Positions 1-23,462 of a stretch of 23,462 bases of DNA are shown piece after piece. The notes beneath the pieces are model-generated. The model saw nothing but the letters and a program-made list of their open reading frames with translations, did no database searches and was not told the DNA's origin. Where the stretch lies: the IMG/VR virus record IMGVR_UViG_2698536369_000027, positions 1-23,462 of that record. One strand, written 5' to 3'. The position numbers were made by a program, and so were the translations under genes. Origin of the DNA: a virus (taxonomy: Duplodnaviria > Heunggongvirae > Uroviricota > Caudoviricetes). Each line of letters begins with the position of its first letter. Positions within the stretch are counted from its first letter, which is position 1.

Positions 1-387
1 TCACTTCAGCGGGTAGTCATCAAACTCACCAGAACGCGCATCGTTGATGATGTAGGTGATAACGCCAAAAATTGCATCAGGGCTGGTTCCATCATCGTGC
101 ACCGGTATCTCTTCGCGTCTTCCTGTCTGCAAATCTTTCAGGTGAGGCTTTGGTGATTTTCGATATCGCTTAATCCTCAGCTCACCTTCCATTCTGCAAA
201 CAAGTAATGAGCCGTCGCATGGAGATAGAGATGCATCCACAACCAGAAGTGCACCGTTGAGAATGCCTTCCCGGTAATGCGTTGCACCCGCTCTCATGAA
301 GTACGTTGCCGCTGGTCTCGATATGATGCGCTTGTCGAGCGAAATGCGCTCTTCTACGTAGTCTTGTGCTGGACTCGGGAATCCCAT
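1..387 (-). CDS. UmuD'-like S24 peptidase-family protein (pre-processed UmuD'/HumD-like accessory subunit of translesion synthesis)
   Basis: 128-aa ORF; ATG at 385-387 preceded by a GGAGG RBS; N-terminus MGFPSPAQDYVEERISLD aligns with the start of processed E. coli UmuD' (GFPSPAADYVEQRIDL, recalled from memory); stop codon abuts window position 1-3. Confidence 0.8.
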   Translation of the reverse strand: MGFPSPAQDYVEERISLDKRIISRPAATYFMRAGATHYREGILNGALLVVDASLSPCDGSLLVCRMEGELRIKRYRKSPKPHLKDLQTGRREEIPVHDDGTSPDAIFGVITYIINDARSGEFDDYPLK

Positions 388-404
388 AACTCACCTCCGA
401 TAAT

Positions 405-424
405 TACTGTATATTAATACAGTA
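405..424 (-). promoter_or_regulatory. LexA (SOS) box upstream of the UmuD'-like gene
   Basis: TACTGTATATTAATACAGTA: perfect CTGT-N8-ACAG with AT-rich spacer, near-perfect palindrome, about 18 nt upstream of the ATG and next to the RBS. Confidence 0.75.
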
Positions 425-462
425 TTACCGATCGGCGGTGTCGATCAATAGCGTTTGTGGTG

Positions 463-2679
463 CTACACTTCCCACCATCCTTGTGCTCCTGACATCTTGA
501 TAAATGTTTTTGACCATCCATTTCCTGTTTTTGTTTCCGTGCCAACACTTAGAGGCACTATTCTATTTTCGGATGCTGTACTGCTAAATATAAACGTAAC
601 ACTAGAGGATAAAGATACTCCGCGTATCACCACTCTGTCTCCGGGCTTACCTCCTGTGATTGTGTCAATGCTTTTAGTTGCGGACGATATCCATACATTG
701 CCATGCGAGAATGGAAGTACTGATCCAGTCAATGACTCAAGGGGTTTTGATGGGCATGGCTCACCATAGATTTGTGGGTCGTTTACACCTGCTGGAATAA
801 GCAGTGTGGAGTTATACTTATTACCTGATCCATAAAGAGTTGGCTCAGTTGCTCCGCTCCATGTAATAGGGTAATGAGCAACAGATTTCATAGTAAAATC
901 GTTATCACGCAACCTTAAAATGCACGCCTGAGCATTGATATACGTTAAGGCACCGCTGTTTGCCATCGCGTCAAACCAGTTGCTTCTGAATGTGGCGTCA
1001 GCGTTGTTGAAAACAACAACCGGGTCGAGTTGAGATGCTGCTGATGAACCCCAGAGATGCGCCTTGAAGGTGCAGTTTTGTACCTTCATTCCTTTGACAC
1101 TTCCTATGCGCATGAACTGGAAGCAGTTTTTTAGAATAACGCCATCAACAATAATTGCCCCATCAGAGAAGAATGAAGGGTTTATTGCTGGTTGGGCATG
1201 TAACCCACGAAATGCCGAGTCGATGTTACCGCCTAAAATATGAACCTTGCCCATATTACCGAAAATTCGGTAAGCAGTACTCAAGTCAACTTTAGTTGAC
1301 TGCACCTCGCAGTTGATAAACATAAACGTGTGATCGAAGTTTGACCATGAAGGTAGCGGGTCGCCAGTGGAGCCGTCTTTGTCGGTGGTAATAATCTGGA
1401 CGCTGGAGTTAGCGTATACAGTGTCATCGCTGAACTTAATCTTCATGTTTTCGAAGATAACGTTCTGCGAATAACGCGTAATTCCACGGTCTCCAGAGTA
1501 GCAATAACAAGCTGACTTCGTGTTGTAGGCTGTGATGTTGAGAAAATACGCGTTGTAGCATGATGCCACTCGCCACCATCCATCACAGGTAGACACGTTT
1601 TCTACATTAAACCGCTCGACATGAATATTGTAAGGATGCAAACCATTTGTCATGGTTGAGTTTGTTGCTGGGTTTTCCGGTGCCAGACCATACTCAAAGT
1701 TACATCCAAATTTCCAAGGCCCTCCACTTATCAGGCAGTCATGCAGTCTAATGCCATCTAATTCCCCCATTCCGCAAACAACAAACCCATTGTTTAAACC
1801 TTTCCCTGTAACATTATAAATTCTGTCAATCTCAACGTCACTGGTCATTGCACTTCCAAGATATTGACCACCGACCCAAATCATTACAGTTTGAGGCGCT
1901 GATGGATTGCTGGCGGTTGCATCTGCCCTTGTTTCTGCAACGTCATATACAAAGTTGGATATGCGGACTTTTTTTGAATTGTAAACGACGAAAGTATGGT
2001 TCGCGCGACCACCTGATGTAGGAATAAACCCTTGGACGTTATCCATTATCTTCGCGCCATTGAAGTTCAGCGTGATATTACTGACTCCAATGCATTGCAC
2101 GGTGCCGGTAAGGAGATACGTACTGGATGGATTGCCAATAAACTCCACACCCACGCCGCTGTAGGTGGTGATGGCGGTGTTTAGCGCTGCAGAGCTATCA
2201 AGAACACCCGACTTATCTACGCCCGGCAGATCGTCGATAAACATGAATACACGATCAAGGTATTGCGTGAGATTAACGCCGCCCTTGGTACCAATCAGGT
2301 TTGTTCCTGGAGGGTCAAATGAAGCTAATTGCTGACTGAACTGATCAGGATCATACTTCAGCACATTAGGGAAATAGAATTGCCGCGCCCCATACGCATC
2401 ATAAACAGCCATAGAATGGCCTTGCTCAGTTACGAACTTGGTAATCTGTCCATTATATACAGGGTAACCAGCAGCGTTAATGATGATTGGTTGCGAAACA
2501 GGAACGTGAGAGCCGTCTTCGTTTTCCACATAAACCTGAATCTGGTTTTCAGGATTTACCGGGTCAGTATCAATTTTTCCGATATAAATTTTGCCATTGG
2601 CTACGGCTTTAAAAGAACGCGCCATAGTGAAGAGTTGCGAAGGCATCGATACGATCACATTGGCTGTAATGTCTGTCAT
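463..2679 (-). CDS. Tailspike protein with P22 gp9-like N-terminal head-binding domain and a divergent receptor-binding domain
   Basis: 738-aa ORF; first ~110 aa ([13 protein letters not shown]...[33 protein letters not shown]...VLKYDPDQ) match the P22 tailspike N-terminus from memory; remainder is different and longer than P22 (667 aa). Confidence 0.9.
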
Positions 2680-2737
2680 TTAATTTGCTCCAGATGCAAG
2701 GAATCGCCGCAGCATGGCTACGGTGAATTTTGGGCAT

Positions 2738-2761
2738 AAAAAAAACCCAGCCGAAGCTGGG
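2738..2761 (-). terminator. Rho-independent terminator between the KilA-N gene and the tailspike gene
   Basis: Minus-strand sense CCCAGC-TTCG-GCTGGG followed by TTTTTTTT: 6-bp GC-rich stem, UUCG tetraloop, 8-U tail. Confidence 0.75.
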
Positions 2762-2780
2762 TCGTTGCGTTGGTTATCTG

Positions 2781-3671
2781 TCAGTAGTTATGTACTGAAG
2801 GAGGTAATTCTTTATTCTTAAGTCTCATCCATGCGGAACGATTCGTTGGTCCGTCTGGCTCATTAATATCAACATCTAGTGTGTGATTGATTAAAACGTC
2901 TCTCGCTATATCGATAATACGGGAGAACTCATAACCGCAGTCATGACATCTGCCGGAATAGTTCGATTGAATTTGTTTCAGCGCCGGATACAATTCGCGG
3001 AATAATGCCTGTGAGCGGTTGGCATAATCCCATAACCATACAAGGCTGTTTGCTTCTTTTGCAGAAAGCTCGTTGGTTTTCTTCTCTTGTTTGCCGATAA
3101 ATTCACCTTCAAGCACTACCCTGTGGATGTACTCTACGGCCAGCGGGATTTGTTCAATTGAAAGTTCATCAATGCTGTCAATACCAAAACGCTGATGAAC
3201 CATATTGTATGCATCGTCATAGCGAAGTCCTTTCTTTCCTACCAGCATGTTTACTGCATCGCGTAGCGGTGTGCGTTCAGCTACTGAAGTTTTACCGCCA
3301 ATACTCTTCCTCTCTTGTGTGGCAGTAACCATTGCGTCATATGCACGGATAACCTTCAGCGCAAATGCTGCGCTAATCCACATGGCGTAGGAGTAAACAA
3401 GCTCCTTGCACACGTAGGTTCCACCATATCGACCTTTCTTAGAAAGGACGGGATTCTTATTCTGCATATCCGCAGAATTAAAAATTTCATTAATCAATTC
3501 AATAGTTTCATTTCTACGCATGAAGAAAGCTGGCTGATGTTTTTCCTCCTTTCCAGACGCTACATGAAGGTCATTAAGCGAGTAACGACCCTCTGAATCC
3601 ATATGAATCTTGACGTCAGAAATGATGATGCTATTAGTGCAATTTACAGTTGACTTTGCTAAGCTTGACAT
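2781..3671 (-). CDS. KilA-N domain antirepressor-like protein (in the ant position of an immI region)
   Basis: ORF to stop at 2781; N-terminal region has KilA-N-like motifs (GRYSLNDL ... [29 protein letters not shown]); preferred start is ATG 3669-3671 with upstream GAGG; alternative GTG at 3735-3737 overlaps the upstream ORF stop. Confidence 0.65.
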
Positions 3672-3733
3672 ATCAATAATACCTCGTAAGTTTTGTTGAT
3701 ACCGAAGCCCTGACTGTTCCCGCAGTTGGGGCT

Positions 3734-3955
3734 TCACTGTTTTTGTAAGTCACTGTAGCTATAAAGCCACTGACCACTCATTTTTGATTTGATTGACTCT
3801 ACTGAGTCACGGCAAGGAATGATTCCGCCTGACATCATTCTGATCTCCGTAAATTCACCACTCCTTATCGATTCAATGCCATCAATGTTAACTAAAGATT
3901 TACCTCTACCAAGTGCATTCTCATAGCCAATCTCATCAACCTCAATAAACCTCAT
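3734..3955 (-). CDS. Hypothetical 73-aa protein, translationally coupled to arc
   Basis: ATG 3953-3955 overlaps the arc stop codon (ATGA-type overlap); its own stop overlaps the GTG of the downstream ORF; no recognisable domain. Confidence 0.5.
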
Positions 3956-4110
3956 GCCGTTATCCCCTCTCTCTTCAGGCTGTCCAACACTCGCTTGTAA
4001 ATCTCAGAGTTAACAGATCGCCCGTTCTCTTCAGCTACCTTGCGCACCAAATCCAATACTTCTTTAGGCCACCGCAAATTGAACTGCGGCATTTTGCTCA
4101 TTCCTTTCAT
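3952..4110 (-). CDS. arc: Arc transcriptional repressor (ribbon-helix-helix)
   Basis: Translation [52 protein letters not shown] is near-identical to P22 Arc (53 aa, from memory); ATG 4108-4110 preceded by GAGGTGA RBS; the longer ORF-track start at 4173 would read through its own operator. Confidence 0.9.
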   Translation of the reverse strand: MKGMSKMPQFNLRWPKEVLDLVRKVAEENGRSVNSEIYKRVLDSLKREGITA

Positions 4111-4123
4111 ATTCACCTCACAA

Positions 4124-4146
4124 TATGGGTCCACCGTGAACCTATT
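4124..4146 (-). promoter_or_regulatory. Mnt operator-like palindrome
   Basis: Minus-sense AGGTTCACGGTGGACCC, one mismatch from the P22 Mnt operator core GGTCCACGGTGGACC as I recall it; lies between the Pant -10 and the arc start. Confidence 0.6.
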
Positions 4147-4149
4147 GAG

Positions 4150-4178
4150 AATATAGTAGAGTGCTTCTATCATGTCAA
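4150..4178 (-). promoter_or_regulatory. Pant-like promoter with embedded Arc operator
   Basis: Minus-sense TTGACA - 17 nt - TATATT; the spacer plus flanks read ATGATAGAAGCACTCTACTAT, which matches the 21-bp P22 Arc operator from memory. Confidence 0.75.
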
Positions 4179-4200
4179 TACACTAACTTGGGGTGATGGC

Positions 4201-4455
4201 ATGGCTAGAGACGATCCGCACTTTAACTTCCGTATGCCTTTGGAAGTAAGAGAAAAATTGAAATTAAGAGCAGAGGCTAACGGAAGGTCAATGAACTCTG
4301 AGTTATTACAAATCGTTCAGGATGCTCTCTCAAAGCCATCATCAATTGTAGGCTATCGAGACGAAGCTGAGCGAGTCGCGGATGAGCAATCTGACGTTGT
4401 TAAGAAGATGGTCTTTGAAACGCTGAAAAATATTTATAGCAAAAGTAAGTTATAG
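4201..4455 (+). CDS. mnt: Mnt repressor (maintenance of lysogeny; represses Pant)
   Basis: 84-aa translation MARDDPHFNFRMPLEVREKLKLRAEANGRSMNSELLQIVQDALSKP... is near-identical to P22 Mnt from memory; divergent from arc. Confidence 0.9.
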   Translation: MARDDPHFNFRMPLEVREKLKLRAEANGRSMNSELLQIVQDALSKPSSIVGYRDEAERVADEQSDVVKKMVFETLKNIYSKSKL

Positions 4456-4504
4456 GCTTATGACGTACAGTTAACCATATCGATATTGGCTCGCGTGATG
4501 ACAA

Positions 4505-5224
4505 ATGAAAAAAAGCAATGGACTCACATTAAAACTTGACGGAACCACCCCTGGCCAGCTGTCAATGGCTAAGTTGGTCAAGTATATGTCTGCTCTCGTA
4601 GATCTATACGGTTCTGCAGATTCTGTTCACTTCGACTGTGTAAGTGAAGGATCGGCTGACTTAAATGCATGGGTCGATAATGATATTTGTTATAACGCTG
4701 TCATAGCAAGGGCCTCTCTCTCAGCCAAAGAGAAATCACCCGCGTATCAAAAAATTGTTAATTTACTGGAACATGATGGTTTTTCAGCGAAACTACTCGG
4801 ACGAAACCACTCAACCATTATCGCATTCCCGCGAGTAAAAAAGGAGCCAATCCCTTTACTCATAACAAAAACATCAGAAGTTCAAGGAAGGCTATACAGT
4901 GTTGGCGGAAAAGACAACTCAATACCTGTGCGTATTGAGGGAGCCAACGGTGAAACATTCAAGTGCGAGGCAACCCCTGATTTGGCGGCAGCTCTTGGGT
5001 CCCATCTATTCAAATATATTAGGGTTAAAGGAGATGGGTGCTGGGAAAAAAAGAACAACAAATGGGAGCTAAAGAAACTAAAAATAACTTCATTTGTATT
5101 GCTCAAAAAATCATCACTCAAGGATGCTATTAATGCTATCAAGCAAGTTCCTGGAGATCAGTGGTCCGAGGAACGCGATGTTGATTCAATCCTTAGGACT
5201 CTGAGGAAGATAAATTGCGAGTAA
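4505..5224 (+). CDS. Hypothetical 239-aa protein, first gene of the cargo cassette and partner of the PIN nuclease
   Basis: ATG at 4505 is the first start codon after an in-frame stop; no Walker A, HEPN or other motif seen; AT-rich with K-rich C-terminal third; stop overlaps the downstream PIN gene by 10 nt. Confidence 0.6.
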   Translation: MKKSNGLTLKLDGTTPGQLSMAKLVKYMSALVDLYGSADSVHFDCVSEGSADLNAWVDNDICYNAVIARASLSAKEKSPAYQKIVNLLEHDGFSAKLLGRNHSTIIAFPRVKKEPIPLLITKTSEVQGRLYSVGGKDNSIPVRIEGANGETFKCEATPDLAAALGSHLFKYIRVKGDGCWEKKNNKWELKKLKITSFVLLKKSSLKDAINAIKQVPGDQWSEERDVDSILRTLRKINCE

Positions 5225-5763
5225 TTTTAGATACCAATATTCTGGTATACCTACTATCAGATATAGAACACGATTATAGATTATCTGACCCTATACTTGG
5301 TTCTGAGATTCCAGATGCCAAAAGAAGAGCAGAAGCTCTTGTTGATCGAATAGATAACAAGAACGGGACAATCATCGTTCCAACTCCTGTATTGGCGGAG
5401 TTTTTAGTTGGAATCCATAAAGATTACCAACAAGAAAAACTGAATGTTATCAAATCGTTATCGTGCTTCGAAACTGTATCATTTGATGAGTTGGCTGCTA
5501 TTGAATGCGCATCGATACCAACATTAAAAGAATTAAGGAAAATTAGCACAGAAGGTACAGCAAACAAAATTAAGTTTGACAGACAAATAATAGCAATTGC
5601 AAGAGCAATTAATGCTGACGAGGTATGGACTCATGATAAGGGAGTGTTTGAGCGTTGCAAAAGTCTCAATATTCCTGTGTTCACATTATCATCAATAGAA
5701 CCAATTCCGGTTCAAAGTCTCATGGAGTTCTTACACGATTCAGACGATCAGAGATTACACTAA
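5215..5763 (+). CDS. PIN-domain nuclease (VapC-like fold, 182 aa)
   Basis: TTG start at 5215 with GAGGAAGA RBS 5-7 nt upstream; N-terminus RVILDTNILV is a classic PIN beta1 motif; candidate acidic residues D6, E62 (LAEFLVG), D122 (KFDRQIIAIARA), D141 (WTHDKG). Confidence 0.7.
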   Translation: MRVILDTNILVYLLSDIEHDYRLSDPILGSEIPDAKRRAEALVDRIDNKNGTIIVPTPVLAEFLVGIHKDYQQEKLNVIKSLSCFETVSFDELAAIECASIPTLKELRKISTEGTANKIKFDRQIIAIARAINADEVWTHDKGVFERCKSLNIPVFTLSSIEPIPVQSLMEFLHDSDDQRLH

Positions 5764-5890
5764 AATATAATTTTTATGCATCCGTGATAATTACATCCGT
5801 CACTGATACATAAAGCTATAGCCAAAAGTGGACAAACCTTTATCTCACTCCAAACCATCTGGTATCCTGCTAAAAACTAAGGAGGTTGGT

Positions 5891-6280
5891 GTGAAGCAAT
5901 TTCTTGCTGCTATGTTCTTATTCATATCTTTTGGGGCTACAGCAGAGTGCTGGGTCGTTGGAGATATGCGCGGAATAAGCTATTCAGAACGAAATAATTT
6001 CCATCCGGAAGAAGATGGTTTTAGTGGAACATTCATCATTAAGACAAGCGGTGAAGATGCCAGCATCACATATTCTGGGACAGATGCGGGTGGCATGGCT
6101 TACAAAGCATTGTCTAAAAACTCCATCATAGGAATCGGCGCGAATGGCGAAACTCAACGCGTTATCGACTCATGGGTAATACATCCTACTGGAACAGTTT
6201 TAATGTCAAAAACCATTTCCGGTTATGGAAATATGGATTCAACCAAAGCTTTTGTTGGAAAAGTAAAAAGAAAATGTTAG
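5891..6280 (+). CDS. Small exported protein with N-terminal Sec-type signal peptide (~129 aa)
   Basis: GTG at 5891 preceded by AGGAGG with 5-nt spacing; N-terminus VKQFLAAMFLFISFGATAE is a hydrophobic signal peptide with a likely A-x-A-type cleavage site; the ORF-track start at 5828 is GTG without an RBS. Confidence 0.6.
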   Translation: MKQFLAAMFLFISFGATAECWVVGDMRGISYSERNNFHPEEDGFSGTFIIKTSGEDASITYSGTDAGGMAYKALSKNSIIGIGANGETQRVIDSWVIHPTGTVLMSKTISGYGNMDSTKAFVGKVKRKC

Positions 6281-6304
6281 CGATTGAATCCAATTTCCCA
6301 TACG

Positions 6305-8215
6305 TTACTGCTGTGTTGCCTCAGTAACAAACAGCGGCCTGACGGCATTTGCAGCGTTACTTAACGCTCTTTCATAGGCTGGCGTTCCAGCTTTAGTGTT
6401 TGCCAGACGCAAGAGCGCATTCCTTGCTGCTTTGGACTCGTACAAGCGCATGATTGCACCGAAACCAGCTTCAAGCGCCAGTGTTGCCCCAAGAGTCGCA
6501 GTTGCGCCAATCGTTCTAATCCTGTTAGCTTGCGATTGTCCTGTCTGTGTTACTACATTTGCGGCGTCCGACCTTGCTGTTTGCTGTAGAACTTCATGAA
6601 GAGCATCAAGCTCTTTCATGTGTCTCCCACTGAATATCGTGTTATAGATCTGACCGTCAGATTGCGACTTCAACTTATTTAACTCGGTAAGAAATTTTGT
6701 TGGCGAGTCTCCTGCTTTTTCTGCAATCTTGCTAATATAAGCAGCACGCATAGCGTTCTTTCCATCTTCACTAAGAGCAGGCCATATCCTCTTAATATCT
6801 GATGGTTTTCTGCTGAATACAACACTGTTTATTAGCTCTGGAGTAAACTCTTTTTTAGCTTTGTTGAGATTATTCGCAATCCTTTTATTGAGAACTTTAT
6901 TGAAAACGTTGGAGTAGTCAGAGTTTGCTTTGACGTATCTGGCGGCCTCTCCAGCCCCCAAATACCGCGCTGCGTTATTCCTCAAATCTGCCCCCATTGC
7001 CCTCTCCACGGCATCAGTTGCGGCTTTCGCGCTATTAGGAAAAACCATGGCATCTCCCTGAATACTTTCCCTCAAGGCTGACCGCAACTCTCTCAATAGA
7101 CCAAAATCTATATCTGGTTTAGCAAGTTCTTCTCGCAAATCGGATAACCCGCGAATCAAATCCTTATTTGCCACTTTCCCAAGCCTGTTAGCTCTGGTAA
7201 GTACGTTGTCGATAACCTTAATAGATTTTGATGTGTCAACAGGTGTGTCTCCCATTTTGGTTGTAATGTCTTCAATAACGCTTCCGGCCGAATCCTTCCT
7301 TGACTTCAGAGAACCATACAGATCGTCAACAACAACTGATGGGCTATATTCACCATATTTCTCAAGCTGTTTTTTAACTAGCTGACTTCTTTTTGCATAC
7401 TGCTCCGCTCGCTTTGAGCCTGTCCCGAGCAAAGCCCCCTCGGCATCCTGAGTAAGGCCGCGAGTGAAAGCATTTTTCGGCGGGATAACATCAGATGTCA
7501 TTGGTGTCACGCCCATCGATTCTGATGTGGCAATTTTCTTCGCCACTTCTGGTGCAATATCACCTTTAAAGGCAGTTATTCCACGCTCAAGCCCTTTTGC
7601 AACAGTATTAACAGCACCACCTGTTAGCATGCCAACACCTATATCTGTTGCCAGTTTTCCCGCATCATTTTTCTCACTGTTTGCGGCGAGCGATCCGACT
7701 GCGTTTTCTGCCAGAAGACGGGCTGCGCCTTGAGTAATTCGACCAGCAAGTGTTGGCGCCTGAGTTGAAGCACCGCCAACGCCAACAGTAGCCAGGTAAG
7801 GCAATGCCTCCGCAAACACCCTACCTTCTGTCGTTTGTGGAGTCAGAGCACCTTGCTGAAGTCCAAACGCCTGCTCTAATCCCTGAGTTGTTACTCGTGG
7901 CGCTGGTTGATATGTTCCATCACCAATACCGAGTTTACCGCCAGCCCATGCTGCCGCGCTTGTTACAGCATCGGCAACTGATGCCGGTATGTTTGCCACG
8001 TTTACGCCAGCCTGCACCAGTCCGCGACCAGTCTCTTTTACTGCCTCGCCAAGGTCAGACATAAATCCATCTTGCTGTTCTAAAGGCTGCTCTTGATTCT
8101 GAGTTGGTGGATTACTGGAAGACAGCATCCTAGCAATGCGGCGCGCGCCATCAGTATCACCTGCAGCATCAGCATTCCTTAACGCCGTCATCAATTGTTC
8201 ACGACTATAGGCCAT
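6305..8215 (-). CDS. 16: Ejection (injection) protein, P22 gp16-like
   Basis: 636-aa ORF in the conserved P22 order 7-20-16; start overlaps the gp20 stop; Ala/Gly-rich as in P22 E-proteins. Confidence 0.8.
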   Translation of the reverse strand: MAYSREQLMTALRNADAAGDTDGARRIARMLSSSNPPTQNQEQPLEQQDGFMSDLGEAVKETGRGLVQAGVNVANIPASVADAVTSAAAWAGGKLGIGDGTYQPAPRVTTQGLEQAFGLQQGALTPQTTEGRVFAEALPYLATVGVGGASTQAPTLAGRITQGAARLLAENAVGSLAANSEKNDAGKLATDIGVGMLTGGAVNTVAKGLERGITAFKGDIAPEVAKKIATSESMGVTPMTSDVIPPKNAFTRGLTQDAEGALLGTGSKRAEQYAKRSQLVKKQLEKYGEYSPSVVVDDLYGSLKSRKDSAGSVIEDITTKMGDTPVDTSKSIKVIDNVLTRANRLGKVANKDLIRGLSDLREELAKPDIDFGLLRELRSALRESIQGDAMVFPNSAKAATDAVERAMGADLRNNAARYLGAGEAARYVKANSDYSNVFNKVLNKRIANNLNKAKKEFTPELINSVVFSRKPSDIKRIWPALSEDGKNAMRAAYISKIAEKAGDSPTKFLTELNKLKSQSDGQIYNTIFSGRHMKELDALHEVLQQTARSDAANVVTQTGQSQANRIRTIGATATLGATLALEAGFGAIMRLYESKAARNALLRLANTKAGTPAYERALSNAANAVRPLFVTEATQQ

Positions 8216-9600
8216 TACTGCCCTCCGAGATATTTGCTAATTAATTCGTCATCGGACAATTGCTGTTGAGGTTGGCTATCGCCATAACTTGAGGAAAGAA
8301 AACGTTTTGCCGCAGAGTTCAATGATTCACCCTTCTTAACATCCATCCCCATGATGTTTCGGTTGCGATCAGATTGTCCTGGGCTGCCATTTGCACTCAT
8401 CCACTCTGACCTAAACTCGTTGAACTTCGCGTTATTACTTTCCATTTTTGCCATACCCCTTAACCATCGAGCCATGACCATTGGATTATCCGTTTCGCTT
8501 GGAATGCCTTTCCTTGCAAACTCAATATCCTTATCTGATGCAGGGCCGGGAGGGAGAAGCTTGGTTGCCTGCGCATTGGCTAGTTGGTTGAATCTAATCC
8601 GCATATCTCGGAGGTAGTTATCTTGCCCCGTAAGCTTAGTGAACATATTTTCAGCGTTACCGAACAAACCAGGAGTTGGCTTCTCCTTCTCCAGCGTGTC
8701 AGCAAGCGTTGTCATTGAATCGGCAGCATTACGACTAGCTGCCGCATCACCTGCTGATTTTTCTATAGCCTTTTCCATGTTCACGGATAGTTTTGGCGCA
8801 GCATTAATAAGTTCATCGGCCTTCTTTTGTGCCTGTTGTACTTCAAAACCGCATTTCTGCTTATCAAGTGCCAGTCTTTCTGCTGCAAGTCCGTGCCCAG
8901 TCATTGCTGACTGATAGGAAAGGTTTTGCCCTCTCGCCTGAAGTGCTTCACCAGCCTGATTGCTGCGGATTGTCTCTGCCAGCCTGCCTCGGTCAATTTC
9001 ACGACCAGCCATCTTATCCTGAACAGCAAACGCCTTTTCTGGTCCAAGCGCACCGAGAGACATAGTAGTCAGCATGTGTGATAGCTGCTCTGGATTCTGG
9101 ATACCTGTCTGAATCATCCAGTCAGCATTAGCACCAACGCGATTTAACCTGTCCTTGTTGTCAGTAATGAATTTACTGTAGGCTTCCGGTCCCTGAGAAA
9201 GAGCGACGTTAGCCCTCATGGCTAAATCGCCCATATCGTTGCGTTGCTGATCATTAAGACCTGAAAACGCCTGTTGTGCCTGTGCAACAAACGCTGGATT
9301 TTCCTGGGCAAACTTAAATAGTCCCGATGGATCACCAGAAGCCCATGCATCAGCGTGAACCTTATTGAACGCACTAATCGCTTTCTGTTGCTGTTCCTGC
9401 TTATAAATATCAGCAACTCCAGCCAGACCACGTAACGCGGTCAGACCAACGTTATTTGCACCTGAGCGAGCCAGTTCATTGTTTTCGCGGATCAGACCAA
9501 GCGTTGCGTTAATGTCGCTTGCCTTTGGCGCATTCTCATTTTGCGTACCGATGCCAGCCAGAAAACCACCAGAATTAATACCCTGTTGCCACGTAGCCAT
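8215..9600 (-). CDS. 20: Ejection protein, P22 gp20-like
   Basis: 461-aa ORF (P22 gp20 is about 471 aa), position between gp7 and gp16 homologues. Confidence 0.8.
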
Positions 9601-9610
9601 TGATTACCCC

Positions 9611-10303
9611 TTAAAACAACGAGCCAAGCAGACCAAGACCGCCGCCGATCGCAGCCCCCCACGGAGTTGATGAACCAATTAATTTCGCAAGTCCGGCCCC
9701 AGCAATAGCACCAGACGCACCTCCACCAATAGCAGATTGCATTGCTGATGGTCTGTTGGCATTTGCCGCTGCAAGAGCCGCGCTTTGCTGCGAAATCTGA
9801 CTCATGTTGTTGGCATATGTCTGCCCGGCGTTTGCCTGACCTTGCAGTGCGCCAAGACCAATGTTTGCCAGATTCTGGTAGTTGTTCATCTGACCAGACA
9901 GCCACTGCTGACCAAGCGTTGGTGCGATTGTTGCTAACTGATTACCGGTTGCAGTGGAACCCAATCCACCTGTTGCTTCCGCTGCCGCCAGACTCTGATA
10001 GCGAGCCTGACCAGCAAGATCTTTATACTGCTGAGAGTTGTAATACTGGTTAAGTGCCTGACCTTGCCCTTCCAGAGACGATAAGTTCTCGAGGCTGCCG
10101 ACATACTTATCAGCCAGAGGAGTAAACGGCTTCAGGTTGTTCATGATGGTGTTGAACTGCTGATTTTGCAGGTCTGCGGCATACTTCTGAGCTTCTGCTG
10201 CATACTTTGCGCTTTTATCAGAGCTGCCACCTTTCCCGCCTTTTTCAGGGCAATAAGGTTCCTCGCCGCGCAGTTTTCTGCCCAGCTTAAATGCATATAA
10301 CAT
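9611..10303 (-). CDS. 7: Ejection protein, P22 gp7-like
   Basis: 230-aa ORF; Gln/Ala/Gly-rich with a Gly-rich hydrophobic C-terminus, size and position as P22 gp7. Confidence 0.8.
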   Translation of the reverse strand: MLYAFKLGRKLRGEEPYCPEKGGKGGSSDKSAKYAAEAQKYAADLQNQQFNTIMNNLKPFTPLADKYVGSLENLSSLEGQGQALNQYYNSQQYKDLAGQARYQSLAAAEATGGLGSTATGNQLATIAPTLGQQWLSGQMNNYQNLANIGLGALQGQANAGQTYANNMSQISQQSAALAAANANRPSAMQSAIGGGASGAIAGAGLAKLIGSSTPWGAAIGGGLGLLGSLF

Positions 10304-10305
10304 GG

Positions 10306-10761
10306 CTATCTCCCGTGATTCAGGAATTCGATTAGTTCTTCGCGTGTGGCGCTGTAAAATGTCACGTCATTCACGCCTTTGAAGTATTTCTTGATGGTTC
10401 CTACACGCTTAAGGCCAATCATTGCGCAGTACATCTGACCGTGGCGGAATTTGCGTGCGGCGAACGATGTGACGCACTGAACGGTGGTGTTAGTCAGAAT
10501 GTATCGCCAGAACGCCAGCCCGATTTCCTTGCTGAATCCACGAACCTCTGGCAGGTACATGGCGTGGCAATCGAATGTCAGCGGCTGAATCTCCTGATAG
10601 TAAACAATGCCGCCAAACTGACCGTACACGTTAACCTCAAAGTAACGGCATTCAGGCTTGTAGTCGTATCCATCACCGTTGTTGCTTCCGGCAATAATGT
10701 CAGGGTGATTTCCGACTGCTTCGATCAGGTCGATGTTTCGCGTTGGTTTGAACTGAATCAT
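10306..10761 (-). CDS. P22 gp14-like virion protein (by position)
   Basis: ORF between tail needle and gp7; ATG 10759-10761 overlaps the gp26 stop codon by 1 nt; assignment by synteny only. Confidence 0.6.
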   Translation of the reverse strand: MIQFKPTRNIDLIEAVGNHPDIIAGSNNGDGYDYKPECRYFEVNVYGQFGGIVYYQEIQPLTFDCHAMYLPEVRGFSKEIGLAFWRYILTNTTVQCVTSFAARKFRHGQMYCAMIGLKRVGTIKKYFKGVNDVTFYSATREELIEFLNHGR

Positions 10762-11609
10762 CACTGCTCCGCGATTATCTTGATGGTTGTGGCAGTAAAC
10801 GCCGCACCATTTGACTGGATGGTTAACGTACTGCCATTTGTGGCAAGAAATCCGTCTTTATCCACGCTGAAGAACGTAGCTAACAGGATGTTGTCGGTTG
10901 TTGTCGCCGCATTACGACTGCTGACCAACGTGTCAGGAACAGAGCCGGAAAAGGTTAGCTGCATTGACCTGTTTGCGGTTCCACTGGGCCACGTCCCGAC
11001 GATCAACAGCTTGAAGAACAAGGTTTTGTTCTCGTTGAACACAACCATCTTGTTGTTAACGGTGTCGAAGAACGGTGCCAACGTGCCGGATGACGGAGTG
11101 AGCGTTTTCAGCAGGCTAACAAGGTTGGTCGGCGCTGTCGGGATGGTTACAGATACGCCAGAGTAAACAACCTCTGACTTTTTGCGAGTAGTGGCATACT
11201 CCAGAGCATCAATGCGCGTTTCATGGTCTGAAACCTGCGATTCCAGCGACTGAACTCTGGTATCAAGCGAGGCAATATCGCTTTCATTCTGAGCTATTCG
11301 TGTTTCATGTTCCTGAAGAGTTGATTCTGCCTGGCTGATTCGCTCCTCATGATTAACAAGCGTTGCTTCCGCAGCAGAAATTCGCTGCTCATGGTCAGCG
11401 AGAATCACATCCTGCTCATCGTTCCTGACCTGTGCATCATAAGCGCCCTGTCCGGCCTCGTTGGCCTTGTTAGCCACGTTACCAACATCAGTGCCCTGTG
11501 CGATAACGTAAAGCAGATACGACTGCGAGAAGATATTGCGTGGAAGGACTGATGTGTCGAGCCGTGTAGCCTGAATGATTACCGGCACATTGAGATTCGA
11601 ATCCGCCAT
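10761..11609 (-). CDS. 26: Tail needle protein (P22 gp26-like N-terminus with a C-terminal knob extension)
   Basis: N-terminus [43 protein letters not shown]...[18 protein letters not shown] matches P22 gp26 from memory; heptad-like coiled-coil repeats (HE.RI..AE..L); 282 aa versus 233 in P22 implies an added C-terminal domain. Confidence 0.9.
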
Positions 11610-13027
11610 TACTCAATCCTTATCTGAGCGCCAGACAGAGTGACAGGTGACTTCGTGATAACGCGCAATTTGAAGCCGACATTTTTCCTGATTCGCCCGA
11701 CTCGCTTCCACAAAACACGTTTGTCGTAAACGAACGGTTCATTCTGCTCAATCATCTGCTCACGACCGTAATTGATGCCGTCAGTGGTTGCAGAGAGGAA
11801 CAGGCGGTCGGCGTACTGCGCAACGCCAGTTGACGATTCAACCTCAAGGTCGAACACTCTGGCGTTATCCGCTTTGAACAACGGAGTAAACAGCAGGTGT
11901 TCCTGTTGCTTGTCGTACTGGCTGCTGATATCGAATTGCAATTTCCCGGTCACGGACTCCAGCTTATCGCCGCACGTTATCTGATTGCCTTCGTAAATGA
12001 AGTCGATAGCGCGGTACACATCATCATACAGTCCTGTTTTCAGCACACACCATTGCGGACCATTGGCGCTTGAAGATGCGTCGTACACGAGGACGTGACG
12101 CGGAAGATGGATAATCAGCAACTCATGAGCATCAAATCGCAGCGATTCCATCACACCATCAGCCAGTTCATCAGCAGTGTAGGAGCGTAGTATTTTCTCA
12201 ATGCTCGCGCTGGCGATTGGTGATACCTGCCCGGAACCGATGATATACACAGACGGCGCACCTGTTGCCGGATTGCTGATGAACGCATACGAATCAGCAA
12301 ACGGCGTTTTGCAGTAAGTCCCGGCAATACCTTTCTGCACCATCAGCGATGGTTGTGCAACATACAAAGCTGCACCAACGGTGGTTGCACCAGTCAGGGA
12401 AAAATATTCAATCGTCGATGAACCAAAGCAGACGATGAAGTCTCGCCATGTACCTATGCCGATGATGCCGTCCGGCTGCGATTCTGCGCGATATTGTGCG
12501 CTGTAACGGTCAGGATGCGATTCGTCTTCAAGGTCAGTGATAAACCATGAATCCGTGCCGTCTTTTGACCACGCATAACGCCCACGTAAGCGCGTAATGT
12601 CGCGAACCGAACCTAACTCATACTGCGTGAATCCGCTGTCTGTAGGCCAGTTTGAGACGGTTTTAACCGTGCCATCATAACGATACTCGACCAGTTGACC
12701 ATTAACGCCTACAGCCTGAGATGTCCGACCATGCGCCATTGATACACGACCACTTCCGGCAACATCACCGGCTTCGCTTTCGCCTTTGTAGAGCTTTCCA
12801 CCACACACGCGATAAACAGCACTCTGCGCCATGTTGTACTCGACGCCTCGAGATATACCGTTCACATCAGAACGTTTGGCAATGCCCGGGAATGAGCGAA
12901 GATATCCGCTGCTGTTCAGGATTTCTTTGGGTGTAGCCAGCATATTCACTGGCAGATAGTCGATATAGTCGGCGTTTCGAAAGTCTTTGCCGACACCTTT
13001 CATAAGCGGAAGTTGCTGAATCGGCAT
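11609..13027 (-). CDS. 10: Tail accessory (portal-closure) protein, P22 gp10-like
   Basis: 472-aa ORF, same length as P22 gp10, conserved position 4-10-26, start/stop overlaps with neighbours. Confidence 0.85.
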
Positions 13028-13528
13028 TTATTCGCTCCCGTTATCGCAAGGTTCCTTCCGGTGGAAGTAATTCCAACCGTTCCACTTCGCCAACTGGTTA
13101 CCGCTACCAACAGGCATACGGTTTGGATAACCGGACTTACATTTAGCGGCTTTTGCCCTATCCATTGCAGACAGTTTGACGAGTCGCTCTTTCCCGTATC
13201 TGGCAGTGGTTATAAGTTTTGCAGACGCTTCCAGCGCATAATCTGGAGCAATGCGGCAGGCAAGGTTGAAAATGACGGCATTGATAGCGTTATTTGATAA
13301 ACCGTGCTCATCGCCCGGATCCGGAGCAACATCTGCATCAGCAAAAATGTAGCCAACGTTGATACCAGGTGACGCATCACCGCCAATCCATTCAGCCATC
13401 ATCATTTCAAGGTCGTTGACGCCGTCTTCCATAGACTGCGGTTCGACATCTGTTAACGTGGCATTTGATGCCACACCGAGCTTACGTAATGCCGCAAGGA
13501 CTAAATCACCCTTCGTTGTCAGGTTCAT
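13028..13528 (-). CDS. 4: Tail accessory protein, P22 gp4-like
   Basis: From ATG 13526-13528 (AAGGCGG RBS) the 166-aa product [33 protein letters not shown]... matches P22 gp4 from memory; the ORF-track N-terminal extension is rejected. Confidence 0.85.
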
Positions 13529-14099
13529 CTGCTGCCGCCTTAGGTTTTCGACCAGGCTTTTTACGCTGTTTTTCTTCTGGCTCTGGCTCTGCAATAGCCG
13601 GACGCAAACTCAGGAGTCGTCCAAGAACATCATTTGCTTCATGACCATCCCACTCTTTCCCGAACTCAAGCTCAGTACCTTCAGGAAGGAACTCGATTTC
13701 TTCAACAGGTAGGTGATAAGTGATTTCGCCTTCTGGAGTGGTGATACCAGCAATGATCCAGCCATCCCACTCTTCACCGTCACTGTGTTTGCGAGACCAC
13801 CACGAAAGCTCAGCGTAAGCATGCATCAGCGATGAGAAGAGGCGCACTCGGTGAGCGTAAAGCTCGTTAAAAGTGTGATAACCGTCGGACACTTCGCCCA
13901 TATCAACTGGGGAAGTTTCACCTCCGCCAACACTCCTAATGTGATCACCAACAAGAGGATCATCAGGAACATCGTCAGGGTGCTTATACCAGCCATTTGC
14001 TAAGTGCACAGCTACATCATCAGGATCAACGGTTTTCGTTTTCAGCTTGCGTCCCCAGATTTTGGTATCTCCGCCAGCCTGAAAAATCATTACGCTCAT
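13506..14099 (-). CDS. Hypothetical ~197-aa protein inserted between the coat gene and gp4
   Basis: ATG 14097-14099 with GGAGAT RBS; acidic, Trp-rich middle and a low-complexity basic/acidic tail ([26 protein letters not shown]); overlaps the gp4 start by 23 nt. Confidence 0.55.
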
Positions 14100-14118
14100 T
14101 GGTATCTCCAATAGAAAA

Positions 14119-14134
14119 GGGAGCCGAAGCTCCC
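14119..14134 (-). terminator. Stem-loop just downstream of the coat gene (attenuator or RNA-stabilising hairpin)
   Basis: Minus-sense GGGAGC-TTCG-GCTCCC followed by TTTTCTATT; sits between the coat stop (14143) and the next start (14099). Confidence 0.5.
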
Positions 14135-14142
14135 TCTGGTTA

Positions 14143-15438
14143 TCACGCGGTCTGGTTAGGCAGACCAACACCAATTGCCTCTGGTCGTACAGCACATGCT
14201 GAATACCACACAGCAATACGGCACTTACCAGACAGAGTGTTGATATCACCCTGCGTTGCGAAGATGCCGTTAACACCAATACCAGGAATGCTGAAGGAAG
14301 ACGTTTTCATGCCAGCAAACAGTTCATGGGTTACCGGGATCGGCTGAGACAGCAGACGGATTGAGTCATCAGCCCAGAACACGTTAGCGGTTGTTGTTGC
14401 CACGTTCAGAACGTTTACCGGAGTGGTATCAGCAAGAGAGGTGTTTACGTTAGCGTAAGCCTTCTCTTCTTTTGTCAGTGACGCGTCATCCAGTGCAATC
14501 GGTTTCGGCGTGATTTCGATGTGAGTACCATCGATCACACGGGTGATTGAGAAAGTCGCATCATCAGTTAGCACGTTCTTCGCCATCTGAGACAGGAATT
14601 TCACACCAGTGAAACTGATTTTGTCGCCGCGCTTAAATCCGGTGGTGGAGGATACGGTCACCGTTGCAACACGGTTGTCGACGTTCTCTTTGTTACCATC
14701 GGTATCAAGGGTGTATGCCTGCGGCTTAAACTTCTGCGCACCAGAAACAGTTACACCAGTAGCGGTTGACTTGGTAACTGCCGGAAGTTTCGGTGAGCGA
14801 AGAATTTCATCAAAGCCAGCAATCTGACGCTGAATAGTACCGTTGCGATATGCTTCTTCAGGAACGCGCCCGAAGATGTCACCATCTACCAGGTTGCGGC
14901 CTGCTTTGCGGTAATCGTCAGGGTTCAGGAAGTAACTGATGCCCATATCGCGGTTTAGCTCACGGGAGAACATCAGGCGCTCTGCATCAGACACAAAATC
15001 CCAGCCAGACAGGCCAGTAGATGGACCAATTGCGCGGGTATCGTGAACAACAAGTGAGCCCATTTCGGTTGCCTGTTTGGCAATTGCTGACTCAATGTTA
15101 TTCGCCAGTTTTTTGGCGGATGCCTGGATGCGGCTACGGTAAGAACGCTCATCACGCAGGTCATCTGCACGAAGCTCGAAGAAATCGTTATCCGGATCGC
15201 CCATGTTGCATTTCACGGAGAGTTCCAGAATCCCGGTTGCGTTGCCAGTTAAATCCCAGCCAGTCTGCGTTGGCGCTTCCTGCTCAACAGGCATCCACAC
15301 GGTGTTGCTTGAACGTTGCATGGGTTCTGCCGGAGGGGTGTATTTTGTCACTTTGGACGCCATTGGCGTCAGGTTCTGGACGGTTTCGATGATTTCATCC
15401 AGAGCATACGTGACCAGTTGACCTTCATTTAATGCCAT
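14143..15438 (-). CDS. 5: Major capsid (coat) protein, P22 gp5-like
   Basis: 431-aa ORF (P22 coat is 430 aa) directly after the scaffold gene; 1-nt start/stop overlap with scaffold. Confidence 0.9.
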
Positions 15439-16349
15439 TATCGAATTCCTTTATTCAGTTGCGCCTTAAGCTTGCGGTACGTATCTACATCCCCTTTGTT
15501 TGCTGCCGCTTCCATCTGCTTTTCAATCGCAGAGATATTTGCAGCAACAGCGTGCCCCTGAATGGGTTCATCAGGTAACGGGGCTTCTGAAACAGGCTTG
15601 GCTCGAGGCTTGAGAGTTAAACGTTCTGACAGTCGAGTGAGTTCAATCAGCGCGGATTGCCCGTCCATCGCCAGCAACTGGCGTGTTTTCTCAGGATTAG
15701 CACCAAGGTGATACATGAGAGCAGCGGATTTCTCCGGGAAGAGGCGCATGATGTCGGCACCGACTGCTGGCGGCACCAGTTGCATGAATGCATCCTCTTT
15801 CTCCTGATAGTCAGGGATATTGAGCTTTTCCGCTGCGTCGTAGTGCTTACGGGCTGCCTCGACGTATTGCGCTGATTGCTGGGTGAACTCCTGAGTTTTG
15901 CGACCCTGCTCGGCGACAGCCTGGCTTCGTGCGTCCATAGCCTTGATCTGCCATTCACTGTTTGCCTGCTGGAAGGCAGCCAGTGCGCGGCTCTGGTCAT
16001 AGTCGTACTTAGCCAGTGCGTCTTCGGAAAGATAATCGTTAGGGTCTGGTTGTTTTGGTAACTCAGGGTTCACCCGCAGGTGCTCCGGCAACTCTCCCCG
16101 CTTAACCGCTTCCATCTGTTGCTCAAGCTCACGCTGGCGTTTGCGTTCGATGCGGCGACGAGCAAATTCAGCATTAGTTGCCGGGTCTTGTTTTGGTTTC
16201 TCATCGTCTTTCAGGACAATCTCGAAGCCTTCTTCCTGACCTGCGTTGTCGTTGGCATTATCGACAACTAAGCCATCAGCAGATGCCGCTGCATGATTGC
16301 CGGGCAGGGTTAATTCTTCAGAAGCCTGAATGTCGGTGGTTTGGTCCAT
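15438..16349 (-). CDS. 8: Scaffolding protein, P22 gp8-like
   Basis: 303-aa ORF, same length as P22 gp8; highly charged, helix-prone, between portal and coat. Confidence 0.85.
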
Positions 16350-16362
16350 GATTAACTCTCTC

Positions 16363-18528
16363 TTATTGAGGTGTCTCGGCTACTCCGCCGGAGGGGATTT
16401 GAACTTGACGCATAAGATTCGCGAAATCCATGCGTTGTGAATGAGTCTGGTCTGCATCTTTAAGAAGCAGCTCAGCGTTAGCACGAGCATCTTTGCTGCG
16501 CTGTTGCTGGAATTGACCTACGAGCTTGAGGTACTCACGCAGTTCTGCCTGCTTGTCGAGGTCCATATTGTTGAAGATTTCCGCAATCTTCGCGGCGTTG
16601 AGTTGGTTTTGGGCTTCAACCTTGGCGGCTTCAACCTGAATCTGCGCCTGTTGGTTCTCTGCCTTGAGCAATTCAGCCTGACCTTGCAGAAGGATACCCT
16701 GCGCCTGAATTTGCTCTGCTGATGGCTGCTGCGGCTGTTGTTGTGCCTGTTGTACCATCTCCATCTCTTCAGGTGTTTCTGGTTTCTTCAGCCCCATCAT
16801 CACCAGTTGCTTGTTCGCGTACTCTCGCATCATCTCGACGCCTTTACCGTCAAGCAGCGTGAAGTATTGCAGCATCAGCATCTGGAACTCTGGAGTACCT
16901 TGCGGAACCTTGGTGAGTAACTCCTGAATCTCTGCGCGGTTCTGTTCCTTCATGCTCTGGAAGGATGGCCCAACGTCTGTATAGCACTCATAGCGACCGC
17001 GAATGTCGTTGAGTGTGACCACATTACCGGACTGGTAATCGACAACTTGCGCGTAGAGTTGAATGTCTTTCTCGCTTCCATCTTCAAGTGTCAGCGTTAC
17101 ATGACGAGGAACGTCATAAATATCGTTGACCATTGAGGCATAAATCTCGCCATCACGTCGCATTGCGGTAGCCAGGTTATCCTGAAACACGTATGTCTCA
17201 AGGTCTGCCCGCATGTTCAGTTGATTGACGGTATCGAAAGCGACCTGACCATTTGCCGCCTGCGCATCCACGCCAAGACTAGCCACTTCTTTCACTGCGT
17301 TGGTGGCAGCCTCAAGCATGTAAGCGTTGGCTTGCGGCACTTCAGGGTTTTCCATGTAGGAGATTGGACCAATCGGCAGGTCGTTACCGTTTTCATCGGT
17401 CCTGTTCTGCAGATAGTACGGATAGTCATCATTTCCACCGTACATGTATTCGTAGCCTTCGATTTGCTCAGGGAAGAAGGTCGGTTTCTTCTTCGGTGAG
17501 CGAGCAACAATATCGGCGTTGAATGACATGATCATGTTACGAAGGCGTTGACCGTCTTTCGTCAGCCTTACCACGCCCTCGTAGCACTCCTTGTCACCAG
17601 CGAATGACCATTCGCCGTACACAGGAACGATTGGGATATGCTCTCCGGCTATCTTCTCGCGGTCTTTCAGTATCTGCGTGCAGGTGATGATCGACTTATA
17701 CACACGCCGACGCTTGACCTTACGCTCTGCTACCTTAATGAATCCACGATTAGCCAGGTCGTCGATGACGTCTTTGATATCCTGCTGGTAATAGCTGACC
17801 GGCTCACCTGTCAGCGGGTCGCGGTAGATGAAGACTTTCTCCTTCTTCTCTTCTACCTCGTAATACTCAGCGACATAGACGACATCATTCGATACCCACG
17901 GGAACAGCCATGTATCGTTCGGATTCTGGAAAGATGGCAAGGTGTCAGGATCAATACCGTAATCCTCTGCGAACTCTTTCCAGCCATTGCGTGACAAAGC
18001 GTTAATCACCGTGCAATGCTTAGCGTCGCTCTTATCCATCTGCTTGCTGTTGGCGTCCCATATGACGTGTGAGCAGGCTTCATGGATTGGCAGGCGTCGG
18101 ATTACCTGATTGTTGCTTGTTGGGTCGTTGTCTTCGTACTGGGTAACCAGACGCCATGCACCAACGCCGGACTCTATCTGCTCACGAACGCCAACGTTAA
18201 CGGCAATCTTTGCCGTGTTATGGCGCATATCAGTACGATACATTCCCATCAACACATCGGCAGCATCAGGATTAGCGCCGTCTTTTGGTCGGAAGAGAAC
18301 GTCGATAGGGTTCCGGCGCATCTCTGCGACCAGTTTCCTGACCACCGGGCGGACAACATCGAATTGTCCGCGATATTGCAGGGTGGTGTAGTTTGATAGC
18401 CAGTCATCCCATTGCGACACTCGGCTAAAATACAGGTCATTTGTCGCCTCGGTTCTGGCTTCATCGCTCGCCATCCAGTCTGCGTCAAACTTACACAGAA
18501 TGGAATTGAGTCTGTTTTCGTCGGCCAT
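16363..18528 (-). CDS. 1: Portal protein, P22 gp1-like
   Basis: 721-aa ORF; N-terminus and internal blocks ([35 protein letters not shown]-terminal Q-rich barrel region) match P22 portal from memory. Confidence 0.9.
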
Positions 18529-20028
18529 TTAAGTTCTCCGTGCGATGGGCCTGATTGGGGCTGGTATCTTTTTCTCTTTTGGCTTTTTGATGTCGCGCAT
18601 CATTTTTGCGAAGCGGCGCATCATGTATGCATAGCGAACGGCGGATAGCACGTCGTCGTTAAGCTTGACGATTTTCCCGTTTTCATCACGGTGATAGAGG
18701 CGGAACTCCTCAAAGAATGGCTCACAGGTGTTGAATACTTTGAAGCGACCGTCGAGCATCATGTCTCGCAATTCAGTGATGCCAGGCTCAACAGCGTTAC
18801 CGCCATCAGGCCATGTCGCATGCTCCTGTAACATCATAAATCCAGCGTCTGCATACTGCCCTTTGAGCTGCTCACCGCCACCCTTCTCGTGCTGGTTTCC
18901 GTCATGAGGCCATGCAGTTGGCACTTTATGCGCCCATGATTTAACGGCCCCCCACGTCTGAACGGCTGTTTTTTCTTTCGCCTTCCACACGCGTGAAACG
19001 TAGATTGTGTCTGCGTCCTTATCCCACCAAAGCTGAACCTGCGCCTGCGGGTGATCCCATCCGAAATCCATCCCGCCAATTACGTAGAAGTGTTCAGGAC
19101 ACTCGAACGGCTGACACTTAATCGTCTCTTCCGGTATCTGGAAGATTCGACCACTACCCATCGTAGGAATACCGCGAGCACGCGCCTCTCTCTCATGCTC
19201 AGGATAGGATGCGATGATTTGCTCTTTCTGCTCGTCGGTGTAGTGCTCAGCGTCATAGATGGTCATGTTGACCACTTTCTGAGACTTGCTGGGATTCTTC
19301 AGGAACTTGGTAACAACGTCAGACATCCCCATCAGCGGGGTAAACGTCAGAATTGAGAATTGCCCGTATTTGTTGGTACGGGTAAGCCCTTCGCCATAAA
19401 TGCTGTATGGTGGCTCTTCGTCAAACCACACGCCGTGGATTGTGTCACCCTGCCAGCGAGCACGGCCTTGCGAGTATGGTTTGAAGTAGCAGATTGAAAT
19501 GCCATCTTCAACGCCATCAGCCGTGTGATGCTTAACCAGAAGGTGATCAACAAGATTCGGAAAGAAAGGAGACTTCTTCCAGCTAATGATATCCTCTTTC
19601 GGTATGGAACCGTAGCCAGGCTCATCATTCTCTTCGATACGACCGCACAGGATGCGTTGAGTCGTTTTGGTTACCGTCTCGTTTGTCTCGCCGCCAATCC
19701 AGAAAACAACAGGCTCATAGAAACGCTTACCTTTCCACTCACCGCCATATTTACCATCAGCAGGATAGCCTTTTGTGCCCGGATAACGCCCTGTAAGGTG
19801 AAACGCGACTTCAGCAGCACCAGTAAATGACTTACCAAGCTGGTTACCAGCCATAAAACATCGCTCTGGATAGTCATGTCCGGCGTCGATGAACTCACGC
19901 TGTTTGCTGTATGGCGTAAATTCATATAGCAGGTGTGTGTTCCGGTAGTTCTCTTCTTCTTCGAGTAGCTCGAGCAATTCGATTTGCTCTTCGTCGCTCA
20001 AGTTATCAAGAATCGCGTCCAGTTCCAC
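18529..20028 (-). CDS. 2: Terminase large subunit, P22 gp2-like
   Basis: 499-aa ORF, same length as P22 gp2; starts [20 protein letters not shown] at a GTG (20026-20028) with AAGGAG RBS; overlaps the gene 3 stop. Confidence 0.9.
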
Positions 20029-20494
20029 GGTTGAATAGCTCCTTGATACGAGAGCGTCGCTTATCGCGATCTCCCTTATCAGGTGTCACGTCTTCAACTT
20101 GCGACTGCTCTTTGAGGCCCAAATCACGGGCGATGATGTTAGCATTGAGAAGGTCAGCGGCTGCGCCAGAAAATTTCTGGTCGTAGATGACCTGTTCTGC
20201 TCGCGTAACGACTTCAGATAAATCTTCTCGCAGGCGATATGTGCGCCATGTTTCAAGCGTCACATCAATGAACAGAGTGAGGCCGGTAATGGTCATCGCT
20301 CGCATCTTGGCGATAGGCTCTTGTATCACTTCACCCTGATACGAGAACGCCTTCATCTCCCATAGCGGGTTAGCTTCTACCCACTCGAAGTATTCACAAC
20401 AAGCAGCCCACAGCGCCTCAGGCGATTCGAATTTAGGATTTCGCCCATGACTACTGCGGGCCTCCCAAAATCGGTTGCCCTTTGGTGCTGCCAT
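20006..20494 (-). CDS. 3: Terminase small subunit, P22 gp3-like
   Basis: 162-aa [53 protein letters not shown]... matches P22 gp3 from memory; contains a P22-type pac sequence. Confidence 0.9.
20200..20227 (-). other. pac site (headful packaging initiation) inside gene 3
   Basis: Minus-sense GAAGATTTATCTGAAGTCGTTACGCGAG, matching the P22 pac sequence from memory, inside the small terminase ORF as in P22. Confidence 0.7.
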
Positions 20495-20573
20495 ATTGAT
20501 TATTTCCCTTCTGCTTGCTTATCCCATTCATCGCGGAATTTGGAAGGGTTGTCGAAACCTTGAGTTGCCATGT

Positions 20574-20816
20574 TTATGCTCCGGTAGTGAACAGGTCTAA
20601 CGCTTCCTTCGATTTACGCACAGCTTCAAATGTGCGGATCGTGATATCTGAATTAGCGCCACCTGACTGGAAGTGAATTTTGAATAGCTCAAGCTTCAGC
20701 TCGTCAGTGCCAATGAATTGAAATGCTTCCTCTGCGGCTGCGTTCTGGTTCATGACCAGTTTGTAAATCTCTAACTGGAATTTCTGTTCTTCAGTCATGG
20801 GAATAATCTCTGCCAT
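20574..20816 (-). CDS. Small hypothetical protein (in the position of P22 ORF80, between lysis genes and terminase)
   Basis: 80-aa ORF, ATG 20814-20816 with ACGGAG RBS; assignment by position only. Confidence 0.5.
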   Translation of the reverse strand: MAEIIPMTEEQKFQLEIYKLVMNQNAAAEEAFQFIGTDELKLELFKIHFQSGGANSDITIRTFEAVRKSKEALDLFTTGA

Positions 20817-21264
20817 TGTTGGCTCCGTTTATCCGTTAAAAGGGATATTAGCTAAGTTACCCCGTGTAGGGTATAAGCCATTGTCGAGACCACTCATTGA
20901 ATGGCCTCTGCAATAACCGATGTCTTTCCATCAGTCCGCCACCACAAAGAATCTTTTTTGCCATAAGGCTGGAGGTTCATCTTTCAGTGGCTGCCAGTGT
21001 TATTTCCCCACTTACTGGCTTGGGTTGTTTCGCTGTACTGCCGTTAATTAGTGACCAGAAATTAACTCCGGTTTCATTATCAAGCCCACCCGTAGATAGG
21101 CTTTGTAATGAACTGGCTCTTATCTCAACGCAGCCCCTTACCGCGCGCCAGATGCTCAACTTCAAGCATCAGCAATGAGATGTTTAATCTGGATTCACTC
21201 CAGAAGTGATCACCACCCTGTCTACAGAGCCAGATGTGAAGGATGATGAGTAAAATTATCGCTA

Positions 21265-21702
21265 TCATCGAAGGCATTGCGTCCTGATGTATTCCTGCAG
21301 GTAGTTAACCTGCGCGGTTATCCTGTCGATTCCACTTCGGAGACGGTAATAATTGAGTTCAGCATCTGCTGTAAGTCTTGGGCTTTCTCCATCGCCCATG
21401 CTGCTGGCTCCGGTCGTTGACTTTGCACAGGTGGCGGCGACTTGCAGGCGCTTACGCCCAGCAGAAACATCAGCACGGAGGCTTTCGATAGTCGCGTTAG
21501 CATCAGCAAGCTCCTTTGTGTATCTGGCGTCGAGTTCTGCTACATCACGTTGACGCTTCTGCATATCAGCGATGATGGATGTGGCTTTATCGCGCTGCTC
21601 TTTGTAGGTCATGGCGTTATCACGGTAATGATTAACAGCCCATGACAGGCAGACGATGATGCAGATAACCAGAGCGGAGATAATCGCGGTTACTCTGTTC
21701 AT
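21265..21702 (-). CDS. Rz: Rz i-spanin (inner-membrane spanin subunit)
   Basis: 145-aa translation [30 protein letters not shown]... is near-identical to lambda Rz from memory; N-terminal TM helix and coiled-coil periplasmic domain. Confidence 0.9.
21318..21509 (-). CDS. Rz1: Rz1 o-spanin (outer-membrane lipoprotein) embedded in the +1 frame of Rz
   Basis: 63-aa ORF wholly inside Rz; lipobox LLGVSAC followed by a Pro-rich segment ([13 protein letters not shown]); embedded architecture as in lambda Rz/Rz1. Confidence 0.8.
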
Positions 21703-22175
21703 GCCTCAATCTCTCTGACCGTTCCGCCCGCTTCTTTGAATTTTGCAATCAGGCTGTCAGCCTTATGCTCGAACTGACCATAACCAGCGCCCGGCAGTGA
21801 AGCCCAGATATTGCTGCAACGGTCAATTGCCTGACGAATATCACCGCGGTCAATCATCGGTAAAGCGCCACGCTCTTTAATCTGTTGCAGTGCCACAGCG
21901 TCCTGGCTTTTCGGAGAGAAGTCTTTCAGTCCAAGCTGCTTACGATAGGCATCCCACCAACGGGAAAGAAGCTGGTAACGTCCGGCTGCTGTTGATTTGA
22001 GTTTGGGGTTTAGCGTGACAAGTTTGCGAGGGTGATCGGAGTAATCAGTGAATAGCTCCCCGCCTACAATGACGTCATAACCATGATTTCTGGTTTTCTG
22101 ACGTCCGTTATCAGTTCCCTCTGACCACGCCAGCATATCGAGGAACGCCTTACGTTGATTATTGATTTCCACCAT
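21699..22175 (-). CDS. R: Endolysin R (lytic transglycosylase, lambda R-type)
   Basis: 158-aa translation [51 protein letters not shown]... is essentially lambda R from memory. Confidence 0.95.
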
Positions 22176-22482
22176 CTTCTACTCCGGCTTTTTTAGCAGC
22201 GAAGCGTTTGATAAGCGAACCAATCGAGTCAGTGCCGATGTAGCCGATGAACACGCTCGTTATATAAGCGAGATTGCTACTTAGTCCGGCGAAGTCGAGA
22301 AGGTCACGAATGAACCAGGCGATAATGGCGCACATCGTTGCGTCGATTACTGTTTTTGTAAACGCACCGCCATTATATCTGCCGCGAAGGTACGCCATTG
22401 CAAACGCAAGGATTGCCCCGATGCCTTGTTCCTTTGCCGCGAGAATGGCGGCTAACAGGTCATGTTTTTCTGGCATCTTCAT
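22159..22482 (-). CDS. S: Holin/antiholin S (lambda S107/S105 type)
   Basis: 107-aa translation [39 protein letters not shown]... is near-identical to lambda S; dual-start MKM motif present. Confidence 0.95.
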
Positions 22483-22724
22483 GTCTTACCCCCAATAAGG
22501 GGATTTGCTCTATTTAATTAGGAATAAGGTCGATTACTGATAGAACAAATCCAGGCTACTGTGTTTAGTAATCAGATTTGTTCGTGACCGATATGCACGG
22601 GCAAAACGGCAGGAGGTTGTTAGCGCAACCTCATGCCACCCGCTTTCACGAAGGTCATGTGTAGAAGGCCGCAGCATAACTATCACTGATGAATTCAGGA
22701 TAGCCAGTGGCTACGGCTCAGTTA

Positions 22725-22800
22725 TGGTGCTGGTTAACGGACTTGAACCGCTACCCATTCGCTTACAAGGCGACCGCTCTACCATTGGAGCTAAACCAGC
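22725..22800 (-). tRNA. tRNA-Thr (anticodon UGU)
   Basis: Minus-sense 76 nt GCTGGTT-TA-GCTC-CAATGGTA-GAGC-G-GTCGC-CTTGTAA-GCGAA-TGGGT-AGCGG-TTCAAGT-CCGTT-AACCAGC-A-CCA: 7-bp acceptor stem, canonical D and T arms, anticodon loop with UGU, encoded CCA. Confidence 0.7.
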
Positions 22801-22805
22801 ATGTT

Positions 22806-22880
22806 TGGCGGGGCAGCGTGGACTCGAACCACGATAAGAAGGTTAACAGCCTTCCGTAATGACCTTTATACGACTGACCC
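22806..22880 (-). tRNA. tRNA-Asn (anticodon GUU), possibly degenerate
   Basis: Minus-sense 75 nt with anticodon arm GAAGG-CTGTTAA-CCTTC, T-arm CGTGG-TTCGAGT-CCACG and 3' GCCA; one mismatch each in the acceptor and D stems; 5 nt from the tRNA-Thr. Confidence 0.5.
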
Positions 22881-22926
22881 AAATAAAAAAAGCCACCGTT
22901 GCAACTTAAGAGTCACTAACGGCAGC
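22881..22926 (-). terminator. Putative tR'-like intrinsic terminator just downstream of the late promoter
   Basis: Minus-sense GCUGCCGUU ... AACGGUGGC (9 bp including two G-U pairs, 17-nt loop) followed by UUUUUUUAUUU. Confidence 0.45.
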
Positions 22927-22936
22927 TTACCCTCTA

Positions 22937-22966
22937 ATTATGGCTAAATGGCTAATTGCACGTCAA
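22937..22966 (-). promoter_or_regulatory. Putative late promoter pR' (Q-dependent antitermination site expected here)
   Basis: Minus-sense TTGACG - 18 nt - CATAAT overlapping the 3' end of the Q-like gene; architecture as in lambdoid pR'/qut. Confidence 0.45.
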
Positions 22967-23462
22967 GGCTTTTAACGGCAACATGCTTAACTTTCTCAAT
23001 ACGTTTACGCATTTTGAAAGCATTTTGCATTGGTTGGTACAAAACAAATAACGACGCTTTCAGGATGTCGTCAATTTCATTTCTACAGGTTGCCAGTGAA
23101 GGTTTTCTCCATCCCTCACCACCACGCCCACACATCTTGCGTGGCTTTGCAGTCGCGTGATAGTAGGATGCAATTGCTCGCTTAGATGAACCATGAGCGT
23201 AGTAGCTGAGGAGGATGCCAAAGGCTTTCTTGTCAATGTACATGACGGAATCGACGACCTGAGAAATCAACATTCCATCATCATCATTACACATTGGCCT
23301 TGTCATAACTCTTCCCGGCTCTACGCTCTCCATGAACTTCGCTATTACGCTGCTCATGCGCTTTTCCAGGCGACCTGAGTAAACCCATGCACCCCACAGT
23401 TCAAGCCAGCCATTCAGCCAATCGTGCTGTTCTTTGGTGAGGTTTAGTTCTCTTATGCTCAT
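22944..23462 (-). CDS. Late-gene antitermination protein Q-like
   Basis: 172-aa ORF immediately upstream of the putative pR', the tRNAs and the S-R-Rz cassette; Cys-containing segment (KMCGRGGEGW...ATCRNE); its ATG is the last three bases of the window, so the N-terminus cannot be verified. Confidence 0.7.
   Translation of the reverse strand: MSIRELNLTKEQHDWLNGWLELWGAWVYSGRLEKRMSSVIAKFMESVEPGRVMTRPMCNDDDGMLISQVVDSVMYIDKKAFGILLSYYAHGSSKRAIASYYHATAKPRKMCGRGGEGWRKPSLATCRNEIDDILKASLFVLYQPMQNAFKMRKRIEKVKHVAVKSLDVQLAI

Follow-up and report, generated by a model that had tools for sequence, protein, structure and literature searches.

The stretch of DNA analysed here (the window, 23,462 nucleotides in full) covers the late half of a P22-like Escherichia coli prophage. 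Its last gene belongs to the established phage HumD family, of which it is an ordinary representative. The reading that we favor, with a probability of roughly 0.85, is that the gene encodes a functional, phage-borne homologue of UmuD′ that is truncated in advance, lies as an att-proximal moron in a P22-like prophage integrated in sbcB and feeds the host Pol V pathway. In its truncated start, its LexA box and its missing umuC partner, the gene matches what is documented for HumD of phage P1 and is, to that extent, already known.

Assignment to the family follows from several comparisons. The NCBIfam equivalog NF051876 (“HumD family translesion DNA polymerase”) recognizes the window protein with 212.5 bits (cut-off 120) over residues 1-127, which correspond to profile positions 1-128 of 129. 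The UmuD model NF007621 yields 85.2 bits, below its cut-off of 110, the LexA model yields 28.8 bits against a cut-off of 110.95, and Pfam reports Peptidase_S24 alone. When phage genomes were searched with tblastn, the protein showed 85% identity to gp26 of N15 (annotated as UmuD), 76% to the “UmuD-like protein” of HK140 and 71% to P1 HumD, the precedent that the earlier note had named and that this identity and the family score bear out. The best matches of the sequence in PDB are UmuD′ 1UMU (E 5.6e-18), 1I4V and the UmuD-RecA entry 8GMT. An AlphaFold model computed from a family alignment of 49 sequences has core residues 31-90 at pLDDT 85-90 and low confidence for the first 25 and the last 10 residues, and the top Foldseek matches of this model in PDB are UmuD′ 1UMU and 1AY9 and UmuD 8GMT. 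The core of the earlier reading, a UmuD′-like protein encoded behind a LexA box, is upheld by the family match and by UmuD′ as the best match in both sequence and structure, and the underlying observation is confirmed from the ORF, the box and the position next to the tailspike gene. What does not survive is the apparent novelty of the gene: the family is curated, hundreds of 90%-identity clusters of homologues of 128-129 aa are named “HumD family translesion DNA polymerase” at NCBI, and many public E. coli assemblies, listed in 76 blocks of the collection, already contain exactly this protein sequence.

The lone Pfam hit, together with database records that label some family members “LexA family transcriptional regulator”, could speak for a generic S24 domain, that is, the C-terminal part of a LexA- or CI-type repressor unrelated to UmuD′. 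This reading is refuted and retains virtually no probability: the 128-aa protein is an S24 domain alone and lacks the N-terminal DNA-binding domain that defines repressors of the LexA and lambda CI type, the HumD model scores 212 bits versus 29 for LexA, LexA chains in PDB match more weakly than UmuD′ (about E 1e-4 to 1e-5), and the GFPSPAxDYVE segment that follows the cleavage site is common to the window protein and UmuD proteins. The alignment that the earlier note had proposed for detecting such a generic domain thus leaves the relationship to UmuD′ standing. The protein has every testable defining feature of the HumD family and does not have those of self-cleaving UmuD (an arm with the cleavage site, the Ser-Lys dyad and an operon with umuC; here Thr36 stands for Ser60, Lys73 is kept, and arm and umuC are missing) or of LexA-type repressors.

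The gene and its translation signal are located as follows.

1-387, minus strand: CDS of the humD family, 128 aa, with an ATG start and the stop codon at 1-3; intact.
391-398, minus strand: Shine-Dalgarno-like sequence GGAGGTGA, 3 nt from the ATG and including an in-frame TGA.

The product begins with M-GFPSPAQDYVEE, its opening residues being also given as MGFPSPAQDYVEERISLDKRIISRPAATYFMRAGATHYREG and MGFPSPAQDYVEERISLD. In the alignment with UmuD, Met1 corresponds to Cys24 and Gly2 to Gly25, and directly 5′ of the ATG the frame reads GTT and, one codon further out, TGA. Because this in-frame stop lies two codons upstream, a 24-residue N-terminal arm of the UmuD type is ruled out, and the claim that the gene starts at the UmuD cleavage point is borne out. 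The start is a property of the family: M-G-F opens 118 of 121 family sequences (the window protein and 120 homologue clusters).

The nucleophile position requires a more differentiated statement. The motif GATHY occupies residues 34-38, and HMMER and MAFFT agree that Thr36 corresponds to Ser60 of UmuD and Lys73 to Lys97, with a gap of one residue just ahead of the motif. The earlier note had described the catalytic dyad as missing. This is correct in that the position of Ser60 holds no serine; the residue there is Thr36 rather than a gap or a histidine, and Lys73 is retained, so that half of the dyad is missing and not the whole. Among the 121 family sequences, the Ser60 position is occupied by Thr in 96, Ser in 21, Ala in three and Pro in one, P1 HumD (ADSHH), the member on which experiments exist, belonging to the Ser-bearing minority; the following residue is His in 114, and the equivalent of Lys97 is present in 118. 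Judged from the sequences, the exchange of Ser for Thr at Thr36 is a conservative change, and the varying nucleophile residue would fit a protein that has nothing to cleave.

Another family trait is an acidic C-terminal tail of ~10 residues that is missing from UmuD and nearly invariant in the HumD family (consensus GEFDDCPVM). The window protein and its HK140 homologue carry the variant GEFDDYPLK (window positions 1-30, the last 10 residues), which has low pLDDT and is predicted to be disordered. The consensus tail resembles the C-terminal tip of SSB (DFDDDIPF). There is a slim chance that the family has been retooled beyond an armless UmuD′, combining the Thr and the near-invariant His with the retained Lys and with an acidic tail that perhaps mimics the SSB C-terminus. 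If the tail does so, stalled forks could be places where HumD draws in SSB-client proteins or competes for them, which, if true, would be a function undescribed for UmuD′.

Upstream of the gene, two regulatory features overlap.

405-424: LexA (SOS) box TACTGTATATTAATACAGTA, 18 of 20 positions identical to TACTG(TA)5CAGTA, 17 nt from the humD ATG.
419-448, minus strand: candidate weak sigma-70 promoter from a relaxed scan, with putative elements TTGATC (448-443) and TACTGT (424-419) separated by 18 nt.

The box has perfect inverted arms of 8 nt and a perfect CTGT-N8-ACAG core, and no other site in the 23.4-kb window comes within three mismatches of the consensus; in 100 dinucleotide-preserving shuffles, no such match arose at all. 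The bare core is weak evidence by itself, because 29 of the 100 shuffles contain one. The operator of the umuDC operon of E. coli K-12, TACTGTATATAAAAACAGTA, likewise departs from the consensus at two positions, and its distance from the ATG is 20 nt, compared with 17 nt for the window gene, and the annotated LexA site of P1, 19 nt 5′ of humD, aligns with both the window box and that of N15. The arms, the core, the consensus match and the spacing agree with the LexA box placed just 5′ of the gene in the earlier note. Given the match of the box to the consensus and its conservation (see below), control of humD by LexA is strongly suggested at the sequence level. The putative −10 hexamer, TACTGT, is at the same time the left arm of the box; the candidate promoter matches at 7 of 12 positions, and the same pair of hexamers is found 5′ of E. 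coli umuDC at a spacing of 17 nt (L013:406-434), versus 18 nt here. Strict scans of positions 1-700 detected neither a sigma-70 promoter at this site nor a terminator in the interval from the tailspike gene to humD. Since no terminator separates the two genes, LexA-independent expression by read-through from the late operon is possible, and this may add a second expression route for humD.

Conservation of these features was assessed in a survey of 32 further loci from species-representative genomes together with phage loci, comprising 17 HumD-type and 19 UmuD-type loci. All 17 HumD-type loci encode a protein starting with MGFPSP and have a LexA box, located 14-20 nt from the ATG in 11 loci and 278-305 nt upstream in six. 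In these six, the box precedes an ORF of ~79 aa that is translationally coupled to humD through an ATGA or TAATG overlap, an arrangement resembling a two-gene variant of an SOS operon (L011:2219-2501, which is HK140, and loci L015, L016, L018, L023 and L024); for the 79-aa ORF of HK140, Pfam gave no significant match. In tblastn searches with UmuC, no umuC homologue was found within about 4 kb in any of the 17 HumD-type loci, and an adjacent umuC was found in all 19 UmuD-type loci, 18 of which encode an N-terminal arm ending in Cys/Ala/Gly-Gly. An uncultured alphaproteobacterial MAG (L037:1263-2854) has an ORF that starts in UmuD′-like fashion with MSFGSPACDYVE, has a stop three codons upstream and is directly followed on its 3′ side by a umuC homologue; this may be a pre-truncated UmuD′ still accompanied by its polymerase partner, or else a start-site artefact.

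Besides the tailspike gene and humD, the window carries an immI region with mnt, arc and ant and the genes for the Q antiterminator, terminase, portal, scaffold, coat, gp4, gp10, needle, gp7, gp20 and gp16. Two features describe this end of the prophage.

463-2679, minus strand: P22-type tailspike gene, 738 aa, with an N-terminal Head_binding domain; co-directional with humD and ending 75 nt before its ATG.
1-471, minus strand: mobile humD module, consisting of the gene, the box and about 47 nt upstream, 99.8-100% identical in other prophages.

In the other prophages, the upstream neighbor of the 471-bp module is either a tailspike gene directly or a divergent O-antigen conversion cluster of the gtrA type. 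The varying neighbors of the module fit the description of the gene as a moron, as had been suggested. At the immI position that sieA occupies in P22, bounded by the gp16 homologue and mnt/arc, the window has an inserted group of ORFs on the plus strand (4505-5763 and 5828-6280): a Pfam-negative ORF of 239 aa overlaps an ORF of 182 aa with a PIN domain, and an ORF of 150 aa follows. The group may serve as a cassette for superinfection exclusion or defence; PADLOC returned nothing for HumD and three neighboring accessory ORFs.

The left flank of the window was read from contig L006 (Logan ERR137786), which is 100% identical to window positions 1-8387. To the left of the humD stop codon, this contig has 86 nt shared with the free phage HK140 and then a 30-bp att core (L006:8474-8503; also L012:4776-4805) that HK140 attP shares with codons 7-17 of sbcB of E. 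coli K-12. Beyond the core, identity to K-12 is 98.8% across the region between sbcB and dacD and on into dacD; sbmC, yeeA and yeeX come next. The prophage therefore sits in the 5′ end of sbcB, the gene for exonuclease I, at the site used by integrases of the HK140/2851 type. Because the phage arm and the att core lie beyond the stop codon, humD consists wholly of phage sequence, and no further gene separates it from attR. An origin of the C-terminal residues from host DNA across the att core was considered and rejected: the core begins 87 nt past the stop, and the protein of free HK140 ends in YPLK as well. A different downstream context was observed at L009:8466-16344, where a gene for the same HumD protein is followed by phenylacetate (paa) genes, starting inside paaE, instead of dacD, which would reflect another site of integration or rearrangement, or else a join made in assembly.

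The same flank decides the question of a polymerase partner. The earlier note had placed any umuC-like gene beyond position 1, and there is none: the L006 flank holds the att arm, the 5′ end of sbcB across the prophage/host junction, then dacD, sbmC and yeeA. Pfam analysis of 18 among the window ORFs of at least 150 aa detected no Y-family polymerase domain, only P22-type late, ejection and immI genes. As no Y-family polymerase lies beyond position 1, the partner of HumD would have to be the UmuC of the host.

P1 HumD, known from McLenigan et al. (1999, J Bacteriol 181:7005), shows its 71% identity to the window protein over the full length, with 129 versus 128 aa, an MGFPSPA start and the acidic GEFDD-P tail, and its gene has a LexA box at 19 nt (17 nt in the window) and no linked umuC. 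It differs in the Ser of ADSHH, where the window protein has the Thr of GATHY, in its C-terminus (CPVI versus YPLK), in a LexA site that is shared with the divergent gene lxr, whereas the upstream neighbor in the window is the co-directional tailspike gene, and in its carrier, a phage-plasmid (NC_005856) rather than an integrated P22-like prophage. N15 gp26 and HK140 gp28, the closer relatives by identity (85% and 76%), both have GATHY. The N15 gene has its LexA box 14 nt upstream; unlike the window gene, it is carried by a linear plasmid-prophage and lies after a tail-fibre gene and before sopBA. A literature search combining N15 gp26 and UmuD found nothing useful. HK140 gp28 is likewise the last gene before attP, has an identical …GEFDDYPLK end and is followed by the same arm sequence as in the window, but its LexA box lies 282 nt upstream, before the coupled 79-aa ORF. 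With UmuD′ of E. coli, the window protein shares 35% identity over the whole UmuD′ part, the fold, the GFPSPAxDYVE segment and the retained Lys97, and the LexA operator of umuDC equals the window box in quality and resembles it in its distance from the ATG. In contrast to UmuD, the window protein lacks the 24-residue arm and the cleavage site, has Thr for Ser60, is not encoded in an operon with umuC and has about 10 extra C-terminal residues, in addition to its score of 85 bits against the UmuD cut-off of 110.

Nei-Gojobori dN/dS between the window gene and its homologues in N15, HK140 and five enterobacterial homologues, taken where dS was unsaturated, is 0.05-0.14; it therefore indicates purifying selection and argues for a functional protein. 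The distribution of the module in complete E. coli genomes is patchy. Matches were found in 333 of 5426 genomes, and only 37 of these cover at least 80% of the module, from which we conclude that humD is dispensable and often lost. In most matching genomes, unannotated 3′ remnants of humD adjoin dacD where other P22-like prophages end (for example, L046:3001-3238). C-terminal fragments alone are also found in Sf101, mEp234, HK544 and several Stx phages, and the 3′ fragments in prophages and Stx phages cover aa 45-128, 73-128 or 99-128. That the attP arm adjoins the 3′ end of humD may explain why such remnants persist, and in HK140 the annotated attP overlaps the last 30 nt of the gene. This overlap and the many phages and prophages that retain 3′ fragments only would suit a history in which humD is a neutral, decaying passenger, kept solely through the 3′ end that adjoins or overlaps the attP arm. 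We consider that history very improbable for the window gene, given an intact ORF with a good ribosome binding site, low dN/dS across diverged homologues, a start, Lys and C-terminal tail that are nearly invariant in the 120 clusters and a LexA box kept in all 17 loci.

Under the favored reading of humD as a functional UmuD′ homologue, LexA would occupy the box at 405-424, with which the probable −10 element overlaps, and keep the gene off in the lysogen. Upon DNA damage, LexA cleavage driven by RecA* would derepress humD, and HumD would dimerize and join the host-encoded UmuC, together with RecA/ATP, in a Pol V-like translesion polymerase. HumD would need no RecA-mediated self-cleavage, because its start corresponds to the residue after the Cys24/Gly25 cut of UmuD, and the complex could arise sooner than the slow maturation of host UmuD to UmuD′ allows. 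By homology and by what the literature says on P1 HumD, we infer that the window HumD gene would be bound by LexA and that its product would dimerize, bind UmuC and RecA and affect mutagenesis. Such properties are known for P1 HumD only, which reportedly complements UmuD′ function, dimerizes and binds UmuC and RecA filaments. It is also reported to be poorly expressed, with good complementation from a high-copy plasmid only. This counts against the favored reading, as do the lack of a strong sigma-70 promoter, the possible read-through from the late operon and the frequent loss of the gene.

An alternative role is that of a modulator: through RecA filaments, mixed UmuD/UmuD′ dimers or both, HumD would chiefly damp recombination, SOS signalling or Pol V, the phage would benefit during induction, and mutagenesis would be a side effect. 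UmuD′2C inhibits RecA-mediated recombination, and this role would suit a humD without a cognate umuC, a UmuD′-like sequence with UmuD on the RecA filament (8GMT) among its best PDB matches and a conserved extra acidic tail that is missing from UmuD and hints at an additional partner. We nevertheless regard it as unlikely, as the sequence holds nothing that separates a modulator from an activator and as P1 HumD complements UmuD′ in mutagenesis according to the literature.

The main value of the analysis lies in the correct annotation of the gene. Its mildly new aspects are the P22-like carrier with the attP-sbcB location, the predominance of Thr at the nucleophile position and the acidic C-terminal tail. 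A P22-like, sbcB-integrating prophage joins P1-like phage-plasmids, N15-like linear prophages and lambdoid phages of the HK140 type as carriers of humD, which travels next to attP as a compact 471-bp module of LexA box and gene. For stress-induced mutagenesis, the favored reading means that some E. coli lysogens would carry a pre-activated accessory subunit of Pol V that bypasses the checkpoint of RecA-mediated cleavage.

Follow-up and report, generated by a model that had tools for sequence, protein, structure and literature searches.

A P22-type immI region with a domain-swapped antirepressor, a sar locus and a small cistron in an exchangeable arc-sar slot

Genes and control elements of the immI region

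The immI region of phage P22 is a textbook circuit built from two repressors, an antisense RNA and an antirepressor. The window analyzed here, i.e. the entire 23,462-nucleotide stretch of the IMG/VR virus record IMGVR_UViG_2698536369_000027, is the late/immI portion of a P22-like (Lederbergvirus) genome, phage or prophage, whose portal, coat, injection and tailspike genes have matches in E. coli and Salmonella P22-like phages. The minus strand carries, with rising coordinates, the tailspike gene (463-2679), a Rho-independent terminator found by terminator scanning (2744-2763), ant (2781-3671; 296 aa), a 62-nt spacer (3672-3733), a gene for a 73-aa protein, orf73 (3734-3955), and arc (3952-4110; 52 aa; Pfam Arc, 91.9 bits). 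The plus strand carries mnt (4201-4455; 84 aa; Pfam Arc and Repressor_Mnt), which is divergent to arc. The terminator between ant and the tailspike gene is also annotated in the phages vB_SemP_Emek (henceforth Emek), P22 and epsilon34.

The control elements between mnt and arc are those of P22 with few changes. A promoter scan recovers Pant (TTGACA-17-TATATT; 4178-4150 on the minus strand; 11/12 consensus matches) and Pmnt (TTGAGA-17-TATCAT; 4145-4173 on the plus strand; 10/12 consensus matches), which are divergent and overlap exactly as in P22, with the same hexamers. The Arc operator (4153-4173) is identical to that of P22 at 21/21 positions, and the Mnt operator, AGGTTCACGGTGGACCC on the minus strand (4127-4143), which was placed by alignment with P22 and from the P22 annotation, matches at 15/17 positions, with two substitutions. 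Mnt is 82% identical to its P22 counterpart, with N-terminal residues 1-13 matching and position 14 as the exception, and the N-terminal 49 residues of Arc are 88% identical to P22 Arc. The C-terminal tail of Arc is the variant that is always seen when a cargo gene comes next (see below). The Pfam domains of both repressors, together with the promoters and operators, thus bear out the original prediction that this set of elements is near that of P22. As in P22 and epsilon34, the region is flanked by the injection-protein genes on one side and by the tailspike gene on the other. It differs from both in having orf73 as an additional cistron that separates arc from the sar terminator, in the altered C-terminal tail of Arc, in the two substitutions of the Mnt operator, and in a sar body and Psar hexamers of other sequence.

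We consider it likely that the region represents a complete P22-type immI ('ant moron') module, in which sar has been kept, Ant has been domain-shuffled and orf73 is carried as exchangeable cargo. The elements of the module were identified in the sequence, and their behavior is taken from P22. By this analogy, the strong Pant would transcribe arc, orf73 and ant after infection, with Arc building up and turning Pant off at the Arc operator, and in the lysogen Mnt made from the divergent Pmnt would keep Pant off at the Mnt operator. The sar RNA would start at an extended -10 promoter in the first ant codons, pair with the ant ribosome-binding site and stop translation of Ant. By the same analogy, the Ant protein may inactivate C2-type repressors. 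The orf73 protein would be produced in step with Arc, as its cistron, except for the last codons, lies upstream of the translational block by sar.

The antirepressor and the sar antisense RNA

As had been predicted, the gene downstream of orf73 (2781-3671, minus strand) encodes a KilA-N protein: Pfam detects KilA-N at residues 20-115 (68.8 bits; curated threshold 23.8), followed by P22_AR_C at residues 197-269 (97.1 bits). The canonical P22_AR_N + P22_AR_C architecture is absent, with KilA-N replacing P22_AR_N. The anticipated difference from P22 Ant was evident upon alignment, wherein the protein could be aligned with P22 Ant only over residues 127-296, which are 83% identical to P22 Ant 131-300 (170 aa), and the N-terminal 126 residues yielded no alignment to it. 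By domain content and alignment, the gene is a form of ant whose product has had its N-domain exchanged, rather than a separate gene; the proposal of a different downstream gene pair therefore does not survive the presence of P22_AR_C and the 83% identity of the C-terminal half. The N-domain is approximately 98% identical to that of the Emek 'ant' product, with relatives outside Emek being at most 58% identical. Sister loci encode Ant proteins that combine either Bro-N or P22_AR_N with P22_AR_C. Iyer, Koonin and Aravind reportedly described in 2002 that the KilA-N, Bro-N, P22_AR_N and P22_AR_C domains shuffle among phage regulators. The KilA-N + P22_AR_C Ant of the window is the same in essentials as these domain-shuffled antirepressors, and what it adds is that the Psar-bearing first codons are conserved through the swaps. 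The first five codons (M-x-S-[ILV]-A) are kept over unrelated N-domains, with the Pfam domains starting at residues 12-20, and we attribute this conserved leader to the promoter encoded within it. Such dual coding would explain otherwise odd conserved residues, in that Psar is embedded in the opening codons of ant genes whose four types of N-domain are non-homologous.

On the plus strand opposite the orf73-ant spacer and the end of orf73, we find a sar antisense RNA locus (3672-3745), which was delineated by Rfam, fold prediction and terminator scanning. The Rfam sar family RF00262 matches 3673-3738 along the whole of its 68-position model (positions 1-68), with 61.7 bits and an E of 8e-12 (gathering score 43). 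A 36-nt block directly after orf73 (3701-3736), spanning most of the annotated sar terminator, is 100% identical by BLAST to the arc-ant spacer of epsilon34 and 97% identical to that of P22, and within it epsilon34 has exactly the same terminator hairpin (3704-3735 in the window), with the U-run coming next. The 75-nt sar stretch has a two-hairpin minimum-energy fold (z = -5.46), and the loop of hairpin I presents an anti-Shine-Dalgarno CCUC opposite the ant ribosome-binding site. Comparison of nine distinct sar variants indicates that stem I covaries over the Ant types: 99.4% of cells are paired, as against 27-53% in slid controls, and two stem-I pairs are altered on both sides. The original prediction had deduced from the overlap of arc and orf73 that no Sar-encoding intercistronic spacer exists here. 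That deduction fails, because the spacer has been relocated to the orf73-ant interval (3672-3733), where the full-length Rfam match is found.

The putative Psar (3637-3665, plus strand), placed within ant codons 3-12 by its layout relative to the annotated P22 Psar, consists of a -35 element GTGCAA (3637-3642), a 17-nt spacer, TGc (3657-3659) and a -10 element TAAGCT (3660-3665), with the extended -10 lying opposite ant codons 3-5. The annotated P22 Psar, GTGTTA-17-TATACT with TGc just upstream, is likewise opposite ant codons 3-12 and in the same register, and an nTG at -35 along with TGn-TAnnCT is retained in every Ant N-domain type compared. The -10 of the KilA-N type, with 3/6 consensus matches, is the weakest among all Ant types, so the output of sar could be low. 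This weakness is one reason to ask if the sar-like sequence is a relic, whose hairpin would be retained on other grounds while the KilA-N variant makes no working antisense RNA. The KilA-N-type loci are also mutually identical, and hence devoid of within-type variation, and a generic promoter scan reports no Psar in the window. However, that scan is equally blind to the annotated P22 Psar, and hence its silence in the window carries no weight; it misses the P22 sar terminator too. Further, the full-length Rfam match extends over stem I, where compensatory changes set it apart from P22, and every Ant type has the -35 nTG, the TGn of the extended -10 and the TA...T positions in the same register. 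We accordingly regard a relic as unlikely and infer that the sar antisense RNA has been kept at the locus and would be expressed in the KilA-N variant as well.

The orf73 gene, its distribution and its predicted fold

The open reading frame of 73 codons is found as originally described, with its ATG overlapping the arc stop codon as ATGA (3734-3955, minus strand). Its start is preceded 8 nt upstream by a Shine-Dalgarno sequence GAGGGG, and its TGA stop is completed by the first bases of the sar hairpin. The family is very narrowly distributed: it forms 7-8 clusters among 5.8 billion proteins, and an exhaustive HMMER search of 1.84 billion representative proteins retrieved one divergent homologue (84 aa, 65% identity) and one deletion variant. 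A repeat protein that also came up in this search was dismissed as spurious. Neither a scan of one genome per species nor a profile search started from the six-member alignment brought confirmed or further relatives, respectively. The protein corresponds to phrog_11805, of unknown function; Pfam gives nothing above threshold, PADLOC gives no match, a sequence-profile search of the PDB gives nothing meaningful, and alignment with P22 Ant reveals no similarity. All known positions of the family are directly after arc. Among 5426 complete E. coli genomes orf73 occurs in 51 (~1%), adjoined every time by an Arc gene, and the divergent homologue is likewise coupled to arc, through a GTGA overlap.

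The short length and the lack of a characterized homologue might suggest that orf73 is a chance reading frame or an untranslated leader. However, its comparison with the divergent homologue gives a dN/dS of 0.23 at a dS of ~1.1, the two differ by an in-frame insertion of 11 codons, and the Shine-Dalgarno sequence and coupled start are conserved. Moreover, the fold is confidently predicted, with single-sequence and alignment-based models in agreement. These features make both readings barely credible, and we reject the chance frame. Seven close alleles show pN/pS values of 0-0.85. Judged from these sequence signatures, orf73 is a genuine gene that encodes a conserved protein and belongs to the Pant operon.

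In the 17 loci with orf73 that we compared, the next gene encodes an Ant with any of four types of N-domain, namely KilA-N, Bro-N, P22-type or divergent P22_AR_N, and at least three Arc/Mnt specificity types occur upstream. As it is found with all four Ant types, orf73 is not tied to KilA-N, and a specific partnership between the two, as the original prediction had envisaged, is not what the co-occurrence analysis yields.

The structural model of orf73, which was built on a shallow alignment of six sequences, has a pLDDT of 81.6 and comprises five strands and a helix, as in the RemA-like fold. Its best fold matches in BFVD are phage proteins labeled 'Flagellar and swarming motility' (TM 0.70/0.78). 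FlbD (PF06289) is the only Pfam family to match, and it does so in 6/6 members of the family, with a best E of 0.007 and a score of 14.6 bits that lies below the gathering score of 24.7. SwrD, a member of the FlbD family, was reported in a 2026 preprint to fold like RemA and to assemble into hexameric rings, without the DNA-binding insertion of RemA (PMC13232269). In RemA this insertion is helical, lies between strands 3 and 4 and carries the DNA-binding residues Arg51 and Arg53 (PMC13232269). The orf73 protein resembles these proteins in size, in the five strands and helix, in its best fold matches, and in the weak but consistent FlbD profile match. It differs from them in scoring below the family threshold, in lacking a flagellar context, and in the absence of the RemA DNA-binding insertion. 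We therefore predict that it is SwrD/FlbD/RemA-like in fold, without assigning it to any of these families.

Given this fold, one may conceive of orf73 as a DNA-binding regulator, third after Arc and Mnt, that controls immI or host genes by wrapping or binding DNA in the manner of RemA or LytTR domains. However, the model has only a 3-residue turn (33-35) between strands 3 and 4, where RemA has its insertion with Arg51 and Arg53, the protein is acidic (pI 5.0), and SwrD, which has the same fold, is reported to be without DNA-binding motifs (PMC13232269). These points make DNA binding very unlikely. As a small SwrD/FlbD-like beta protein, orf73 probably acts via protein-protein contacts, and it may form a ring.

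The slot between arc and the sar terminator

We scanned IMG/VR for the sar terminator hairpin and recovered at least 120 stretches, a number that reflects both the requirement for the exact hairpin pattern and the redundancy of this viral collection. Among the matches listed, 97 loci, the window included, are non-redundant and analyzable, and the counts that follow refer to these. Arc itself ends at the hairpin in a P22-like manner in 50/97 loci, and in 42/97 a small gene belonging to one of six unrelated families is inserted between arc and the hairpin. The remaining 5/97 comprise two singleton reading frames and three loci without a frame of at least 30 aa that ends at the hairpin. The most frequent of the six families, in at least 19 loci, is a Cys4 protein of 40-67 aa with a weak match to the ClpX zinc-finger; it is followed by orf73 (at least 7 loci; weak FlbD match), a 57-aa family with no Pfam hint (at least 6), an 89-aa protein with, by eye, an apparent hydrophobic N-terminal segment and weak DUF matches only (at least 5), a 74-aa Cys-rich protein that again weakly matches the ClpX zinc-finger (at least 3), and an 80-aa protein which matches FlbD with an E of 1.7e-4 and 21.5 bits, below the threshold of 24.7 (at least 2). 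The latter was compared with orf73 using hhalign, and the result was not significant (probability 3.7%), so we claim no homology between them.

The slot is bounded by sequences that are shared across these families. Its left flank is the 3' end of arc, GACAGCCTGAAGAGAGAGGGGATAACGG(T/C)ATGA, which written over the families reads GACAGCCTGAAGAGAGAGGGGATAACGGT and then ATGA, and it provides a Shine-Dalgarno sequence and an overlapping start codon. Among the matches listed, the cargo start overlaps the arc stop (ATGA or GTGA) in 39 of the 42 cargo loci, and in all 39 of the overlap loci the Arc C-terminus reads ..[IY]KR[VL]xDSLKREG.., with cargo-free Arc proteins mostly ending in ..ESFKKEGRIGA. 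The right flank, an A-run and a T that is joined to GAAGCCCC of the sar terminator, is common to all families, and consequently each cargo frame stops at a TGA formed with the hairpin. The C-terminal lysine codons of the cargo are the complement of the sar terminator U-run, which is a second case of dual coding, in that the U-run encodes the last lysines of the cargo proteins. With the start supplied by the left flank and the stop by the right, orf73 would be made alongside Arc, from the arc translational unit. Among the matches listed, cargo is seen together with each of the four types of Ant N-domain; four of the six cargo families are seen with more than one Ant type, and the KilA-N Ant is also found with other cargo genes or without cargo.

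These observations bear upon two further accounts of orf73. The original prediction amounts to a model in which a new functional pair made up of orf73 and the KilA-N protein takes the place of the arc-ant/sar control, the specific task of orf73 being to modulate the antirepressor. It would accord with the presence of orf73 always in the Pant operon between arc and ant, and with its family being found nowhere else in the 1.84 billion representative proteins or in the collection of 5.8 billion entries. However, sar is retained, orf73 occurs with four Ant N-domains and the KilA-N Ant with other cargo or none, and five other unrelated families occupy the same slot among the matches listed, which together render this model decidedly unlikely. 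The second account likens Arc and orf73 to a toxin-antitoxin pair, in which the RHH protein would be the antitoxin and the small gene overlapping arc would encode the toxin. Type II operons are indeed similar in the order of their genes, in the 4-nt overlap and in having an autorepressing RHH protein as the upstream product. Against this, Arc with its 52 residues consists of the RHH alone, without a C-terminal toxin-binding extension, neither Pfam nor PADLOC gives a match to a toxin family, and half of the loci among the matches listed have nothing in the slot, with the same kind of Arc. We hold this account to be highly improbable and reject it.

Hence, the exchangeability of the slot among six unrelated families, combined with its conserved flanks, leads us to read orf73 as cargo, a label inferred from exchangeability: orf73 is most likely an interchangeable gene expressed from the immI operon and not a core part of the circuit. 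Of the earlier proposal that the 73-aa protein is a component of the antirepressor circuit, the part concerning a real cistron of the Pant operon stands, supported by the dN/dS of 0.23, and the part concerning the circuit is weakened by the five other families that share slot and flanks. With respect to function, we see about an even chance that orf73 is infection-phase cargo unrelated to Ant, acting in counter-defence, host takeover or exclusion. It is unlikely that it modulates the Ant/repressor decision, and some other role takes up the remainder. The different cargo families could also all be tuning the same circuit.

From the biology of P22, immI would offer its cargo an early, self-limiting burst of Pant transcription, possibly a late read-through, and silencing by Mnt in the lysogen. 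Such silence argues against a role in lysogenic conversion or prophage defence and favors a function during infection. Thus, natural variants of immI accommodate an additional, third cistron that is coupled by translation and comes from one of at least six unrelated families, and they do so without disturbing the control elements, which suggests that the region also serves as an expression platform for accessory genes. We tentatively extend this to the reading, which we on balance still doubt, that the arc stop and the sar terminator delimit a site dedicated to cassette exchange, into which P22-like phages may load small infection-phase effectors to be delivered by the Pant burst right after DNA entry and silenced in the lysogen, with orf73 as one such effector that would have a new target. 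Examples of cargo under such a reading are SwrD/FlbD-like beta proteins, ClpX-zinc-finger-like proteins and a small membrane protein. The conserved flanks provide a simple rule for harvesting cargo genes from P22-like prophages, and if the cargo were to consist of counter-defence or host-takeover factors, the slot would be a compact place for the discovery of such genes.

That the 'ant moron' varies has been noted in general terms (PMC2629481). In our literature search, no account of the arc-sar slot as a site for cassettes came up, nor did any paper on orf73, its fold or the arc-ant slot. The arrangement itself is already present in GenBank, in Emek and in the E. coli phage vB_EcoP-611R6, with orf73 annotated there as a hypothetical protein. 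The Salmonella phage Emek (JQ806763) is 97% identical in nucleotide sequence over window positions 2700-4119, with the same order of arc, orf73 and KilA-N ant and an orf73 protein that is 100% identical. It differs in the N-terminus of Arc, in Mnt and in the operators, which implies a different immI specificity. In vB_EcoP-611R6, a 96% identical orf73 occupies the same slot, whereas its Ant is of the canonical P22_AR_N kind and Arc/Mnt are of yet another type.

Dual coding at the ant leader and variants of Ant

Antirepressors of the KilA-N, Bro-N and P22_AR_N types share a conserved N-terminal leader, M-x-S-[ILV]-A. At all loci the conserved ant leader (codons 1-12; 3636-3671 in the window) coincides with the extended -10 element of Psar, the putative sar promoter, on the opposite strand, and this overlap is a dual-coding constraint. 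Variants of the antirepressor gene include that of one locus, L014, in which an unrelated sequence replaces the C-terminal half of Ant beyond ..GEFIGKQE, and that of a single E. coli genome (NZ_CP169309, H57), which carries an IS2 element within its KilA-N ant region. The KilA-N part of the window Ant (gene at 2781-3671; match at aa 73-124) is also matched by the PADLOC candidate-system model PDC-S22 (E 8e-11); this is probably a sign of a shared domain, not of a role in defence.

Small proteins of the arc-sar slot

Among the matches listed from IMG/VR, the most frequent cargo between arc and the sar hairpin is a protein of 40-67 aa with four cysteines (Cys4; L027, L033, L062 and other loci). 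It displays weak, below-threshold similarity to the N-terminal zinc finger of ClpX (Pfam E 0.037 and 0.0015), and may act as a mimic or competitor of that zinc-binding domain. Another family, of 80 aa (loci L061 and L134), scores 21.5 bits against Pfam FlbD, near the threshold of 24.7, and is the second FlbD-like family of the slot. It is unrelated in sequence to orf73 (3734-3955, minus strand), and hhalign yields no significant match between the two. Given the near-threshold score, a SwrD/FlbD-like fold may be common to two of the six cargo families. Some alleles of orf73 have undergone an internal in-frame deletion of aa 34-61, C-terminal read-through into the hairpin, or truncation, and thus the gene decays occasionally; variant alleles comprise P0007 (45 aa, 9 contigs), P0002 (90 aa) and P0006 (48 aa).

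The Mnt operator and flanking genes

The Mnt operator of the window (4127-4143) reads AGGTTCACGGTGGACCC, as against AGGTCCACGGTGGACCT in P22, and its two substitutions break the dyad symmetry. Despite these changes, the DNA-reading residues at the N-terminus of Mnt are the same as in P22; Mnt could bind the window operator more weakly. Two ORFs of 239 and 182 aa (4505-5763, plus strand), which overlap by 10 nt, lie beyond the 3' end of mnt in the same orientation and are followed by a 150-aa ORF (5828-6280, plus strand); in P22 this position is occupied by sieA. The 182-aa product contains a PIN domain (PF01850, E 4e-10), whereas the 239-aa ORF has no match in Pfam or PADLOC and none was found for the 150-aa ORF. 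This region may hold a prophage-expressed, two-gene PIN-based module for exclusion, defence or toxicity. Just past the tailspike gene lies a C-terminal fragment of a Peptidase_S24 protein of the LexA/UmuD/CI type (1-387, minus strand), cut by the left edge of the window.

Follow-up and report, generated by a model that had tools for sequence, protein, structure and literature searches.

A repressor-adjacent gene pair of a P22-like prophage as a candidate anti-phage module with a VapC-like PIN protein and a predicted OB-fold partner

Two overlapping open reading frames, A and B, lie downstream of the mnt repressor gene on the plus strand of the window, i.e., the whole 23,462-nt stretch of DNA analysed. 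The locus has the following layout.

4145..4173, plus strand: Pmnt-like sigma-70 promoter (TTGAGA-17-TATCAT), consensus match 10/12, probable driver of an mnt-A-B transcript
4201..4455, plus strand: mnt, Arc/Mnt-family repressor (Pfam Arc E 6e-27, Repressor_Mnt E 5e-13), the upstream gene, in the same mosaic block
4505..5224, plus strand: gene A (ORF A), ATG start, 239 aa, basic (pI 9.2), partner of the PIN protein, family unannotated
5203..5207, plus strand: GAGGA Shine-Dalgarno for B, within the 3' end of A and 7 nt 5' of the TTG, read directly from the sequence
5215..5763, plus strand: gene B (ORF B), TTG start, 182 aa, beginning MRVILDTNILV, acidic (pI 5.1), VapC-like PIN protein
5891-6280, plus strand: third ORF, between B and gene 16

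Since the TAA stop of A occupies positions 5222-5224 and B starts at 5215, the two genes overlap by 10 nt; both CDSs are annotated alike in RefSeq. The TTG start, the GAGGA ribosome-binding site, and the 10-nt overlap described in an earlier note made from the sequence alone (hereafter, the sequence-only reading) are all present at the A/B junction, with TTG serving as the start codon of B in 5 of 7 diverse loci. The gene-16-like gene and the subsequent virion genes, in contrast to A and B, are encoded on the minus strand. According to the P22 order, which is mnt(+), ORF59a(+), sieA(+), gene 16(−), A and B occupy the sieA slot in the orientation of sieA, standing in place of ORF59a and sieA and running downstream of mnt in the same direction. 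The proposed two-gene cassette between mnt and gene 16, where P22 has a superinfection-exclusion gene, is thus borne out; the statement that it opposes its flanking genes, however, holds for the gene-16-like and virion genes and fails for mnt.

As for composition, the cassette has a GC content of 39.7% vs 47.9% for the window, which places it in the lowest 3.4% of same-size windows. Of the 15 A/T runs of at least 6 bases in the window, 5 fall within the cassette (0.8 expected). Both results agree with the AT-richness and long A/T runs noted from the sequence. The interval from the mnt stop codon at 4455 to the start of A at 4505 contains no promoter-like or terminator-like site, and mnt, A, and B are probably co-transcribed. 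A simple scan of 10 loci, in which absence is no proof, gave no conserved inverted repeat upstream of A. An RNA antitoxin or other RNA element was ruled out, the cassette having neither Rfam matches nor tandem repeats.

Regarding gene B, five acidic positions were located.

5230..5232, plus strand: D6 codon, PIN acidic residue 1, invariant
5398..5400, plus strand: E62 codon, PIN acidic residue 2, invariant
5503..5505, plus strand: E97 codon, additional acidic residue, invariant
5578..5580, plus strand: D122 codon, PIN acidic residue 3, invariant, inside an invariant F-D-R-Q-I motif
5635..5637, plus strand: D141 codon, PIN acidic residue 4, invariant

The B protein matches the Pfam PIN family PF01850 with an E value of 4e-10 and 40.8 bits, exceeding the gathering score of 23.6, and all five residues are invariant across 36 homologues (down to 29% identity) and 11 diverse linked pairs. 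This agrees with the assignment of the second gene as a PIN protein with acidic residues D6, E62, D122, and D141, to which E97 is now added. The AlphaFold2 (AF2) model of B (pLDDT 83.9, pTM 0.78) has the predicted three-layer alpha/beta/alpha PIN fold, and its best Foldseek matches are VapC toxins (3zvk, 5ecw, and 4chg; E values from 2e-6 to 1e-5, probability 1.00), so that the PIN active site appears intact in both conservation and predicted fold. B also matches phrog_21691 and, faintly, PIN_12. Profile and single-sequence searches of B against solved structures, including any solved VapC, returned no match, and the similarity to VapC is therefore based on Pfam and fold comparison. While many B homologues are annotated by NCBI as VapC family toxins, B itself stays under every NCBIfam VapC cut-off (27.1, 19.9, and 14.8 bits vs 140, 73.6, and 80, respectively). 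Judged by its sequence, B is a genuine PIN domain protein.

Gene A is divided by its AF2 model (pLDDT 82.7) into three parts.

4505..4825, plus strand: A residues 1-107, N-terminal alpha/beta domain, AF2 secondary structure b-a-b-b-a-a-b-b
4856..5101, plus strand: A residues 118-199, predicted OB-fold barrel (b1-b2-b3-helix-b4-b5), net charge about +5
5117..5221, plus strand: A residues 205-239, helical tail of low confidence (pLDDT about 51-56), proposed PIN-binding element

At the sequence level, the sequence-only reading was right that the 239-aa partner has no assignable motif: A has no match in Pfam, including the SSB and tRNA_anti families, or in NCBIfam and PADLOC, and it matches phrog_19868 (function unknown). 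Structure prediction, however, does give an assignment, an OB fold that is found on the predicted structure by 2 independent methods and whose matches are binders of single-stranded DNA, RNA, or tRNA anticodons. A residues 118-199 share with SSB, PriB, RPA32, Stn1, and the anticodon-binding domains of class IIb aaRS a barrel of five strands in which a helix separates the third strand from the fourth, but the likeness is at the fold level only (7-20% identity); in A, moreover, the barrel is flanked by an unrelated N-terminal domain on one side and a tail on the other, and it is devoted to a PIN protein as its partner. For residues 1-107 fold searches gave no match covering the domain, in which P16, L24, Y27, G36, G49, and D91 are conserved. 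In the tail, conservation of W220 and R234 reaches at least 90% among 30 diverse members, R234 being invariant in 11 linked pairs; we propose that this tail binds the PIN protein. Searching sequences of solved structures with A gave designed kelch-repeat proteins as the sole matches, a likeness dismissed as coincidence, because a 15-residue motif (GRLYsVGGkD) is summed over 6 blades and no single stretch is significant. AbrB, RHH, Phd, and HTH DNA-binding domains were found by Pfam neither in A nor in 30 diverse family members; without such a domain and without a conserved palindromic operator upstream, classical VapB-style autoregulation is unsupported. The A family comprises ~1,560 clusters at 50% identity from Enterobacterales, Pseudomonas, Marinobacter, Halomonas, and uncultured bacteria.

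The linkage between A and B is near-obligate. In 67 of 68 loci, a set biased toward Gammaproteobacteria because it was gathered with the closer alignment A1, A is followed by a B-family PIN gene at a distance from −52 to +9 nt. The single exception (L079) has a truncated PIN remnant beside an intact A, and in one of the 67 (L068) the PIN gene is frameshifted and A is intact. Starting from the other side, an A homologue is located upstream of distant PIN homologues in 5 of 5 cases looked up. The two families also co-diverge, with a Mantel r of 0.93 that is reached by 0 of 5,000 permutations.

The distribution of the pair is patchy and mobile. Among 535 E. coli genomes having a related mnt/gene-16 prophage region, only 33 carry A+B, and the sieA slot is filled by other cargo in related prophages; the pair is thus no conserved core of P22-like phages. 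Identity across the mnt-A-B block is 99-100% among 11 E. coli-type loci, whereas the sequence following B varies. An S24 (cI-like) repressor is found just upstream of A+B in 15 of 33 non-redundant clusters, with examples directly after such repressors in Pseudomonas, Providencia, and phage Ostro, and further copies are located at tail-fibre moron sites. Non-phage locations of the pair are defence islands, the dcw cluster, and the neighbourhood of yicC. In Marinobacter it is placed between PDC-M66B and a Type I R-M system, in Marinobacterium after a Mrr-like nuclease, and in Pectobacterium before a SoFic-like Fic gene. The neighbourhoods of homologues, which the sequence-only reading suggested as a check, thus show the 2 genes together and recurrently behind prophage repressors and in defence islands. 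One clade, from an uncultured bacterium, lies within the cell-division (dcw) cluster, a non-defence context that counts against a defence role. A+B is also kept 100% identical in degraded prophage remnants, one with a pseudogenised capsid gene and another with IS insertions. A check for plasmid carriage at the DNA level gave no matches.

Comparison with VapBC pairs (Shigella/Salmonella VapBC, R. felis VapBC2, and N. gonorrhoeae FitAB) reveals both similarities and differences. Like VapC, B is a single-domain PIN protein with 4 conserved acidic residues and a predicted fold closest to VapC toxins; the gene for the partner precedes that for the PIN protein, with an overlapping junction. Antitoxin tails of the VapB/FitA type block the PIN active site, and the conserved arginine-bearing C-terminal tail of A could act in the same way. 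In contrast, A has 239 aa with a predicted OB fold and an N-terminal domain, whereas VapB proteins have roughly 70-90 aa and an AbrB, RHH, Phd, or HTH domain. B is in turn ~50 aa longer than typical VapCs, carrying extra residues inserted between D6 and E62 as well as a tail at the C-terminus, and scores far under the NCBIfam VapC cut-offs. The charge polarity is also reversed in comparison with type II toxin-antitoxin (TA) pairs, A being basic and B acidic, which counts against the main reading given below.

Two validated defence systems combine VapC-like PIN proteins with non-VapB partners and offer a precedent. HEC-03 (Payne et al. 2024 bioRxiv 10.1101/2024.01.29.577857) is a validated anti-phage system of an ABC ATPase and a VapC-like PIN protein. 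A VapC-like PIN effector with a partner unrelated to VapB is common to HEC-03 and A+B; A, however, has no ATPase features or PADLOC match, and HEC-03 sits within Hma systems rather than prophage immunity regions. DS-5 (DefensePredictor; WP_021513008 and WP_021513009) is an E. coli defence system of 2 genes, the first for an unannotated protein and the second for a PIN protein, as in A+B. Defence by DS-5 depends on its PIN catalytic residues, and the system needs both the PIN protein and a non-antitoxin partner whose loss is not toxic; TA behaviour is reportedly absent. Identity with DS-5 was considered because both pairs consist of a hypothetical protein and a PIN protein in E. coli, and because of the faint PIN_12 match of B. 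It was ruled out: DS-5A has 166 aa (DUF5830/AcrIF4-like) and DS-5B 376 aa, and the hhalign probabilities are 0.2% for A against DS-5A and 3.9% for B against DS-5B, the latter confined to the DTNIL motif.

With respect to position, A+B resembles lambda RexAB and P22 SieA, i.e., accessory genes directly downstream of a lysogeny repressor and co-directional with it, an arrangement from which expression in the lysogen follows. The RexAB/SieA effectors are membrane proteins, unlike a soluble PIN nuclease. As for homology to SieA, BLASTP E values of 6.8 and 48 indicate none, and the genomic slot is all that SieA and A+B have in common. A validated RexAB-type system of P. putida has the same kind of position behind a repressor (PMC12894663).

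The PADLOC check proposed for the cassette was run: no family of PADLOC-DB v2.0.0 matches A, B, or the third ORF at E values up to 1, and A+B is therefore neither a known nor a candidate system in that database. In the literature covered, which does not include the functional screen of E. coli prophages by Brenes & Laub 2025 (doi 10.1016/j.chom.2025.04.021), no record of cloning, toxicity, plaque, or RNase data was found for A+B or its homologues. According to DefensePredictor Table S10, the PIN protein WP_001263856.1 is a "Predicted novel defense gene" with a mean log-odds of 6.81, the strict cut-off being 4; against this, only about 45% of the cloned predictions in that study were validated overall. 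The proposal of an abortive-infection, TA, or exclusion module of no named family is supported by the intact PIN domain, the linkage, the genomic contexts, the PADLOC null result, and the DefensePredictor listing. A+B is most likely an anti-phage module.

In its specific form, this reading has little short of an even chance: A+B would be an accessory (moron) cassette of a P22-like prophage that is expressed in the lysogen and protects it by abortive infection, with B as an effector gated by A. Counted in its favour are the PIN identity of B, the predicted structure of A with its basic OB domain and conserved tail, linkage and co-divergence, the weak TTG start of B, lysogen-expressed positions, defence-island contexts, the accessory distribution, low GC content, the DefensePredictor listing, and the precedent of HEC-03 and DS-5; counted against it are the PADLOC null result, the reversed charge polarity, the lack of VapB-style autoregulatory features, the dcw clade, and the validation rate of the DefensePredictor study. 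Both genes would be co-expressed with mnt during lysogeny. B would be the effector, a putative VapC-like metal-dependent PIN endoribonuclease, and the conserved C-terminal tail of A (W220 and R234) may hold it inactive by analogy with VapB/FitA-type tails. The basic OB fold of A, possibly together with the N-terminal domain, would act as a sensor that binds single-stranded nucleic acid or a phage protein during infection. B, released or activated by this binding, would then end the infection through cleavage of cellular or phage RNA.

Unlikely, but to be taken seriously, is a defence module that is not TA-like, in which A is an obligatory positive subunit whose OB fold recruits the PIN protein to a nucleic-acid substrate; both proteins would be needed, and deletion of A would cost the cell its defence and yet be non-toxic. 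This is the logic reported for DS-5, which requires both proteins and tolerates loss of the partner, and it recalls PIN-plus-OB/TRAM nucleases. The basic OB domain of A, with its matches among binders of single-stranded DNA, RNA, and tRNA anticodons, would suit such a role, as would the lack of an antitoxin-type DNA-binding domain and of an upstream operator and a charge pattern atypical of type II TA pairs; obligate linkage and co-divergence fit a holoenzyme equally well. However, partner-first order, an overlap, and a weak TTG for the PIN gene are typical of antitoxin-toxin stoichiometry control, and the conserved disordered C-terminal tail of A resembles toxin-wrapping antitoxin tails. The only decayed copies, moreover, have lost the PIN gene and kept A, which is a TA asymmetry, although seen at 2 loci in a search seeded with A.

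It is quite improbable that A+B is a plain addiction (post-segregational killing) TA pair that only stabilises its carrier prophage or island and has no anti-phage activity. A VapC-like effector, homologues named VapC family toxins, TA-like gene order and coupling, identical copies in degraded prophage remnants, and non-defence contexts such as the dcw cluster would all be expected of such a pair. Nevertheless, B falls below every NCBIfam VapC cut-off (27 bits vs 140), A has none of the defining features of VapB, and the recurrent lysogen-expressed immunity regions and the R-M, Mrr, and Fic neighbours form a defence-cargo pattern, to which DefensePredictor adds an independent defence prediction. 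Addiction and defence roles are mutually compatible.

Very improbable, finally, is a role in the phage's own life cycle, e.g., as an RNase adjusting the lysis-lysogeny switch or acting in the processing of phage transcripts or of replication intermediates. Such a role would explain the tie of A+B to repressor genes: the pair is repressor-adjacent in several unrelated phage lineages (mnt; cI-like S24), mnt-A-B moves as a single mosaic unit, and lambda RexA in the equivalent position also modulates a bistable switch (PMC12894663), but absence from P22 and from most related prophages (33 of 535 carry it) makes A+B dispensable for that cycle, the pair is autonomous outside phages (defence islands, the dcw cluster, and next to yicC), and its PIN protein resembles VapC toxins rather than FEN-type or 5'-nuclease replication enzymes.

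It is possible, though on balance doubtful, that A+B is the first member of a widespread anti-phage system still lacking a name, in which a dedicated OB-fold protein would sense a single-stranded nucleic-acid or protein sign of infection and gate a VapC-like PIN RNase directly; it would be wired preferentially into prophage immunity operons behind cI or Mnt, taking over the function of RexAB or SieA. Although PIN/VapC nucleases rank with the commonest toxins of bacteria, validation has been achieved for only a few PIN-based systems of phage defence, and those compared here include none with an OB-fold partner. The cassette is readily testable, being 1.26 kb long, already present in E. coli, and equipped with clear candidate catalytic residues, and the setting in which it is probably expressed, behind the Mnt repressor, is a well-understood one. 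Because the A family is large and wholly unannotated, a positive result would give a name to a new family and an annotation to thousands of genes. If defence is confirmed, it would also reveal which genes stand in for sieA or rexAB in many prophages. If A is a nucleic-acid-sensing gate, it would provide a new answer to how TA-like defence modules sense infection, and gating by an OB fold, if true, would represent a new sensor class for PIN effectors.

The window belongs to an Escherichia coli prophage of P22-like type. The cassette between mnt, a repressor gene of the P22-type immI region, and gene 16, which encodes an ejection protein, consists of two overlapping ORFs, A and B. The TTG start, GAGGA site and 10-nt overlap described in the sequence-only reading are confirmed in the sequence, and the CDS calls of RefSeq are the same as the ORFs found here; the overlap follows from the stop codon of A lying past the start of B. 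The features of this region are listed below.

3673-3738, plus strand: sar RNA, the P22 antisense regulator of ant (Rfam, 61.7 bits; gathering score 43)
4505-5224, plus strand: ORF A, ATG start, 239 aa, RefSeq WP_000749484.1 ("hypothetical protein")
5203-5207: GAGGA, Shine-Dalgarno of B, 7 nt before the TTG
5215-5763, plus strand: ORF B, TTG start, 182 aa, beginning MRVILDTNILV, RefSeq WP_001263856.1 (annotated as "PIN domain-containing protein")
5222-5224: stop codon of A
5891-6280 (5828-6280 in the ORF-tool listing), plus strand: third ORF, between B and gene 16, with its own AAGGAGG Shine-Dalgarno

On the left, arc and mnt are recognised by Pfam, Pant-like and Pmnt-like promoters face one another at 4145-4178, and the sar RNA match completes a P22-type immI region, so that this flank is genuine. 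The right flank, on the opposite strand, is an ejection protein gene resembling gene 16. Since the order in P22 is mnt(+), ORF59a(+), sieA(+), 16(-), the pair sits in the slot of the superinfection-exclusion gene sieA, where it had been placed at the outset, and is oriented like sieA. The AT-richness and A/T runs noticed by eye are also borne out: the GC content of the pair is 39.7% versus 47.9% for the window, which puts it among the lowest 3.4% of stretches of its size, and of the 15 A/T runs in the window that reach six bases or more, 5 lie in the pair. The sequence between mnt and A shows nothing resembling a promoter or a terminator, and mnt, A and B are therefore likely to be co-transcribed.

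The third ORF has a signal-peptide-like N-terminus (MKQFLAAMFLFISFGATA/E), matches phrog_2651 (function unknown), finds no match in a Pfam search and has approximately 97% identical DNA in Salmonella phages vB_SemP_Emek and ST-35. It adjoins the pair in only 1 of 11 E. coli-type loci and is thus a separate mosaic module. Elsewhere in the window, a 73-aa ORF (3734-3955, minus strand) separates arc from the antirepressor gene, a position at which P22 has no gene; in related prophages RefSeq lists this ORF as a hypothetical protein. Two adjacent tRNA genes, tRNA-Thr(UGU) and tRNA-Asn(GUU), occupy 22725-22880 on the minus strand; many VapCs are tRNases, and it is pure speculation that these genes are relevant if B is one.

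As for B, it scores 40.8 bits against Pfam PIN, above the gathering score of 23.6, and matches NCBIfam VapC models only far under their cut-offs. The residues proposed earlier as PIN hallmarks (D6, E62, D122, and D141) are invariant, likewise E97, R38, and an F-D-R-Q-I motif, among 36 homologues down to 29% identity, and the acidic residues are also invariant across 11 diverse pairs. A sequence-level search against solved structures gives no match; the AlphaFold model is confident (pLDDT 83.9, pTM 0.78), and the structures that Foldseek ranks highest against it are those of VapC toxins (R. felis VapC2, Shigella VapC, and M. tuberculosis VapC15; E 2e-6 to 1e-5), with protein-only RNase P (HARP) ranked lower. 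Taken together, the Pfam match, the invariant acidic residues, and the fold matches make B a divergent VapC-like PIN protein with a predicted intact active site. It is acidic (pI 5.1) and approximately 50 residues longer than typical VapCs.

Protein A, to which the sequence-only reading could assign no motif, has no match in Pfam, NCBIfam, or PADLOC, and its sole PHROG match is an unannotated PHROG; a consistent Pfam match is absent in 30 diverse family members too. The AlphaFold model (pLDDT 82.7) has three parts.

Residues 1-107: N-terminal alpha/beta domain
Residues 118-199: barrel of five strands, a helix lying between the third and the fourth
Residues 205-239: helical tail, low confidence

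No structural match was found for the N-terminal domain. In the wider family, two residues of the tail, W220 and R234, show conservation of at least 90%, and all 11 linked pairs share R234; a segment that is poorly modelled yet conserved shows the pattern of one folding on a partner. In an exhaustive profile search with A, the representatives of 50%-identity clusters number 1,560 at E of at most 1e-3 and 788 at E of at most 1e-10; in nearly all, the protein is 230-260 aa long and aligned end to end. By these profile matches, A typifies a family that is large, uniform, and unannotated.

The two genes are tightly linked. For PIN homologues at 32-53% identity to B, all 5 of those looked up have an unannotated 232-251-aa gene directly upstream, and for the three most distant loci profile comparison identifies it as an A homologue (probability 99.7-99.9%). 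Across 68 loci drawn from viral collections, genome collections, and look-ups, a B-family PIN directly follows A in 67, and no A gene is paired with any other effector. Junction spacing is clade-specific, being -10 nt in Enterobacterales and mostly +1 or +2 nt in Pseudomonas; the other loci have spacings of +3 to +9 nt or apparent overlaps that reach -52 nt, and first-start ORF calling probably accounts for the largest of these overlaps. Pairwise identities of A and of B correlate across 11 linked pairs (r = 0.93; none of 5,000 permutations as high), and the weak TTG start of the nuclease is conserved (5 of 7 diverse loci). In the single exception to linkage, from Marinobacter fuscus (L079, 5716-6400), the PIN is truncated after about 50 residues with A intact, and in one of the 67, from Pseudomonas sp. 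RGM2987 (L068, 5713-6300), it is frameshifted, again with A intact; such an asymmetry, seen in two cases from an A-seeded search, is what one would predict were the PIN the toxic component. A metagenomic representative of the A family (P0213, 319 aa) runs on into a B-family PIN (...MSVVFDTSALV...), of which it contains the initial ~75 residues, and is either a natural fusion or an assembly/contig-end artefact. Finally, mnt-A-B is 99-100% identical in 11 E. coli-type loci and the sequence beyond B is variable or unrelated, so the block moves as one mosaic unit, and its recombination boundary therefore lies just past B.

According to these data and the models, the pair is a two-gene module with a predicted PIN effector and a previously unannotated partner family of putative OB fold; no description of an OB-fold partner of a PIN toxin was found in the literature searched. 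It is not VapBC in the strict sense, as A lacks the defining antitoxin features and B falls under the curated VapC cut-offs, but it may work in a VapBC-like manner nonetheless. Precedents for VapC-like effectors with non-VapB partners, though not with A, are HEC-03, a validated ABC ATPase plus VapC-like PIN (Payne et al. 2024, 10.1101/2024.01.29.577857), and DS-5, a validated two-gene PIN system unrelated to the pair (PMC13092281).

The reading with the most support, though a tentative one, is that the pair is an anti-phage module expressed in the lysogen. B would act as a VapC-like RNase effector, A would be its dedicated regulator, inhibiting it via the conserved tail and sensing via the basic OB fold, and infection would end abortively. 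The main competing explanation, which appears rather unlikely, also assumes defence, but A would then not be an antitoxin; it would be an obligatory subunit that recruits the substrate, as has been reported for DS-5. The reversed charge pattern of the pair, the lack of a DNA-binding domain in A, and the failure to find an operator speak for such a subunit; gene order, the weak start codon of B, and decay limited to the PIN, however, speak against it.

The pair occurs in 33 of 5,426 complete E. coli genomes, where every copy is chromosomal and identity is no lower than 99.5%. The prophages that carry it are P22-like, occupy at least two integration sites, and in some cases are visibly degraded. 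Approximately 500 further genomes (535 in all) have the mnt or gene-16 flanks with the slot filled by a P63C-domain protein, a Rap1a/Tai-like protein, or strings of small ORFs, and P22 carries ORF59a and sieA there; the pair is thus accessory, not part of a core gene set. Two partly degraded prophages (L001, 20762-22783; L002, 11942-14469) carry a 100%-identical pair; in one of them a pseudogenised capsid gene abuts early genes, and in the second the ejection-protein genes contain an ISEc52 insertion; here the cassette is being kept during phage decay.

In Pseudomonas prophages, a Providencia prophage, and Ostro, a sequenced temperate P. aeruginosa phage, the pair lies directly 3' of an S24 cI-like repressor gene and in the same orientation, the position of rexAB in lambda. 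This repressor is the immediate upstream gene in 13 of 33 non-redundant clusters and the second upstream in 2 more; some others have Mnt, an HTH-only regulator, or DinI. Repressor-adjacent siting of defence operons is shown by a validated RexAB-type system in P. putida (PMC12894663). Non-prophage copies lie among defence or mobile-element genes: between PDC-M66B (DUF3037; listed by PADLOC as a candidate defence gene) and Type I R-M HsdS/HsdM in Marinobacter, after an Mrr-like Type IV nuclease in Marinobacterium, and before a SoFic-like Fic protein in Pectobacterium. At other loci the pair adjoins P4-like primases or tail-fibre genes, the latter being a typical moron site. In Marinobacter excellens (L073, 4021-4902, minus strand), the DUF3037 protein matching PDC-M66B immediately adjoins it; the DefensePredictor study (PMC13092281) newly links DUF3037, among other domains, to defence, in DS-6. 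The Pantoea latae contig NZ_MWUE01000022.1 (L063 and L066; same region as L027 and L043) has two divergent pairs ~12 kb apart; their A proteins share 70% and 57% identity with that of E. coli, and one copy adjoins a gpJ-like tail tip gene. One clade from an uncultured bacterium (L011-L013, 5251-6528) has a distant pair between ftsI and murE in the dcw cluster, co-directional and only 72 nt after ftsI on three independent metagenome contigs; this context does not fit a defence island and is an unusual setting for a module of toxin-like kind. In view of its accessory distribution and defence-type contexts, the pair is improbable as a pure addiction module and somewhat more so as a phage life-cycle function.

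Regarding prior work, no main text naming WP_000749484.1 or WP_001263856.1 was found in the literature searched. DefensePredictor Table S10 places WP_001263856.1 under "uncharacterized clusters" as a "Predicted novel defense gene" with a mean log-odds of 6.81 (range 3.95-8.01; strict cut-off 4) and no known defence protein as a homologue, and it was not found among the cloned systems in the supplementary tables searched (PMC13092281). The pair has been flagged computationally by a published model, and no experimental test of it was found in the literature searched. The cassette first noticed in this prophage is real, correctly described, and sensibly interpreted, its function being the part we infer, and as a candidate system in E. 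coli it is compact, well defined, and widespread.

What the first reader, a model, noticed from the sequence alone, without database searches (positions are those of the whole stretch)
5779..6280. Small exported protein as third gene of the cargo cassette
The best start is the GTG at 5891 with AGGAGG 5 nt upstream, giving about 129 aa. The N-terminus VKQFLAAMFLFISFGATAE has the look of a Sec signal peptide and the mature part is Gly/Ser/Thr-rich with no lipobox. A periplasmic protein encoded beside the ejection-protein genes is a plausible superinfection-exclusion or lysogenic-conversion factor. Upstream at about 5779-5808 are imperfect direct repeats (CATCCGTGATA / CATCCGTCACTGATA) that might form an operator.
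Basis: partly seen in the sequence, partly recalled or inferred. Interest (0 to 1): 0.5.

Follow-up and report, generated by a model that had tools for sequence, protein, structure and literature searches.

The report
Exported Hex-like protein replacing sieA
This small gene in a P22-like prophage is real, encodes a secreted periplasmic beta-barrel protein distantly related to the phage 434 Hex exclusion protein, and starts at the same codon that the exclusion gene sieA uses in P22, so it is most likely another way for a prophage to keep rival phages out.

Summary
The ORF is real. It starts at GTG 5891, with AGGAGG 5 nt upstream, and encodes 129 aa under purifying selection (dN/dS 0.14). It has a canonical Sec signal (ATA|ECW, no lipobox) and a 111-aa mature part with two invariant cysteines. 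AlphaFold (pLDDT 88) folds it as a small closed beta-barrel.

It has no Pfam, NCBIfam or PADLOC match. It falls in PHROG 2651 together with Sf6 gp38 and phage 434 Hex ("heterologous exclusion" of P22): 27% identity end to end.

The 34 bp before and including the GTG (5860-5893) match the P22 sieA leader. In 125 loci, 12 unrelated ORF families, including SieA, start at that same GTG. The gene is therefore an allelic replacement of sieA, convergent with ejection gene 16.

It is not the third gene of the PIN cassette. That cassette (4505-5763), with the "operator" repeats, is a separate module that never accompanies this gene in the other 21 loci examined. The repeats are no more than chance would give.

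The most likely function is a prophage-expressed periplasmic superinfection-exclusion factor. This is inferred, not shown.

By-product: the published stable Hex fragment begins exactly at the predicted signal-peptidase site. This calls the cytoplasmic RecA model for Hex into question.

The parts
5860..5893 (+). Conserved 34-bp leader (GGTATCCTGCTAAAAACTAAGGAGGTTGGTGTG). It holds the Shine-Dalgarno AGGAGG (5880-5885) and the GTG start (5891-5893). It is the same leader and start codon as P22 sieA.
   Evidence: 94% identical to P22 over exactly 5860-5893, an isolated island of homology that ends at the GTG. The pattern occurs in at least 120 IMG/VR contigs. Twelve unrelated ORF families start at this GTG.
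5891..6280 (+). Hex-like ORF: 129 codons plus TAG stop.
   Evidence: PHROG 2651 at 9e-61. 27% identity end to end to 434 Hex, E 4e-12. dN/dS 0.14 over the mature part.
5891..5944 (+). Signal peptide, codons 1-18 (M/V-KQFLAAMFLFISFGATA). Predicted signal peptidase I cleavage after Ala18 (A-T-A|E).
   Evidence: The n+/h/c architecture, with small residues at -3/-1 one residue before the invariant Cys, is seen in 26 of 27 aligned members. In the wider family 121 of 123 representatives have the hydrophobic core. The AF2 model shows helix 2-15 at lower pLDDT. The N-terminus of 434 sHex, E43, is the homologous position.
5945..6277 (+). Mature 111-aa protein, predicted to be a small closed beta-barrel. 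The invariant Cys20 (5948-5950) and Cys129 (6275-6277) lie in the first and last strands.
6305..8215 (-). Gene 16-type DNA ejection (transfer) protein, convergent with the ORF, 24 nt between the stop codons. It forms the 3' flank of the slot.
   Evidence: Emek 'DNA transfer protein'; PF26808 Phage_P22_gp16 in a sister locus. The same gp16 C-terminal type flanks SieA, Hex-like and three other slot families.
4201..4455 (+). mnt (Arc/Mnt repressor), on the same strand. It is the probable source of prophage-state transcription reading towards the ORF.
   Evidence: PF03869 and PF11423. No convincing intrinsic terminator on the + strand between 4455 and 5891. In sister prophages the Hex-like gene sits directly in an mnt-Rap1a-hex operon.
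4505..5763 (+). Separate two-gene module: a 239-aa unknown (phrog_19868) plus a 182-aa PIN-domain protein, overlapping by 10 nt. It is NOT part of the Hex-like gene's unit.
   Evidence: The module is found upstream of three other slot ORF families and upstream of none of the 21 other Hex-like loci.
5773..5814 (.). This is the 3' tail of the PIN cassette module.

Best explanation
The ORF 5891-6280 is a genuine prophage accessory gene.

Shown or strongly supported:
- It is translated from the same leader, SD and GTG that P22 uses for sieA.
- It belongs to the phage 434 Hex / Sf6 gp38 family.
- The features expected of an exported, oxidised periplasmic protein are present.
- It occupies the sieA slot.

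Predicted from the sequence:
- The product is exported by Sec and cleaved by signal peptidase I after Ala18.
- It folds in the periplasm into a roughly 12-kDa closed beta-barrel, stitched by a Cys20-Cys129 disulfide between its first and last strands.

Inferred:
- It is expressed from the prophage, either by read-through from the mnt promoter or from signals in or near the conserved leader.
- It acts as a superinfection-exclusion factor. From the periplasm it interferes with the envelope-crossing DNA-delivery step of incoming phages. For P22-like phages that step is the gp7/gp20/gp16 trans-periplasmic conduit. It would be the functional counterpart of the inner-membrane SieA that it replaces.
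- The exact target is unknown.
For: 1. Real gene and start.
- Strong SD at 5 nt.
- Homologues with ATG at the equivalent codon.
- dN/dS 0.14.
- Present in 147 E. coli genomes.

2. Export.
- All 27 aligned members have a signal-peptide architecture, and 26 of the 27 also have the AxA-type (-3/-1) site one residue before the invariant Cys. This holds although the signal sequences themselves are unrelated.
- Of 123 wider-family representatives, 121 have the hydrophobic core and 115 have an even number of mature cysteines, 2 or 4.
- No TM segment in the mature part.
- The experimentally determined N-terminus of the stable 434 Hex fragment (E43 of the 158-aa numbering) is exactly the predicted mature N-terminus.

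3. Family.
- PHROG 2651 is hit at 9e-61 by the window protein and at about 1e-58 by Sf6 gp38 and 434 Hex.
- BLASTP gives 27% identity end to end, E 4e-12.
- Hex was named for exclusion of P22 by imm434 lysogens (PMC3564112).

4. Slot.
- P22 sieA lies convergent to gene 16 behind the same leader and GTG.
- SieA and Hex-like ORFs alternate between the same flanks.
- SieA blocks DNA injection, and escape mutations map to gp16 and gp20 (PMC10883804).

5. Every context seen for the family is a prophage or mobile-element cargo position. Two of them are positions expressed from the prophage:
- directly behind the cI repressor with a 4-nt overlap;
- in the mnt operon or sieA slot.
- The third context is the edge of an integrase/resolvase-bearing island in Aeromonas.
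Against: - No exclusion phenotype has been measured for this subfamily.
- Identity to Hex is only 27%.
- The only biochemical study of Hex proposes a cytoplasmic role, inhibition of RecA-stimulated repressor cleavage. It gives no information on where Hex acts in exclusion.
- I could not read the original Susskind and Botstein paper. Whether Hex exclusion is an entry block or an abortive infection is therefore unknown to me.
- The fold is a generic 8-stranded barrel and does not point to a target.
- No promoter was convincingly identified upstream in this window.
Confidence: 0.55

Rival explanations
1. A periplasmic host-fitness or immunity factor not aimed at phages. Examples would be an inhibitor of a lysozyme or peptidoglycan hydrolase, an inhibitor of a type VI amidase effector, or a small-ligand-binding barrel, carried as a lysogenic-conversion gene.
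For: - In sister prophages the gene lies directly after a Rap1a/Tai-family immunity-like gene in the mnt operon.
Against: - No Pfam, NCBIfam or PDB sequence match to any inhibitor or immunity family.
- The structural hits are generic.
- The one genetic phenotype attached to the family (Hex) is phage exclusion.
- The slot is that of sieA.
Confidence: 0.2
2. A lysogeny stabiliser that works like the published Hex model: the protein, or a fragment of it, stays in the cytoplasm and protects the prophage repressor from RecA-stimulated autocleavage.
For: - Shkilnyj et al. 2013 (PMC3564112): deletion of hex raises spontaneous induction 30-fold in recA+ cells only.
- In the same study a 61-aa Hex fragment blocks 434 and P22 repressor cleavage in vitro.
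Against: - Signal peptide and paired cysteines are conserved family-wide.
- The paper used an upstream AUG (158-aa ORF) that no homologue shares. Its fragment starts at the predicted signal-peptidase site.
- Full-length Hex was toxic on overexpression.
- Here the gene is unlinked to any repressor gene and replaces sieA.
- A deletion overlapping the 3' end of cI could act in cis on repressor expression (my inference).
Confidence: 0.08
3. An outer-membrane 8-stranded beta-barrel of the Lom/Ail/OmpX/PagP type, conferring a surface phenotype such as serum resistance, adhesion or receptor masking.
For: - One phage record labels the homologue 'PagP' (H17).
Against: - The mature protein has only 111 aa.
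- Four of the nine strands are 4-6 residues long.
- No C-terminal aromatic beta-signal: only 1 of 27 members has an aromatic residue in the last 3.
- The mature part is hydrophilic, GRAVY -0.31.
- The conserved N-to-C cysteine pair is typical of soluble periplasmic proteins.
Confidence: 0.05
4. One reading: the ORF is the third gene of one three-gene cargo cassette with the 239-aa protein and the PIN protein, regulated through the CATCCGT repeats.
For: - Same strand and close spacing: 127 nt between the PIN stop codon and the GTG.
- No strong terminator between them, so co-transcription in this particular prophage is possible.
Against: - The PIN cassette plus repeats occurs upstream of three other unrelated slot ORFs and upstream of none of 21 other Hex-like loci.
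- No complete E. coli genome has the two together (no record covers 80% or more of 4150-6400).
- The repeats are not above chance.
Confidence: 0.05

Closest known systems
Phage 434 Hex (heterologous exclusion; 'repressor protection protein' in OL657227), identical in type to Sf6 gene 38 protein; PHROG 2651
   Same: - Same PHROG.
- End-to-end alignment at 27% identity.
- Same length class.
- Same signal peptide followed by x-C-W at the mature N-terminus, and same C-terminal Cys.
- Same invariant residues: W95, K107, G123.
- Both are carried at loci expressed from the prophage.
   Different: - Hex lies directly behind the cI repressor with a 4-nt overlap, transcribed from PRM. The window gene lies in the sieA slot between mnt and gene 16.
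- The two are distinct subfamilies, 25-32% identical.
- The published Hex mechanism is cytoplasmic inhibition of RecA-stimulated cleavage. That is hard to reconcile with the export signals found here.
- No phenotype is known for the window subfamily.
P22 SieA (superinfection exclusion A)
   Same: - Identical genomic slot and orientation: convergent with gene 16, about 22-24 nt between the stop codons.
- Identical 34-bp leader, SD and GTG start.
- The two alternate as alleles between the same flanks.
- Both are envelope proteins of a prophage.
   Different: - No sequence similarity.
- SieA is a 164-aa protein with four TM-like segments and the motif FxRYPxEAxxFNK. The window protein has a single cleavable N-terminal hydrophobic segment and lacks the motif.
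- SieA sits in the inner membrane. The window protein is predicted to be soluble in the periplasm.
Other small envelope-located prophage exclusion proteins (T5 Llp, phi80/N15 Cor, HK97 gp15, TP-J34 Ltp, T4 Imm/Sp); known to me from the literature, some cited in PMC10883804 and PMC11436027
   Same: All are small prophage- or phage-encoded proteins targeted to the envelope that stop entry of incoming phage DNA.
   Different: - No sequence relationship was detected (no Pfam, PADLOC or PDB sequence hit).
- Llp, Cor and Ltp are lipoproteins. HK97 gp15, Imm and SieA are membrane proteins. This protein has neither a lipobox nor a TM anchor.

Membership tests
Hex / Sf6 gp38 family (PHROG 2651) | Significant full-length sequence or profile similarity to Hex | tested here: met
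   PHROG 2651 at 9.2e-61 for the window protein, 6.7e-59 for Sf6 gp38 and 1.4e-58 for 434 Hex. BLASTP E 4e-12 over residues 1-129. tblastn against phages at 1e-4 to 2e-5.
Hex / Sf6 gp38 family (PHROG 2651) | Shared invariant residues and architecture (signal peptide, x-C-W start, C-terminal Cys) | tested here: met
   Ten invariant columns in the 27-sequence alignment, including C20, W21, W95, K107, G123 and C129. Signal architecture in all 27 members, with the -3/-1 cleavage-site rule met in 26 of them.
Hex / Sf6 gp38 family (PHROG 2651) | Location immediately downstream of, and co-transcribed with, the cI-type repressor | tested here: not met
   The window gene lies between mnt/PIN and gene 16, with no repressor adjacent. 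The Hex branch always overlaps a 210-aa HTH+S24 repressor by 4 nt.
Hex / Sf6 gp38 family (PHROG 2651) | Exclusion of a heterologous phage (P22) by the lysogen | not testable with these tools
   Needs plating or DNA-entry assays. The phenotype is known only for 434 hex (PMC3564112).
SieA family (types A/B/C) | Sequence similarity, including the motif FxRYPxEAxxFNK | tested here: not met
   It forms a separate BLASTP cluster at E 1e-5 in the slot census. The motif is absent.
SieA family (types A/B/C) | Polytopic inner-membrane protein | tested here: not met
   SieA has 4 TM-like windows. The window protein has only the N-terminal signal segment; the highest 19-residue hydropathy in the mature part is 0.77.
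SieA family (types A/B/C) | Position between gene 16 and gene 9 of a P22-like prophage, convergent with gene 16 | tested here: met
Sec / signal peptidase I exported proteins | Positive n-region, hydrophobic h-region of about 10-15 residues, small residues at -3 and -1 | tested here: met
   K2; h-region with maximum 8-residue hydropathy 2.9; A-T-A|E. This was a home-made rule check only. SignalP and DeepTMHMM were not available.
Bacterial lipoproteins | Lipobox [LVI][ASTVI][GAS]C at the cleavage site | tested here: not met
   The sequence is G-A-T-A-E-C, with Glu directly before Cys. Only 6 of 123 family representatives are lipobox-compatible.
Outer-membrane 8-stranded barrels (OmpX/Ail/Lom/PagP/NspA) | C-terminal aromatic beta-signal, strands long enough to span the membrane, hydrophobic exterior | tested here: not met
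MliC/PliC-type periplasmic lysozyme inhibitors | Match to the MliC family profile or to solved MliC/PliC/PhiA sequences | tested here: not met

The most novel reading that the evidence does not exclude
The Hex family (PHROG 2651) would be a widespread class of soluble, disulfide-bonded periplasmic superinfection-exclusion proteins. They would block assembly or function of the trans-periplasmic DNA conduit of incoming podoviruses. This would be a soluble periplasmic mode of exclusion, distinct from the inner-membrane SieA and from the lipoprotein receptor blockers.

If so, the published cytoplasmic 'repressor protection' mechanism of 434 Hex would be an artefact of a mis-assigned start codon and of expressing a signal-less fragment.

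In addition, the 34-bp sieA leader would be a dedicated cassette-exchange site at which P22-like phages swap at least 12 unrelated envelope-targeted exclusion genes.
Probability: 0.3. Interest if true: 0.7.

Novelty: new member of a known kind. Interest (0 to 1): 0.5.

Why it matters
**An uncharacterised family gets a testable hypothesis.** Every E. coli record listed labels the gene 'hypothetical protein'. It is present in 147 of 5426 (2.7%) complete E. coli genomes. The wider family has 189 clusters at 50% identity. The hypothesis is periplasmic superinfection exclusion.

**Two classical systems are linked.** As far as I could find, 434 hex and P22 sieA had not been connected before.

**A published mechanism should be re-examined.** Hex carries a cleavable signal peptide, and its 'mysterious' stable fragment starts at the predicted signal-peptidase site.

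**A possible source of new exclusion genes.** The sieA start codon is a shared entry point for at least 12 unrelated small proteins, most of them with an N-terminal hydrophobic (membrane or export) segment. That is a ready-made catalogue of candidate anti-phage genes aimed at P22-like ejection proteins.

**An annotation problem.** RefSeq start-codon calls (MHGISY..., MFLFISFG...) hide the signal peptide.

Tried and rejected
- **Family libraries.** Pfam, NCBIfam and PADLOC scans of the protein gave nothing.
- **Solved structures by sequence.** A PDB profile search gave nothing better than E 1.5.
- **Fold searches.**
  - Foldseek against PDB gave no hit below E 1e-3.
  - Foldseek against BFVD gave one uncharacterised phage protein at 6.5e-4.
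- **Promoter scan.** It found only a 9/12 match at 5739-5766, within chance expectation: 7 found against 5.8 expected. The conserved leader does contain TGGTATCCT, which resembles an extended -10 element. That is my reading only and is unverified.
- **Operator idea for the repeats.** Rejected on statistics and on co-occurrence.
- **Genome-wide context scan.** The scan of genome contigs with the family profile returned only 3 loci, because the back-translated pattern was too narrow.
- **Internal ATG at codon 8** (5912, the start used by PGAP in some genomes). Rejected. It removes the charged n-region, lacks an SD, and ignores the shared GTG used by sieA and by homologues that have ATG at that position.
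- **Not done.** I did not attempt complex prediction with ejection proteins, because the tool is single-chain only. I could not measure the Cys-Cys distance, because the model coordinates were not exposed.

Full report
**Setting**

The window is the late region of a P22-like (Lederbergvirus-type) prophage, read in reverse orientation. The relevant genes are:
- tailspike, 463-2679 (-)
- ant, 2781-3737 (-)
- a 73-aa ORF, 3734-3955 (-)
- arc, 3952-4173 (-)
- mnt, 4201-4455 (+)
- a 239-aa unknown, 4505-5224 (+)
- a PIN-domain protein, 5215-5763 (+)
- the ORF in question, 5891-6280 (+)
- convergent ejection-protein genes 16 (6305-8215), 20 (8215-9600) and 7

**The observation**

Direct reading confirms the following:
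- GTG at 5891-5893.
- AGGAGG at 5880-5885, 5 nt upstream.
- 129 codons and a TAG stop at 6278-6280.
- The N-terminus V(M)KQFLAAMFLFISFGATAE.
- A mature part that is 32% Gly+Ser+Thr.
- The sequence around the first Cys is A-T-A-E-C, so there is no lipobox.

The ORF is a real gene:
- It hits PHROG 2651 at 9e-61.
- It is 98.5% identical to orf129 of Salmonella phage Emek.
- It is present in 147 of 5426 complete E. coli genomes. Every record listed there labels it 'hypothetical protein', and all 149 places are chromosomal.
- Against a diverged allele, its mature part has 11 synonymous and 6 non-synonymous differences, dN/dS 0.14.

Homologues with ATG at the codon equivalent to GTG 5891 (MKRLIAGMFLF..., MERFLAGVFLF..., MKLIIAMAF...) support that start. 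The internal ATG at codon 8, which PGAP uses in some genomes, is not supported.

**Export**

I aligned 27 family members (A2). In every one:
- The first roughly 18-28 residues have a basic n-region and a hydrophobic core with 8-residue hydropathy of 2.0-3.6.
- The mature part has exactly two cysteines.

In 26 of the 27, small residues sit at -3/-1 exactly one residue before an invariant Cys-Trp. The signal segments are not conserved in sequence. Between the window and the allele in L138 that segment is saturated with substitutions, while the mature part is 95% identical. Selection is therefore keeping the property rather than the sequence.

A profile search of 1.84 billion representatives found 189 relatives, nearly all single-domain proteins of 120-140 aa. 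Among 123 full-length representatives:
- 121 have the hydrophobic core.
- 115 have an even number of mature cysteines, 2 or 4.
- Only 6 are lipobox-compatible.

The mature window protein has no TM-like segment and GRAVY -0.31.

AlphaFold2 on the family alignment gives pLDDT 88.4 and pTM 0.77. The model has a low-confidence N-terminal helix (residues 2-15) followed by nine strands. The two invariant cysteines lie in the first and last strands. I therefore infer a barrel-closing disulfide. I could not measure it.

**Fold**

- Foldseek against the PDB finds nothing below E 1e-3.
- BFVD gives one uncharacterised phage protein.

The fold is a small closed beta-barrel and does not name a function. 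An outer-membrane barrel is unlikely for three reasons. The mature protein has only 111 residues. Four of its strands are only 4-6 residues long. It has no C-terminal aromatic signal.

**Family**

tblastn against phage genomes found full-length 27% matches. The targets were Sf6 gene 38, HK446, HK633, Sf101 and the phage 434 gene annotated 'repressor protection protein'. Sf6 gp38 and the 434 protein hit the same PHROG 2651 at about 1e-58. The pairwise BLASTP E-value is 4e-12 over the whole length.

The 434 gene is hex. Shkilnyj et al. (PMC3564112) recount that imm434 lysogens of Salmonella exclude P22 and that hex mutants do not; the name stands for 'heterologous exclusion'.

In this branch the gene always follows a 210-aa HTH+S24 repressor with a 4-nt overlap. 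I saw this in lambdoid prophages of E. coli, Shigella, Klebsiella and Enterobacter.

**The slot**

In P22, sieA lies convergent with gene 16, 22 nt beyond it. Its annotated GTG start is preceded by CATGGTATCCTGCACAAAACTAAGGAGGTTGGTGTG. The window has GGTATCCTGCTAAAAACTAAGGAGGTTGGTGTG at 5861-5893. Against P22 this is an isolated 34-bp island of 94% identity that ends exactly at the start codon.

The pattern occurs in at least 120 IMG/VR contigs. I read the ORF from the shared GTG in 125 loci. It falls into 12 mutually unrelated families:

| Slot family | Loci |
|---|---|
| 107/109-aa, N-terminal TM plus coiled coil | 23 |
| Hex-like, 129 aa (including the window) | 22 |
| A second 109-aa type | 13 |
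| SieA, 164 aa | 12 |
| 75-aa two-TM protein | 11 |
| Seven smaller families | 2-9 each |

One and the same gene-16 C-terminal type flanks SieA (9 loci), Hex-like (20), and three other families. The Hex-like ORF is therefore an allelic replacement of sieA between conserved flanks.

[quoted passage not shown] Escape mutations map to the C-termini of gp16 and gp20. Only 22 of 66 P22-like phages carry sieA (PMC10883804). That paper does not mention Hex. The variability of this 'ant moron' region in general was already described (PMC2629481).

**Not a three-gene cassette**

- Homology to Emek and to many E. coli prophages begins only at about 5856-5860.
- The mnt-orf239-PIN block (to 5855) occurs upstream of three other slot families (L005; L050, L059, L072, L108; L122). 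It occurs upstream of none of the other 21 Hex-like loci.
- No complete E. coli genome covers 80% or more of 4150-6400.
- The hexamer is at chance frequency, and the hairpin is weak at z = -2.1.

A second architecture exists. In it a Hex-like allele with another signal peptide (MKLIIAMAFF...) and its own SD follows mnt and a Rap1a/Tai-family gene in one operon.

**Expression**

No convincing promoter was found directly upstream. No + strand terminator was predicted between mnt and the ORF, so read-through from the mnt promoter is the simplest route here.

In P22, 85 bp upstream of the GTG sufficed for sieA function (PMC10883804). Only the proximal 34 bp are shared with the window.

**Mechanism**

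Shown or strongly supported:
- The gene is real.
- It belongs to the Hex family.
- Export features are conserved across the family.
- It occupies the sieA slot.

Inferred:
- The protein is released into the periplasm and oxidised.
- It is made in the lysogen.
- It excludes superinfecting phages at the envelope-crossing step, plausibly by binding a component of the gp7/gp20/gp16 conduit.

The target is unknown, and the exclusion phenotype has not been tested for this subfamily.

**By-product concerning Hex**

- The paper's 158-aa ORF starts at an upstream AUG inside cI that no homologue shares. The family start is the ATG that overlaps the cI stop (ATGA) and gives 134 aa.
- Residue 43 of the 158-aa numbering is Glu and residue 103 is Asn, as the paper states.
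- The unexplained stable fragment 'sHex' (E43-N103, 6.8 kDa) therefore begins exactly at the predicted signal-peptidase site ANS|ECW.
- The paper never mentions a signal peptide, membrane or periplasm.
- It reports that full-length Hex is toxic on overexpression.

A periplasmic Hex is hard to reconcile with direct protection of the repressor from RecA. Library searches found no paper making this point.

**Verdict**

The gene is a new, divergent member of the Hex family sitting in the sieA slot. Interest is moderate. The gene itself is common and its function is still only inferred. The links hex-sieA-periplasm and the shared-start-codon cassette site can both be tested directly.

Noticed in passing
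window 5860-5893; loci L004-L127: The 34-bp sieA leader, SD and GTG is a shared entry point. In 125 loci, 12 unrelated ORF families begin at the very same GTG. By inspection of the representative sequences, most carry an N-terminal hydrophobic (TM or signal-like) segment. About 10 unrelated upstream sequences join the leader at ...CAT(CT)|GGTATCC. On the opposite strand, CAT is often the start codon of a divergent gene whose SD (AGGA) lies inside the leader, so the leader acts as a bidirectional translation-initiation linker and a probable recombination site.
   Followed up: partly
L002 2429-2905 (phage 434 hex); PMC3564112: The published 158-aa Hex ORF uses an upstream AUG that no homologue shares. 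The stable fragment sHex (E43-N103) starts exactly at the predicted signal-peptidase I site of the 134-aa form (ANS|ECW). Hex is probably a secreted protein, which conflicts with the proposed cytoplasmic inhibition of RecA-stimulated repressor cleavage.
   Followed up: partly
window 4505-5763: A two-gene module: a 239-aa protein with no Pfam match (phrog_19868) and a 182-aa PIN-domain protein (PF01850, 4e-10), overlapping by 10 nt. It moves as a unit between mnt and the sieA leader in several prophages. It has no PADLOC hit. It is a candidate toxin-antitoxin or anti-phage pair with an unusually large partner protein.
   Followed up: partly
L006 1803-2138; L138-L140 5650-5985: In sister prophages a Rap1a/Tai-family (type VI amidase immunity-like) gene with its own signal peptide overlaps the mnt stop codon and precedes the Hex-like gene. 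The mnt operon there carries two periplasmic proteins.
   Followed up: no
L006 2229-2543; L007 3053-3421: RefSeq (PGAP) start calls for this gene are truncated (MHGISY..., 104 aa; MFLFISFG..., 122 aa). This removes or cripples the signal peptide in the annotation.
   Followed up: yes
window 3734-3955 (-): An extra 73-aa ORF (phrog_11805, function unknown; orf73 in Emek) lies between arc and ant. In P22, arc is followed directly by ant with the antisense sar RNA at the junction.
   Followed up: no
L128-L130 (Aeromonas caviae); L137; L141 (Cellvibrio MAG); L142 (Edwardsiella ictaluri): Family members also occur outside Enterobacteriaceae. The Aeromonas copies lie next to resolvase or integrase genes in two loci and a KilA-N gene in the third; a fourth, L137 (unidentified metagenome contig), sits next to a resolvase gene. 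This suggests cargo of other mobile elements. Contexts of the Cellvibrio and Edwardsiella copies were not examined.
   Followed up: no

Follow-up and report, generated by a model that had tools for sequence, protein, structure and literature searches.

The gene that sits between the coat gene and gene 4 in the tailed-phage DNA analysed here is almost certainly, in identity as well as anatomy, the long-form allele of an accessory gene that P22-like phages carry at this position. The window, that is, the whole analysed stretch of 23,462 nucleotides, comes from IMG/VR virus record IMGVR_UViG_2698536369_000027, and we refer to the position between coat and gene 4 as the slot. As a genome feature the slot gene changes nothing, being already known: for P22, Sf6, epsilon34, L and ST64T there are annotations or discussions of the gene, of the hairpin before it and of its variation in length. 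What we would add is a tentative reading of its function, namely that it may encode a dispensable accessory protein of the late operon whose WDGH module would counter host immunity, a proposal to which we give somewhat less than an even chance. The locus has the following parts.

14143-15438, minus strand: coat (major capsid) gene, 431 aa, with its stop codon TGA followed by an in-frame TAA.
14116-14137, minus strand: post-coat stem-loop ('t coat') with a 9-bp stem, the core GGGAGC/GCUCCC at 14134-14119 and a C(UUCG)G tetraloop.
14110-14118, minus strand: U-rich tail UUUUCUAUU, directly after the stem.
14106-14109, minus strand: Shine-Dalgarno GGAG of the slot gene, 6 nt upstream of its ATG at 14099.
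13506-14099, minus strand: slot gene, long form (197 aa plus stop), defined by its translation, PHROG 3769 and syntenic homologues.
13535-13541, minus strand: Shine-Dalgarno AAGGCGG of gp4, within K-A codons of the slot gene tail and 6 nt before the gp4 ATG.
13028-13528, minus strand: gp4 head-tail adaptor gene, 166 aa (PHROG 637, E 4.4e-67).

The first-pass annotation had described a 197-aa gene between coat and gp4, preceded by a UUCG hairpin with a U-rich tail, equipped with a good ribosome-binding site and overlapping gp4 by 23 nt, and all of this was confirmed on the minus strand; the translation includes the acidic, Trp-rich stretch quoted there as well as the charged tail. The listed start of the reading frame, a TTG at 14279, is an ORF-calling artefact, as both the homologues and the ribosome-binding site set the start at ATG 14099, and relatives of the gene have GGAG or GAGG at the equivalent site. 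Its neighbours are secure: the coat gene is 97-98% identical in DNA to genes that E. coli P22-like phages have annotated as 'head protein', with a product named 'P22 phage major capsid protein family protein' in RefSeq, and gp4 starts at ATG 13528, which makes the overlap 13506-13528. Going by sequence comparison, the slot ORF is beyond doubt a coding gene, because it matches PHROG 3769 over its full length (E 3.4e-101, with residues 1-195 covering all 186 profile positions) and has 1,385 homologues, the nearest being an E. coli cluster of 1,929 member sequences at 97% identity. The gene had been called unassigned; it belongs in fact to the PHROG 3769 family, which includes epsilon34 gene 6 and orf186, and its 99%-identical copies in E. 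coli prophages carry the RefSeq name 'WDGH domain-containing protein'. Its GC content is 0.49 against 0.50 for the late operon, and its GC3 0.41 against 0.49-0.54 in the neighbouring genes.

The comparison with other P22-like phages also corrects the view that this junction is tight in P22. The P22 record has a stem_loop at 6102-6119 and then orf69 at 6135-6344, overlapping gene 4, and the Sf6 record has a 't coat' terminator and gene 6 in the same position. In the window, ST64T, P22, Sf6 and CurroJimenez alike, the slot gene comes right after coat and stem-loop and overlaps gene 4 with its 3' end; the overlap measures 17-26 nt in these five, and all of them share the AAGGCGG, which in P22 and Sf6, too, stands ahead of where gene 4 starts. 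The closest counterparts are the 186-aa homologues in the same slot of ST64T, L, epsilon34, g341c, ST104 and BTP1, together with the homologue of SE1, which are about 60-61% identical to the window protein (61.7% for those in Emek, ST64T and similar phages). Epsilon34 gene 6, orf186 of ST64T and L, ST104 ORF54 and SE1 orf56, all of PHROG 3769, resemble it in slot, in the order of N-domain, WDGH and basic tail, and in the gene 4 overlap, with 59-62% amino acid identity over residues 1-167. The window protein differs from these homologues in its E. coli lineage, its longer acidic linker and its AEPEPE spacer. P22 orf69 and the E. coli short forms of 74-84 aa (CurroJimenez Bas106_0006, IME10; phrog_1175) share with it the slot, the hairpin, a homologous N-domain and the gene 4 overlap; unlike the window protein, they lack the linker and WDGH. 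More distant are Sf6 gene 6 and HK620 hkbT (phrog_3251), small proteins in the same position behind 't coat', with a K-R-G-R-K-A tail and a gene that runs 26 nt into that of the gp4 homologue; they belong to another PHROG, have no detectable N-domain similarity and lack WDGH.

The epsilon34 genome paper gives the role of gene 6 as unknown and the P22 homologue as non-essential, citing Eppler 1991 (PMC2629481); this report of dispensability concerns the P22 short form only, a gene that the same paper regards as derived by internal deletion. The orf186 of the L/ST64T type is likewise listed with 'detailed function unknown' (PMC8022706). The first-pass annotation had been ready to give up its reading should homologues with a known assembly role turn up here in most P22-like phages; homologues are indeed found in most, none of them with a known assembly role.

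The difference between long and short forms is confined to a sharply bounded segment.

13595-14104, minus strand: mosaic cassette, lying between the hairpin tail and the EP-repeat codons and replaced relative to the short-form E. coli phages.

In a BLASTN comparison with CurroJimenez, identity is 97.6% over 14400-14105 and 96.3% over 13594-13300, and between these two blocks nothing matches; a megablast search with the locus likewise covered 40% of the query, which corresponds to the flanks. The N-domain of the E. coli short forms is itself only about 33% identical to that of the window protein, so the whole cassette 13595-14104 has been exchanged. Among 217 E. coli genomes having the flanks, the long form was found in 42. 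The WDGH cassette is thus present or absent among related phages, yet the slot always holds some gene. A search for a third type of cargo with the N-domain profile returned, among the matches listed, only proteins of 44-84 aa, that is, short forms and partial fragments.

The protein itself can be divided into four parts.

13959-14099, minus strand: N-domain, aa 1-47, a beta-hairpin and helix with a G-W-x-x-H-P motif (AF2 pLDDT about 78-87).
13905-13958, minus strand: disordered acidic linker, aa 48-65 (AF2 pLDDT below 50 at residues 48-62), variable and gapped in homologues.
13605-13898, minus strand: WDGH domain (Pfam PF25311), aa 68-165, matched at E 1.3e-39 over all 97 profile positions.
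13509-13604, minus strand: (EP)n spacer and basic PGRKPK tail, disordered (pLDDT about 50).

The N-domain recurs in P22 orf69 and in the E. coli short forms of 74-84 aa (phrog_1175 match at aa 1-44), and taken alone it has no match in Pfam. The tail is identical to that of the 76-aa short form of CurroJimenez and related to those of P22 orf69 and Sf6 gene 6. From these alignments, N-domain and tail are evidently the constant scaffold of the protein, making up all of it in P22 and most E. coli relatives, and WDGH is an optional cassette. The acidic, Trp-rich core, in which no recognisable motif had been seen, turned out to be this WDGH domain, which scores 134.8 bits against a Pfam gathering cut-off of 27 and is the sole hit in a Pfam scan of the protein at E up to 1. 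The Pfam family is defined by sequence alone; the window protein matches it over the full length and has all of its signature residues, S-D-G-x-H-T-F...Y-x-H-R...W-x-S...H-x-D-G...T-Y-H-L-P...W-D-G-H, each of which is invariant in alignments or conserved to at least 90%. An AF2 model of the domain alone reached a pLDDT of 95.2 and a pTM of 0.84. The conserved residues include D72, H75, H83, R84, H105, D107, H129, W150-D151-G152-H153 and R161, and such a dense set of His, Asp, Arg and Trp fits a putative ligand or metal site.

WDGH is by no means peculiar to P22-like phages. The family comprises 3,611 clusters at 50% identity, and it was found in 200 phage records from phages of Listeria, Bacillus, Salmonella, Streptococcus, Lactococcus, Klebsiella and Staphylococcus, where its genes lie in early small-gene arrays or among head genes, and in early regions in most other phages. 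With 45-77% identity when phages of Gram-positive hosts are compared with those of Gram-negative ones, and with 27 near-invariant residues across 150 representatives, the domain is evidently under strong purifying selection as a protein. Some of these top 150 representatives carry additional Pfam domains: Sequestin (PF21825) in six, Lar in three, Acb2_Tad1_hairpin and Tad2-like in one each, and, also as single cases, YodL, an exonuclease, DUF551 and a zinc ribbon. In the protein P0101, WDGH is inserted exactly between the two sponge domains of a Tad2-Sequestin protein (P0121) that is otherwise 99% identical. NADAR genes adjoin WDGH in the Bacillus phages Nate and Tsamsa; the immediate neighbours in four other phages mostly have no Pfam match. 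Searches of the PDB by single sequence and by profile gave only chance matches (E>0.2), a Foldseek search of BFVD gave only other WDGH or unnamed proteins, and the PADLOC defence models gave no family for the slot protein at E up to 0.001. A full-text literature search for the name 'WDGH' returned nothing relevant, only OCR noise, and neither did one for 'orf69 P22', where the ORF69 of PMC5155283 is a gene of the Stx phage Sp5. Several assignments were considered and set aside: a 2H-phosphoesterase, HD or metallophosphoesterase domain is a misfit in motif spacing and domain size and gave no Pfam match, while Lockin (an all-beta hexamer, absent from INPHARED) and Acb5 (found mainly in actinophages) are set apart by fold description and host distribution.

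The counter-defence proposal takes its lead from the fusions. The target that WDGH would bind or hydrolyse might be a small molecule or another component of host immunity, and the leading guess for it would be an ADP-ribose- or NAD-derived signal, because the fusion partners (Sequestin, Tad2, Tad1/Acb2) and the neighbouring NADAR handle such molecules. The slot gene would then be a dispensable fitness factor, not an assembly protein. The same fusion logic led to the discovery of PF21825 as a 3'cADPR sponge (Tal et al., bioRxiv 10.1101/2025.07.12.664507), and the fused sponges Tad2-Sequestin and Acb4-Tad2 (bioRxiv 10.1101/2025.07.12.664507) consist of small phage-specific domains joined by linkers, as do the WDGH proteins. 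In other phage proteins WDGH shares its polypeptide with Sequestin (PF21825), Tad2-like (PF11195) or the Acb2/Tad1 hairpin; the window protein carries no known sponge domain of its own and is not a member of the Tad1, Tad2, Acb1, Acb2, Acb4 or Sequestin families (Pfam scan, E up to 1), so the link to the sponges runs through fusions in other proteins only. There are several points against the proposal. Sponge or Lar fusions occur in only about 11 of the 150 representatives, most immediate WDGH neighbours in other phages have no annotation, and the fusions could mean no more than that these domains reside together in islands of accessory genes. The pockets of known sponges carry positive charge, whereas WDGH is acidic (pI 4.6). 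Counter-defence genes are normally expressed early, and a site in the late operon is unusual for one and counts against the proposal as well.

Stated in its broadest form, the idea would be that WDGH is a widespread new counter-defence family without solved fold relatives, acting on an ADP-ribose- or NAD-derived signal or on something related, be it as a sponge or, in view of the His/Asp-rich conserved site, as a signal-degrading enzyme. In P22-like phages it would serve as exchangeable cargo, set between the constant N-domain and the basic tail in a late-operon slot, possibly in order to be made late or even packaged for the following infection. In this generality we regard it as rather doubtful. 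It nevertheless concerns an orphan domain present in hundreds of sequenced phages, among them the P22-like model phages and the Listeria phages of the P100/A511 type, which find use in food safety, and its repeated fusion to experimentally validated anti-Thoeris and anti-CBASS sponge domains and to Lar makes it a testable lead. The test would be a cheap one: long- and short-form P22-like phages, with flanks about 97% identical and tractable hosts, are natural isogenic-like pairs.

Other explanations have to be weighed against counter-defence. An unlikely one, though deserving of attention, is that WDGH serves the nucleotide or nucleic-acid metabolism of the phage as a small metal-dependent enzyme, for instance a phosphoesterase on a nucleotide or on modified DNA or RNA, which would aid replication in general with no specific link to immunity. 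The near-invariant His75, His83, His105, His129, His153, Asp72, Asp107, Asp151, Arg84 and Arg161, all within a 100-aa domain, would suit such an enzyme, and so would some of the genomic surroundings: WDGH adjoins a dimeric dUTPase and methylase region in Staphylococcus phage phiSP119-1, lies near nucleotidyltransferase and endonuclease genes in Bacillus phages, and is fused in one case to an RNase_T exonuclease. However, the domain matches no Pfam enzyme family or PDB fold, its fusion partners are mainly signal sponges and Lar rather than metabolic enzymes, and the gene is dispensable, occurring in some phages but not in near-identical others.

The late-operon site between the coat and head-completion genes raises the question of whether the slot protein is part of the virion. 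It might be a minor or packaged component, tethered to the DNA or the capsid interior by its N-domain or its AT-hook-like tail and ejected with the genome to act at the start of the next infection, possibly with WDGH as cargo; this would reconcile late expression with counter-defence. The basic K-(K/R)-P-G-R-K-P-K tail, kept in long forms, short forms and Sf6 gene 6, is consistent with such a tether, and WDGH is found among head genes in the pneumococcal phage IPP66. The conservation of the tail, however, is partly explained by the embedded ribosome-binding site of gp4, the P22 gene is non-essential, and WDGH lies in early regions of most other phages. Moreover, the virion gels of epsilon34, which has the long form, and of P22, with the 69-aa form, are reported to be nearly identical, the differences being in gp13, in the tailspike and in a Dec-like band of 15 kDa (PMC2629481). 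We consider packaging quite improbable.

It is also conceivable, though to our mind a poor bet, that the slot is selected at the level of RNA and translation only, so that any small ORF restarting ribosomes past the hairpin and passing them on to gp4 would serve, with WDGH as its passenger, whether selfish or neutral. The slot is indeed occupied by three ORF families that are unrelated or have diverged (phrog_3769/1175 and the phrog_3251 of Sf6), all of them keeping a Shine-Dalgarno and ATG after the hairpin and a 17-26 nt gene 4 overlap with AAGGCGG, and the protein is non-essential in P22. What argues against such a passenger is the purifying selection on the WDGH protein described above, together with the N-domain, which alignment shows to be likewise conserved at the protein level.

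Least probable is a classical moron, transcribed autonomously from the prophage and helping the lysogen, for example by excluding other phages: the cassette does come and go among otherwise about 97%-identical phages, behind a terminator-like hairpin and with a GC3 somewhat below that of its neighbours, but a consensus scan, which weak or non-canonical promoters could escape, found no sigma-70-like promoter on either strand of 12900-15600 (2.7 +/- 2.0 in shuffles), the gene is co-oriented with gp4 and overlaps it translationally, there is no terminator-like site on the minus strand between the two (a nearby one at 13014-13026 belongs to the plus strand and the gp4/gp10 junction), its overall GC equals that of the late operon, the PADLOC defence models have no match, and strictly virulent phages, among them A511, P100 and jumbo phages, commonly carry WDGH. 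Of the early suggestion that this might be a moron or an accessory virion protein, the accessory part stands, the gene being accessory rather than a core assembly gene given the non-essential P22 homologue (PMC2629481); a moron in the strict sense finds no support, with no promoter-like site found, an unremarkable GC and a place inside the late operon, and neither does an abundant virion protein, with the near-identical epsilon34 and P22 gels as indirect evidence.

Whatever the protein does, the hairpin in front of its gene has a place of its own in the late operon. It begins 5 nt past the coat stop codon, and its 76-nt context folds with -21.8 kcal/mol (z = -2.6; 3 of 200 shuffles fold equally well). 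Its position is kept across five P22-like phages (the window, CurroJimenez/IME10, ST64T, P22 and Sf6) with differing stems and loops, the consensus has nine pairs, two of them with compensatory changes, and T-rich tails follow it in all relatives compared. It has the sequence features of a Rho-independent terminator, namely a 6-9 bp stem with five G-C pairs, a UUCG loop and then UUUUCUAUU; a simple terminator scanner missed it, as the stem extension uses up three of the U's. Rfam gave no match at the hairpin, and in the window it matched only sar RNA and two tRNAs elsewhere. We infer that the stem-loop would act in termination or stabilisation, either as a partial terminator or as a 3'-end stabiliser of the late transcript, and that coat mRNA and protein would thereby be kept in large excess over the products of the downstream head-completion genes. 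The Q-modified polymerase of lambdoid phages is expected to read through terminators, which counts against termination. Past the hairpin, the slot gene restarts translation at its own GGAG and ATG, and gp4, to judge from the overlap, would be translated by coupling to the slot ORF. The stem-loops after the major capsid genes of other lambdoid phages (the P22 stem_loop 6102-6119 and the Sf6 't coat') are alike in lying 5-6 nt past the coat stop, and those of P22 and Sf6 share the GC-rich stem, tetraloop and T-rich tail with that of the window, which differs from them in an extra A-U pair in the core (GGGAGC vs GGGGC) and in its hyperstable UUCG loop. The P22 record mentions post-capsid stem-loops for HK97 and lambda too.

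The gene lying between the coat gene and gp4 is a real one, namely the long-form allele of the slot gene of P22-like phages, in which long forms carry a WDGH domain and short forms lack it. All of the elements described in the first-pass annotation (the ORF, the hairpin, the ribosome-binding site and the gp4 overlap) are present in the window:

14143-15438, minus: coat gene, 431 aa, terminal stops TGA-TAA
14134-14119 (core; up to nine pairs, 14137-14116), minus: stem-loop GGGAGC-UUCG-GCUCCC
14109-14106, minus: Shine-Dalgarno GGAG, six nt 5' of the ATG at 14099
14099 (ATG) to 13506-13508 (TGA), minus: slot gene, 197 aa
13541-13535, minus: gp4 Shine-Dalgarno AAGGCGG, inside Lys-Ala codons of the slot-gene tail
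13528 (ATG), minus: gp4 gene, 166 aa; PHROG 637 head-tail adaptor, E 4e-67

Given the gp4 ATG and the slot-gene TGA, the two genes overlap by 23 nt; the shared stretch includes the gp4 ribosome-binding site, and gp4 is probably translationally coupled to the slot gene.

It was thought earlier that the gene was unassigned and the P22 junction tight. The P22 RefSeq record, however, places a stem_loop (6102-6119), noted as 'similar in location to stem-loops in phage HK97 and phage lambda', and then orf69 (6135-6344) between coat and gene 4 (6328), which orf69 overlaps. The Sf6 record likewise has 'terminator ... t coat' and then gene 6, whose end overlaps the gp4 homologue, and ST64T has a 186-aa gene in the same slot. 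The slot-gene protein has a full-length match to PHROG 3769 (E 3e-101). By tblastn, homologues of about 61% identity occupy this slot in ST64T, L (Orf186), epsilon34 and g341c (gene 6), ST104 (ORF54), SE1, BTP1 and others, and 39 phage records hold a homologue at a coverage of at least 80%. An E. coli cluster 97% identical to the window protein has 1,929 member sequences; the coat/gp4 flanks were found in 217 of 5,426 complete E. coli genomes, 42 of the 217 with the long form (identity up to 99.5%), which RefSeq names 'WDGH domain-containing protein'. As a genome feature, the gene is already known and annotated. Its proposed accessory nature has held up. The P22 homologue is non-essential according to a statement in the epsilon34 genome paper (PMC2629481, citing Eppler 1991), and the paper on phage L gives orf186 as 'detailed function unknown' (PMC8022706). 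In E. coli EC05 (NZ_CM169495.1, hit H131), two 'WDGH domain-containing protein' features lie under one 851-bp match; a frameshift may have broken this copy in two, and that would be in keeping with a gene that is dispensable in a prophage.

A conserved stem-loop stands upstream of the slot gene. In five P22-like phages it begins 5-6 nt past the coat stop and has a T-rich tail. The window, CurroJimenez and IME10 share GAGGGAGC-UUCG-GCUCCCUU, while ST64T has AGGGGC-UUCG-GCCCCU, P22 AGGGGC-UGCG-GCCCCU and Sf6 AAGGGGC-UUAC-GCCCCUU; the RNAalifold consensus has 9 pairs, two of them altered on both sides. In the window the hairpin starts five nt past the coat stop, its stem capped by a hyperstable C(UUCG)G tetraloop, with UUUUCUAUU on the 3' side, and its 76-nt context folds at -21.8 kcal/mol (z = -2.6 vs shuffles). 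No Rfam family matched the post-coat hairpin. Since Q antiterminates the late transcripts of lambdoid phages, a role as stabiliser or partial terminator is the usual reading. The hairpin is relevant to the gene, as was thought at first, and the suggestion that it lowers expression is reasonable: it would lower or uncouple expression downstream. Just 5' of it, the window, CurroJimenez and IME10 have tandem in-frame coat stops, TGA TAA (14140-14145, minus, in the window); in P22 and ST64T the coat ends in TAA, with a second TAA one codon on (TAA CTA ACA...).

The protein itself is modular, with WDGH as an optional cassette. An AlphaFold2 model built with 76 homologues, together with Pfam, gives the following parts:

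aa 1-47: N-domain, beta-hairpin and helix, pLDDT about 78-87
aa 48-65: acidic linker, predicted disordered
aa 68-165: WDGH domain (PF25311; E 1.3e-39, profile positions 1-97 of 97), compact alpha/beta, pLDDT >95
after aa 165: C-terminal tail, predicted disordered

Short forms consist of the N-domain and tail only. They are members of phrog_1175, a group matched by the window protein too, at residues 1-44; P22 orf69 ends in ...KPRKGRKPKAVSDADKD, the 76-aa CurroJimenez protein has a tail identical to the window's, and in IME10 the spacer is expanded to (EP)9. The DNA of the window and CurroJimenez is 97.6% identical down to 14105, just beyond the hairpin tail, and resumes at 13594 in the EP codons (96.3%) with no match in between; the exchanged cassette is therefore 13595-14104 (N-domain, linker and WDGH), and its GC content is ordinary. 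The spacer (codons AEPEPE, 13575-13594, minus; also L002 2797-2846) is a GAGCCA hexanucleotide (Glu-Pro) repeat of variable copy number: the window has 2 units and IME10 has 9. Lengths of 74, 76, 78, 80, 82 and 84 aa occur among the E. coli short forms. Since the right-hand mosaic boundary falls within it, the repeat may be a hotspot of slippage and recombination.

The WDGH family is large and centred on phages. Its matches at E up to 1e-3 number 3,611 representatives of 50%-identity clusters, and in the phage collection 200 records match (identity 30-77%) from hosts including Listeria (54), Bacillus (45), Salmonella (35), Streptococcus (13), Lactococcus (13), Klebsiella (8) and Staphylococcus (5). 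Across 150 representatives, 27 positions are at least 90% conserved, among them S71, D72, H75, E79, H83, R84, H105, D107, H129, W150, D151, G152, H153 and R161, a pattern that points to a putative specific ligand, metal or active site. The domain occurs in clusters of small genes that are early or accessory (A511 gp21, Lastavirus, jumbo phage Eowyn, Lactococcus P092), beside a dUTPase and methylase region in one Staphylococcus phage and, in a pneumococcal phage, with portal on one side and minor head genes on the other; with such varied locations outside P22-like phages, it is not tied to virion assembly. In Bacillus phage Nate (L010 3845-5045) the WDGH gene overlaps a NADAR-domain gene, and in Tsamsa (L014 2833-4563) one homing-endonuclease-like gene separates the two; the conservation of this neighbourhood is a hint of ADP-ribose-related chemistry.

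WDGH mostly lies within larger proteins, at least 40 residues preceding it in 116 of 148 representatives. Extra Pfam domains among the top 150 were crAss001_48/PF21825 (6 proteins), Lar restriction alleviation (3), and the Acb2/Tad1 hairpin, Tad2-like, YodL, Exonuclease, DUF551 and Zinc ribbon (1 each). PF21825 is Sequestin, a 3'cADPR sponge blocking type I Thoeris, described in 2025 and discovered because of its fusion to Tad2 and Acb4 (bioRxiv 10.1101/2025.07.12.664507). Two proteins on Serratia fonticola prophage-like contigs, P0101 (Tad2-like, WDGH, Sequestin; 265 aa) and P0121 (Tad2-like, Sequestin; 160 aa), are 99% identical outside the WDGH cassette, which is inserted exactly at the linker that joins the sponge domains. 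Such an insertion shows WDGH acting as a mobile in-frame module and mirrors its position between N-domain and tail in P22-like phages. Lockin and Acb5, from the same preprint, were considered as identities for WDGH and rejected on fold description and distribution.

We tentatively favour WDGH as a counter-defence module, perhaps against ADP-ribose/NAD-derived signals, because Sequestin, Tad2, Tad1 and NADAR all handle such chemistry. This fusion-based hypothesis is the sole new element here, and it is cheap to test, as natural long/short phage pairs exist. Against it, WDGH is acidic (pI 4.6) and the known sponges are not, counter-defence genes are not typically found in a late operon, and only a minority of family members are fusions. 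PADLOC gave the slot-gene protein no match to any defence model. A general metabolic enzyme is an unlikely alternative to counter-defence. Somewhat less likely still is a packaged or minor virion protein: the gels presented in the epsilon34 genome paper (PMC2629481) are near-identical for epsilon34 and P22 virions despite long vs short gene 6, and the accessory virion protein proposed earlier is unsupported. It is doubtful, too, that the slot acts purely at the RNA level with WDGH as a passenger domain. Sf6 gene 6 belongs to a different PHROG and yet retains a K-R-G-R-K-A tail, AAGGCGG and the gene 4 overlap; the gp4 translation-initiation region therefore explains part of the tail conservation, and an RNA-level constraint seems to act on the slot too. 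The first-pass annotation also suggested a moron; a strict one, expressed in the lysogen, is very improbable, as a sigma-70 consensus scan of 12900-15600 found no promoter-like site.

Elsewhere in the window, three co-oriented ORFs of 239, 182 and 150 aa (4505-6280, plus; PHROGs 19868, 21691 and 2651, of no assigned function) are transcribed against the direction of the late operon. They sit at about the sieA position of P22, with the gene-16-like ejection protein on one side and the immI (Arc/Mnt/Ant) region on the other. PADLOC matched none of the three; they could be a prophage-expressed exclusion or defence cassette. The immI-like region (2781-4455) comprises an Ant-like anti-repressor (2781-3737, minus), Arc/Mnt-like repressors (3952-4173, minus; 4201-4455, plus) and the sar antisense RNA (3673-3738, plus; RF00262, 61.7 bits). 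The Q-like antiterminator gene is separated from the lysis cassette by phage-borne genes for tRNA-Thr(UGU) and tRNA-Asn(GUU) (22725-22880, minus). The tail-needle (gp26-like) ORF (10761-11609, minus) encodes 282 aa, more than the roughly 233 aa expected from the annotations of P22 and CurroJimenez, a length pointing to a needle of the Sf6/HK620 type that carries a C-terminal knob.
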